Origin: Podarcis erhardii
Lineage: Eukaryota
DNA: 64,000 bases
Assembly (NCBI GenBank): GCA_964252035.1
Contig: OZ176208.1
Direction: 5' to 3' (one strand)
Below the pieces are notes generated by a model. That model was not told the DNA's origin and searched no databases. It was given only the letters and a program-made list of their open reading frames with translations. The translations under genes were made by a program, and so were the position numbers. Of this stretch, positions 1-64,000 are shown piece after piece. The first letter of the stretch is position 1. Every line of letters begins with the position of its first letter.

Positions 1-251
1 AGAACTAAAATAGCCAATGTATTTATATGTTAGGTTTGTTCACTTGTAACACTAAACCCATAGTGTAGCATGCACATTCGCTCTCCATGCTCTCTCCTGT
101 GCAGCCAGGATCAGGAAAAGGTGGTAAATACTAGCCATGAATTTTGGCTAGTTGGTACATAGGAATCAGATATTAGAGTTTAACTAACCAAATTATGTTT
201 TGAAACAAGCCAGCTTCCTAACCTACGGTTTTAAAGTTGGTCTGTTTAGAA

Positions 252-695
252 CAGGGCTGGCAAACCTGTGGCACACTGACTAATCTTGACCCACAAGGCC
301 ATTTCGCACGCCCACTTGTCCATCAGCTAATATCACTGAGTGAAATCAGCTGCTTATTACAAGGGCAAAGTACCTCCCTCTGTTATCTGTTTCAGCAGCA
401 TGTTCACCTGGTGAGCAGAGAGTTATAGGATCTGGCTGGTAACAGGCATACTCAGCCAAAGCCCTGCAGTACACTTTAAACCACTGATCGGGCTGTTTGC
501 AAAAGGACTTTCAACTATCCCTTGATGGTGCTTTGAAGTCCCAAAAGTGCAGGCTTCAAAGCACAATGCTACCTGATGCCCCTATGACATCAGGTGATTG
601 ACAAGTGGACAGCACTACTCACATGTCAAATTACAACCTCCAGAGGTGGGGAGATAGGGATTTGGTTTACCAGTCAGAAAAATGTCCCCAGCCCA
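252..695 (+). mobile_element. hAT-like non-autonomous DNA transposon (MITE)
   Basis: Starts CAGGGCTGGCAAACC and ends in degenerate CCCCAGCCCA; flanked by 8-bp gtttagaa (244-251) and ctttagaa (696-703), a 7/8 TSD match. Confidence 0.6.
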
Positions 696-1474
696 CTTTA
701 GAAACTAACCAGAGTCTGTTTTAAGCTCCAATCTCTAGCTGATCAGTAATAAGTCAGGTTTCTTTAACACTGGAAGTAAATACTAGCAAAAGCCTTCTCA
801 GGCTGTCCAGCAGAAGCTGAAGGGGTGAAGCAAGAGCCTTTGTTTGAGTTTGTGTACATAGTGCTAAACCACAATTTTACTTTTGCATGTGAACCAGCTC
901 ACTGTGTTTACATCTCTCTCAAGTAAATACTGAACCTTATGTTTCTTTCAGCATGGCTCTTCCATTTACCCTTTAGATTAAAATACCATTTGGCTGCTTT
1001 GCCATCTCCACTTTAATTTTACCAAATCAGACTGTTTTTAACATTCAACTCAGTAAAGTTCTAATGTTTACACCTTTGCTACAAACATTACATGGCCCTG
1101 CACTTGACTCAATATTAAGTTAAAATCCTGAGAGCATTGATGTGCTGCAGAGGAAGTGCAAACTTTACAGCTTTTTAGTCTACAAAGTATTTGAAGACAT
1201 CTTGGATTTTACACCAAAAGAAGAATTCTGCCCATAGAAAATCCTCCCTCTCAGAACCAAGATATACACCACATAAAAACAATCAATAAATGATTGGATG
1301 AGCTGCCAGCACTTCCGTCATATGAACAAGAAACAAAGCCAGAAACACTTCTGAGCTCAGGGCTGGATAAAAGTACACGCCCTCTCTTGCACCTGCATAA
1401 CTGTTCTGGATGCAAAAGCACTTATGGAAACGAACCCTTAACTTATTATTTTCAAAATGTTATAAGATGTTTAC

Positions 1475-1780
1475 CATCCTCCTCTGTGGAAAACCCTTGA
1501 GACTGATAGTGAACCAGATGTGGGTCTGACTCATTTGGTTTGTGCCACTGAGGTTTGCCCACAGGCCTGCTAGATGGAGGACCCTGTGGTTGCTGCTGTG
1601 AAGCTGAAGTCCCAGGGGCTTCACTTGACCGTGCCACCATCCTAGACCTCTGAAGTGCCACGTTGTAATCCGGAGGTTTTCGGGCTGGGTGGGAAACTCC
1701 TTCAGCAAAGTCAGCAATAGGTATTCCTACATAACCAGGCGGGGTTGGTGGTGGTTCACGATAGCGGCCCTCTTTTCGAG
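1475..1780 (-). CDS. RAPGEF2: Penultimate coding exon [11 protein letters not shown]...STEED (306 nt), with PPGY and PPDY WW-binding motifs
   Basis: Acceptor tttactgcag, donor G|gtaaac, phase 1-1. Confidence 0.97.
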
Positions 1781-4051
1781 CTGCAGTAAAATAGTGCATC
1801 ATCAGCAATGATAATCATTTACATATATTTGTTACAACTACTATCTATGCCTGTACTTAGTTCTATTATGTCATAATCTTGGTAGCTCTGATGTGCTTCC
1901 AAGGGAGTTGAACAACTTGGCATTAAAAACAACCACAGTATGGACATGAGGCAGCCCAAAAGTAAAGGCATTTACATTTCACTGAGTCCAAATGGGAGTT
2001 GAGCACATTCTTAAAACTTTCCCATTCAAATCAATGGAATCTAAAACTGTTTAATTCTGGCTGGATTATACAGGCACAGCCATACCAAATACCTATACAC
2101 CTACATATTAATTATATATATATATATTATGCAATTAAAAACATAGACATAAGCAAAGCTGCAAAGAAAAAGAACAAGTGAAATAGAAGATAACTAATAC
2201 AAAACCTGAGCCAATTATAGAAAGCAGCTTGTGATAACACTTAAATTATGTATATAGGGCATGGTGACATCTTGAAAAAGAATCTCAAACTTAGATTTGT
2301 AAAGAACACAGTTGATAAAAAGACACTGTGAAGCATAGACAATATATGACTGTGCTTTCATCTTCTAGCAAAAAAAGAGAAATAGCACTAACCCACTTTG
2401 CATATTGAAGTATATACAGTTCTCTCACTTGAGGTGATATTCTGACAAGATTCATGTTTTGCCTAATTCTCTCAGCATAGTTAAATAAAAATAAAAAGTA
2501 TTTATAGTTCAAATAATAAAGCACATATATTGTGTTCAGGTTCGGATTCTGTACTCCTTCCTTACACATCATTAATATACTTTTAAATGCCTATATTTTC
2601 TTTCCAATGTCTATATTTTCTTTCCAAAAAGAAGTTATCCAAGATGGTTCACAAAACAACATAAAGAATAAATACATGAATTAGCTGTAATAAGTGAGAA
2701 GGAATCTTAAAATCCAGGAAGTAAAATATTTAAGATAAGCCAAAGAAATGTGCTCCCTATTATTGGGGGGGGGGCATGGCAAAAATACGCAACGACTTAA
2801 AAGTGAGGGCAGGAAGATCATTATGTGATCATGTAATCGTGTAGCCCAGGGATGTGAATTTCAGGACAAGGGACTAAATGCAGTCCTTTGGACCACTCTA
2901 GTCAACCCTTGGCCACACACCTCACTGGTTCTGCTCCATACCCATCCTCTGAATGCCTTTGCCTGGTTGGAATATGAACTGTGATCATGTTTCTTGCTTG
3001 CCAAAATGGAGGATGGAGAGAAATCTCTCTGTCTGCATCTGCATGCATACATGTTTGTGTAAAAAGGAAGTAGCCACTGTTATTGATTACTGAATCATTT
3101 TGGTTTGTGCATATAGCTGATGAGTGCTCGAAACGTCAGAGAGAAAGAATAGTGTGAAGTCAAGAATATATCCCAGGGACCGCCAGTCTGTTTAGCCAGT
3201 GTCAGGGAGACATTTCCCCTTTCCCATATTTCTGTTGAAGGTTGTGGGGTTCCCCTTGTCATTCTACACACAAGAATCTGTGACATATACAAACTGGCAT
3301 AAAAAAGTGTGCTGTCAGGAAAGAAACATAGGAAACAGCCTGCATTTCCTAAGGCAGGTTATTAGCCCATCCAGTTCAGTTTTATTGCTAACTGGCAGCA
3401 GCTCTCCAGGGTTTCAGACAGGAGTCTTTTGGCAGCCCAGAAGATGCCGACAACTGAACCTGGACCTTTTGCATGCAATGCAGTGCTCCACTCCAGATCT
3501 AAAGCCCTTTCCCATTTATATCCTGAAATCCTATAGCAAGATTTATTTCAAATCCTTTCATCTCCTGCTCTGTAACACCAGCATCTTCACCTTTTTATAT
3601 CCCTAGACAAGTTTAAATCTGCATTAGTGATTAAGGCATAGAAGAAAATTGTGCTAAACAACTGCATGGAGGTATAGGGCAGAGCACACTAGGGCTATAT
3701 TACTAACATACACACAGAGAGAAAACTGTACCCCCATATTATAAGACATTGGCCTAAGCATATTAACAAACTAGAAAGGAAAAGAAAACAAGAGTTTATG
3801 TTAATGGCTGAAATGTGGGAAGTTCTGAGGCAAGATAAAAAAAAAGTAACTAAAAAATAACAATGGAATATCTGCAGGAGGAAGCATCACTTCAGCACAA
3901 AAGGCTTTACTGAAAAAGCAAAACACAAGTTAAGACTATGAGCTGGCTATATGTTTTGCTTAAAAAAAGATTAAGGAAAAATATTTGTAAAATAAATTCA
4001 TATTTATAGCAAATATGTAGGATACTTTGTGGTAGACAAAGGTAAACTTAC

Positions 4052-4611
4052 CAATAAGACCCTTTGTATTACTTGTTGACACAGCTATATGAGCTGGCAT
4101 GGGAACTGGCTTTGAATCCTCTGCTGTCATAGATGTTATGCTACTGGTTTCAGCTTCAATTGACACATCCTTCCCACCCCTCCGTTTTATGGTACCTGTA
4201 TCACCTTCAGAGTCCTCTCCCCAGTAGCCTGTGGAGGATGCCCAGCTTGCTCTGGACTGTGCTTGATCAAGGCCCTCCCTACCTTGACTCTGCCTGCCAT
4301 ACTTTGTGCCATGATCGGAGAACATCATCGGGTCCATGTGGCTGCCTGAGGCCCACAGTCCTGCCCCATCGCCTGAACTATCGAAATGAGCATGTCCAAA
4401 AGGAAGAATCTCCCAACTTCGCTGGTGCTGTATTGTCTGTATGTTGTCATGGGAACCACTTGAACAAGAAGTCCAGCTGCCACGGCCACTATCCGCTGCA
4501 TCAAGTGATGCTCGATCTCCCTGATCCTGTGACAGCTCCTCAGTGCTAGGAGAAGAAAGCATGGTTGCCCCAGCATACAAGCCTCTGTTCTCTGACAGTG
4601 GTGGGTAGTAG
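4052..4611 (-). CDS. RAPGEF2: Exon [11 protein letters not shown]...NTKGLI (560 nt), contains the DSGRGS beta-TrCP-type degron
   Basis: Acceptor gttcttctag, donor G|gtaagt, phase 2-1; lies within ORF 3960-4706. Confidence 0.96.
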
Positions 4612-6153
4612 CTAGAAGAACACAGGAACAAAATAATTAATAGGCATAAAGCAACAATGTTGCCACTAGCAATTAGAATATCAAACCGCAGTAACAATTT
4701 GCACAAAGCATTTTGTTCAATGTGTAGTACAGATCAGTTAACTCTAAAGACCTGTGCTCAAATTCATATGTTTCAATAGCTGCCAAATATACGTCTAATG
4801 AAATTATTGTGATATTGTGCGCTAACTGAACACTAGATCAGAAGTGTCATTGGGAGTTTTTCAAAGATTTTTCAAATTGTGAATCTGCTAAGAGTATTAG
4901 GAGCATGCATTTCCCCCATTCTTCCCCTAAAATCTCTTGGAGATGCAGGTATATCATCTAATACTTATCAAAATAATTGGGGAAAAGATTTAGGACATTA
5001 GTCACGAAACACTATCTGGAATTGGATATGACAAAAATGTCCCTCAACAAAAAATCAGTGTACATTTAAATGAAACTTTTTACAAGTTCATTTTTCATTG
5101 GTGCTTAGAGGTCTCTTGGTGTCTTAAATTGTGAATTCAGCCCTTTAATATTTAGTGAAAGAATTTGCATTGTATTCATTCTGTGGTAGTATAAACACAA
5201 CTTTTCCCAAATATTGATTCCTTAATTTTGAGAATTATATAAATGTAGTCCCCAGCACTAACATTTTCTAGATTTCCAATTTAACATACTAATTTGCAAT
5301 GTCACCTCCTCTCTCCTTTTCCCTTATTGACAATAATTTACTTTTCTTTGTTCTTCTTGATGCAGTGCTTCTCTAGTCCCACTTGCTGATTCAAGTTGTA
5401 TTTATTATCTTCATTATTCAACAGAATAATATTTGATAAGTTTGAGTGTTTGTCCTTTCCAGTATCTGAACTAAATATTCCTTCCATCTGTTATTTCTTT
5501 TGATTAGCTAATGTTTTAACCACAGTTTCTTATTCAACAAGATAAGGGTTTAAATGAGGTCCCCCATTGATATTTTGTTAATTTTTGCCTAAGCAGTAGT
5601 GTGAGAAACTTGAATTCCATGATTTTACTTGAAATATCTGGGTGCATATTAGCTAGGATTTTAAACAGATTTCCAATTAAAATAAATGTCTCTCCTATCC
5701 TGTAAGTTGCAGCTTCTTTTAAACTAATAAATGTAACTGAGATTTCTCTCAAGCATTCACTAAACACCAACTCAAAAACTTGGGACCATTCTATTTTTAG
5801 ATCCTATTCTAAAAGACACCTCAGTCCAAGCTGATCAAAGTTTGTACAAATGTATATAATTACACAAGCGTTCTTTTAAGAAGACTACTAGGTTTCTCCT
5901 CCCCATTCCTTCTGGAAGACCCCTACATTTTAAAATAAATAACAGGATATTTTGGAAAGATTGGGCCAAGAAAGCATTATGCATTATGGGACACAGGTTT
6001 GCAGTGTTTTGCTTTTCCTTTAAAGGCAGAGTCACTCAAGTGATGCCTTGTAACAGAATACATGTTCCTAAAATCTGCTCATGAGAGAAAAAGCATCTAC
6101 AGCTCTAGAGTAGGCTTTTAATAAATGTAATTACACTGATATGTACTACCTAC

Positions 6154-6379
6154 CCTATACTGTACTGATCTGGTTCAATTATGGCTCTTCGGTCAATCCT
6201 GCCCACTCCAAGATTAGTCTCCACAATGCTGACGGAGTGCCTCTGTCTCCTGTCATCATGTAGTGATACCGGCATGGAGTCAAATGAAGAATTGCTGACA
6301 ATGCTGGATCTGGAAGAAATTTCACTGTGACCAGAGTCTGAAAAGTTATCCACTGTACCACTGGGAGCCAGAGTATAAC
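6154..6379 (-). CDS. RAPGEF2: Exon [10 protein letters not shown]...PDQYSI (226 nt)
   Basis: Acceptor ccctgtacag, donor GG|gtaggt, phase 1-2. Confidence 0.96.
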
Positions 6380-6978
6380 CTGTACAGGGAAAAGTGATTA
6401 TAACCATTTTCATCATAAAATTTTCAGCATTTGTATAAATATTCAAATTATGCAGCCCCTGTACCAAAATTACTTTTTAAATTGTTGTTGTTTTAAATCT
6501 GAGAACAAATAATTTATAAGGGGGTATTTATAGTATCATCTTATTTTTAAGATAGAGAATTTGGGGAGAGAAAACATTAACAGAGGATAATTTAAAGATA
6601 AAAAAAAAATTACTTGCAGTTTCAATAGCTAACTAACATGATTCAAATGGGTTCTACACTGTATGCCTTTGCCATCCATCCAGCCAGGATTGATGCATAT
6701 GGCAAACATAAATGTGGTCTCATTTGTAAAGGAAGCTTCATCATAATTCCAAAAAGAAAATACTTTGCATGAAGATTTTTATTCCACACAAATTGTCTTC
6801 ATCGTGATACCCATATACATTTCTACCCATCCTTGATACTGTGGGAGGCTGCACACATGAATGGTTTCAGCAAATAGGGCTGAACAACTAATATTTAACA
6901 ACATTATGGTTCTTGGCACTTGGATATGTGGATCGTTAGGCTACTTTATCTCCTTCCCCAACTGCATCTGAGAAGGTA

Positions 6979-7050
6979 GGAACATAGGTTGTGCTGAGTT
7001 AGGCTGCAGGTTCATTTAGCTCAGTATGCCTGCACTCAGTATTGACTTGT
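6979..7050 (-). mobile_element. Degenerate 3' fragment of a Squam3-like SINE
   Basis: aacatagg...ttcatttagctcagtat resembles the tail of the copies at 12211 and 41001. Confidence 0.35.
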
Positions 7051-7264
7051 ACTCAGTATTGACTTGCATCAGGATTTCTGACAAAAAATGCTCTAGCTTG
7101 CATACTTAGAATGTGACAACTTTGTGCTTTTAGAAAATGTCTGCCCATGCTAAACCACAACTGACTACATATTTGGCATCTTAACTAGGTTCAAACAGTT
7201 ATCACTAACAATTACAAGAGAGGAGAACTTGTGAGAGGTGAGGAGTATTTAGACCCTGGCATAC

Positions 7265-7417
7265 TTTTCCTTGGAGAGCTCTGTGGCGAGGTGGGAGGAG
7301 AAGATAACTGTGAAGACGCATTTGAAATTGTGTCCTCTGCTTGTTTCTTATGACGATCCAAGCTTCCCTCTTCAGAGAGTGAAAGAATTTTCTTTAAAGC
7401 TTGTGGAGAGTTTATGC
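7265..7417 (-). CDS. RAPGEF2: Exon [10 protein letters not shown]...PQSSPRK (153 nt)
   Basis: Acceptor ctttattgaag, donor AAAA|gtatgc, phase 1-1. Confidence 0.93.
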
Positions 7418-8562
7418 CTTCAATAAAGAAGAAATAACACATCTGATATAAATGCATGCACTTTTTCTTGCATATTCAAATGAGGCCATTCCATGAACCA
7501 CTGATACTACCATTACTATGATATTTTAGCCCACCCTTCTTTTGCAGATCTGAGGGCAGTGTACATTATACACCCACATTTATTATCACAACCCCCAGTA
7601 AGGTTATACTCCAGCCACTCTCCACACCAACGTACAATTTATTCTAAGAAAATAATATGCAATTAATAAAAACAAATTTAAACATAACTATTCAGCCCAA
7701 GTAAAATGTAGATTAGACCAATGTTTCTGTTTTACATTCACTTGGAAAATGTGTTTGGTTCTTAGTTCTCAGCCATTCATGGAAAAACATTGACTACAGC
7801 TAGTATCCCAGGTTATCTCCTCCCTCAGGCCTGCAACTGAGACAGAAACCTGCAGCTTAAACATGTCTGAAGTGCCATTAAATTTAGAAGGTAAATGGCT
7901 ACCTCACTGATTCCATGGTGTTATATATATAAAATCTATGTCTTCAAAGTAAGTATAAATGAAAAAGAGAGTTAAAGAAAATATAGACTCAACAGACATT
8001 GATCACAAGATCAGGAACCATGGTTAAAATTGGATAGGTGTAAAAATGTGCAGTGGATGTCATCTGCTTCAGAGTGCTGTCAAGACTGGGCTTGCATTAG
8101 CAGACCCCAACATAGGAAGAAGAGGAAGATTGGTGGGGACTAGAATCAGAGGTGGGAGGGAGGGGCTCTCTAGCAACTGTCAGCTCCCTTAGCACACTAC
8201 AGTTCCCAGGATTCTTTGGGGGAGGAATGACTTTTTAAAGTGGGATGATACTACGTTAAATGCAAACTATAGATGAGACTTTCGTGTGATCTCTAACATT
8301 GATTCTGTTACACTTTTTAACTGAACCTTCCATTTCCAAAACACAACAGTAATAACAATGTATTGGAACCTGTGTTTTCCGCACCTTTGCTTGCAGTTGC
8401 TCAAGATGCATACCTGTCATTTGTGAAAATACAATCCTGAAACATGAAACTTCCACTAGTAATTTGAAAACATTGTGTTTTTTTAATGCTCTTGAGAATT
8501 TGTTTAACCATTTTAAACATAGAATTGTTTTTCTACTGAACAGAACAATCTGCAATACTTAC

Positions 8563-8748
8563 CAAAGGGTGGAAGGTCTTTGACTGGTACTTTCTTACGA
8601 GAGGGATAAAGTGATACAGCAGGGACCTGCAGTGCTTGGTTTGCTTTGTGCTGCTGTTGCTGCTGCACTTTCTGTTGGATCCCTGACCTATGTGCGACTG
8701 GGGATGTTTCAGGTTTTCCAGACCGTTTTTCCCCTGGAGTCTTGGGTA
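8563..8748 (-). CDS. RAPGEF2: Exon [11 protein letters not shown]...QQQQQ...KDLPPF (186 nt)
   Basis: Acceptor ttcatttaaag, donor G|gtaagt, phase 1-1; the Q-rich linker is shorter than in the recalled human sequence. Confidence 0.93.
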
Positions 8749-9200
8749 CTTTAAATGAAAAAGCAGAATTAAGATTACAGTTAAGACTACCTCAAGAGTA
8801 CTTGATTTTATATTAAACGGTGTCCGGAAGAATGGAAAAGAGATATCCTCTCTTGGTTGAAAAACCTTGGAATTTTTTAGTCCTCTCATTCAGCTATAAT
8901 ATACTACCACAAACTATAGTAAAATGATGCCCTTATCAGCAGTTGGAGAGCCAATTAGGTAATGTATGCCATTTAAGAAACAAGTACCACATATGTCAAC
9001 TGTAATATTGTCTACAATTTGCAATGGCATGGAATAACTTGTTTTCTAGCGATCAGCTTGATTAGAAACGCATACTTCTCTCAATGATGCTGTGGCCAAG
9101 CCTAAGCCTGAGGGACAGTTAAGCTGCAGGCTAAATAAAGATAAATTAACAGCTCATTTGCCATGACTGAGGTGCACACCCAAATAAGAAAAATGCTCAC

Positions 9201-9424
9201 ATGTATTGCTGGCTGGTTCACATTGTAGAGAGAGTGCCTGAAGGCTCTCTTCATCCATTTCCAGATCCAAGTTGGAGAGATACTGCTTGACTTTCCGAGC
9301 CATCTGAGCATCTTCATATAGCTTTTTGGCATTGAGGAAGGAGCTGCGGCGGACCCGCTTTTTATGTCCACCTGTTTGTGCAACATCAAGGACTGCTGCA
9401 TTTGTACTGCCTTGACTGAGAGAC
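9201..9424 (-). CDS. RAPGEF2: Exon [11 protein letters not shown]...CEPASNT (224 nt)
   Basis: Acceptor ttcaccccag, donor T|gtgagc, phase 2-1. Confidence 0.96.
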
Positions 9425-10677
9425 CTGGGGTGAAGAAAGACAAGATGACATGTAACTTAGCTCATCGCTGCATCCTTCAATGACTTGAAACATGCAAAGG
9501 TCTGCATGAATGTCAGTCTATGGTCAAAGCTTACATGCCTCATTCAAGTAAGTCATACAGCTACAATAGGAAAAGGATAAAAATAAAGAACAACAATCAG
9601 TTGCAATTGTGAATATGGATTCATTAAAGTCAGCCCCTGAGAATGACTCTGCTCCAAGTATGAAATTCCATGTTATTGGGAAAATGGTTAAACTCTCTCC
9701 CAGTAGCCTTGAGTATTACAAGGACAGAAATATTAAGGCAGGCTCATGCAGCAAGGTGTCTCAGACCAGTAAACAGTGGTCAAGCCTCCTGAAACTCAAA
9801 ATCCACTACTCTCAAAATCAGGCAGGAAATGTCCACTTTGTACTTTTCAGGTGCCCTTATTAAAACACTTAATTCCATCTGCAATATGCCAAAAAGTCTA
9901 CTGCATTTTCATTTCCCCACTTCCCTCTCCTTAAATAGGACTTCATGTTAAATAAAAACGTTCAATTAGTTAATGAGGAAGCATGCAAATTTGGATGTGT
10001 TTATGTATGGGAGCTATTTTGCTTCTAATATGTTAACAGCAATAATGAGGGCTGGTTTGTAGAAAGAAAATGTAGTTAGTTGAGCTGTTAAAAATCACAA
10101 CATTGGAATAAAATTTGTGGATTTGGATGGTTCTATTAACTTGTGTGATGTATAAATTTACTGCTTATTTTTATCTGAACCACCATCATGTAACCCCATT
10201 TTGGTATACTCTTCCCATTGAGACTGGTTATGTATGTACATATGTTAGGGATAATGCAAGTTGAGAGGCTAATCTGCATAACAGCCAGCCATTGTGCACA
10301 TTCATCATGACTCATGGAGAATGTGCACCTCAACTGTCCATAAAGATAAAATTGTGCATATTTCCTGGCCGATATGCATACTCTCAAAAACATGCATCAT
10401 TTTTCTCAGCGTCATTTTTTACATTCTTTGAGCAATACGCATGTTATCCTGTCACTAGATAATACTCTACAATAGTATGTCCTCTTTTCCATGCTGCTCA
10501 GCTGTTCTGCACAACCAACTGACTCTGGCATCTCTTCTCCACAACCCAGCTGTTTCCCCACTGTTCAGCATGTTAATGGATACATGGGAGGTGAGTGTAT
10601 GCAAATGGACTGGGAGCTGAGGGGTGTATGTGTTAATTCATTCACACAGACGTTCCCAGTGTCTTTATGCAGGATGG

Positions 10678-10818
10678 NNNNNNNNNNNNNNNNNNNNNNN
10701 NNNNNNNNNNNNNNNNNNNNNNNNNNNNNNNNNNNNNNNNNNNNNNNNNNNNNNNNNNNNNNNNNNNNNNNNNNNNNNNNNNNNNNNNNNNNNNNNNNNN
10801 NNNNNNNNNNNNNNNNNN
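10678..10818. other. Assembly gap (141 N)
   Basis: Run of N in the sequence, next to an (ATGT)n tract. Confidence 1.
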
Positions 10819-10843
10819 CTTACACTCTTATGCATCCAAACAC

Positions 10844-10887
10844 ATGTATGTATGTATGTATGTATGTATGTATGTATGTATGTATGT
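10844..10887. repeat. (ATGT)n microsatellite, about 11 units
   Basis: Read directly. Confidence 0.97.
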
Positions 10888-11368
10888 AGTGCTTGTGTTG
10901 GAACAGTGTCCCCTGTGAATTCTGTGTGAATATTCCCAAAGAATGTGGGGGAAAACCTGTCATGAAATGCACATTCCTTGAGGTCTGCTAGAGAATATGT
11001 ATACTTGCTGGATAATGTACAAAATGTTGTTGAGATATGCTTATTCCTTAAGACCACATAGAAAATTCTTTTGCATGGACAAATTATGCCTACTCAACTC
11101 ACATTATCCCTAACATATATGAGGCAATATTATGAATTCTAGATCAAACCAATGAATCTCACTGCTTTGCACTTCTTTAACGTTTCACAGCTCTTGGGTT
11201 TATAACCTCAAGCAAAAGCAGCACTGGATTAAATCTGATGCAGGTACAGAAGGGTTAACAAAAGGAGGAAAATGCCAGAGCACCAGAAAATTAAGGGAAG
11301 CAGGTAGGAAACAATGCAGATTTTCAGAAAAGGAAGTTTGTCTGTAGGTGTTCTCTCCAACCACTTAC

Positions 11369-11392
11369 CCCAAACTCCTCCACTTCTTCTTC
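11369..11392 (-). CDS. RAPGEF2: 24-nt microexon (R)KKKWRSLG
   Basis: cacttgcag|GAAGAAGAAGTGGAGGAGTTTGGG|gtaagt, phase 2-2; the peptide matches recalled human RTRKKKWRSLGSLSQG. Confidence 0.93.
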
Positions 11393-11965
11393 CTGCAAGT
11401 GAGAGCCATGAGTATTGAAGCATGGATTTAAGAAAGAGACAGAGAGATTATAAGATCAGAAAGAAAGGATCAGACTTCAGGACAAGCAGTACCAGAAAGC
11501 CCAGAACAGCCTTCTCTCAATCAGTCAGCATAATACATTAAATAGGTGTCTATAGAGTGCCCATAAGATTAAAGCTCATTTCACATTAAACTGAATTCAC
11601 CTTGGATTACTTACACCTTTAGCGTAAAATAGTGTTCTGGAGTGAATTTTGTTTCTGTCCTCTCTGCTTTTCAGCATTCACATAATATAATTTCCTTTTA
11701 AAACATTTATTCATTCAATATGCATTTCCTATACATTGAACCAAAGGGGATATTTTAACTATCCCAACTGATTCAATGCAAACTCTGCATATATCTATTT
11801 TATCTAAGTAAGAATAAGACTAGTGATTAAATATCTATTATTTCTCTTTTTCTCCATGACCTTTAAACAATGAACGTAACATAAATTACACAATGACAGG
11901 CAAGAGCCATTTCCATCTGTACTGCCTCTTCCTGACGGGGGCATTTGATTGGTTGCAACACTTAC

Positions 11966-11971
11966 CCACCC
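11966..11971 (-). CDS. RAPGEF2: Candidate 6-nt microexon GGGTGG (adds Gly-Gly)
   Basis: Minus strand reads tgtgcaaattaactgattcacag|GGGTGG|gtaagt; phase 2-2, frame-preserving. No transcript evidence available. Confidence 0.5.
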
Positions 11972-12210
11972 CTGTGAATCAGTTAATTTGCACAACATTA
12001 TAATTACAGGCCAGACAAGAGGGGAAATGCATTACTTGAATATTTCTTAAAACTCAAAACTTGCAAAACAATGGCTTCAGCCTAGCAAGTGTATGTGTCA
12101 TAATTATTATAATAGTTTAAGTTTTGAGATTTCTATGATTTTTCTATGAGATTTCTGATGCAGTCTTCAACACTGAACTCTTGAACTGCTTTTCTTGTTA
12201 ATTGCTTTTT

Positions 12211-12406
12211 GGGGAAAGGGCTGTAGCTCAGTGGTAGATCATGTGCTTTGCTTGCAGGAAGCCCCAGGTCCAATCCTTGGCACTGACAGGCAGGGTTGGG
12301 AAAAGAGCCCTGCCTAAAATACTGGACAGCCACTGCTAGTCAGTGTAAGCCGCTCTAAGCTAGATGGTCTGACTCAGTATAAGGCAGCCTCCTATGTGTT
12401 CATATG
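12211..12406 (+). mobile_element. tRNA-derived SINE, Squam3-like
   Basis: Head gggctgtagctcagtggtag (box A) and degenerate box B ggtccaatcc; tail gactcagtataaggcagcctcctatg. Confidence 0.8.
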
Positions 12407-13021
12407 AGTTTAAAAGTAAACATGGTGATCTTATTTAGAACTCACTATTGGCACAAAAGCCCAAATAACTTGTAATTCAAGAACAAAATACATATCTAAG
12501 ATCAAAACAAATCTCGTGTATGTTTGTGTTTGAATTCATTTGTGTTAGCAGTATATTTGTAATAGTAGAATATCCTTCATGAATGCACATATGTAGAAAT
12601 CAAACAAAACCATTGTAAGAAAAAGTGTTCCGTAGAACGGTGAGGAAGAATCAAATTCTGGGTAAAAAGCAAGCAGGGTCTACTTGCTATGATTGGGCAA
12701 TGCTCATTTGTCATGAACTTTAGGAAGCTTGGCGTAGATATCAAGAGGACAACACAGATGAAATGTGTTACTCATCTTGATGAAAAGACAACTGCTTACT
12801 TTCAGGCTGATATATAAAGAGAATATCTGATTGCTGTCAAATAACTTGCAGCTAATTAGCTGGAGAAATAAAGACAATTCTATGTCTTACCCTTGTTCTC
12901 TGAATGCAAGCATTAAACATTAGCCAAGTATAAAGTATGTATCTGTAACACAAGACAATCTTAGCTCAATGGTTTTTATTTCACACTTCAAGTGCGTTAG
13001 TCTTTGGTCAAAAGAACTCAC

Positions 13022-13145
13022 CTAGTCCTGAACATTAAAGCAGGATCCATGTTAACAGAAGCCATTCGACCCACATGGCGAATCTCTTTTGCGATCATTC
13101 GTAATTTCTCAAAATTGACCAAACCTTCCACTTTGGAATCATTTC
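13022..13145 (-). CDS. RAPGEF2: Exon [10 protein letters not shown]...ALMFRT, GEF domain end (124 nt)
   Basis: Acceptor caatgtag, donor AG|gtgagt, phase 1-2. Confidence 0.97.
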
Positions 13146-13267
13146 CTACATTGCCAAAAGAATGATAGGAAATAACTATAGTACTCTGCCATTGGTCAGT
13201 GAAAGTAAAAACACACATGTTGCCATCACCAAAGATTCCATACAGAAAAAACACTTGCAACATTTAC

Positions 13268-13479
13268 CTTCATGGAGGAATGTAAGGTCCTTTTTGATTA
13301 CAGGGAACAATGGAATAATAGGAGGCTGTAGATTTTGGCTATTCAGGACATTGCGATATTTTGCCATGTTCCTAGATGGATCAAATAAATCCTGAAGATC
13401 TTGAAACAATTTTTCATATTTGCTTGGAAGTTTTTCCCAAGTAGTTCGTAGTCTTGCAACTGGAGCTAAGTTTAGGCCA
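13268..13479 (-). CDS. RAPGEF2: Exon [11 protein letters not shown]...LTFLHE, GEF domain (212 nt)
   Basis: Acceptor attctttag, donor G|gtaaat, phase 2-1. Confidence 0.97.
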
Positions 13480-13597
13480 CTAAAGAATGAATTTTAAAAG
13501 ATGTTGAGGGTTTTAATCTTTGTTCAAAATGACACCTGCATTAGCAGCATCCTAAACATATGTTCCTGTATACAATCTTCTGAAGTAAAACTAAATG

Positions 13598-13657
13598 CAT
13601 ATCATATCATATCATATCATATCATATCATATCATATCATATCATATCATATCATAT
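13598..13657. repeat. (CATAT)n pentanucleotide microsatellite, about 12 units
   Basis: Read directly. Confidence 0.97.
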
Positions 13658-16405
13658 TTAGCAACTGACAAATGTAGGCACTGGTAAACAAAAACACTGC
13701 TTTCAGAGATTATGCACCATAAAATTGTAGGTCTTTTCTGAACTGCAATGTTCAAGCAATATTTGTGAGTTGAAGAATCATCAAAAGATTATGGTAGCAG
13801 TGGTATGGCTTTCCTGTCTTACCAAAAGTGTTCTCAGATCTATTACAACATTGCTTTCCAAACTCTGTTGGAGCAACAGACACTTCTATAAACAAGGACC
13901 ATTTTTAGTACAAAGATGTGGCTATGATGATCAGTAAGTGTTTGTTACTGCCAGATGGAAGTATTGTAATGAGTAATACAGTAAAGTCTATTCAGAAACT
14001 GCAGCTGTAAAATGCTGTGAGTCATTCCCTTAGTATACTAGCAAAAGAAGCATGTTATTACCAGAGGTTTAGAAGAGACATAACCAGCTCATTTGGTGAT
14101 ATTGATTATAAAAGCCCTCTGTTGTCCGAGACATAGATATCTGACACTCAGCCTTGCTTTCCATAGTCAGTTGAAATGGTCAACAAAAATGTCTGAAGTC
14201 AATGATCCTAACATTAAATGTTTTAGAGCTGCAAACAAATTTTTACAGAGGCCACCAACTATCAAATCTACTTTTCTTTCTCAGATGCCTTAATCTTACT
14301 GCCCTTCACAACAAATATTAGTTTCCCTTTTCATTAATTATTTTTATCTGGAGCACTGGTGCCTGAGATTATTGACCACCTTTGATCCCCAAATCAAGTT
14401 TCATCAAGTATATTAGCAGAGTAAGTTACAGTAATTTAACACAGAGGCATGAAATTTAACAAGGCATGAAAGTGACCAGTCTCAAATCCAGGCAGACAAT
14501 GTAACTTATTTTACTTAATTTGAGTTGGTTAAAAGAATTCCTGGGTTGGAACTCTATCAATAATGCCCCCAAATCACAGTGTTCCATGCCCAGTCTTTTC
14601 TAAATTGATGCTAAATATAACTTTCCGAAATCACTGTCACCCATAGTGAAAAGGCAAAGGAGCATCAGCACTGTAAGAAAAGTGGGTATCCTGAGTGTAC
14701 TGATTAAAAATCCCTATCTTGCCGATGTTCACATATCAGACTACAGGAAGGTTTAGTAGAAATGGCATGAAGTTGTAGAGTGAGGAGTACTTGAGAGAAG
14801 GATTTCGGTCTGTGAGGGGGATTCTGTCAGGAGGGTTCGTTCTGACAGTTGGTAGAGTTGAGGAGAACCGAGAACTCTCAGTATATGCTCTAAAGGTTCT
14901 GAATCGCAGAACACTGTTAAAATAGAAAAGGCACAGTCTCCCACGGTGTTTACAGGAAAAAGGGTGCTCAGAGGGAATACTCTGACATGAAAGGGCAGTA
15001 GTGATTCCCAGGCCAAAGAGGATTTGGGGGTCTGTAAGGAAACAGTCCAGTTAAAATCCTAAATTCCTGAAGTGTGTGTGGAAAAGTCTGATCTATGAAA
15101 GATGTGTAAAAGAAAGTAACCTTAAGCCTCAACAGCATACAGCCTATAACTTGAAACAGTATACGTTTTAATAAAAAGCAACAGCACTGTGCCATGAATA
15201 ACCTCACTGTTTGATATATTTCTGTGGAAGAAAAAGAACCAAAAACTCCTTGTTTACATCTGTTATAATAAAGTTTGTTTGCAACCTGTTTTCCCCAAAG
15301 AAAAACCCACTGTCGCTCGCGATTCATTCTCTATTGGGGGAATTCACCTGAGGGAAGGGAAACTGAGGGCTGGCACAGCGGTGCCAGGGAGGGAAGAGTG
15401 CTGTTGTGTTGTCCCAGAAGTCCCTCTACATCGCCTGCTAGTTGCAAATGGTAATATGTCAAGACCAATGCTATCAATACTTGCTGAGATTGCTAATAAA
15501 TGCAACAAAGCAAAGGTTTCCTTACCATGGAAGCCTTCAAATACAGTCTAGGGTTTGTAATTGCATTCAAAAGCCGAATAGCAGGCTCACATGAGGCCTA
15601 AACAACAACCAAATGTGCTTCATACAAAGTGACAATCTGTTTTGAAACGACCCTTTCAAAAGGAAGGTAACTGGAAAATTCAGAAGTGTACTTTTTATGG
15701 GGGTAGGAAGGAGGAGAACCAAAGATTTAAGGCTGCCTTGTACCACCAACAGTCTAACAATTAGCTTCTACTGCATTAAGTTAAAAACCTGTGTAACCTA
15801 TAACTGGGATTTTGCATGCCAGCATGCAAACCTTTTAAATAATACTAAATGAACTGGATTCATACAGGACTGTGGGCAGTCTTTCACACATAAAACATAC
15901 TCCATGGTTGCATACTAAGTGGAAACAGAGATAGATAAATGACTTCTTTTGTAATTTTGCTTTTTCCAAGTCTGTTCCAAAGGATATTTTGATTTCTAGA
16001 GATAACAAATGCTTATAAAAATGACAAACACAACAAAGACTAATACATTTATAATGACACAGGTGATCATGGAGTAGAGTCTACTTTCATCAGATATATC
16101 ATTATGATGTTAGCAATGACAAGCTTGCAATGCTAATTTAAACAGCTTTTCATGGAAGAATCCTCTAGCCTTTCAACCAGTCTTGCTCTTTTTGGATTAG
16201 GATTTTGTCTAAAGCTGCTGCTGAGGACTGTTAAGTTAATGAAATATTACTATTGTAGTATTAAATTACTAATTCATAAAACAGTAAAATGTACACATAG
16301 TATCTTTTTTAAAATTTAGTATCATCATTATGAAGCATCTATTTACACTTTATTTCTTATAAACTGTATGCAAAATCATTGGGGGGGTGATCTAGTCTTG
16401 TTTAC

Positions 16406-16789
16406 CTTATTATTGCAAACATGGAGTTGAAGTTCTTGCATTCCCTGCAGTGCAATGCTATCTTAATGAAGTGCTTAATTATCTTCATCCTTTTCAGCTG
16501 GTTGGTTTCTCGCAGAATCTCAGATGCCACCCAAAAGGTTTCTTGGTTTATTACTTCTTCAAACTTTTTCAAGTTAGTACAGCTAGACTTAGATTTCAGT
16601 TTAAACAAGTCATCTATGTATTCTGTAGGTTCAATGTTACGGAACAGTTCAAAGTTACGCATAGAGAGTTGGGTTGCCACCTCAACAGTACTGAGTTGCA
16701 ATAAAGAAATCTGACTCTCTCTCAGCAATTCCTGAGCATCTTCATCTGAACACAAGGTTTCTGTCTCCATGTTGTTCTTCAGATAATAC
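16406..16789 (-). CDS. RAPGEF2: Exon [12 protein letters not shown]...MFAII, CDC25 GEF domain (384 nt)
   Basis: Acceptor ctctcccag, donor AG|gtaaac, phase 2-2. Confidence 0.98.
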
Positions 16790-16944
16790 CTGGGAGAGGG
16801 GGGAAGAGTGAATAAAGTTTTCTAGAAATGAAAACACTAATAGTAATGGAAAGCAAAGGTAGCTTGCTTAGAATTTAAAAATCAGTATATTTAAGAAGTA
16901 CATTCAATTATATTCTGAAATGGCAGATGATGTATGAGTCTCAC

Positions 16945-17185
16945 CTTCCACTAAGCTGTATTCTGTCAGCAAGCTTGGAAAGTTGATCTGGAAGCCTCCT
17001 CTGCTTGATTACTCCCTCTGGAGTGACTGAAACTTCACATAAAGAATATGCATCTGGGGTGGTGGTTAGAGCAAACTCTCGGATTGCTTGAATAACCACT
17101 TCCTTTGCAGTTGTGTCCTTACTGATCATAATGTAGCGGCTTTGTTGGTCTGCCTTAAAAACCCTCAGAACCTGGTCTGGTAAAT
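16945..17185 (-). CDS. RAPGEF2: Exon [10 protein letters not shown]...IQLSG, Ras-association domain (241 nt)
   Basis: Acceptor ctccctacag, donor AG|gtgaga, phase 1-2. Confidence 0.97.
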
Positions 17186-18848
17186 CTGTAGGGAGGGGGA
17201 GAAATCCTATTACAGTATATAAACCATATAATAGAGTAAAATTATTTATTTTTCAGTCAGTATCTGAATAGGAACAGATACACACTTAATTTTCTTTAGT
17301 TGCCATCTTGCTCCTGTGAAATTGTCCTATTCACTATCCTTCTTTTGGATCATCATTCTTTTTTCTGCCAATGATCAGAAGTCATTTCCAAGCAAAGTAA
17401 AATGGACCAACATGCTGGTTTGTGCCGTAAACTTTTATAAATTGCTAACCACAAAGTATATCATCAGGGCATTCAGCTTTGATACTACTGACTACATACT
17501 GACATGCTACTAAATTGCAGTTTATTCTTAAATGAATGAATCTCAAGCTTGCCCCTCCCTCCATTCCAATGGGAACATGAAAATAGAAAATAGAAAATTA
17601 CAAACTGTATTTTTTTATTAACCATAGTATACTGAACCAAGCCAACTTCAAATAGGAGAGGGCATGAGTGATTAAGTAACCTTCATTTTAAGTCATTATT
17701 AGCTCATAAACCAAAGTATGCCTGCCTCAATAGCCCTACAAGACACTCTAAATACTCATTAGTGCCTGTATGGCCCCAATTTTTTAGCTTGCTATATAAT
17801 TTCCTGATGACTGGGTGGTGATGGACCTTTATGTCTTACCACTTATCAAATATTATTGTTTCAAACTGAAAGGAAGGTGTCCAGGTCAACCAATAACTTA
17901 ATGTTTCTTCAAAACTCTGTTTTTTGAAGTAATTATGTAAACAATCAAGAAAAGGTGTCATCAGGTTTTTATCAATTATTCATCTGTCAACACAAAAAAG
18001 AATCAGTTTCCTTCCTTTCCTTCCTCTTAAAATACTGTATACGTTGAGTGATTGACAATGGCAATCAAGAAAAATGAAACAATTCAAACAAGAAACAACA
18101 AAAGGGGAGAGGTTTATATTGGAGGTATAATGGATGCCATAAGCAAGTTTATTTTTACTTATTGCAGTTAATCTCAAATAAAAAACGTAGCACTAGAAAT
18201 CATAAAAATGTAGTATGATGTAAAGTATGGGTACAGATTTAACCCTCGCCCCAAATAAAGTCCCTTATTCCCCTGCTCTTTTCACCTACGGGGGGTGGGG
18301 TGGGAGAATCCATGTTTTGCAAAGCCAGACACACACACAAAACCCACAGCTGCCTTTAGTTGAAAGGAAGCTGGCAGTTTCTGTTGTTTTTGCCTCCTAC
18401 CTATTGTGTGAACGAGAACAGTAGGCTGTATGAAGAGAGCAATGTTCAGCCCTCTCACCCGCTCTTTTCTTGCTGGTTTCTGCACTAATAAACAAACCTC
18501 ATCACAAAATCAACTCTATTCCCCAGCAACAAGGGATAAAACCACATTGTACCCGTTCACGTCCTTGCCTGCTCTCGCTTATCCTCCCCAACTTCATCTT
18601 CAGTACCTCCCCCTTAGTTCTGTAGACATGTTACCAAACCACTGGTTACGATTTCTACCAGTTCTCTCCCGCTTTCTTCCTAACTCCAGATGCATCACAG
18701 CTACATCTCCACCCACTGTGAAATTTAAGTGCAGTTTAGGGTATATTTGAGGTCTGCTGGGGATTGCTTTCCTCCAAGTGGCTTCCCTGTAAGACTGAGA
18801 TGGAATAGTTGACATGTATGATTGCACTTGTAGGTGTGCGAACCTCTT

Positions 18849-18940
18849 TATATCTTAATATATTAAATATTAAACCTTAATATATATTAAATATTATTAT
18901 ATCTTAATATATTAAATATTAAACCTTAATATATTAAACC
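18849..18940. repeat. AT-rich low-complexity tandem duplication
   Basis: tatatcttaatatattaaatattaaaccttaatata occurs twice, about 48 bp apart. Confidence 0.8.
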
Positions 18941-20322
18941 TTTGCTCAACTAATTTGTAAAGACCCCTCTACCTGAACTGCACATTTCCTCTTAACAAAT
19001 TCAACTAAGGAAAATGTAACCTCTAGTAAACATCTTACATAAGATTGCAACCTGAAGCTTACAGCAAGGCTGAAATAAAAAAAAAGGCAAGGCAATAATC
19101 TATTCTCTGGTTTAAAATGCCAGTCTGGCAAGACACTGAAAAGGATATCAAAGCTTGGGTTTGACTTTTTCAACTTACAGAACAATTGCATAGGAAAATG
19201 TTATTGCAAGTTCATGATCTCTATTGCCATGAACATCCCCATACTGAAATGTTGATTTACAAATCCACTTAACACAGCAAGCATTTTTTTGTTCCTCCCT
19301 AAGCACTACTCGGCTCCTCCAAGCTCTACGGAACAGCAATTCTGACAGGTTGAATTCTTTCTGCTCTAGTACATTCAATTTCCTGAATGCCTCCCCCATC
19401 TTCAACACAGTCCAAAGTAACAAGAAAACTATTGAGACTGTACATTTTCTGAAGCTTCAAGTATGCATTGTGGCTTAAGATTATAGCCCAACTTTCTTTA
19501 AAGCCCTCAAGGGAGCATTATACGGTAATGTTAAATAAATAAGAGTACAAGAAGCCAATTCAAAAACAAACACCACAAAGAAAAATGCCTAGCAGTGTAT
19601 ACTGGAAGTGATTTTAATGAGCTTGTACCATTTTATTTGGTTGTAAACTGTCCCGGTATGTATATTTTTATGACAGGTGGTATAAAAAGGGTTTTCAATA
19701 GATAAAATAATAATACTAGTATGTAACCATCAACAAAGTAACATCACACAATATAGTTACTTCATTTCTCCTGTTTATAAATAAGCAATACTTTGTATAC
19801 TGTTCGCTAATACTGAATCTCTCTGCTTCTGTGAATCTATATGCCCACATATCTTCCAGGCCTTTCATCAAATGTGAAGCTTATTGACCGTATGTGTCTC
19901 CTTATCAGTCTCCTAACTCCATGTCTGGAGAAAATCATTTTCCTGTCTTATTATCTACACCCCAAGACATAGTCATTCAGATTTCTACCTTGAATTGTTC
20001 TACTTAGTTTTGGCTGCTTCTCAACTATTTTCAGGTTCCAGGGACAACTACATCCATTTCCATTACCCAGTCCTTTTAACATTGGTTTGCATGCCCTCAC
20101 TCTCTGCACAGTGACAATGATAAATAAGTGCTAACTAATAATAATGGTAGAAATGTATTACAGAGTATTTCAGTAGATCAGACTATTTATGTGTCCTAAA
20201 AAAGAAGAAGTATTTTTATGTAAAGCAGACATGGAAATCCCAACTCGTGGAACATAGTTTTTGTACCCATTTACACCTATCAGAAGTGGCCCAAAGGACA
20301 CCCATGAAAATTTGAGGCTCAC

Positions 20323-20480
20323 CTGGGGTTGTGTTGAAATCTAAGATGCGGTGATGTGACTGCATTAAGTCAGGATTGCTTGAAGACAGTGTTCCACTGA
20401 CTGGCAGAGCAGGAGGAATGTGCTTGGTCTGCCTCAATCCCACAATGCTGTCATCCTGAGATTGGCCAATTCCAATATCA
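20323..20480 (-). CDS. RAPGEF2: Exon [11 protein letters not shown]...DFNTTP (158 nt)
   Basis: Acceptor ccccatcgccgtag, donor G|gtgagc, phase 2-1. Confidence 0.96.
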
Positions 20481-21030
20481 CTACGGCGATGGGGAAAACA
20501 AAAGTATTTAGTGCTTTTATATTATCATGACCTATATTGATTTATTTCCCCCTGTATTTCTGACTTCCACATAAGCCATTCATCTTACACATTTTTAAAG
20601 TATAAGTATTGCTTTGGCAAACTTACTCAACAGGAAGTTTTAAGCGAAGCCATATATGTTGATTATATATAAAGCTCAGGATTTTGTTTTTAACGTATCC
20701 AGAATTCATGAAAGTATGTGATAAAATTTCCAGGAGCCCCCCCCCCTTTTTTTGGAAAGGAAATGTTGATGTATTTATTTTATTCTTCATGAACCATTTA
20801 TACACAGAGATTCAACTGGCTATTGGATAATGGTATTATTTATTAAATTTATATCCTACTGTTCCTTTCAATGGAGCCTAGGGCAACAAACAACAAGAGA
20901 TAAAACACTAAAACATCATAGAAACAATTCTAATACTGATGCAGATTTCAAGGCAATAACCAATACAATAAAACTATAGACTGCGTTGACATAATGGAAA
21001 ACACTCTGCGGTGCTGTGCATCACACTCAC

Positions 21031-21277
21031 TTGTATGGTTTCTGAGGCAAGATACTGATGCGGGTTTTGTCTAGTATCTTCTTGAGCTTGTTTCGCCCAC
21101 CAACAGTGTTGGCTTTGCTCTTCTTGGTTACTTTTTCCAATCCTATCACCTGCTCGACGTCAACTCCAAGATCTGGTATGGAATAACGGCTTGCTTTTTT
21201 AATATCACCAATTTTAGGAAGATGAGGAGCGCCGTTTCTTTTCTCCTCTGACAATCTTGTTAGAAGTTCCTTAAAAA
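21031..21277 (-). CDS. RAPGEF2: Exon [10 protein letters not shown]...PQKPY (247 nt)
   Basis: Acceptor ttttgtgcag, donor AA|gtgagt, phase 1-2. Confidence 0.97.
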
Positions 21278-22334
21278 CTGCACAAAAGACGGAAAACAAA
21301 TAGAAAATAAACTCAAAAGAAATACATCAGACCCTTCTTGCACAGGCTATGAAAAGCAAAATGGTATTTCACATTTGAATAGAATCCATGCTTGGACTTA
21401 ACGATACTTCTAAAAATCTATTCCTGGGCATAGAATTAAGCCTCAAAATAAGTTGTTCACCTTATACCTAATAAAGAGAGTTTAAAAATCCATACACAGC
21501 TAAAGAGCAAGGGCTCGTTTATGTCAGAAACAAGAAAAAAGCTATGGCATATTTCCTTCCAGAAGGTCAACTGAAATCCTACAGTGGCAAGTCTAGGAAA
21601 GCCATAACACAATAGTTATATGCAAGCTGTCTCAACATATTCAGAGGAGTGCTGCGAGGTACAAAGGCCTCTAAGAATGATTTTCCGCAATTTTAGTAAC
21701 TTTACACTGCTTCCAAAATCATTTCACACTAAGGGTCTTGGCTGTAGTTACTTTAGAAACATTATGCAGACATACATATTATGTTATGTATGAAGTTAAA
21801 TTTCATTACTGCAATAGTCTTTTCTGACCTTAATCTTTCCTAAACTTCGAAAGGGAACATTTGTAATTTAAGGTTACAATTCCCACTTAAGAGGAAGTAA
21901 ACCCCACTGAACTAAGTTGAACAGCAAATAGATTCCATTTCTTATTGATTTTTTATCAGTTTTTTGCATTGTTATAAAATATTATAACATTTGCACATTT
22001 TGTTCTTATAAAGCAGTAACTATGAAGACTGAAACATTTATTGCAAGTGTGGATGTCTTGCTTTCTACCCTCAGTGAATCGTTTTCCACATCGACCTTGC
22101 CTGTGGAAATTCTGTTCTGCACAATTTAAAGATGTGTTCTGGAATGCACCGTAAAACATGGTCAATACTCATCTATGGTTGTGCATTGCAGAAAAAGATG
22201 GCAAGTAGTGAACAAGCTGACTTTGTGCTTTTAAGGACATCCTGGTGAGGGTACTCCTGGTCTCATCGCAACACAATTCTAAAACTATTGCATTATAATA
22301 AAAGTTACACTTAAACCTATGGCTTTAAACTTAC

Positions 22335-22443
22335 CAAATAAGTTAGTTTTCACAGTGATAGACAAATGTGTGTTATTTCGAAGAATTTCCATGGCTTTAG
22401 ACAGCTGAATGTTTTCAAAATTTTGGCCATTTACCTCCAATAT
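22335..22443 (-). CDS. RAPGEF2: Exon [10 protein letters not shown]...VKTNLF, PDZ domain (109 nt)
   Basis: Acceptor ctttctag, donor G|gtaagt, phase 0-1; read manually. Confidence 0.96.
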
Positions 22444-22552
22444 CTAGAAAGAGGAACAAAAGAATTGAATCCTGGCAATTCATAACGATGAGGAGTCTCC
22501 ACTACAACTATTGGCATTCCAAGAACAACCTGGTGAAATTTAATTTACATAC

Positions 22553-22756
22553 CTGATCACCACGTTTCAAGCCTGCTTCAGTGGCTTTGCTACCTGAATC
22601 AACACTGTCAACAAAGATTCCAAATCCCTTTTCAGATCCTCCCAATAATAAGAAAGGCAAAGGGGCTTCCCGAGATGGCTTTGTTAATGTTATCATTCTT
22701 CGTTTAGCTTTAGCAGCACATGCAATATTTAACAGCCTCAGATGTCCACCCATTTT
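22553..22756 (-). CDS. RAPGEF2: Exon [10 protein letters not shown]...LKRGDQ, PDZ domain (204 nt)
   Basis: Acceptor ctccctacag, donor CAG|gtatgt, phase 0-0. Confidence 0.97.
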
Positions 22757-22845
22757 CTGTAGGGAGAGAATCCAGAGCCATTTGTTAGATGTAAAGTCAC
22801 CTCAGTGTAGGACAGCAAGTCTCTTACTTTGCCAATAATCCATAC

Positions 22846-22953
22846 CTCTCTTTCTAAATTGTTCTCAAATTCTTCCAGAAAACGAGTCATTGCAGAATCT
22901 CCCTCAAAATCATTGAAGTGATTGTTCACCCACAACAATACTACCCGTGTAAC
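22846..22953 (-). CDS. RAPGEF2: Exon [10 protein letters not shown]...NNLERE, REM domain (108 nt)
   Basis: Acceptor tcttttag, donor GAG|gtatgg, phase 0-0; followed by an 89-nt intron. Confidence 0.97.
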
Positions 22954-23791
22954 CTAAAAGAAACAATATAAATTCTTTATATAAATGCAGTTTAAAAACC
23001 CAAGGAAAACTATTTTTCAGCTGCTTTCTTATTTTAGACATTTCCCCAACACCATATACTTCAGTATCTGATCTAGTGACATTTTTAAAAAAATTCTAGA
23101 AGTCCACCAGGTTAAAAAAAAGAAAAGCAAGAAACTGGGTTTTAAACATAAAGCTTCACATTTGTACAAAATCCTTCACGTACTTCTTTTCAGAAAAGAG
23201 AAACCTGGTATCCTACGTTTTTACTACAGGAGTTCTATGCAAATAAGAAACACCACCATATCTCTTCATGAAACTATAGTGTTGAAATGGTAGCAATTTA
23301 AAAAGAATTGCTTCTGAAGCAGTAGGCTCCAAACAGTTAACTGTCTTACAAAAATAACGGATTAAAAAATAAATTTGGGTTACTTTTTCTTCTTTTTAAA
23401 AAAGGCCTAAAGGCCATTTCCAATTTTGCATGTTTCTGTAATATGCTTTTTAGCTATGCTACCTTAGTTCAAAAGGAAAACTTTGCTCCTGCTGTGTCAG
23501 CAAACCGAGTCACTATCAGAAGCCACTATTCATTATATAGATTTTAATAACATGGAATCAATACAACTACCACTTCTATGCACTAACAAAACACCAAATT
23601 CAATGCAGTCTTTCGTTACAATGAGTTTAAAGAATCCATAAATAGACCTTGACAGGAACTGAAATTCTGACAATGTGCTGTTGAGAACCCGCTACCCTCC
23701 AAGTTTCTAAAATCCCTGTTCTGCTACAATGCCACAAATTTGAAAGTGACTGCTTGAATTCTTAGACCTAACATGAATTGAGGCATCCAAA

Positions 23792-23866
23792 CATAGAATT
23801 CTAGAATTGTAGAGTTGGAAGGGACCACAAGGGTCATCTAGTCCAAGTACCAGCAATGCAGGAATA
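23792..23866 (-). mobile_element. CR1-type LINE 3' end fragment
   Basis: agaattgtagagttggaagggaccacaagggtcatctagtccaa matches the recalled reverse complement of the squamate CR1 3' terminus. Confidence 0.7.
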
Positions 23867-24036
23867 TTCTGCCTAACATGGAAAGAAAGAAGCAAGGGAC
23901 TTTGCAGATCACAGAGGTCTGCTCCCTTCTCCCCTGGATAACCCTATTGGATCTGTCAATAGATCTTTATCTTCATAGCCATTAAAGGCTAGAAACAATC
24001 TTTCAGGATGCTGAATTCTATGCACCATAAATTTAG

Positions 24037-24497
24037 TGCACAGCTGAGGAACTGGACCTGGCTAGTGTATTGTAACCTTCCTTGCTCCAACCCATTGGCC
24101 AAGTGGGTGGGGCTGTCCACCTGGAAATCACCTGGTATCATTATGATGTCAGGTGACAACCTGAAAGGAGCTCACAAAGCCCCTTTGAAAGCCAGTTTTC
24201 GGCACCAATCAGTTTACAAGCTACCCCCTTGACAGTGCATTTGCTAGTGGTCTGAATATAAGCCGCTTACAAACATATTCCAAAGGGTGGCTGTCAGCAC
24301 CCAACAGCTGATGAGAGCTGAGAGCCCTACCAGCTGCACTAGGGAGTTCCTGATGAAGTGCAGCCAGTCAATCTCAGTGAAGCTCCCTTTTTGAGCACTG
24401 AAGGACAATCCTGTGTGTTTCTGAATGTGGTTGTCAACTCACCACTCTGCTGCTTCCAGCTGGGGCCTAGGACTGCTCTGCCCGTTTCTAACTCCAG
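24037..24497 (-). mobile_element. Degenerate copy of the hAT-like element at 252-695
   Basis: The reverse complement of about 24110-24160 resembles 570-620 (acctga...caggtgatt...gtggacagc). Boundaries are approximate. Confidence 0.4.
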
Positions 24498-24639
24498 TTA
24501 AAGCTTTTTAACCTCTTTCACATATCTGGCTAAAATCTAGTCAGGCATGAATGTCAAATGTGAAAACTTTAATCTGATTAACACAAACAAAAGTTTTTTA
24601 AACTGATTTTCAGGCCCAGATGAAGATGGATACATTTAA

Positions 24640-24988
24640 CGCTGTGGTCTAAACCACTGAGCCTAGGGCTTGCTGATCGGAAGGTCAGCGGTTTGAATCC
24701 CTGCGACGGGGTGAGCTCCCGTTGCTTGGTCCCAGCTCCTGCCAGCCTAGCAGTTCAAAAGCACATCAAAGTGCAAATAGATAAATAGGTACCACTCCAG
24801 TGGGAAGGTAAATGGCGTTTCTGTGCGCTGCTCTGGTTTCGCCATTAGCAGCTTAGTCATGCTGGCCACATGACCCGGAAAAACTGTCTGTGGACAAACA
24901 TCAGCTCCCTTGGCCAGTAAAGCGAGATGAGCGCTGCAGCCACAGAGTCGTTTGCGACTGGACTTAACTGTCAGGGGTCCTTTACCTT
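24640..24988 (+). mobile_element. Sauria SINE (lacertid-type), near full length
   Basis: gctgtggtctaaaccactgagcc...gataaataggtaccac...catgctggccacatgacccggaa...caggggtcctttacc, characteristic of Sauria SINEs. Confidence 0.92.
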
Positions 24989-25210
24989 TTTTTCATTACA
25001 TGCATTGCTACAAGTAGTGAAATAGACATAGGTGGCCAATCAGATTATATACATTCTTTTTCTCCTCCATTGAAATGTTATCTCCAGTGGGGGGGGGGGG
25101 ATATTGCCTGCTTTGTTGTCCAATTAAACTAACCGATACCACTTTACAATTTGTTTAATTAGTGTATATTAAAATACGGTCATATTTAAGAATGTCATTA
25201 TTAATGCAAC

Positions 25211-25375
25211 CTTATCCCTGAGGCTAGGATCATTGAACCACTCCAATAACTTCTTCCCCACTTCCATCGGGCTGGAAAGAAATGTCCGGTAGGTCAACAG
25301 GAAATCCTCGATAAATGTTGGATCAACCACTGAATGTTCTTCCACCAAATGCATTGTCAACCTTTCCGGCGTTCC
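25211..25375 (-). CDS. RAPGEF2: Exon [10 protein letters not shown]...PSLRDK, REM domain (165 nt)
   Basis: Acceptor tcttatag, donor AAG|gttgca, phase 0-0. Confidence 0.96.
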
Positions 25376-25652
25376 CTATAAGATGTAAATGTTCAAATAT
25401 CAATACACATGAATGCATCTCAGCTTGAGCCCTTTCCCCCCCCCCCTCACTAAAGTTAACATAAATGTACTGGACCAGATTTACACAAAGTACCATACAC
25501 AGCAATTAAGAATAGTTCTTTGGTAGTTTTTCTCATTAAAAAGTCTGAAAAAAGATAGCATCTGTATAACATTAGGATATAAATCAAAAAGACTGTGGTT
25601 TGAAAGAAAAAGATAAACTGCTATTAGGTATATTATAGTATAAAAAATATAC

Positions 25653-25805
25653 CTTGATAACAATGTGACCCTTTCTTGTTCCAGTGCGATCCAATTCCCT
25701 ATGTTCTTTAACCATAACAATCTCTCCTTCCTCTTCTACCTTCTGCATGTTTTTCTCCACTTGGTTGAGGATGCGGCAATAATCTTGCTGGGCTATGCAC
25801 ACAAA
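25653..25805 (-). CDS. RAPGEF2: Exon [10 protein letters not shown]...GHIVIK (153 nt)
   Basis: Acceptor ttttccctag, donor AAG|gtatat, phase 0-0. Confidence 0.97.
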
Positions 25806-27689
25806 CTAGGGAAAATAGATTGCAAGAGACAAGTTCAAAGGTAATGGTTTCTAAAATGTTAAGAGTACTTTGTCCAACCTGCCCTGCTGTCTAGAATACC
25901 TTAGTCCCAAGTGTAAGGGATGCTATAGATTTGCCATCCTCAAATGTAGCAGAAACTATGAAGTCAGACCTTTAACTTCATGAGATCGATTAATAACCCC
26001 CATTAAAGCTCATTATTATTAACTTCTTTTTGCTTTTATGGCACATACATATTTTTCTAAATTAGTTTTCCAGCTAAATAATAATAAATGCAGAAGTTGA
26101 ACTTCTACAGGTTCTCTGATTTTGGAACTGTTCACTATCACAAGAGGTACCATAAGCAATTTTTCTGTTATCACTGCAGATAAAGTGCTTTATGCAATGA
26201 ATATCCAAATGTGCCTTATGATCATTTCTGCTACACTAAGTGGTTGAATAAGCCAGGATGATATATTCTGTTATAATTCTTGCCTTAGGAAAGTGCATGA
26301 TTAATTGATAAAATATGAATTAATGCCTATCAAAGAAATCTCATATCTCTATCCTTCTCCTATTGCCCTAAATAAAAGCTAAATCTGACTTGACATTTAT
26401 TTTAAGGAAATTCCTAATTTCCATCTTGAGGGCATATAAAAAGTAAATGATGAAAGGAAAATGCCTTTTTAACAGTTGCTTCTACAATTAAAATAAGCAG
26501 CTATTTTCCCCTTTTAATCATAATATTATTGCCAAGCATAATAAAGTAAAATAAAATATGTGATTCCTTCCACCTGACAGTCATGTCCTCACCCTTTCAC
26601 AACATGCAAGTTTTTAACTGAACACACCACACTTGTGCAATGTCCAGTTTTTATCACCCAGGGTTGTTGATGAACTATTTTGGTTCTAGAAATGAATGTA
26701 TTCTCTTTTATACTGGAATGTTTAAAATCACAGCTTTTTATATTCTTGGATACAACTGCAGCTGAGATTCTCTCTCTGTCTAACTACCAACTGCAACTGC
26801 TGAGGCCGTCATAGGGAGAAGCAGCAGCAGTAAGGCACTCCTCTCTCTCTCTGTTATGAATATGAATCTAAATTATCCTGTATTTAATACAAACTAATTA
26901 CATTTTGTAAGCCACATTGGGCGGGCTCTACCTTGAAATACAGCATTTAAGAACAAAGAAAGAAATGAATAAATATTCATATATTTCAAATTAATATTCT
27001 TTCATTTAAAATTCATAAGAATGTGATCTTTACTAAGAAGTGTTGCAAATAGGTTCATTAACCACAAACACTGGATATTCATTTTGATTTTTTGACAGAT
27101 CAATGAGGCCGCGCTTGAGACACTGAAGTTATATTACAGCCACAAGTTTACATTACTTAATGTTCTCATATTTATGGCGCATAATGGCTTTGTTCAGCTG
27201 CAATACAGTTTAGTGCTATGTGAGTGAGCCTCAGGCTGGCCAGCTCACCTCTCCATATTCCTCCTTTGGCACAGCGATGGGTAGGAGTGCAGAAGCAGTC
27301 ACTTCCATTTTAAACTAACTTAAGGTTTTAGCTAACTGATCAACCCCAGTTGGTAGTTGTCCAAACCTGGATAAACCTTGGCTGTTCTTTTTATGGTTTA
27401 GTAAACAACTTCATACTGTGGTTTATTATTGTTGTTGTTACGCTTGTTATATTAATTGCCTTCTAAATTTACAGTTTCAAGGTGATTTAAATGTAAAATA
27501 ATTCTTTAAAAAATTAAAACACAAACATATTTAAAACAGGATGAAAACCCTAACAAGTAGTCAGTTGTTAAGACCTATTTATCCAGATGGGATAAATAGC
27601 CTGTTGATCTTTCCCAAACCCATAGATCAGGCATAGATCTCCACATCTATGGTGTGCGAGTGGCAAGGACTCCTTTCTCAGGCTCCCTC

Positions 27690-28760
27690 TGCCTTTGCTG
27701 GCATGGGTGAGCTACCTCTTTCTGGGGGGAGAAAGACATAGCCCGCTCACACCCCCCCCCCAAGATGGAGGGAGCCCTGGGACAGAGCTTGACAGGCTCC
27801 TTTCCAAGGCTCCCTCCACCTTAGCTGGTGTGGGGAAGGTGGGCAAGCTACCTCTTTCTTCTGGGAGAAAGAGATAGCCCATTCGCCCTCCACTTCCAGA
27901 AGATGGACTAGGTGGTAGTAGCCAAGAGCACCGAACCTGTCAGGCTCCATGCATCTGACTGCCTTCACCCGAGCGGGCAGGTTGCCTCTTTCCTCATGGG
28001 GTGGTTGTATTCCCTCAGAAGAAAGATGCAGCCCACCCTCCCAGGTGAAGGCAGCCAGGCAGTAGCCAAGTGTATGCTTTGCCCCAGCACCACCATCGGG
28101 CTGCCTCTGCACCACTTCACAAGGTGTACGGTGCAAGCCACCCTATCTAGCCTTGCAGAACAGGGCTGCTTGATGCTGCTGGTGAGCGTTGGGCCTGGTA
28201 TCAGCATCAGGGAGCCTCTGTACCACAAGGCTGCCTTCACCTGGGTGGCTGGGCTCCATCTTTCCTCCTGGGGTCTATCACTCACAAAGCTGTTTTCCTC
28301 AGCCACACCCAACTGTCCCACAGCTGACACCATATGACAGCAGGTGTGAAGAATGTCAAGCTGCGGCTGCAAAGACACACCAGAGTAGTGTACTCCTGGT
28401 GCGGGACTTACATTTGTTGTGTCAAATGCAAGCTCTGCTTTGTTCCACTTAGGAGCTATTCATGTAAATTTAGTGCTGATTGTGCCTTGTTGGCGATTGG
28501 CTCCACTTAGAACTCCCAACTGGAACTTCCGAATGAAGTCATCTCTTCCAAGAGTGGCACTTGCATTTGCACTGAATTTAAATCCACCGCCAAATGCAAG
28601 AATCACTCTTGGCAGGAATCTTTGCAGCTTGAATTCAAGCTGAGACTGCAAAGGAAAAAAACACGTTCCTTTGCAAGCATAGCTTGAATTCATCCTGAGA
28701 CCACAAAGAAGGAAGTGGATGCTCTTATGAGTGGCTCCTGATTCCTCTGCCATGGGTTCA
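27690..28760. repeat. GC-rich modular region of direct and inverted repeats, probably an unclassified DNA-transposon relic
   Basis: 35-bp direct repeat (27710-27744 / 27846-27880), 38-bp inverted repeat (28019-28056 / 28229-28266), and hairpins at 28548-28612 and 28625-28642. Confidence 0.5.
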
Positions 28761-28782
28761 AAGTTAGGTCACTTGATGTGAT

Positions 28783-28826
28783 GTGTCGTGTCGTGTCGTG
28801 TCGTGTCGTGTCGTGTCGTGTCGTGT
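28783..28826. repeat. (GTGTC)n CpG-containing microsatellite, 8+ units
   Basis: Read directly. Confidence 0.97.
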
Positions 28827-29061
28827 GAGTGGCAGGTGGGTGATCCTGACCACCTGTCAAAAGTGGCCTGTGGAGGGTAGGGGAATTCTGGATCCAACCC
28901 ACTGGCCAGCTTTGTCATAGAGTAACCACGTATTCTGATCTCTTCCACACAGCTGTGCTGGAGAAGAAAGGAAAACACACCAATAATAATTCAGCATTAC
29001 ATCTGAGCCTGTCATATATTTGCATATTAATCTAACAGGTAATTCATATTTTATTTTCTAC

Positions 29062-29220
29062 CTGGCAATCATCCACTTTGGTTCTCATTACTCCTTTCAT
29101 GTATTCTTTGTCCATGGTAGGGGAAACACCAAAACTGTTTCCCATGCATAATATTTCTGATCTTCCTTCAGGATGGGTTACTTCCACAGAACCATTCAAA
29201 ATAACGGACCAGGAGTCCAG
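29062..29220 (-). CDS. RAPGEF2: Exon [14 protein letters not shown]...KVDDCQ, cNMP-binding domain (159 nt)
   Basis: Acceptor catttttag, donor CAG|gtagaa, phase 0-0; read manually. Confidence 0.96.
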
Positions 29221-29707
29221 CTAAAAATGAAACATAGAGTTTGAGACATACAAACATAGGAAAACCATTTCACCTTTTTAGGGAACATTGTGTGAATTTG
29301 TTTTTCAATAAAAGGGAAATGAAAAAAGCGGGAAAGTACACGTATACATAATAAAAAACCACTTCAAAATCCTGCAATTTTACCAACATAAACTTTACAC
29401 ATGTACAGAGGTTAAAGGAGATGCAGACATATCTACTGGATATGCTGCCTTATTTATCAGCTACTTTTAAGGCAAAGAAGATTAAACATTGTATTTGCTT
29501 CTGCTATAAGCAGTATGGAACAGGACAGCTAACCTTTTCAGACCCATGGGTCACATTTGAGCTTGCCAAACCATCCGAGGGCTGCGTGACACATGGCTCC
29601 TGATCTCTCAAGCTCTTTCTTACACTTGCTTGCTCTACTCTCTCTTCAGGATCTGCATACAGACAGGTACACTTCGAGCACACTTTCCCCATGCCTACAA
29701 CACTCAA

Positions 29708-29920
29708 TGATATCACACACCAAACGCTGCTATCACACACCCAACGCTGCTATCACACACCCAACGCTGATATCGCACACCCAACGCTGATATCGCACAC
29801 CCAACGCTGATATCGCACACCCAACACTGATTTCGCACACCCAACACTGATATCACACACCCAACGCTGATATCACACACCCAACACTGATATTACACAC
29901 CCAACACTAATATCACACGA
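29708..29920. repeat. 20-bp minisatellite (TATCRCACACCCAACRCTGA), about 10.5 units
   Basis: Units start every 20 bp from 29711 to 29911. Confidence 0.95.
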
Positions 29921-30337
29921 CCAAACCAGACAGCACTCTATCGCTTTCACTCCTGACTCTCCTCAACTCCTCTGTTCAAAAGATGCTCTAAGCCAAGCTG
30001 GCAGTTTTAGAACATGGAGGGTGAGGCAGTTAGCAGTTATAGATCACTGCAGTTGCTGCAACTAATTAGCATCTGATGTTATCTGTCAAACGCTGATATC
30101 GCACACCCAGTGCTGATATCACACACCCAACGCTGATATCACACACCCAACACTAATATCACACAACCAAACCAGACAGCACTCTATCGCTTTCACTCCT
30201 GACTCTCCTCAACTCCTCTGATCAAAAGATGCTCTAAGCCAAGCTGGCAGTTTTAGAACACGGAGGGTGGGGCAGTTGGCAGTTATAGATCACTGCAGTT
30301 GCTGCAACTAATTTGCATCTGATGTTATCTGTCAAAC
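29846..30337. repeat. 246-bp tandem duplication (29846-30091 / 30092-30337)
   Basis: ccaaaccagacagc at 29921 and 30167; both copies end atctgtcaaac. Confidence 0.95.
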
Positions 30338-30636
30338 TGAAGCCTTGTGGTTGTAAGGAAGGGCTTGCAAATACAGGAACATAGGAAACTGCATACATTT
30401 AATACCATTTTTCACTGGCATAACATTCAGGCTACATTATACCCATCTGTGATCTACTACAAATGTGAAAGTGAACTGAAGTCTAAGTCCAAGCTACATT
30501 AAGAATATTCTGTTCAGCAAATGGTTATCTGTAAGCACCAGTGCAAAAATATTTTATCGGGGGGGGGGGGTTTAAGAACATAAAAAAGAAGTTTTAGATG
30601 TCTCAGGAAGGACCACTGAATTATGCAACTACTTAC

Positions 30637-30773
30637 CTCTTCTCCATCATTTAGAACTATGGTCCCCGCCCTTTCTACAACTGCAAACACCATCACAGCA
30701 CAGAGTTCTCTCCTCACTGACATTGTCATATTAGCAAAAGCGGGTAACTGATGCATGAATTCCAGGAGTTGTT
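30637..30773 (-). CDS. RAPGEF2: Exon [13 protein letters not shown]...NDGEE, start of cNMP-binding domain (137 nt)
   Basis: Acceptor tctttag, donor GAG|gtaagt, phase 1-0. Confidence 0.97.
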
Positions 30774-31098
30774 CTAAAGAATAATGAACTCACTGAGTTA
30801 AACATGTATAAGCAATGACAACTACTTGATAATGAGATTTTAGGAATATGCCATGGGATTCTAAGCTTGTATTATTCCACAATGTGTTGTGTACTGTATT
30901 TTCATTATATTCTACAGGTTTAACAAGTCATAAATCATACTACGTTTCAAGCATTTTACAACTTCCTTTTGTTTATTATATTAAAAATCTTTTTTTGTTA
31001 AAGTGTCATTTAGTAATATTTTGGAAAACAAAAGACATGTTAAAGAAACTGCAAATGCCACTAACATCTTCCTCTGCTGGGTTTCCATGGTAGCTTAC

Positions 31099-31276
31099 CA
31101 ATATCATCATCTGTCCTGTCTATTGGGTCTTTCTCCAGGCAGTCTCTAACAATATCCCTGCTCATTAGAGGATCAGAAGCCCTCTCAATATCCTCTTCAT
31201 CATCATCATCCTCAGAATCCACTGCTGTCTCTGGTAACCCACTCAGATCCATATCGCCAGCTTCACTCTCTGTGGC
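31099..31276 (-). CDS. RAPGEF2: Exon [17 protein letters not shown]...DDDI (178 nt)
   Basis: Acceptor catttcag, donor G|gtaagc, phase 0-1; overlaps ORF 31061-31252. Confidence 0.97.
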
Positions 31277-32020
31277 CTGAAATGATCATTGAGAAAAAAA
31301 ACATTCAGAGGCCTCTTATAATACTAAACACAACTCAAAACATGAACATGAAGCGAATTTAATATTTACTCCACAGACAAGCCAAGGTTCATCTTTTCTC
31401 AGCACTTTTCCATTACCTGTGGGAAGTATATAACAGGAATTCACTGTATTTTGGGTAAAGTAGACACACCTGGAACATACTTAAATCGAAAGCAAGATTA
31501 ATATATTTGTGGGTGCTGCTTAGTCCCATTTTCAAACCCATCTAAAGTATTACATGTTCGCGATGAAACCTAGAACACTGACATCAATTAATCACTCACT
31601 TCAGTCATGAACTCAGCAGGTGAGCACCACCAAAGGCAAAGCAGAGCTACCAAGAAGCAAATGGGATGCTTCAGCATGCTTTGGGGAGCTCTATGTTTTG
31701 TAGAAGTACAGATAATTTTCAAGAACAGAAACCTAAGAGCCTCTACCCCTACTCCATGCAAAGGAACAGCTCCATGAGGACTTGGCATCCTCACTGTCCA
31801 CAGAATAATGTCTGATTGGGGCAGAAAAATTGGGGTGCTGCTGGAATGCAATAGGGTATCCTACAATAGGACATGGATGGAACCGTGAATAGAAAAACTC
31901 CACGCTGCAGCATCTGGATGCAGGTCACATTTGTATCGTAAAATTGCAAACAGCCAGTCTATCAGATATGGGAGTTAACTTCCAGACACTGTATGTGTAC
32001 CAGAGAGGAAGAACACTATC

Positions 32021-33872
32021 GGACTTCCGGGATAGCGCGAACGGGTAATGGCGGATTCCCTCCGAGCTCTGGAGGGAATCGGCTCCGCTAAGGACGGGTC
32101 TTGCCGTGCCGGCGACACGGGGACCCTTAGAAACCGCAGGCGCTGAAGCCTGCGGACATGGAGACTCGGTGGGCACCTTAAGCGCCCTCCCCGACCCGCG
32201 AAGAGCCTTTTTAAAGGCTACGGAGGGGACCGGAGAGTGGCGTGGAGCTGAGAGTCGATCGCTGCCTTGGCGGAGCGAAGCCGCGAGCCATGACCGGAGA
32301 GCGCTATCTTTCTTCCTGAAATTTGGACTGAAAAAACAACTCGTGAGTAGAAGGAAATTTTGGCACTAAAAGTTTTATCATTGAATTTGAGTACGAGCGG
32401 GGGATGTGTTAAAAAGGAAGTCCACACTCCCCCCCCCCCACCAAAAGACTTAAAGCAAGGAGAGGAGCACTAAGTCGGAAAGACTCTGGTGTTGAAAGGA
32501 GAAAGAACACTTTCATAAATTGGTTGAAAAAGTTACTTGTGCTGGAGTGAAGAGAGGGGAATCCCAGAGGTTTTGCTTTTGGCGGACCCCCCCCCGAACC
32601 CGGGCAGTGCCCTGCTTGGGAACCCGAGAGAAAAAACAAGGTGTTTGACAGCTGTCAAAAGAGCTGTCAAACGGACGTCAGCTTGGAAATTGAGTTAAAA
32701 CTGTGTTATAACTATATTGTTGGGACTAAAAGTGTTACATTAAATTGACTGGAAACAAACTAATTCTGAATAACAAAGTAACGAACTGTTGGAAAAGAAC
32801 TATGATGGAAATCCCCCTGGAGGGAACTAAAGACATTGCAATGGCTGCGGAAGGAAAATTACTGGCAGAGATAAAAAAAATGTTTTCCCTGGTGGGAGCT
32901 CTGCAAGAGCAGAGCTTAGCCATGAGAGATCAACTGATGACCTTCAATCTTAAACTAAACAAATCTGTTGGTGGAGCTAACCGGATGGAAAAAGAATCTG
33001 CAGCTGCAGAAAAAGAGACAACTTCAGAACTGGGGGAAAAAGAAGAAAAAGAAGAAGGAGTTCAGGAGGAAGAGAGCAATCAAATATCTGTAACTTTTGG
33101 GAGGAAAAGAAGTGAAAAAGACAACAAATGGATCACAAATCTGCAAAGAGAGAGAAAGATGGAAGTCCCTGGAACAACTGAAACATTAAGCTACGAAAGA
33201 ACGAATAAGTATGATGGAGACTTCTTCTTTAAGCTGCAACATGGGAGATCTGTTGATCCTGGACAAAGACTGTTTTTGTTTGAAAAATATGAGGAACTGG
33301 TGACAGAATTCCTTCGAGAAGAGAAGATCAATAAAAAGGACTATAAACAAAATTGCTGGAGAGTGATTAACGGGGGCCTAAGGGCCTCTGATGTGAGAAA
33401 TCCGGGTTAAATCTGTTTTTTTTTCTTTGGGATATTAATGTGGGAAGGGGCAAATACCGGGACAGAGGGGGAGGGGAGTGTAGAGTGGTAAAAGTCTGGG
33501 GTTTAGAATAGAAATATTATTGTTTTTTGATTTAATATAAAGAGCAAGGAATTTGTGGGAGAGAAATTAGGCCGACCTTAGAGAAACAATTTAATATGTA
33601 TAATGGGATTTAAAGTAAAAATGGATAAAGGATAAATTATAAGAAAAGATATGAATAATATTTAAGAGATTTGAACAAATAACTTGCTGAGATATTTAAT
33701 GAAATGGGAAGGTGGCTGGGGGGGTGGGGGGAAGTCACTGAAAGAGGGTAATGATTGTAAGGGTATGAAACTACAGATATTCTGTTTTGTGTTTTGTGTT
33801 TATGATATATGTTTGTGTTTGTTTAAAAAAATTTTTGAAAATCCAATAAAAATATTTTTTAAAAAAAAAAAA
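32021..33872 (+). mobile_element. 1852-bp non-autonomous L1-like retroelement (ORF1-like only), antisense to RAPGEF2
   Basis: Perfect 15-bp TSD aggaagaacactatc (32006-32020 and 33873-33887), AATAAA at 33845, poly(A) tail, CpG-rich 5' end and a single long ORF. The L1 assignment is inferred from architecture. Confidence 0.85.
32802..33410 (+). CDS. 202-aa ORF of the retroelement, coiled-coil and charge-rich, ORF1p-like
   Basis: First ATG at 32802 within ORF 32745-33410; leucine/methionine heptad pattern (LLAEIKKMFSLVGALQEQSLAMRDQLMTFNLKL) followed by an E/K-rich tract. Homology not verified. Confidence 0.5.
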   Translation: MMEIPLEGTKDIAMAAEGKLLAEIKKMFSLVGALQEQSLAMRDQLMTFNLKLNKSVGGANRMEKESAAAEKETTSELGEKEEKEEGVQEEESNQISVTFGRKRSEKDNKWITNLQRERKMEVPGTTETLSYERTNKYDGDFFFKLQHGRSVDPGQRLFLFEKYEELVTEFLREEKINKKDYKQNCWRVINGGLRASDVRNPG

Positions 33873-35879
33873 AGGAAGAACACTATCTCCCAATTCTAAT
33901 CTGCTCTATCAATCATATGGAAATCAGAAAATCCAGCCAACACATGGTTTAAGGTCATTAATAGGTACCCAGAGGTGAATATATTTTATTGTTTCAGTTC
34001 TAAGATGAAACACTTAATAAATCCCAAACATATTTGCCTGCCGTCTGAAATAAAGCTGCTTTTTCTGCAGAAGTAGATTTAATGCCACAGCATCTGCTAA
34101 GCTTCAACTGTTATGATTTGAAGGAGATGAAGTCTATTGAGAATGCTCTGTAAACCATTGCTTTCCAAACTGATGTTTACTAGACTTGGGGCTAAAATAT
34201 TAAAGGTCAGATAGCAGTAGAAAAGGTCAAGTATGTTTTTTTTAAAAAATGTTAATTTGAGATATGAGATTATATGAGATGCACATGCTAGACTTTCCAC
34301 AGATATTCTATCCTTATAGAATTTTATCACTTGTGTTAAGTTTGGCTGAATATGATGAAGTTTCTCTTTTTTACTTTTTTTGGGTGTATGAGTATACTTA
34401 ATCAATTGATTAAAAGCTACCTCCACAGGGTGGCCAGGTTATATGGACAGCTGATGATAATGCCATTAGGTCAGACCATGCATCAAAGTCCAATAAAAAG
34501 TTATAACCACCATATGGATGCTTAATTATTCAAAAGTGGTTCATGGCAGCCTCTACATAAAGACCACATTTTTAAAACTTGCACCTTAACATCCATTTAT
34601 TATTTTTTCAATAGGTAAGAAACAAAGAAGGTAAGTGCCCCTTAAATTAGTGTGGCCAGGCATCGTGGTGTGCTGGTGTACTGACGGCTCCTAACATCCA
34701 AATTGAAGTCTAAATCATGAGGTATGATGACTGCAGCCTTTGGGCAATGTGGGGAAGGTATTGGATGTTTGGTTACCTAGTATTATCCATCCGATCGCCA
34801 CTGTCAGTATTTTTGAAGATACAATGTAGCATTAAAGGCCAGGAATTTGTTACAGACGTGAAATTTGGGATAGCACAACATTCCAAGAAAAGCTTGAATG
34901 CTGCACAATACTACTGTTTTGCAGGGCAGAGAGCAAACTGCTTACCCTTACCCTGCAAAAGTATTAGAATTTTTCAGTATATTCAAAGGGACCTCAATGA
35001 CCTCTTACAAATAATGATTGTAGGATATTTCATATTGGCAAGTAATTCTTGTTTTAAATGGATTTGTCTTTTATGTATAACACATGACATACAATTTTAG
35101 AAACAAACATAAATATTTAAACAGGAATATTCTCAGATTATTGCCGAAAGCATCTCAAGATTCAGCTTCATGATTTATTCAACTCAAAAGGACGTCTATG
35201 AATATATTTTCATTGCATAGTTGCTCTTAAACCTGCAGTATTAAATACTCCATATGAAGCAAATACCGGAAAGAGTTAACTGAGCACACAACACCATAAG
35301 TAATATTTGCAGCTACTTTTTTTTTTTACTCCATAATCAAAAATAAGGTGAACCATTACTTCTGGGTGTCATTTGTGAATGTCTCCATAAGAAGGTGCCC
35401 AAGCAACTAAAGAAAGAAACCACACTCACCAAACCCACAGTGTAGTCAGTAACATTAATATTTACATAATTTACCATTTTAAAAAGAGTAAGTATAATAT
35501 ATATGGATATCAACCTTCTGAGAACTACAAAAGTCTCTTATCTTCCACAATTCATTTTCTAGTTCATTTATTTGTGTCTACTAGACAATGTTAAATAACA
35601 AATGATGGATAGTAGTTTTTATTAAGCGCTTGTTCAATTCAATAAAGTAACATACTCATCTATTTCCCAACCTATAAACAAAGTCACATGCAACAATGTG
35701 AAAACAGAAAGTAGTCTCTAGTACAGCACCACAGAACAAAACATTACAAAGCAAAATATGCATTTTAATTTCTATTGATCACGTCATAAACAATTACTAA
35801 TTCCACATAAGCATAATACCAGCTCTCACAAATACTTTACTGCCCCCTCCTGACACTGTTGTTGCCCTTTCCTTTCAAA

Positions 35880-38145
35880 TTACTTTCTTCCACACACTTC
35901 TCACTGGAGGTTACTGTGGTGGTGGCCTTTGCACTTCCAATTCTGCCAGTCCCTGCTTCTGCTGACCTCTCATTCTACTGCCTCCCAAATTCATTCCACA
36001 AAAATCTGTTCCCCTTTGCATCTCATCTCTATCACCACCTGCCCCACTCTCAACTTTCCATTCAGACTCCGACAACTTCTGTACCTTCCTCCTGCGATTT
36101 CAAACTTAACATTCATTGCGTCTGTGACACAGCTGCTTCCCATCTCCTGTCCCTCATTCCTTCTATGTTTGCTTTGGGATGCATTCCCCAACATACGACT
36201 TTGGGCATTTTCTTGTTCTCATCTTCACTTGGAAATGCTCAGCTTGTGCCACAGAGTTCATCCAATCTGAGCAACACATTCTCTTCTTCAACATGCACAC
36301 TCTCTGCCTTCTGTATATTCTACTTCTTGCTCCATTTGTCACCTGCAGTCAAGTGGTGCAAGGCTTTCTTGGGAACATTGCCTACTTCTCTGCCATGTCT
36401 CCCTTATGCTCTTCAGGGGTTAAGTACAGTTCATCAACCAACTCTAGATTTGTTTGCCCCAGCTCTCTCAACTAACTACTGACCCCTCTAAATACCCCAG
36501 CCTTTAGCCAACATCCTCAAGTCAATCTCTTTGAGTCAAACAACACATAATGATGAATACATAGCCTAATGATATGTGGTCATTTTTAAAACAGTTGTTG
36601 CCAGGAGGAAAGGACAATACAGGCAGGATCTTACTGTGTAGGAGGAAGGTTAACCCTTCCCCCTTGCATTATGTTTCTGACATACATTGCATACCAGTTT
36701 ACTGTTTCTCACCAAACTAAGGGGAAAGTTTTGCTTGGACCAAAATGCAGGTGTAAAGGGTAGATCCACCTCACACACATGGTCCTGATTTACTCACGTA
36801 AATTAGAATTTCTGTTCATCACACAATCATGAACACAGTATCCAAAATGCACATCTTTCCTCTCATTTCCAGCTATTTTGCCTCTTAAACCTACTTCAAC
36901 CAATTTTTGCTTTCTCTTTGGTTGACTATTATGTTGTCCTTTATTACCTGCCCCATGATCCTGACTCCTGGGTGTCATATCTTTTTATCACAAATATCCT
37001 TCCACATATTAAATTTCTCCCCATCCTCTGGCTCTTTCCTTCTTGCATTTAAACATGCCTCTCTTTTTCACATTCATAAAAAAATAATCTGAGCTTTACT
37101 CTTTGCTTTCGAATCTCTGGACTGTGCCACATACTTCCCTGTCTTAAATTTCTCTCAATTCCTCTCTTAGTTCCCTGTCATCTGGCTTCTACCTCTTGAA
37201 CTCCACTGAAGCTACCCTCATCAAATCACTCCTCAATGCCAAATCCAAAAGGTCTCTATCTTCTTCCTCTTCTCATTGGTGCCTTTGTTGCCTCTAATAC
37301 AGTTCATTAATTTTTCGGCTTCGCTCCTTTTACGTACTCTGTTTCTATGGCTCTGTTCTTAGCTGATTTATTTCCTATCAGTCTAATTACTTGATCACTG
37401 TTTCCATAGGGAAAGTTCTTCTCTGCTGAACCTCCACAGGGAGTTATTCTCAGCCTTCTGCTATTTTCTCTAACTATACTGTCCCTTAGTGACTTCATTA
37501 AACTTTGTGGCTTTCAGTACACACTGATGACACCCAACTCTACCTCTCTGTCCAATAACTTCCCTTCTACATCCAATCCTTCATTTCCAACTGCTTTTTG
37601 GTTTCCCTGTTTTATGTTTCATTGTTGTCTCAATACATACAGGGCTGATCTTTCCTACTGAACCTTGCTGTCTTTCCACATGCTCCTTATCCATTGATAA
37701 GATTACTACCCACTTGTTGATCAGACACTTGCTGATCAGCTTTGAGTTTATCTTTAATTCCTCCATTCCATTTTATGCAATCTGTTAAGTCAAGTTGCTT
37801 CTCCTAGTACAACATTATGAAAATAGCCCCTCTGACTTTTGTGCAGCAGTTCATGCTCTAATCATCCCCTAACTTTAATTGCTACACTATTCTCTTCTCT
37901 AGCTTGCTGTTGTCACATTTAGCCCTCTCTCATCTCCATCCTCTATTTTGCTGCCAAAACCATTCATTGCTCAGGCTATAAAACCACCCTCCCTAAACAC
38001 CTGCACTGGCTGGCTCTTACATTAATCATCCTTATACTCTCTGCTACTGCTTCCATGTTGAACATTAGATTTGTTAGTTCCTCCTGGTAGAGATCTGTAT
38101 TTTGTTATCTTGTAAAGCACCATACACATTATGGCACAATAGCAT
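35880..38145 (+). mobile_element. Ancient, decayed L2 LINE (endonuclease + RT + 3' tail)
   Basis: Remnant peptides SGFYLLNSTEATLIK (37181), PPQGVILSLLLFSL (37431), TDDTQLYLS (37523) and HLHWL (37998) match L2 ORF2 motifs SGFRP.HSTETAL, VPQGSVLGPLLF, YADDTQLY and LHWLP; L2-like tail near 38070-38145. Confidence 0.75.
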
Positions 38146-41000
38146 AAAGGAAATTGACCAGATACTTGCAGAATAAGGGGCACATGAACCAATCTACTGA
38201 GTATGAAGAAAAGACTTTGAGATGACACAAGACCAATATCCGTTAGTAAAACCCTAATGGGATGAAGATACTGTACTCAGGATCACTTATTCTGCAAGAA
38301 GCCTCCAAATGTAAAAGTATTGAACAATGTAGCTTTCTTTATATCTCAAGATTGTGTATTCCCTTCTTGGTTCAGCTTTTTGATTTGGTTTATTCTTTTG
38401 GACGGTTCACTGCATCAGAAGAGCAAGACTAAGCAAATGCCTGGCTGCTCAATTCTGTTGTAATTCAATGCTTAATAAGGTCATCCAGATGGAGGGAGTC
38501 CCTAAAGGAAACAGGTTAAGCCACAGACCTGTTGGAAACAAGGAAAACACTAGGTACCCCCTTGATTTTGGGGACAATAGGATATAAATAAGTCATGAGA
38601 TTGCACTACTTCCCTGAGTTATAATCTAGACTGAATATCTTGGATAATCAGTGCTATATTGTAATAGTCACATGATACAGCCAAAGACTGAAGCCATTAT
38701 ATTAATATTGTTGAATCAATATATGTTTGCTTAGTCTATCACTTACAATGATTTTATCTTCTGGATTTAGTTCGGCCAAAGGCTATCTTTTGCTTTGTTT
38801 TTCGTTATTCCACCTTCAAAACCCCAGTGAAAATTAAGCTGCTCTTTGAATTGCTTATTATTATTTTTAAGAAACAAAGTATCAAAGAAGTGAGAAAGTG
38901 TGGAGAACTTCTCATGGATAGGTGCACAATTTTGTTGTTACTTTTAAGTTGGCCAAGGAATGTTTCTTAATGTTCTTTCAATCATTCTACAAATCATCTT
39001 GCTGGTACTCTGTCTGCCATTCTTCAACCTTCCTGTGTGTTTTCCTTTTCTGGAAACTCCTTAAATTCTCAGCTGGGCTCAGCTGTGTACCTGACAACTG
39101 CTCATTGTTATCGTTTTAAGTGAAGGCCTTTTACTTTTAAATAAATCAGTGTTGAGAGACATTAAAAGGTAAAAGGAAGGACTTCCATTAAAAAGCAAAA
39201 TCAGCAAGTGCACCATGCTCAGGAATTCAGTATCCAGCCTCCCTTTCCCCCCACACTTCATTTAAAGTTCAGTAGAAAATGCTGTGAGGTAATTCCTCCT
39301 ATGGATCAAAAATCCCAGGCAGACAGAGACTGCGGAGTGCTAATAAATATTTAAAGTATAGAGAAATGTACACCCAACCCATGGACACCTTGCAGCAATA
39401 AAGTAAATTCTAAACCCTGTGCTCACCAAAAATTTCAAAAGAAATGCAAAAGTGTCCTGAGAATGGGGGAGGTGTACCTCTTTTCACAGGGTTTTTTGTG
39501 TGTGAAACTGGAAGGCAGCATTTGGCTAATATGCCTTTGTCTGCATTTTCCAGTAAGCAACTAGGACAGGTGATCCCAAAGGATGTGATATGCACTAATT
39601 ATTTGATTCATTTTAAGGTTCACCAGTAAAAAACACATTGGCCCTAAAAATACAGTGTTTTGCTTCCAGGAATCCCATTTGCTTCACACTCTATTTGGGC
39701 TAGTTTCCTGTTGCTGGGAGTTAGCTAGTATAGGGAAGGTTTGATCTGATTTAGAACATATTTTTCACTGGACACCAAACTTACCACTTGACAATTATCA
39801 GTTCAAGGGAGTTGACCGGCAAACTGGCCCAATGATTTCCAAAACTTTAAACTAACCTACAGATTGCTTGAAGCACCCCACAGGCACAATATGTCTAGGT
39901 GCAGATCTGCAAAGGCAGAGGAGGGAAACCCTGCTTTTTCAGGTTTTGCAGGGGCTTCACTTGAGCTTCAGGAAGTACCAGCATCACTCTCTCTGCATAC
40001 CATGGGGAGGGGAAAGCCGCTTTGCAAGACCTGAACACAGGTTTTCCTCATCTGGTGTGGGGAAGCAGGGGGGAGGAAGAAGCCTATTTTACAAGCACCA
40101 TTAAACTCAAGAGATGCCTGTTTCACAGCAGATCAGAAAACAGCAGGGAAAACCCTGTTTTTTAATTCCACTGTGAAAAGGGGTTCTCTTGAAGACACAT
40201 TGCTTGTAAAATACCAGCATTTGTCTCTCCAGCCCCTGAAATGGCTTAAAGCGGCAAAGTGCTGTTAGAACCAGCCACCTGCCTCTGTCTAAAGGGAGCA
40301 TGAGGGCTGGCTTAAAGCGGCAAAGTGTCATTTGACCCAGTCTCTCCCATTCTTTAAAGAGCTGTTTTAAACAGCATTTTGCTCTGCTTCTTTCAGCAAG
40401 AGGAAGACAGCAGTGGTACCCTCTCCCCCTCATCCTTAAATAAGAAGGGAAGGGGTTCTAAACCCTGTCCTCTTGCCCAACAGTTGGTACCACCAGCAAC
40501 ATCAGCTGATGGGTGGGTGTAGCTTGGGAAATATGGAACCCCTTAAGTGGTCTAGGGGCTGGCAGTTCCATACCCCTTCTCTACATTATAGTTCTTCTGT
40601 AAGACTAGAGCAAACAATCTTAACACAATCATCATTACCATTCAAGATCACATCTTTGTATTCCAATCAATACAAAAGCAGAAGGATCAAACTGAGCTGC
40701 AAACTACGTATCTATAATCTGACCCTTACCTTCTCACAATATTTGTTTTATTGTGGGACAATCAATCCCAACCTCTAGTAATTACATCCTTCATTTATTC
40801 TGAATTCAAACTTTTTTTTCCTTAGGCATTTCTTAATATACAATTTAAGACATAATCATAAAATGAACTTGCAGAAATGCCCCACCACCATCACCAACAG
40901 CTGTTTACTTTGTTCTTCGTGACAATGTTTTGGACTCTGAAAGTATTATGAACCATATCCCTAAATCTACTAATTATTTCCCATTACCTTACATACTAGA

Positions 41001-41160
41001 AACATAGGAAGCTGCCTTATACCGGCTCAGACCATTAGTCCATCTAGCTCACTACTGTCTATGCTGATTGGCAGTGGCTGTCCAGAGTTTCATACAGGAG
41101 TCTTCCCCAGCCGTATAAGGAATGCCCAGGATTGAACCTAGGATCACTAGCACAACCCTT
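41001..41160 (-). mobile_element. Squam3-like SINE, partial
   Basis: aacataggaagctgccttatac...cccaggattgaacctagg, reverse complement of the family seen at 12211. Confidence 0.75.
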
Positions 41161-41981
41161 CTCAAGCTGTGTGTAATGTGCTTACATTGAAACATGTTTA
41201 GTCCCAGGCTAGGCTCTTCCTATTCTACTTCACTTTCTAATCTGAGTTTTAATTATTTTAACCTACTGTTTCATTTATTTGTTTATTTGTTTATTTCATG
41301 TCCGCTCTTGCCCTGATTTTGTGTTATAAACTGCACTGGGAACTATTTGGTTGAAGGGCACCTGTTATGTTAAATATGTTAAATAAACCAGCCAACAAAA
41401 AAAGTGGAACAAATAGTAAGATGTCACTTGTAGAAGGTTAGCTATTTCATGTGCATGCATGAGCAAACTGATTGCGCTGTTCAAAAGTAAAGACCCTTTT
41501 GTAAGAAACAAGTTTTATTTATGAGATCTGGATAATTTGCCTTCCACTTAAATGGATAGCAACCCATTGTGAAATTGCTATGACTGCACTGAAATAACAA
41601 AGCATGATGTTCCCATCATTATCTTCATATTATCCAGATTTCTACGAAATTACTAATTACCCAGAGTAAACAAGGTCTTTCTCCATTAAGCATGTAGGAA
41701 AGTGTGTATCTCAATCAGTAGGGCTATAAAGCGGCATTTGCCTCCAAAGGTTCTAACTGGCATTTGCAAATGAATCTGTTTTCTATAAAAAAAAACAAAA
41801 ACAAAAAAACATGAACACAGAATAGGGAAAGGAGATGGGTGGGCGTGGGTATAAGATTCTGTAGACTATGAAACTAACCACTACAATTTAACCGAATTCT
41901 CCCAATCTTCATGTAGTCATTTTGCCGGTTGCCATTTTTACAATACTGACTTAGCTCAATTACAACTGTTCACTATCATAC

Positions 41982-42113
41982 CTGGTAGATATCAGACAGG
42001 CTGCTGCTTCCAGAGTCGCTAGTGATACTACATCCTGAATGACTAGATGAAACGTGGGTCACCTGTGGGTGGAGACTGTCAGTAAGGTGCAGTTTTGTGA
42101 AATCTGCAGGAAG
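41982..42113 (-). CDS. RAPGEF2: Exon [10 protein letters not shown]...SSLSDIYQ (132 nt)
   Basis: Acceptor tctacag, donor CAG|gtatga, phase 0-0; absent from the ORF track, read manually. Confidence 0.96.
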
Positions 42114-43859
42114 CTGTAGACAGAAACAGAAAAGGCATAATTAAATTGTGTACCTAGACATTCACTTCATAAACATTTGAATGATTAGCAGTACTCGTCA
42201 GTACTAAAACCATACAAAATTCATTAAGCAAATCCTTAAGGACAGAAGGGTTGAGAGGGTGTTTCAAATGTATGCTTTGTAAATATGTGACAAGCATTGA
42301 CATTACTATGGCTGTTGCTGTAAATGTAAGAATGGAATATGACTTGCTAAGAGCAAACCTTTTAGTGAGCATTTACTCATGATTCCCACTGGAATCATGT
42401 GAACGGTCTCAAAGGAATCAGTGGGAGTTACCATGACTATATTTAGGATGGCAGTCACTGGCTTTTGTGAGATGAACACCTGTTAATGCACAAATACTTG
42501 TGCCAAGTAGGGTTGAGGGAGCAATGCTTAAATATTGGAATATGTTTCAAACTTGTTTGATTCAGTTTTTAGAAACTAATGAGAAGTAGGAAAATATAAC
42601 TTAATTTGTGAGGCAGAAATGCAAAACTATAGCTATGTATCATGCAACACGTAAGCGACTGAAATTGTGTTAAACAAAGAAAGCTCTGAAATTTCTATAG
42701 TCTGGTTTTTTTTAAAAAAAAACCCATGATGCTCATGGCTAGCATAACCTCTCAACTGCTATGTTGTTGTTGTTTAAACACAGGTTGGTTGACAACATAA
42801 AATACTTTGGGGGGGGGGTTGTACTACTTTTTTCTAAGCAGTAATCTGAAGTAACAAATAAATAGTAAAATTATTTATCTCTCTAACCCTTAATTGTTCA
42901 TTCAGAACCTATGTTGGTCAACTACAGTCACCATTCATTTTATGCTTCTCCCATAGTTCACAAATTTCCAGAGGAACCCCTGTGATGCATGCATACTTAA
43001 TAAGAATTTGGAGGTAGTTTCCCAAGCTTTAGACATCCTTACCACACTCCAGACCCTCTCATTCAATTAGAATGAAAGTGGATAGGGGAGTGCATGGGAC
43101 AGGAATGATAAACCTGCCTTTGCTATCTGCTCTAGCTACTTTCTTTGTTTCCAGTTCCCCTATAGGAAATGAACCAGCAGAAGTTGGAGCTCAGCTAGAT
43201 TAGTCTCTATCTGGTTGCCCTCTACCCAAACTACAGCTTTTAAAGAAGTTACAAGACACTACTGAAAAGCATGGCTCCAAAGAGCCACACAGTCCTCTTT
43301 AAATATTTCCACAGCTGTGCCTGAAACCATTCAGCTGATATTGACAGTGGGAGGTTATGGGAGAAGCTACTACTTGTCAGCTAAGCACAGTAATAAGATC
43401 ATTCCAAAGCACTTCCCCACTACTAGATTCTACTTTCGAAATGCAGAGCCTACATAAGATCACCATTTCTACTGTAGAGAGCAACATGTCCCTACATCAC
43501 CTAATAAGAACACTTATACAATCTTGCACAACTCTAAACCTAATCTACCCTGCCTAGTTTTTCACTTAAGAATCTTATTATATTGTTTAACTAAATCATT
43601 GCACACACAAAATAACATCCATTAGTACAATGGAACTTTCCTTCTCCTACTCACCCTGCCCCCTCAAACATGCCCCCAGAGCAGATTTTGGGGTAGCGCT
43701 GGGTACAGGCGGTAAGTGAAAAGGAATGGAAAATTATGTTGCCTTTGCAGAAGTCATTCCACACATACACAGTAATTTAGTTGGATACAACTCTAAATAT
43801 CTGCATATTAGTTTAATATAAAAACCCCACTCCTTGAACTGCTCATATGTAGACCTAAG

Positions 43860-44152
43860 ACAAACCATGGCTAAGTGCAAACATGTGGGTTCCTCAAGAG
43901 GAGATTATGGCCACTTTGGTCTTGCTTTGGCCCTGCTGCACTGCAGCAAATTAATTCATGGCTTGGCTTCATGCTGCAAACAAGGTTTGTTCTTGGTTTA
44001 TAACTCGTTGCTTGTCTGGAGAAAACAAACCACAAGCCATGGTTTAAATGAACACACTTGATAAATTCACAGCAGTGCAGCAGGACCAGATAAGGAGCAA
44101 ATTAGCTACAATCTCCTCTCTGGGAGGCTGAACACACAAAGCCATGGTTTGG
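43860..44152. mobile_element. Imperfect palindromic MITE-like element (~290 bp)
   Basis: Nested inverted matches: caaaccatggct/agccatggtttg, gaggagatt/aatctcctc, cctgctgcactgc/gcagtgcagcagg. Confidence 0.6.
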
Positions 44153-44155
44153 CGT

Positions 44156-44192
<37 letters not shown>
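44156..44192. repeat. Compound (CA)n(GA)n microsatellite
   Basis: Read directly. Confidence 0.95.
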
Positions 44193-44275
44193 ATGAATAT
44201 AAGGCTTCACAGGTCAAAACATTTACAGAATACCATCACCATGTATAGAGAATACTACAATGTAGAGTTATGATT

Positions 44276-44278
<3 letters not shown>

Positions 44279-44320
<42 letters not shown>

Positions 44321-44328
44321 ACGCGCGC
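44279..44328. repeat. (GT)20 followed by gcacgcgcgc; alternating purine-pyrimidine tract
   Basis: Read directly. Confidence 0.95.
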
Positions 44329-44679
44329 AGGGTGGCCACACCTCCAGTTGGTTTGTAGGCCCCAGAAAGTTGGCAAAGGTGGAATTAGCCCTACCCTCAA
44401 AAAAGGCTAGCCACCCTTGCTCTACAAATGTTTTTCTTTTTCTGGTATTCAGGACTGCTCTTTTGTATCAAAGCCAGATTCCAAAAACTAAAGCAGAATT
44501 ACATGGTGCTGTTAAACACTGATCTAGGAAGCACCATTTTGTACTAATTAAAACTAGCATACTGATGAAGAGTATGATCCAAGAGTCATTTATGGGGTAG
44601 GGAAAATGGGGAAAATAACAGAATACAGAAGTGTTTGTTAAAAGTAGCCTAGAGAATATGGATGCAGAAATGTGAATTC

Positions 44680-44738
44680 ATGATTGTCACTATAGTTCAC
44701 AGTTAAGTACAGTAACTGTGAACTATAGTGACAATCAT
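44680..44738. repeat. Perfect 26-bp inverted repeat with 7-nt loop
   Basis: atgattgtcactatagttcacagtta / taactgtgaactatagtgacaatcat. Confidence 0.97.
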
Positions 44739-47700
44739 AGTTTTATTCCACCAAAAAGTAGAATAGTCAGTTACAATTCTAAAGTGATTGTGATTAAATA
44801 TTTAGGAAAACAAATTATGACCCATTCTAAAGCAGCAATTTCTCAATGTTAAAGCTCATCAGTATTTCAGTAGGAAATTGTAAGGAATAACTGGGTATCT
44901 TACTTAAGGAAAGTATGAAAGGGCCATTGAAATGCTCTGTTAGTCATCATTTCTGAGTGACCTTATAAAGAATCATAACAATGGCTGACCCAGATTAACA
45001 AAGTCCAAAGACAAAGGCATTTCAAGGTCCTATGGTAAATTATTAAAAAAGATTTTCTATATTGTTTCAATTCTACAAAGCCAACATAAATACATTTTTA
45101 AAGTGTACTGTTCTGGAATCTTGACTATACCACAGGGTTGTCATACACTATTCCCTCTCATGCCCTTTCCAGCAATATGATTGTAACACTGAGCTACTTT
45201 GCAGAGTGGAGGTAACTCACACATTTGCAGCCACATCACCCCCTATAATATGATACAATATTGGACTTCGTTGTGCAGGCCATTTTTTTCAATCTGCCTT
45301 TGCTGCTAACCATTTTGTTTTGGGGTGCCCAGTTACATCACTAGAATCCTTTGTATTGTGAGGATAACATGGTGAGGGAGAAAATTATGTATGCCTCATT
45401 GAGATCACTGGAGTAAAGCTGGGATATAAACTGAATAAAGAAAATTAACAAATGTACTTCACCCATCCACCCCCAGTCCATTTCCCAACAAACTCTCTTT
45501 GCCTGTTACTCTCACTCAGCAATCTATTAAACTCCCAGGCTTCTCTCAAAACAGTTTAGTAATGAGTATGTGAAGGACACCCTTCTGAATTCCTGTTGCC
45601 TAACATTAGCCATAAAAATGCATTTTAAACAAAGATTACAAATATTTTATGCAACTCATGGGTAATAATGACACTTACTAGACATTCCTCTTGACCTAAC
45701 ACAACAAACTATTTCCCCAAAGTCACAGTACAGATATATTTTCCCCTAAACAACCCCAGCAAAGTCTGTAGAAGAAAAACACACATATCTTGCCAACTTT
45801 TGAGCATCAAAAGTCAAGTGGTTAACAAAATCAGAACAGTTTCTTATCCTTTCTATCCCCAAATCAGCATGAACCATCCTCAAGCTTACCTTTCCCATGA
45901 TGCCAAGTTTCAAATCAATCCATTGAACTATTTTCTAACTGTACTGTCTTCCCTCCCCCCAAAAAATTATCATTATAATGGCAAGATTCAATATAGCTGG
46001 CTCACACTTAACATAGAGTTAATACCGTGGCCCTATAAATCCTGACAAGTGATGGTTAACACTTCATGCATCTGTTTTTAAAAAAATCTTCTGTAATTTA
46101 TTTTTTTTTTATTTATAATTACATCCTCTCAAGAATATAACTAGAAATGCAAAAATGAGGGAGAGGCAGATTTTAAAACAGAGGGAAAGAAGAAATGAAA
46201 TAAAATTACAGACCAAGTAATAATACAAAGGCTTTGCACAATGTACTACAGTAAGCAACATTAGGCACAAGGTTGTCATAACAATACTGTAATTCAAACA
46301 GTAATAATAATATAATTATATTTTCTTGTTCTTCCAGGTGTGAGGGAGTGTTATCCAATACCTCTTTACTCAGGAAACAATATTACCACATTCAAAGATA
46401 TACAAAGGCTGGGAGTTATCTCTTATTAGCAAAATCAACAAAGTCATGTATCAATTGAAATGGACTGCAGCCCACAAAAGTACACTGTCATAAAAGCATA
46501 CTGGTCTTTATTGGTTTTGCAGCCTCTTTTTTCTTTCTGCTCCTATAGACCAACACAGTGACCTGTCTCAAAGTTGTTCATACAGAAATGCCAACATGCA
46601 TTCAGCACTCTTGCTACCAAAATGTTTTCCCCTCAAATAGCTACACTGGCATTCTGTCTATCCTTACCTTCAAGTTCCCTTCATAGCCTTGCCTCCCATA
46701 TCTCACATTTCTAATATTCCAATACATCCCTCCCCATGATATTCTCTCAAGCTCCACCAAAATCCAAAGATCTCCTGCTCCTTCAGTGGCAACCTCCTCT
46801 CCTTGCTGAACTGTATGTTTGGAATTTCCTTCAATCGTACCAGCATGATGTCAGCTCTCTGACTTCATAAAAACAACATATGAGGACACCTCATTAGTTA
46901 CTCCTGTCCTAACTATAGATCAGCCTGTAAGGAAGCCTAAGCACATGTGACCAAAATAATCACATAATGCTTCCCTATTAATTTCTGGAATAATTGAACA
47001 CTGCCAGTTGAACAATAAAATCTAGGTTAAAAACAAGGTTTGCAGTTATTCATCTTATACACTTCTTATTTCAAGGCAATTCATTTTCTTTCCTAACCAA
47101 GTGAAACATTGGAGGAAATATTAGTTGTATGGTTCAGTGATTTACAGGGCGGCAGTCAATATACCTAATTACAGAATAATGAACTGATTTCTATTGATTT
47201 CATTTATAGACATGATGCACAAGGACATGCCCAACATAGTGTTAAATCTAACAGACAGTTTACACTGGAATGTAACTAATTAATGCTTTATGTTTGTATA
47301 GTTTTAGACAGCATGGAGTAGTTACTATAATTCCACATATATACACTTCCACATCTACTCTACAAACAAACTGTGGGGAAATATGCTACCCATAAAGATC
47401 AGTGGACACACTAACTAAACTGCTCATTTACATAATAAGTATTATTTCATAGTTTTTGTTCATATATTACAGAAATAAGGGTAATTTCCAACAACAACTT
47501 CATGGGTCAAGGAAAAACTAAGTTACAAGTCAGGTGTGTGTGCGCGCGCATGCACGCACACACACATTCAAGATTCATAATATATCTGGAAATAGGCAAC
47601 TTAAGACAACAAATCTAGATGATTTGTTAGAATAAAAAATGATCTCAGATACAAAGTATTACAACAACTGCATTAGTATCAATTGTTGGTGCCCTATGTG

Positions 47701-48732
47701 AAATAAGTTAGCAGGGACTAAAACTTTTCCTGTACTTACTCCAACTTTACAGAACAATCTTCTAAAGTGCCTGATGAAATCAAGGAGTACCTGTTGCTAT
47801 AGCTGCTTTGACGCTAAACAAGTATGGTTTGATTGATGCTAGGCTGGAAAACAACAGGAAGCCACATTTAAGTTGTTCCAAGCTTCCAAAAGAAGACTAG
47901 AACCCGTGTAAAGTAAATAGCATGATTGTCAGGCTATGGCTGTCAAATAAAATGGCTAATTTTGGGTCTTGACCTCACTGGCTAAAAAGACCTTTATTCT
48001 TGTCATTGTACCCTTTACTGGCACCACCACTTGCTTCATACAACTGATTGCCTATGCTAAATGGAACCTATTAATTTTTCAACATATAAGATGCTAAGCA
48101 AACATAAAAACCATAGGAACCATAGAATTCTCCTATCAACTACTTCTAGGGTATTAGAGGAGTTCTTATACTCAAGTGCACATGTTCAGCTACAATCAAA
48201 TGGAGTTAAGCAGCTCCCAACCTCTGTGCTGGATTATTGCATCTGAGTTTGTGTATAGTAATCTGTTTCTTGTGATTTATTATTCACTGGTTTCCAATTA
48301 ATCATCTCCCTGGAATCCTGAGATCAAGCAATTGTCTCTATGTATTACAGTATTGTAAAAAATTCCTTATTGGCCAGGTATTATAAAGTCATATTTTACA
48401 GTGGGAAACATAAAGATAAATGTTATGAACCACATCTCAAAAAGTCATTAACAGAGCTTTTTTGAGATCCTCCAATGCCTTTACAAAGAGAAAGTGACGA
48501 CGTGAGCAGGTATCATAGCATTCTAAAAAGCGACAGGTGATGTTTGAAAAATGAGGTGGAAGCAGTATAATCAGATCTGCTGGGAAAGGGAGTTCCTGGC
48601 CGAAGCTGCTGGACCGTGAAAAGGCATTAAAAAGCTCCAACTGGTATCCCATCGAGTTATTCTATGCAATCTACAGAGGTATTAACAATTAAAATCTTAA
48701 ATAAATAAGGAGCAACTACAAGGGAAAGCTAA

Positions 48733-48846
48733 GGGTGGTATTCAACCAAGTTTTACTCAAACCCATTGAAGTTAATGGACCTAACTTAGTTATGTTCATT
48801 AATTTCAATGGGTTTCATCTGAGTAAAACTTAGTTCAATACCACCC
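48733..48846. mobile_element. PIF/Harbinger-like palindromic MITE (114 bp)
   Basis: GGG...CCC ends, 25/27 terminal inverted match, TAA on both sides (48730-48732, 48847-48849). Confidence 0.8.
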
Positions 48847-51618
48847 TAAAATTGCAGCAAATAACTTATTTTGTAAATCTCACTTTGAAATAAATTTATT
48901 TATCAATAAATAGCTCTGCATTTTAAATTCAAAACATACCTGTATTTCTTATCATTAAAAAGTTTCTAAATTTAGATTGCAACAATCTAACAGTGGATGG
49001 AAATAGGAAAGGGCCTCTCTAGCCTCTTTTAATTCTTGCACTGTAGGCAGGGCATCCAAGCATGCTATTGTAGGCCAGCCTCAACAGTCTGCGTGAACAG
49101 GTAAATATATTATAGGCTCCACAGGTCACCTGGATCCTACCAAGTTGAAAGCTACAGTACCCCTGATGGCCATCTGTTGTTAATCTGGAGATCCCATAAA
49201 CACTAGTGTTTATCAGCCAATTCTTGGCCAACACACCAAAGTTAATTGGGCCCTTTAACCAGGGGTCAAAATTTGCTCATTAGCAACTCAGTTCAATGGG
49301 GATTAAACATAACCAGTAATAAAGACCACAGACTCAAGACTAGAACTAAAATGAATCAGTCAGCTTATTGGTGTCCAGTGCTTCTTTCAAAGCATATTAT
49401 TATCTTTATTTGGAAGATAAATATACTCTGAACTTTGAATCACAGCACAGGAACATAAAAACAATGTAGTACTGCAAAAATAAAATATACTAAGAATTGT
49501 ATAAGAACAACATTAAAATAGCTTTAACAAAGCAATCCATCAGAGTTTATTTCCTTTCTTAATTGATGATTTGACTTATTCCAGTCCATCTAGTTGTGAA
49601 ACAGAATTTCTCACATATTAGCATTTTGGAATAAAGTTCAGTTACCCATCCATGGCTGTGAGCCAGGATCCTGTGGGTTTCAGCTGAGTGAAAACACATG
49701 AAGCAAAGTTGAACAGACAGCAAGTAGAGGGAGTTGGGGAGAAAGTTTCTTTGTAAAAGTAGGATGCTGTTTTTAAATTTACCATCATCTTAGATGCTAA
49801 CATCTCACATGCAGTGTTAGAAACTGAGATATGAAAGCTAAAAGCTAAATGGCACCTTAAGTCCAGGTTATGGGTGCAACAATGGAATGTCTAAGCACTT
49901 TTTTATAACAAAAATACAAAGCTGAAAATGAATGAACTGCAGCTAAAATACTAATTTTTCACATAGTCTAGGCCTTCACCTCCCACCCCCCTAATATTCT
50001 TAAGAGGGTATCTTCTCCAGTCTTCAGAGAGTAGCTGAAGTGGGGAGGCAGAAAAAGGTCCTCCTTTCCTTCTACTCTGCAATTTTAATCTGAAATCTTA
50101 AGCGCAGTACTGCGCTCAGAGCTCAGAAACTGTTCATGCTAATGAAATTCCCTGTTGCAAGATGTGCCTAGAACAATGGGAGTTTCGAGCACTGCTCACA
50201 TGACTACTGAGAATCAGCAAAAGTTCCCAATCAGCAAAAGCATGTCAAAATGTTGCAAAGCTTATTTTCTTTCATCCATTTTGATCCATCATGGCTGCTT
50301 TACTGTTTGCTGAAAATGACTGTAGTTGATGGTTATGTACTTAGTTGGGTTCTGAGTAACATATGCAGGGTAATTGTACAGAGATATGAGCATCATTTTC
50401 CTCTGTCTGAAAACTACCCAAGTGGTGCAGGGAAGGTACCTGAGCATTGCTGTCAATGTCCCTAATTTGAGATGGATGGTGCCTTGGCATTACCATTGGC
50501 TATTTGAAAAGGAGCTGTGAATATAGGTATGTTTTTAAGATTATCAATTCTGGCAGAAGTTAAGTAAAAACTAGGCAAATTTGTTTTAGTTTAAAAATAC
50601 TATCTCACCAAATATTTTTCCTACATCTACAATGAGTTTCCTACTTTCCTGTAGTAGTAAAAGTAGGAGGAACACAAATCTGTTCATTAATGCATTGCAT
50701 TGCCTGTTTTTTTTAGTATATGTCTAGCAGAACAACATTGTCTGGCAAACATCCTCTGCCAAGGAAAATGGCAAGGACATTGATTTCCATGTATCTATTT
50801 ATTTAAAAACCACCCTTTAAAAGATTCAGGATAGTATAGAAAAGAGCAAATAACAGCTAATTCAGAAAAATATAGATGCAATTGTAAACCAACAAATAAA
50901 TATAAAGGACAATAATGCATCAACAACAATTAAAACCTAAACAGGCAAAGATAATCTAAAATTAAGACATGAGTTTACTGATATGAGAAGAGACATTCCT
51001 TCAAGTATTTAGCCCAAACCAGTTAAGAATTTTTAAGGTAAATATAGCATCTTAAGTTGAGTTCAGAAGTAAATAGAGTACCAATGACATAACGCATGAT
51101 TGTGATTCAACATTTTTGTGCACTATAGAGATGTGTTATATTTATTCAGCATGATAAGTTTTAACTGCCAAATTGCTAGCCCAACTCTTATATGGTGTTC
51201 AGATTTTGATTTTGAATTCAAGTGTTGAAAAAGTTTGTTCAAGGCTCTTAAGGGCTATGTTTGGTGTCCCAAACTATGTAGCATCAGCAGCAGTCCTGAG
51301 CTTAGAGATGAGATTTGAATTCTAGAGTGAAGAGAGGAGACAGAGATTAGCTCTGACTAGAAGGTCAGATAATTATTTCCCCCACCCTTCAGGAACCAAG
51401 TTGCAAAGGTGAATGGGGACTTCCCATAAGTCAGTCCCGGGCTATCACAATGATGTTGGGTAACTCTTTTTGCCCGCATGGACACCAATGATCAACTGAT
51501 TGCTGGGTATTGTGAAGCCCCTTGCAAAACACTCAACAAGATTCAACACAGATGATTGTCAAGTCATGCAAACCACTGTGCACAGCACTCTGCACAAAGC
51601 TGTGTTGCATGTAAACAC

Positions 51619-51620
<2 letters not shown>

Positions 51621-51703
<83 letters not shown>
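51621..51703. repeat. Compound (AAT)n(ACTT)n microsatellite (LINE tail)
   Basis: Read directly. Confidence 0.97.
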
Positions 51704-51704
<1 letters not shown>

Positions 51705-51821
51705 TGCTGCCCATCTGACTGAGTTGCCCCAGTCACTCTGGGCGGCTCCCAACAAAGAACAGTAAAAGCAACAACAACATCAAACATTAAAAACTTCCCT
51801 GAACAGGGCTGCCTTCAGATG
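51704..51821 (-). mobile_element. 5'-truncated 3' end of a lacertid L2-type LINE
   Basis: gcccatctg...ccccagtcactctgggcggctcccaac...aaacattaaaaacttccctgaacagggctgccttcagatg, recalled as a common lacertid LINE terminus. Confidence 0.7.
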
Positions 51822-53622
51822 AACCAGGTATTTACATGCACCACAATCTGATGCCATATTTAACATCAGATGCAGGGGAAGTAGTTGTGTCTTGGCTGAA
51901 GTGTCTTCATAGGCTAAATAGGAAGACCTAGCAGACCCATGTAGGCCCACAAGCCAGAGGTTTCTTGCCCCTGCTACAGAGTCAAAAATTCAGTGCTAAT
52001 ATCCCCCTATTATCTCACACAGCTACCTATCTTCGGTTCATGTAGACCAGTTTGCAAGTACATAGATGAAGTTGCTAAGTAACAAAAATTGTGTTACGGT
52101 TTCTCTGTCACAGCTTCAAGCTAGATCTTTTATTAAATAAATAGGCTTCCAAAACCTATTTTCGATAGTCAAGACGACTTGTTCAGCTTTGGTATTTGGC
52201 ATTTCCAGTACATCTGTTAATTCTCAGACAAAATATCCACTGAACTTAAGCATAAAAAAATACAGGAGGGCATTCCTATCCTGCATGTTTCAGTGTGATA
52301 CCTTCAGCTCTTATGGAGAGGAGATTTAGGGTAACACCCTACTCTTATAAGTGATGTCTTTCTTCCTCAGAAGAAATAGAACCTTCATCCATGTTTTGTA
52401 ACTTTTATAGAGGTCTCCGGAAAGAGTTTATTGATCCAGTAACCATTTTGTATCTTTGAAGATTGCCTGCACATTACATTTCTCTTCTCTCTGATACAAA
52501 TAAGAGTATTACAGGATCTGTAGCTAAATTCCTGTCGAGAGAAATGAAGACATGAGGTAATATCTTACCTAAATCAATGTGGCCTTACTTTCCATAACAT
52601 ACAATACACCTATTTGACCTTATTTGCATGTTAATTGATGCATAGGTTTTATTGTGAGGTCTCTTAACTAGCTCAGTCAACTGAGTCATTGACAACTCAA
52701 TGTAGTTGTAGATGGAGTATTAAATTCTTTGTCTGTACCCATCAGAATTAAACCAGCTGAGCTCTGAACTAATCAAAGCTTCTGGGTCATCTTTAATGAG
52801 CTAGCCATAAATGTATGCAGATGACTGCAATAAAATTATATGTTGAAAGTAGTTTGGATCATAGGTGCCCCTGAACTTGCTAATGTGGCTGTGAACTAAT
52901 TGAGTAAGCTAAGAGAAGGTTCCCATGAAACTCCACTCAACAGCAGCTGAATCTGAAAGAAGCAGCCATCCTGTGGAAACCTAACCTGAAGAGCAGAGAG
53001 CAGACAGCCACCCAGAATGACCCCACAGTGCTGCATAAATCTATTTAGCAGTTTTAGCCACAACTGAGGACACTGTGACTACCTGGGTCAATGAAGCTTT
53101 CGACTTCCTAAACAGATGCCTCACCCTACCTACAACAAACTATTTTGGAAGCACACCAGAGTTCAAACACAATGTATAAGGAGGTCTGAAGACCCGCCAT
53201 TTATAAGGAATGATGTTAAGAGTAGAAATCCCAATGAACTTCTTCATGTTTGGGCTCAGAAAGAGATGATAGTTCTTCAAGCCCACATATTTTCCAGTTC
53301 AATTAAAATCTGTGCTAAAAAAACCAAGTAAGTTTGTGCACCACCTACCCACCTGCCCCCCTTACTACCAAGACATCCTTCCTGTCTGCCCCTCACCCCC
53401 AAGATCCAGTGGTAGCAGCAGTACATGGAAAGGGGAATTAGGTCTGTCCCTCTCTCCATGCTTTCTGTCCACCTAATACTCTGCAACCTCCAAGACAAAA
53501 AGCATAGCAGCCATGGGGAAGAGATAGCATGCCTTTCTAACTGCCAAATCAACAGATTAGAAGTATGTGAGACTGTATTTTGGTAGCAGGGGGAAAGAAG
53601 AGATGAGTAAATGGGTTGGCTA

Positions 53623-53751
53623 ACAGCCTTCCTGCAATTCCCTAAGTGAGTCTGTTGCCTTCAGGTGCACTGTCCTACTGACATCAACACTGGCAACAGG
53701 ACAGTGCACCTGAAGGCAACAGACTCACTTAGGGAATTGCAGGTAGGCTGT
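53623..53751. repeat. Near-perfect 54-bp inverted repeat (46 bp perfect) with 21-nt spacer
   Basis: 53631-53676 is the exact reverse complement of 53698-53743. Confidence 0.97.
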
Positions 53752-54462
53752 GAGGCACACATTGCTCTGTCCTTCAACATGCATTGCTTCTCTCTGCCTC
53801 CCATCACCTGCCACCTGAGGCAGTTACCTCACGCTGGTCTGAACTTCCAATATTTGTTCTTCCAGGCCGGGGGGGGGGGGAGTCCCATCCCCTCTGCCAC
53901 GTAAATGCACATGTTCACAATTTTGCATACCTAAAAACCCCACCAACATTTTACATCATTGCAGATTAGTTCAGCTCACTAACATACAATAGCTTAGTTT
54001 TGTATTCCCAAGACAATATAATGCAAATTTACTGAAGCAAACTTGCATGAGCATTAGTATATAAACGATAGAAGCATTACGTAAGGCTAAAAAGGGTGAA
54101 ACCTCAAAAGGTTGCGGAAGGCAAAATAATTTTATTTTACAGCATACTATGTCCAATGCATTTCAGCTCATCACCCCTGTAACAACATGCATAAAACAAT
54201 GCATTCTAAGTGAACTGCAATGTGGAATAAGATCTGCTGGCTCCTGAAGAGGCAGACATGCTGAAATAATAGGGAATACGATATTATTTTGCTTCCAGCA
54301 GTGTTCCGGGTCTTCAGAGATTCCTCTTTGGTGGGAAGGGAAGCTTCTTGTCCCTTAGGTGCCACCCATCTCTTTTTTCTGTTGGCATTATGAATAAACC
54401 AAGTGGCACAATCATTGCAAAGTTGCTTTGAGACAGTTTAACTTGACTAGTTTGTTTTAAAT

Positions 54463-54741
54463 CAGTGTGAGGAACCTATGGCCCAAGAGCCAAACTCTCT
54501 CCACAGTCCTGCTTCATGTTCTCCTTGGGTATTTTTGCCTGAAAGGAATGTGTCCTCGAACTCTGATAATGCCTCTTACTTCTCTGGATGGAAGATTGTG
54601 TGTGTGCATGTGTGCGAACGCATGTGCCTACTGTACAAGGATAAAATTTGCTCTGCCCAGTGTTGCCTTTACCCTCCTCTGGCATGAAGTCTGTCTAGAT
54701 GAGAATGTGGCCCTCAGAATGAAAAGGTTTCTCCACATCTG
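54463..54741 (+). mobile_element. hAT-like MITE, degenerate
   Basis: Ends CAGTGTGAGGAACCTATGGCCC and GGCCCTCAG...AAAGGTTTCTCCACATCTG; no clear TSD. Confidence 0.5.
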
Positions 54742-55128
54742 TTCAAAACAGAGCTAAACAATTTGCTAAACAAACAAAAAACTCCAAAGAGCTGTGTCAC
54801 CAAGCTTCTCTCTCTCTCTTTGCATCCAAACACCTGCAGGAAAGGCCCATGAGAGTGCTGCTTTTACATGGCAAAAAGTAGTGCCACTAATATTTGGGTG
54901 CCTGAGAGCAGTTTAATATCCATATTACCTTCCAAACTACTATAGGACAAAAATTCTTATTTGAATGAGTGTCATGTATGTCACAAATAATGGAAGGGGG
55001 AATGTGTTAATTCAGTGCTAGTAGACCATTTAAGGGTATGTTACTAGTTTCCCTTAAAGAAGTTCTTACCCCTCCCCTCAGAAAAACAAACTGTTTAGCA
55101 ACTAACTAACTTAAAGATTGTTACTACT

Positions 55129-55161
55129 AACCAACCAACCAACCAACCAACCAACCAACCA
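55129..55161. repeat. (AACC)n microsatellite
   Basis: Read directly. Confidence 0.95.
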
Positions 55162-55487
55162 GGGAAAAGGCCACTAACAATGGCAAACATGTTTACAGGA
55201 TTGCAGGACCTGAACCATCCACTAGCCAACTGGGATAAGGTTAAGAAGATACAAATAATTACAGAATAGTTTACTAGTTTGATAATTTGGAAAATTAAGC
55301 CGACTGTATTTGGGCATACATGACAGACTCTACAAGGCCAGAGTTTAAATTCTCAACCTAGAGTAGCAATTTACAAATATTCTGTAAAATGAAATAGAGC
55401 ATTTAGAAAATCAAGAAATAGTAGTATTGCTAATTCCAGTTCAATAAGTTGCATGGCTATTAATATAGATTCAGACAATAAACACCT

Positions 55488-55593
55488 TGGTGGTATTCAA
55501 CTAGGTTTTACGCAGAGTAGGCTTATTGAACTTATAGGACCTAACCTAACCATGGTCATTTATTTCAATGAGACTGATTAAAACTTAGTTGAA
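55488..55593. mobile_element. Second, more decayed copy of the Harbinger-like MITE at 48733
   Basis: ggtggtattcaactaggtttta...aaaacttagttgaa; the right end runs into (GATA)n. Confidence 0.65.
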
Positions 55594-55650
55594 GATAGAT
55601 GATAGATAGATAGATGATAGATAGATAGATGATAGATAAGATATAGATAG
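55594..55650. repeat. (GATA)n imperfect microsatellite
   Basis: Read directly. Confidence 0.93.
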
Positions 55651-56989
55651 GTAACATTTCATTACTGTCCCTGTTCAACCATGTCTAAGTTTGAATGAGA
55701 AATTGTGCTGGTATATATTTAGAAAATCAATGCAGCCTTAGTCCTTCCCTAGTCTTGCTGGTGCCATGCTCCTGAGAGCTAAACCATGGTTTGGCTTAGT
55801 ATTACATCTGAACCTAGGCTTGTGCTTTATCTCATTCTAAACCACAGCTGTTCTCCTCCACTTATTGGTTCTCCTCAAAATATGAACCTGCAGCAACCAA
55901 TTTACATGAGGGCAGGGGGAATCAATGCTCCTCAGCTGGCTTCTACTAATGTCCATTTATAATATTTATTTCCAATCTCTTTCCGCTTTCAAGAAGCTGA
56001 TGGCTGACAACAGTAGATAATGCCATGAAACAGAGAACAGTTTATTAAACACATTAAAAACAATACAGCTCAGAAAAAGGAAGTTAAACAGCTGCTTGGA
56101 CAGAACCAGCAGCAATTATCACACACATGTGTCTAAATAAAAAATGTTTTCACACTTCTAAAATAATAAGAGTTAGAATCTAGCAACTGCTTATTCATGA
56201 AGAAGTTCCAAAACAAGGGTGCCATGTTCTTGAAATTTGACTTCACAGATAGATAGAATCCAGAGCATGACATTTCTCCAGCTCACCTCCATCAGTTCAC
56301 TGAGGACTGTATAATCTCATTAGGTGGAATCCAAGTGGTGCCCATGCACTTGTGAAAAAGCTTTTGATCCAGTGGGCACCTCCGCTTACTGAAAGGGAGG
56401 TGAAGTGATTTGCACCAATTTGCAATTCCCTTTATGGACCTCCATACCACTTTCTACCTTGCTATGGAATGTTCCTCAAGCTGGGGGATGCATGAGATAC
56501 TGGCAAAAAAAGCCCCTCCCCTCTTCTTCCATTAATGGAGGCATCAATTGAATTAAAAGTCCTTCTGTGAGTGCAAGGGCACCAAATGAATGCCACTCAT
56601 TAAGTTTTTCACCCTACACTAATATGCTGTGTTTGGGGTGGAATGGTCTTACAACAACTCAGGGCAGAGAATGATTACCTAAGATCTTGAATAATCTAAA
56701 TGTTTGTTTCACACATCTAAAGTCACTGTATAATTACTTTTGTAATGTTAACAACCACCTGATTCATGACCTAAATATTATATTGTATGCCCGCACACAA
56801 ATTTTAAAAGTCACATATGTCTCCATCTCACATGTATGAAACTTTCATGCACACTTCTGCACAACCTCACGTGTCAAAAACTTCTTGCTTCATATAAGTC
56901 CCAGTGTGACTTCATGAGGATTAAGAAAAAACAAGTAGTTTGAAGAGTGAAGCATGTCTGCACACCTTGGTACCCAGGCCTGAGATGTA

Positions 56990-57088
56990 TATTTTAGGGC
57001 CTGCTTTATTTTTGTGATTGCAAGTTGTTTTAAGCTCTTTTTAACACTGTGTTTTAATTGTTGCAACCCACCCTGGGATGACAGAGTG

Positions 57089-57136
<48 letters not shown>
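56990..57136 (+). mobile_element. LINE 3' tail remnant ending in (TAA)n
   Basis: ttttaattgttgcaacccaccctggga followed by about 16 TAA units (57089-57136). Confidence 0.55.
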
Positions 57137-58147
57137 TTGCAAAATCCACACTTGCACACTTCTCAACAACAAAAATTAACAGAATTCACTGGTAAGCCAT
57201 AAATATTTATGCAATAGTAATGCCTGAGGAGTTAGTATACAGTTTTATATTTTTTAATGGTTTTGTAAGACTTAAAAAACAAATCTAGGCCACAATTCAG
57301 ACAGCCATGCAAGAAGACTGGCACCACCCAAAGGGGTTTTTGACCTCTATTTCTCAAGCAGCAGCCTCCTGCACATCATGGCAAACTGCTTTAGAAATTC
57401 AGGGGAATTTCCAAAGCAGTTTGATCAATGCGGCATTGGGGGTGGGGCAGGGAAGGGGGGGGGGAATCTGCCATTCAAATAAAAAACAAAAAAGACAGAT
57501 GCCCAGCTGGGTACACCTAACAGCTCTCTAGATCGTGGCCTGAAATCTTTGGCATTCAAGGCCCACACTTCTAAAGATTTTCTATTTTGCCTATGAATGC
57601 TATTTTCACAAACAAGGAACAGTACCTTCCTATGGGATTACAGCATGACAGAGGTGTAGTTGGCCCGTGGGATTAATTAAAAGGGCTAGCATTTATTGCT
57701 TGCTCCTTTTAAATTGTTCCCATTTTCGTTAAACATTACTGCTTTTTAAGTTGGTCATGGTATGCCAAACCAAAATGACACAGACCTTTCATGCAAATAC
57801 AGGATAATATTGGTTACAGAAGTATTCGACATCACTATACGCCTTCAAGAAATCTTAACTTTGTATTTCTTTTCAAGTCAGAAGTTAGCTGAAACATACT
57901 CTATACAAAGTATAATATTTCAAAGTTCTCTGTTTAGAAGCAAGCAACTTCCATATTTTAAAACATGAAATACCAAAGTATTAAATCACAACTGACACCA
58001 CGGCAGGCATCTGTTGTTCTACTACAATTTAACAGCCCCATTATATCCACAATCAAAGCAAAATGAGCATGTATACAGGCAGTTACAATTTAAAATGAAA
58101 TTTAACGAAAGCCTGTTCCCAAAATAAGGAGAATTTGCTATACTTAC

Positions 58148-58207
58148 TGAATGTTTCTCCTGCTGGCCCATAACTCCATGGTTAGCTGGGATTGCAAGAG
58201 GTTTCAT
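58148..58207 (-). CDS. RAPGEF2: First coding exon of short isoform, MKPLAIPANHGVMGQQEKHS
   Basis: ATG at 58207, 60 nt, donor TCA|GTAAGT, phase 0; matches the recalled N-terminus of the 1499-aa human isoform. Confidence 0.95.
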
Positions 58208-58499
58208 AATGAACAAACATATGCTGAACTGAATTTACACATCATGTACCAATTTCTCATGGATAGCAAATCATCCTCTACTGCATTAAACTAAACAAAC
58301 AAAAACCAAGGGAAAAACCAAGCCAAGAGCTCAAAGTGCCGTTCACAAAATCTCTCACACTTGTAGTGCAGAAAAGCAATCCAAACAGCAGCAATTGTCT
58401 CCATTTTTATAACACTCGAAGTCTTAAGCGTGCAAGGATGTAAAGTGCCTGGCAACACCATACATATCCAGCATTCTTCTACAAGAACGAGAGCATTCC

Positions 58500-59650
58500 C
58501 TGAGAGCGAAAGGGAGGAAAAGGGGGGGGGGGGGAGAAAAGCTAAAATGGCTGACTGCACACAGACTCCCTCAAAAAAGCTTAATACAGTATTATATTAG
58601 TAAGGGTGCGGGAACCAGCTTCCTGCATTCAGCCAAGCATTGTTAATACTCCTGTTTAATTTGCAATCACAGTAATAAAGAGCCCCTCACCCCCTTAAAA
58701 AAAAATAAAAAATCAGGGCAGAGCATGTGAATAGGGACCTCCCCTCTGGCTGCTAATGATGCTGACAGGGTGACCAGTGATCTCTGTTCCACTCAACTAA
58801 CCAAGTTCACACAATTAATCCAAGCGGCATGACATTGACGGACATTTAATTTAATGATGCCTGTCCCTCACATTCAAGGAAACCATGCCTACCATCAAGA
58901 GAGTCACTAAGGGGAAAAAACCAAAAAGAAAAAAACCAAAAACACCAAAGGCACATACACAGAGAAAAACCTAGAGAATCATGAGTCTGAATGTAATACG
59001 CCAATATAATTACGTTATTGTGCTTACTTTGGAAGACCATGGCTGCAGGCAGTTGGCATAGCAACGCACAAGGAAAGCCATTTCCTGGGTAGAAAGAACG
59101 CTTCCTTTTCTAAATAAAAAATTCCTCTTAGGATACAAACGGCATTGCTGCTTCCTGCAGAAAGCAAAGACACTGTAGTCTGTCTCTTAACCTGCACACA
59201 GGCACACTCAATGCAGTTCTAATGATGTAAGTGGATCTCTCTCTCTGCCTCCCTCCCTCTCCCCCTATACATCGAAATATTCAACTCAAATGGAAGACAC
59301 ATTCCTTGCGGCTTGCCCCCTCGGCTGCTTAACTATTTCACTCATTAAGGTACAGATGGACAATTCAGATAGAGTAACAAGCGCTTGCCTGTATTATGTC
59401 AGCTTCTGTAGGTCAAGCAAATCCCAAAGGGGAAGGAATCCATTGATTGCTGGCTCCAATGAATACCACTGAAGGCAGGGTGGGAATAAGGAGAAAGACT
59501 TACTTGAACAGGCTCCGAACTAAATATCATTTTTCACCAAGGTGAATATAAAGCAATGGTGTTTGCTGCCACCTCCTCCCCCACCCTCCCCCACCCAAAA
59601 ATAATGTTGCGGCAAAGCTGTAAATATCTCTATCAACTGCTTAATAATGG
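58500..59650 (-). promoter_or_regulatory. Putative alternative-promoter region for the short isoform(s)
   Basis: Lies upstream of the start exon. Has a TATA-like TATAATA (58590-58596, minus), a YY1-like AAAATGGCTG (58544-58553), a G-tract cluster (59578-59596) and more CpGs than flanking intron. The TSS cannot be determined from sequence. Confidence 0.5.
59504..59530 (-). CDS. RAPGEF2: Candidate alternative first coding exon MIFSSEPVQ
   Basis: aaaATGATATTTAGTTCGGAGCCTGTTCAA|gtaagt: 27 nt, phase 0, in frame with exon 41982-42113, with an in-frame TGA just upstream of the ATG. Confidence 0.5.
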
Positions 59651-62033
59651 CATACTTGACAAGCTTTCATGGGCACACAGGTATGATACTGTTCAGGCTT
59701 AGGTAACTGAAAGGTGCATAGTTGTGAATTTTCACAATCCTGCGCTGAAATTTGTTTAAATAATGTCTGCAGTTTGCCACACAGGTCAAACATGTAGTTT
59801 CCATTAAAAGAGGTGTACAGTTCACAGAATACAGCACTGGAATAGGCAGGCAGGCTCTAAATTTGTACAGATACAACATGTCTCTTGAAGGTAGTATTTC
59901 ATTTTTAAAATGGAGAAATTAACCTAGCCACTCCCATGTAAAACTAGCTCTGTCACCACAGCATTATGGCACATGAACTAAGCTGAAGGGCATACTCCAG
60001 CAAAAAAAAGCACAAAACCCTGCTACATTACAAGCAACACCCTTCCACGATGTTTTTATGCAAGTCACCAGTGAGAAAAATAAGAAAGACTTTTTGCCAT
60101 CAATTTTTTATCATGAAAATCTGACCTTTTTACACTTACAATGCATTCCTGGTATTCAAGCCCATGTATTCACACAACTTGGGAGAGAAAGGCAGGGAAA
60201 GAATGCTCATTTCTGCTACTACAGTAGCAAAAATCGAACAGACGACAAGAACTTTAAACATATATTTATGAACAATATAGAAAAGTGCCAGAGACAGAGG
60301 CTGCAGCTGTTTCTACCAGACACATGCATTCTCAGTTGGTTAATTTAATCTGTCATACAGTAATGCTTTCCTGTAGTGACTGCAGGTCAAAGCTCACTTG
60401 GCAGACCAAAAGGTGATTCTCTAAAAGTCTATTTTTATAAAGCCATAGAATTCTTTAAAAAATAAAAACAAGCACCACCACTAAACCATATTTTAAAGTT
60501 TTGGATCATTCATTTTTAGGCTTGTGTATACCATAATAATCTGTCCCGTATTCTTTTTAAAACACACATTAAAATATGTTTCCTTAGAATTAAAATCTAG
60601 AATAAGACTAATATGGGACCGTAGGTTTTTCTTCAGGGTTCGACTATGGAAAAACTGCATTTATGCATGTGTATTCACACGTGCAAGAGTATTTTTGAAA
60701 GCATTTTACAGTATTGTGGGAGCTGATAGCACTCATTTGAAGCAGTGGTCTTCAAATTTATTTTTAGCTGTAGCCAAAGAACAAACGTGGATACGTTTGT
60801 CACCCTCCCACCATCACTGTTTATTTCGACTGCAAATCTTTTCCCTTTAAACATATAAAAGAAAGCAAATGAGGAAACGCCCTACTCTGGACTCTTTGGT
60901 TCTTAATATCTAGGAAGCACCCTCCCCAACAATGGTTTTCTTATTGCATCTTTTCCTTTTGCTGCCATGCCCAGAACACTTCTGTCTCTAGATTTTAGTG
61001 GACACATGACACTGGTGGTAATGTGGCTAACATTTCTGAAGTCACAAGTGCCACAGGCAGTAGTTTATAGTGGGTAAGGCTTGAGCTTCCTTCTGCAGTG
61101 ATACCTACTAGGAAAAGCAGAAGTGGGATGTGAGGAAGTGTGGCAATTGCTTCTCCCACCATGTGCTATGGCTGTCAAAAGAAGACAGCTCAGATATACT
61201 AATCACAGAGCAACACAAAACCTATCTAGAAGAGCTCTCACACAGCTGCTGGGCTTTCTTCTGGCAAGCTGCAGCAAGTCGTCTGACTCACTAAGCTCTT
61301 ACTACTTCCTCACTGGATTGGAAGGCACAGCCCTGTAGACAAAAGCTCTCTGTTTGTTTGGGGGTTTTTCTTGTTCCCATATTCTGGTTTCTTATCCTCT
61401 TTTTCTCCTTCCTTCTTCACATTTTGTTCTGATAGCCCGACTTATGACAAGACTCCGCAGGTGCAAAGGCTTGATTCCATGACTACCTGGCTACTGTTGA
61501 GCTGCAATAAAAAATGTGTTAGGCTCATGTGGCAGCAGCCTGAGGTATGTGGAACTAGCAGAAGTCATTTTCAAATGCCCTAAGGTACCCACAGAGAGGT
61601 GGAGAAAACAAATGTTTACCAAGGTCACTGAAAGCAGCACGTTTAGATTTAAATTAGGAAATGCTGCTCAGCAGTTAAGCACAAAGGCTATACAGTCTCA
61701 CTTCACAAAGGTTAAGTGGCTCACTAAGTATGGACTAGGGACACTGAGGTCCCAGTCACAACTTGTCGATTTGGCAAGACATGCATAGCATTAGCCTTGA
61801 ACACCTTCCCCCACCATGTGCAAAACCTTCGAGGTCAATTATCTCAAGCCACAAAAGGAAAAAACTTAAGGATGATCAAAAATTAGTTGCAGAACAAGTG
61901 AAAATTACAAATAAATGGAAAATCTTTAAATGTTAAAAATCAGCTGGACCTAGTTCATTCTGTATATTCTATGCATGGCGTGGGAAGGTTCTATGAGCCC
62001 CCCATCCCCAAGTTTAAGTTCTATACCTTAGAA

Positions 62034-62279
62034 CATAGGTAGGCAAACTAAGGCCTGAGGGCCGGATCAGGCCCAATCACCTTCTAAATCTGGCCCACGG
62101 ATGGTCCGGGAATCAGCGTGTTTTTACATGACTAGAATGTGTGCTTTTATTTAAAATGCATCTCTGGGTTATTTGTGGGGCGTAGGAATTCGTTCTTTTT
62201 TTCAAAATATAGTCTGGCCCCCCACAAGGTCTGAGGAACAGTGGTCTGGCCCCCTGCTGAAAAAGTATGCTGACCCCTG
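62034..62279 (+). mobile_element. hAT/Charlie-like MITE
   Basis: Imperfect TIRs CATAGGTAGGCAAACT and AGTATGCTGACCCCTG, with internal GGCCC motifs; TSD not conserved. Confidence 0.7.
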
Positions 62280-62282
62280 GAG

Positions 62283-62417
62283 CAACCTCCCCTATTTGGT
62301 AACACTCAAATTGTTTGACCTAAATTCCCATCTTCCATAACCAATTGGCCATGCTGGCTGAGGCTGATAAGATTTGTAGTTCAATATATCTGCAGAGCAC
62401 AAGGTTGTGAAAAGCTG
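62283..62417. mobile_element. Second small hAT-like MITE abutting the previous one
   Basis: ttcccatc...ggccatgctggctgaggctgat...ttgtagttc...ggttgtgaaaagctg pattern, recalled as a common lizard MITE. Confidence 0.45.
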
Positions 62418-63080
62418 TCCTACTGTATGTAATGTCTGTACTCTGGAGCTGTGAAAACAGGCCCAAGTCTAGAATAGTAGTAAGCAACTGAGCAATACAA
62501 ACACACTTAACACAGGCTTGGAAAAATTAGGTAGCCTTAGGATACAATTTAAAAGACCTTACTATATACCCATTACTCTGTTATCAAACCTATGTTTTTC
62601 ATTAGAAATACATCAGAACTTACTAACAATGAAATCCCTATGGACACAGATGTCATGTCACTTGCATTTCAATTCCCAGAATTTACTCTTATCTAATGAC
62701 ATGATATCGGTGTCATGCAAACTTAGATGTCAGCAAAGTATGACGTAATGGAATTATTTATTAGAGACAAAGAATTAGTTCAGAAATAGTGACCATAATT
62801 CCATCATGGAGTTTGAAGGTGCCTGAAAGGGTAATCAAGTCCAATACTTGCTGATGCTGGAAATCTACTAGTACAGCATCCCTGATAAGTGTAGACAAAA
62901 GTGCTACTAGAAACCTAGCTAAATCAATTATCCAAGCAGTCTAATTTGTCAGCAAAATATATCAACATCCCCTCTGCTACCCAAAGCCTTGCTTCTCAAT
63001 CGTTTTGTGAGAAATTTTCATCTGGGGCAGTTATAAAACTGAACTGCAACTATATATTCCATGGGTTCCACTGCTGGTTG

Positions 63081-63443
63081 GTAAAATGGTAAAGGTTAAG
63101 TCAAATTTGACCAGGGGGTGCGGCGCTCACCTCTGCTTTCAGGCCAAGGAAGCTGGTGTTTGTCCACAGACAGCTTCCCAGGTCATGTGGCCAGCATGAC
63201 TAAACTACTTCTGGTACAACGGAACACTGTGACAGAAACCAGAGCACACAGAAACACAGTTTACCTTCCTACCGCAGTGGTACCTATTTACTTCCTCGCG
63301 CTGATATGCTTTCGAACTGCTAGGTTGGCATGAGCTGGAAAAGAGCAATGGGAGCCCACACCACTGCATGTATTTAAACTGCCAACCTTATCATAGGCAA
63401 GCCCAAGACGCTTGGTAGTTTAGATCACAGCGCCACCCACCCC
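63081..63443 (-). mobile_element. Sauria SINE, older copy
   Basis: Reverse complement shares ggtaccactgcggtaggaaggtaaac, catgctggccacatgacc and tgtggacaaacaccagc with the 24640 copy. Confidence 0.88.
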
Positions 63444-64000
63444 TGTGGGTTGACTATACACTGATGTCATTGTGGGCAAGTACTAAGTGTCAGGTACAAG
63501 ATCCAACATTGATGAAATTAGGGTGGTGGTTGGGCATCATTAGTGATGATGGCAGTGAACTTATGAACACCTTACTTTGTGGTCTCAAACACAAACAGGA
63601 GGTAGAAGATTCAGAATAGCATCAAGTGAAAACTTAATAAGGACATCCAGTAAGTGATGAAAACCACCCATTATACCTATTGCCACCCTTCCAATGTGTA
63701 ATGCACTGAATAAGTCATCTGCATTGCCATAAAGTACTGCCAACTTCTACAGCTATGACACCAATACATCACAATCTCAGTGAGATTAAATAGGGTACTA
63801 CCTCTCCCTATGAACGATGAACTATGAACAAAAAGTGCCTTCTCAGTACTATATCCAACCTGGAAGATGAACATGTTGACAAAAATATCCAGGGACAACT
63901 ATAGCAGCAGAATGACTCTCAGTAACTTTCTTTGTAACTAATCTTTTTGCAGGGCTGTAGTAGTAACAAGCAACAGTAACACTACTCAAATTGAGTAGTA

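Follow-up and report, generated by a model that had tools for sequence, protein, structure and literature searches.

A very recent insertion of a probable non-autonomous, L1-type retroposon family encoding an orphan protein in wall lizards

A short element with the ends of an L1 retrotransposon, one open reading frame and no reverse transcriptase raises the question of whether it is a half-L1 of the mammalian type or a retroposon of another kind. We examined such an element in a window of 64,000 nt, the whole stretch of Podarcis erhardii DNA analysed (contig OZ176208.1), which contains a run of N at 10678-10818. The initial annotation, made from the sequence alone, had described a young ORF1-only element of 1852 bp lacking endonuclease and reverse transcriptase motifs. 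It listed a perfect 15-bp target-site duplication, an intact CpG-rich 5'UTR, an uninterrupted 202-codon ORF with a heptad pattern and a charged tract, and an AT-rich 3'UTR with a G-tract, AATAAA and poly(A). Each of these structural features was found in place, and the duplication was exact (Table 1). Taken with the results below, it is highly probable that the element is a full-length, very recent copy belonging to a non-autonomous poly(A) retroposon family that occurs in multiple copies in lacertid (wall-lizard-type) lizards.

Table 1. Positions in the window of the element, its parts and the flanking duplication.
Feature	Position	Strand	Remark
Target-site duplication, 15 bp, upstream copy (AGGAAGAACACTATC)	32006..32020	.	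identical to 33873-33887
Retroposon body, full-length, 1852 bp	32021..33872	+	bounded by target duplication
5' domain, CpG-rich, strong folding	32021..32320	+	presumed internal Pol II promoter
Lizard L1-type 5' terminus: GACTTCCGG, 17 nt, ATGGCG	32022..32053	+	ETS-like and YY1-like motifs downstream of start
Rest of the 781-nt 5'UTR	32321..32801	+	poly-C tracts, copy-to-copy length differences
ORF, 202 codons and stop	32802..33410	+	sole ORF >87 aa inside element body
N-terminal long helix, residues 9-76	32826..33029	+	AlphaFold2; heptad periodicity, probable coiled coil
Conserved C-terminal block, residues 172-202	33315..33407	+	ends RASDVRNPG right before stop
AT-rich 3'UTR	33411..33860	+	two G-rich tracts (about 33441-33490 and 33716-33736)
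AATAAA polyadenylation signal	33845..33850	+	10 nt upstream of A run
Poly(A) tail	33861..33872	+	12 A and ambiguous first A of duplication
Target-site duplication, 15 bp, downstream copy (AGGAAGAACACTATC)	33873..33887	.	identical to 32006-32020

The flanks of the element provided information on its boundaries and age. In a test of the duplication, none of 100 shuffles reached the number of matches of the real sequence. Three related species carry an empty site: in each, a single contig (X4 record 16, 8172 bp; X5 record 23; X15 record 9) joins 32018 precisely to 33886, with the target present once, so these species lack the insertion. This absence bears out the earlier description of the insertion as young. 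It is a very recent, complete copy, and contig geometry hints that it is possibly heterozygous in the sequenced animal. Contigs of other insertions in another species (X15) begin at 32021 or 32022 and have unrelated upstream flanks, so that 32021 is the true 5' end of the family. The nick site on the bottom strand was TTCCT/CT, not the canonical TTTT/AA. No second copy was detected in the 64-kb window by blastn or tblastn with the element and the protein family.

Copy number was assessed from word depth and contigs. Word depth on the element was about 100 to 10,000 times flank depth in three species, and each run yielded 635-748 contigs on the element, in identity classes from at least 99% to below 90%. 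In X1, flank word depth was 9-12; summed depth was about 1400-8000 over the ORF and 3'UTR and 105,000 at 32048-32178. Near-identical contigs (records 3, 5, 6 and 7, with 0-2 differences each) tile 32643-33812 at a depth of 759-957, running from 5'UTR through ORF to 3'UTR; this is roughly 60-100 times the depth of a single copy. The junction of ORF stop and 3'UTR is therefore common to roughly 60-100 copies, a count taken from contigs and not genome-wide, in which contig depth differs from true copy number and rare variants are dropped. Several runs contained species-specific subfamilies in which contigs of about 1-1.9 kb carry the same ~200-aa protein. The element belongs to a multi-copy family with a common ORF2-less structure, as had been proposed: hundreds of contigs, the shared structure and a reproducible 5' end distinguish it from a one-off deletion and from a processed pseudogene.

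The 5' end of the family resembles that of lizard L1 elements. The motif GACTTCCGG-(17 nt)-ATGGCG had no other match in 64 kb, and none of 100 shuffles matched it. In clade-1 L1 elements of Anolis the conserved 5' extremity is GACTTCCGGTG-N8-ATGGCG (PMC5381506); compared with this published lizard consensus, and at the terminal motif only, the present element differs by a spacer 7 nt longer. Across lizard L1 families, conservation is highest in the first ~120 bp (PMC5381506), which accounts for the excess depth over the head: word depth in the 5' domain was 10 to 70 times that in the rest of the element. GC content over the first 280 bp was 65%, with a CpG observed/expected ratio of 1.07 compared to 0.20 for the whole window, and the RNA of the 5' domain was predicted to fold at -150.6 kcal/mol (z = -4.9; none of 200 shuffles folded as well). 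The match at the 5' end is consistent with an L1-type internal Pol II promoter. Four upstream ATGs occur in the entire 5'UTR, and copies differ by internal skips within it, such as 32289>32638, 32318>32653 and 32660>32802.

SINEs are short and non-coding, and their Pol III head originates from a small RNA (tRNA, 7SL or 5S). A SINE or SINE-like head was rejected for the present element: Rfam gave no match at E up to 1, a tRNA scan found nothing tRNA-like, and the element is 1852 bp long with a conserved ORF. An autonomous L1 was also ruled out, as the element has no ORF2, APE endonuclease or reverse transcriptase. No motif or remnant of either enzyme was present in any frame of the element, a six-frame motif scan of the 64-kb window found no L1 reverse transcriptase or endonuclease, and Pfam matched none of eight long window ORFs. 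Judged by its sequence, the element combines an L1-type head and an L1-style 3' end with the lack of both enzymes. These features support a non-autonomous, L1-dependent family, which would use ORF2p in trans.

The ORF encodes a member of an orphan protein family. Homologues comprised about 20 lizard proteins of 176-215 aa with 24-61% identity and a common start and stop; the relatives place the conserved start at Met14 (32841), not at the first ATG of the 202-codon ORF. The named homologues are hypothetical proteins of Podarcis lilfordi, and the protein was found only on short contigs of about 0.9-1.9 kb and in two unnamed Podarcis models. A is enriched at each of the three codon positions of the ORF (36/41/39%). 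Mean pairwise identity fell from 48% in the N block to 30% in the middle and rose to 58.5% in the C block, here counted as residues 171-202. Over about 190-200 aa, the protein passes from a coiled-coil-type helix at the N-terminus through a charged, variable middle to a basic, conserved C-terminus, and the helix and the RASDVRNPG ending are common to the family. G32, L34 and Q35 in the N-terminal part are invariant in the family, and every complete member ends in Pro-Gly with the stop codon immediately following. In the best heptad registers, 8 of 14 and 9 of 13 a/d positions across residues 14-61 were occupied by L/I/V/M/F. The charged tract at residues 61-130 holds 13 K/R and 18 D/E. Two explanations of the C-terminal tail were set aside: a 2A-like skipping peptide was rejected, since DVRNPG-stop does not have the spacing of D(V/I)ExNPGP and the position of its Asn is N, D or S depending on the member, and an origin in the last codons of L1 ORF2 was unsupported, a length-unrestricted profile search having returned no long protein with the tail.

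The initial annotation had regarded this protein as ORF1-like, and the searches gave no support to that view. Transposase_22 and the other L1 ORF1 Pfam models matched 0 of 11 family members, even with thresholds relaxed to E = 10 for the window ORF and E = 1 for the other members. A search of the PDB with the family profile at E up to 10 returned no L1 ORF1p chain, the only hit being neuroguidin at E = 0.49. Two profile searches, covering 1.8 and 5.8 billion proteins, recovered only family members of ~200 aa, none longer than 215 aa apart from a 1336-aa repeat protein (P0009) that was matched in 12 short stretches and judged spurious. Two queries of the ESM Atlas gave no usable match. Structure prediction, as had been suggested, gave a confident N-terminal helix and no RRM-like fold: AlphaFold2 models from 5 and 20 sequences had a mean pLDDT of 46-48, and only the helix, with pLDDT 82-86 across residues 21-50, was confident. 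A complex prediction for three copies of residues 10-78 scored 0.18 against a mark of 0.32, which speaks neither for nor against self-association.

Selection on the ORF was assessed among copies, as had also been suggested. Close subfamilies showed 17 listed differences, 13 non-synonymous and 4 synonymous; at a neutral site ratio of 3.9, this indicates no purifying selection among close copies. Constraint was visible only across deep divergence, where ascertainment is biased because the protein database holds intact ORFs only.

Two alternatives place the origin of the short form elsewhere, in a host transcript or in a longer element. A processed pseudogene or retrogene, made from a host mRNA copied by L1, would carry poly(A), AATAAA and a target duplication as well, and housekeeping promoters often contain ETS- and YY1-type motifs. 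Such an origin is nevertheless scarcely credible for hundreds of contigs in several identity classes and three species, in which other copies share the start nucleotide, the 5' terminus agrees with the lizard L1 consensus, and the protein comes only from contigs of about 0.9-1.9 kb and the two Podarcis models. It is also improbable, to a lesser degree, that the short form arises recurrently as a by-product of a rare autonomous master with the present ORF first and ORF2 downstream, and is not an independent lineage. A few longer copies among roughly 60-100 would escape notice in contigs, which drop rare variants. However, the junction of ORF stop and 3'UTR lies on one unbranched, near-identical contig with the same depth as in the ORF body (records 5-7), the species-specific subfamilies of several runs have contigs of about 1-1.9 kb, and the profile search found no longer protein with the family domain.

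The remaining alternatives concern the origin of the protein within an L1-dependent family. Under a strict definition of a half-L1 (HAL1), the ORF would be a reduced L1 ORF1 in which the coiled coil and short flanking pieces survive but the RRM and CTD have been lost, and the element would be an internally deleted L1 that is now its own lineage. The L1-type head suggests this, as does an ORF in the ORF1 position with a coiled-coil-type helix first and an L1-like A bias. The coiled coil of clade-1 lizard L1s is well conserved (PMC5381506), so that a recent ORF1 derivative should be detectable; yet the Pfam, PDB, profile and ESM Atlas searches found no trace of one and AlphaFold2 gave no RRM-like fold. 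We consider a strict half-L1 a serious possibility that falls short of probable. We also propose, tentatively, that the protein may represent a retroposon protein of a new kind, either unrelated to ORF1p or reduced to a different way of working, which captures L1 ORF2p or L1 RNPs. The near-invariant ASDVRNPG-COOH would then be a docking or regulatory motif. On this proposal the family would be active at present, given that sister species lack the insertion and that the sequenced animal may be heterozygous for it.

For the L1-dependent family as a whole, the proposed mechanism begins with transcription from 32021 by the element's own presumed internal Pol II promoter, after which the RNA would be polyadenylated downstream of AATAAA. 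Target-primed reverse transcription would then place copies of the RNA at new sites, with ORF2p probably supplied in trans by autonomous L1s, and this step would leave the poly(A) tail and the 15-bp target duplication. The element was present in no RNA run. We infer that the protein may coat or escort its own RNA, or dock that RNA to the L1 machinery, as a functional stand-in for ORF1p.

HAL1 elements, in the account summarised in PMC5753468 (from Smit 1999 and Bao and Jurka 2010), are defined as encoding ORF1p and are described from mammals only. Similar to mammalian HAL1, the present family is non-autonomous, amplified and ORF2-less, with an L1-type 5' end (at the terminal motif), a single ORF at the ORF1 position, AATAAA, poly(A) and target duplications in the 7-20 bp range. 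The defining HAL1 feature, a single ORF encoding L1 ORF1p with coiled coil, RRM and CTD, was not found: the ~200-aa protein has no detectable RRM, CTD or Transposase_22 match, and the host is a lizard. On that account half-L1s belong to mammals and keep ORF1p by definition, whereas the lizard family combines an L1 head with a small conserved protein that lacks the RNA-binding domains of ORF1p, and encodes no enzyme. Confirmation of these results would mean that protein-coding parasites of L1 arose outside mammals as well. As a natural experiment, the family would also show what allows a non-autonomous RNA to overcome L1 cis preference, for which a coiled coil and a short basic tail may suffice. 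The copies look recently active (lineage-specific and perhaps polymorphic) and could, on the same condition, serve as population markers in wall lizards.

Comparison with other L1-dependent sequences revealed further similarities and differences. SVA, other Pol II retroposons that depend on L1, and processed pseudogenes share with the present family a polyadenylated Pol II transcript, ORF2p acting in trans (presumed here) and target duplications. SVA is non-coding and composite, whereas the present family has kept a protein over deep divergence; processed pseudogenes have no heritable promoter, unlike this family with its own presumed one. As in Anolis clade-1 L1 (PMC5381506), the 5' extremity has the form GACTTCCGG...ATGGCG, the long 5'UTR is CpG-rich at its 5' end, the coding sequence is A-rich at all codon positions, and AATAAA and a poly(A) tail are present. 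Unlike those elements, it has no ORF2 and totals 1.85 kb, and its 202-codon ORF lacks the RRM and CTD conserved in all vertebrate L1 ORF1p. Family size, at tens to low hundreds of copies, is similar to that of Anolis L1 (compare PMC3787681), and the G-rich tracts of the 3'UTR are a feature that is rare in anole L1.

The element is a protein-coding parasite of L1 in a lizard, and its protein is an orphan; full-text literature searches turned up no published account of a lizard family like this. It spans 1852 bp between the two copies of its target duplication, whose match count was equalled in none of 100 dinucleotide-preserving shuffles. The first 280 bp have a GC content of 65% and a CpG observed/expected ratio of 1.07, compared to 0.20 for the whole window. 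The ORF is followed by an AT-rich 3'UTR of 460 bp with two G tracts, and an A tail of 12-13 nt directly adjoins the downstream duplication copy. No reverse-transcriptase or endonuclease motifs were seen in any frame of the element, no further copy was found within the 64-kb window, and the window contains no L1. The initial annotation was accurate on the perfect 15-bp duplication, the CpG-rich 5'UTR, the uninterrupted ORF, the 3' end and the lack of enzyme motifs. Two potential premature polyadenylation sites were also present, of a kind reportedly frequent in lizard L1 ORFs (PMC5381506).

Features of the element and window, and contigs carrying the empty site
Feature	Position or source	Strand	Detail
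Target duplication	32006-32020 and 33873-33887		AGGAAGAACACTATC, two exact occurrences
Sole sizeable ORF	32802-33410	+	202 codons counted from first ATG
Polyadenylation signal	33845-33850		AATAAA
Potential premature site, in ORF	33330-33335		AATAAA
Potential premature site, in 5'UTR	32739-32744		ATTAAA
Run of N	10678-10818		141 N, assembly gap or masked
Empty-site contig	organism B, run X4 record 16		8172 bp
Empty-site contig	organism C, run X5 record 23		
Empty-site contig	organism E, run X15 record 9		

Logan contigs from four public runs were aligned to 31000-34900. In the runs of three other species, one contig joined 32018 to 33886 with a single copy of the 15-mer, and the flanks in these species were ~1-2.4% divergent from the window. 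Compared with the dominant near-identical contigs in organism A, the element has ~4 substitutions and 2 single-base gaps over ~1.2 kb of tiled contigs. The precise empty sites, together with flank versus element divergence, indicate an insertion younger than the split of these species, and the young age first proposed is upheld. In X1, the run of organism A and probably the source sample, 15 letters of the left-flank contig extend unaligned beyond 32020 (letters not shown), and the right-flank contig begins at 33873 (records 1 and 8). This geometry is the 30-letter (k-1) overlap expected of neighbours via an empty allele, suggesting that the sequenced animal could be a heterozygote at this locus.

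The 5' extremity of anole clade-1 L1 is conserved as GACTTCCGGTG-N8-ATGGCG, and the first ~120 bp are the best-conserved part among otherwise divergent L1 families (Boissinot and Sookdeo, PMC5381506). The element starts with the same terminal motifs, G-GACTTCCGG-(17 nt)-ATGGCG at 32022-32053, but its spacer is 7 nt longer; this was the sole match in 64 kb, and the pattern was matched in 0 of 100 shuffles. Like lizard L1 ORFs, which are A-rich at all codon positions (PMC5381506), the window ORF is A-rich (36/41/39% by position). The RNA fold of the first 300 nt reached -150.6 kcal/mol (z = -4.9 versus shuffles). A heritable retroposon promoter must have its motifs downstream of the start, and an ETS-like ACTTCCGG and a YY1-like ATGGCGG both lie there; by analogy with established L1 biology, the head would act as a promoter. 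One X1 contig returned from 32053 to 32022 with CGAACTTCCGGGAAT between; in some copies, therefore, the ~32-nt block holding the terminal motifs is duplicated in tandem, in the manner of a monomer. Anole L1 5'UTRs reportedly have no such duplications (PMC5381506).

Between 635 and 748 contigs per run fell on the element in organisms A, B and C, and their identity classes ranged from at least 99% down to less than 90%. In the flanks, word depth was 9-12 in X1, 34 in X4 and 13 in X5. Summed depth, which is not equal to copy number, was ~1400-8000 over the ORF and 3'UTR in X1, with a peak of 105,000 at 32048-32178. Four X1 contigs (records 3, 5, 6 and 7, with 0-2 differences each) had depths of 759-957 and tiled 32643-33812 without a break, which indicates ~60-100 copies with common 5'UTR-ORF and ORF stop-3'UTR junctions. 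A single-copy internal deletion is thereby ruled out, and the multi-copy part of the proposed non-autonomous family is established; anole L1 families have ~75-144 copies each (PMC3787681). In organism E, contigs of other insertions started at 32021/32022 and were preceded by unrelated sequence, so that 32021 is the family's reproducible 5' end, as a defined transcription start predicts.

In all three DNA runs the first ~250 bp (32021-32300) showed a word depth 10-70x that of the ORF and 3'UTR. Contigs were recruited at an 80% identity threshold, at which a conserved head draws in those of every L1 and L1 derivative; a head common to all lizard L1 families and derivatives is therefore the likely explanation, the alternative being a very abundant short derivative consisting of head plus tail. 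Smaller bumps at 32572-32702 and at a conserved N-terminal coding block (32834-32964) are consistent with such recruitment by conserved segments. Internal skips within 32289-32802 were seen between copies in several species (32289 to 32638, 32318 to 32653, 32660 to 32802). These have no GT..AG ends, and subfamily length variants look likelier than splicing.

Database searches returned ~20 relatives of the window ORF, of 176-215 aa and 24-61% identity to it, all from short Logan contigs (~0.9-1.9 kb) bar two unnamed Podarcis lilfordi models; the host is accordingly a wall-lizard-type lacertid. Most members start with MAA(E/D)GK, which corresponds to Met14 of the window ORF; the window's subfamily has an extra MEIPLEGTKDIA ahead of it. 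All complete members end in RASD(V/L)R(N/D/S)PG, the stop codon following Pro-Gly immediately. Members agree best over the last 32 residues, with a mean pairwise identity of 58.5%, against 48% for the N-terminal block and 30% for the middle. Neutral decay would not leave an ORF with the same length, start and stop at 25-40% identity, although the database lists intact ORFs only. AlphaFold2 predicted a helix with heptad periodicity at residues 9-76 (pLDDT up to 86), the remainder being of low confidence.

The initial annotation had read the element as half-L1-like, with an ORF1-like protein. A few short stretches resemble ORF1p motifs by eye, a likeness that does not count as evidence. No family member matched the L1 ORF1 Pfam models, permissive thresholds included; the family profile found no ORF1p chain among PDB sequences, and ESM Atlas gave no match. 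Profile searches of 1.84 billion representatives (length-unrestricted) and of 5.8 billion proteins returned only this protein family. HAL1, the mammalian half-L1, is defined as an element that "encodes only ORF1p" (PMC5753468); the present element works alike but, given these results, lacks that defining feature. The kind of element proposed stands (target duplication, poly(A), multiple copies, no enzyme), whereas ORF1 ancestry of its ORF is unproven.

The element is thus multi-copy, flanked by target duplications, poly(A)-tailed and enzyme-less, with a conserved small ORF and a putative L1-like promoter. Pol II would transcribe it from 32021, the RNA would be polyadenylated after AATAAA, and L1 ORF2p, supplied in trans, would reverse-transcribe it at the nicked target. 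The canonical L1 target is TTTT/AA; here, as had been noted, the site is non-canonical and rich in purines (top strand), with a bottom-strand nick at TTCCT/CT. The protein most likely binds or escorts its own RNA, or docks it to L1 particles, and would act via its coiled-coil N-terminus and basic, invariant C-terminus.

Of the 17 differences listed between close subfamilies, 13 alter the amino acid and 4 are synonymous; the neutral site ratio is 3.9, and no constraint on the ORF is seen between close copies. At 33364-33372, just upstream of the invariant tail, the window copy encodes V188, I189 and G191; in each of the three species the majority of other copies have E, T and W. The majority reading, RETNWGL, is that of family members P0001 and P0002, and the window copy belongs to a minority variant here.
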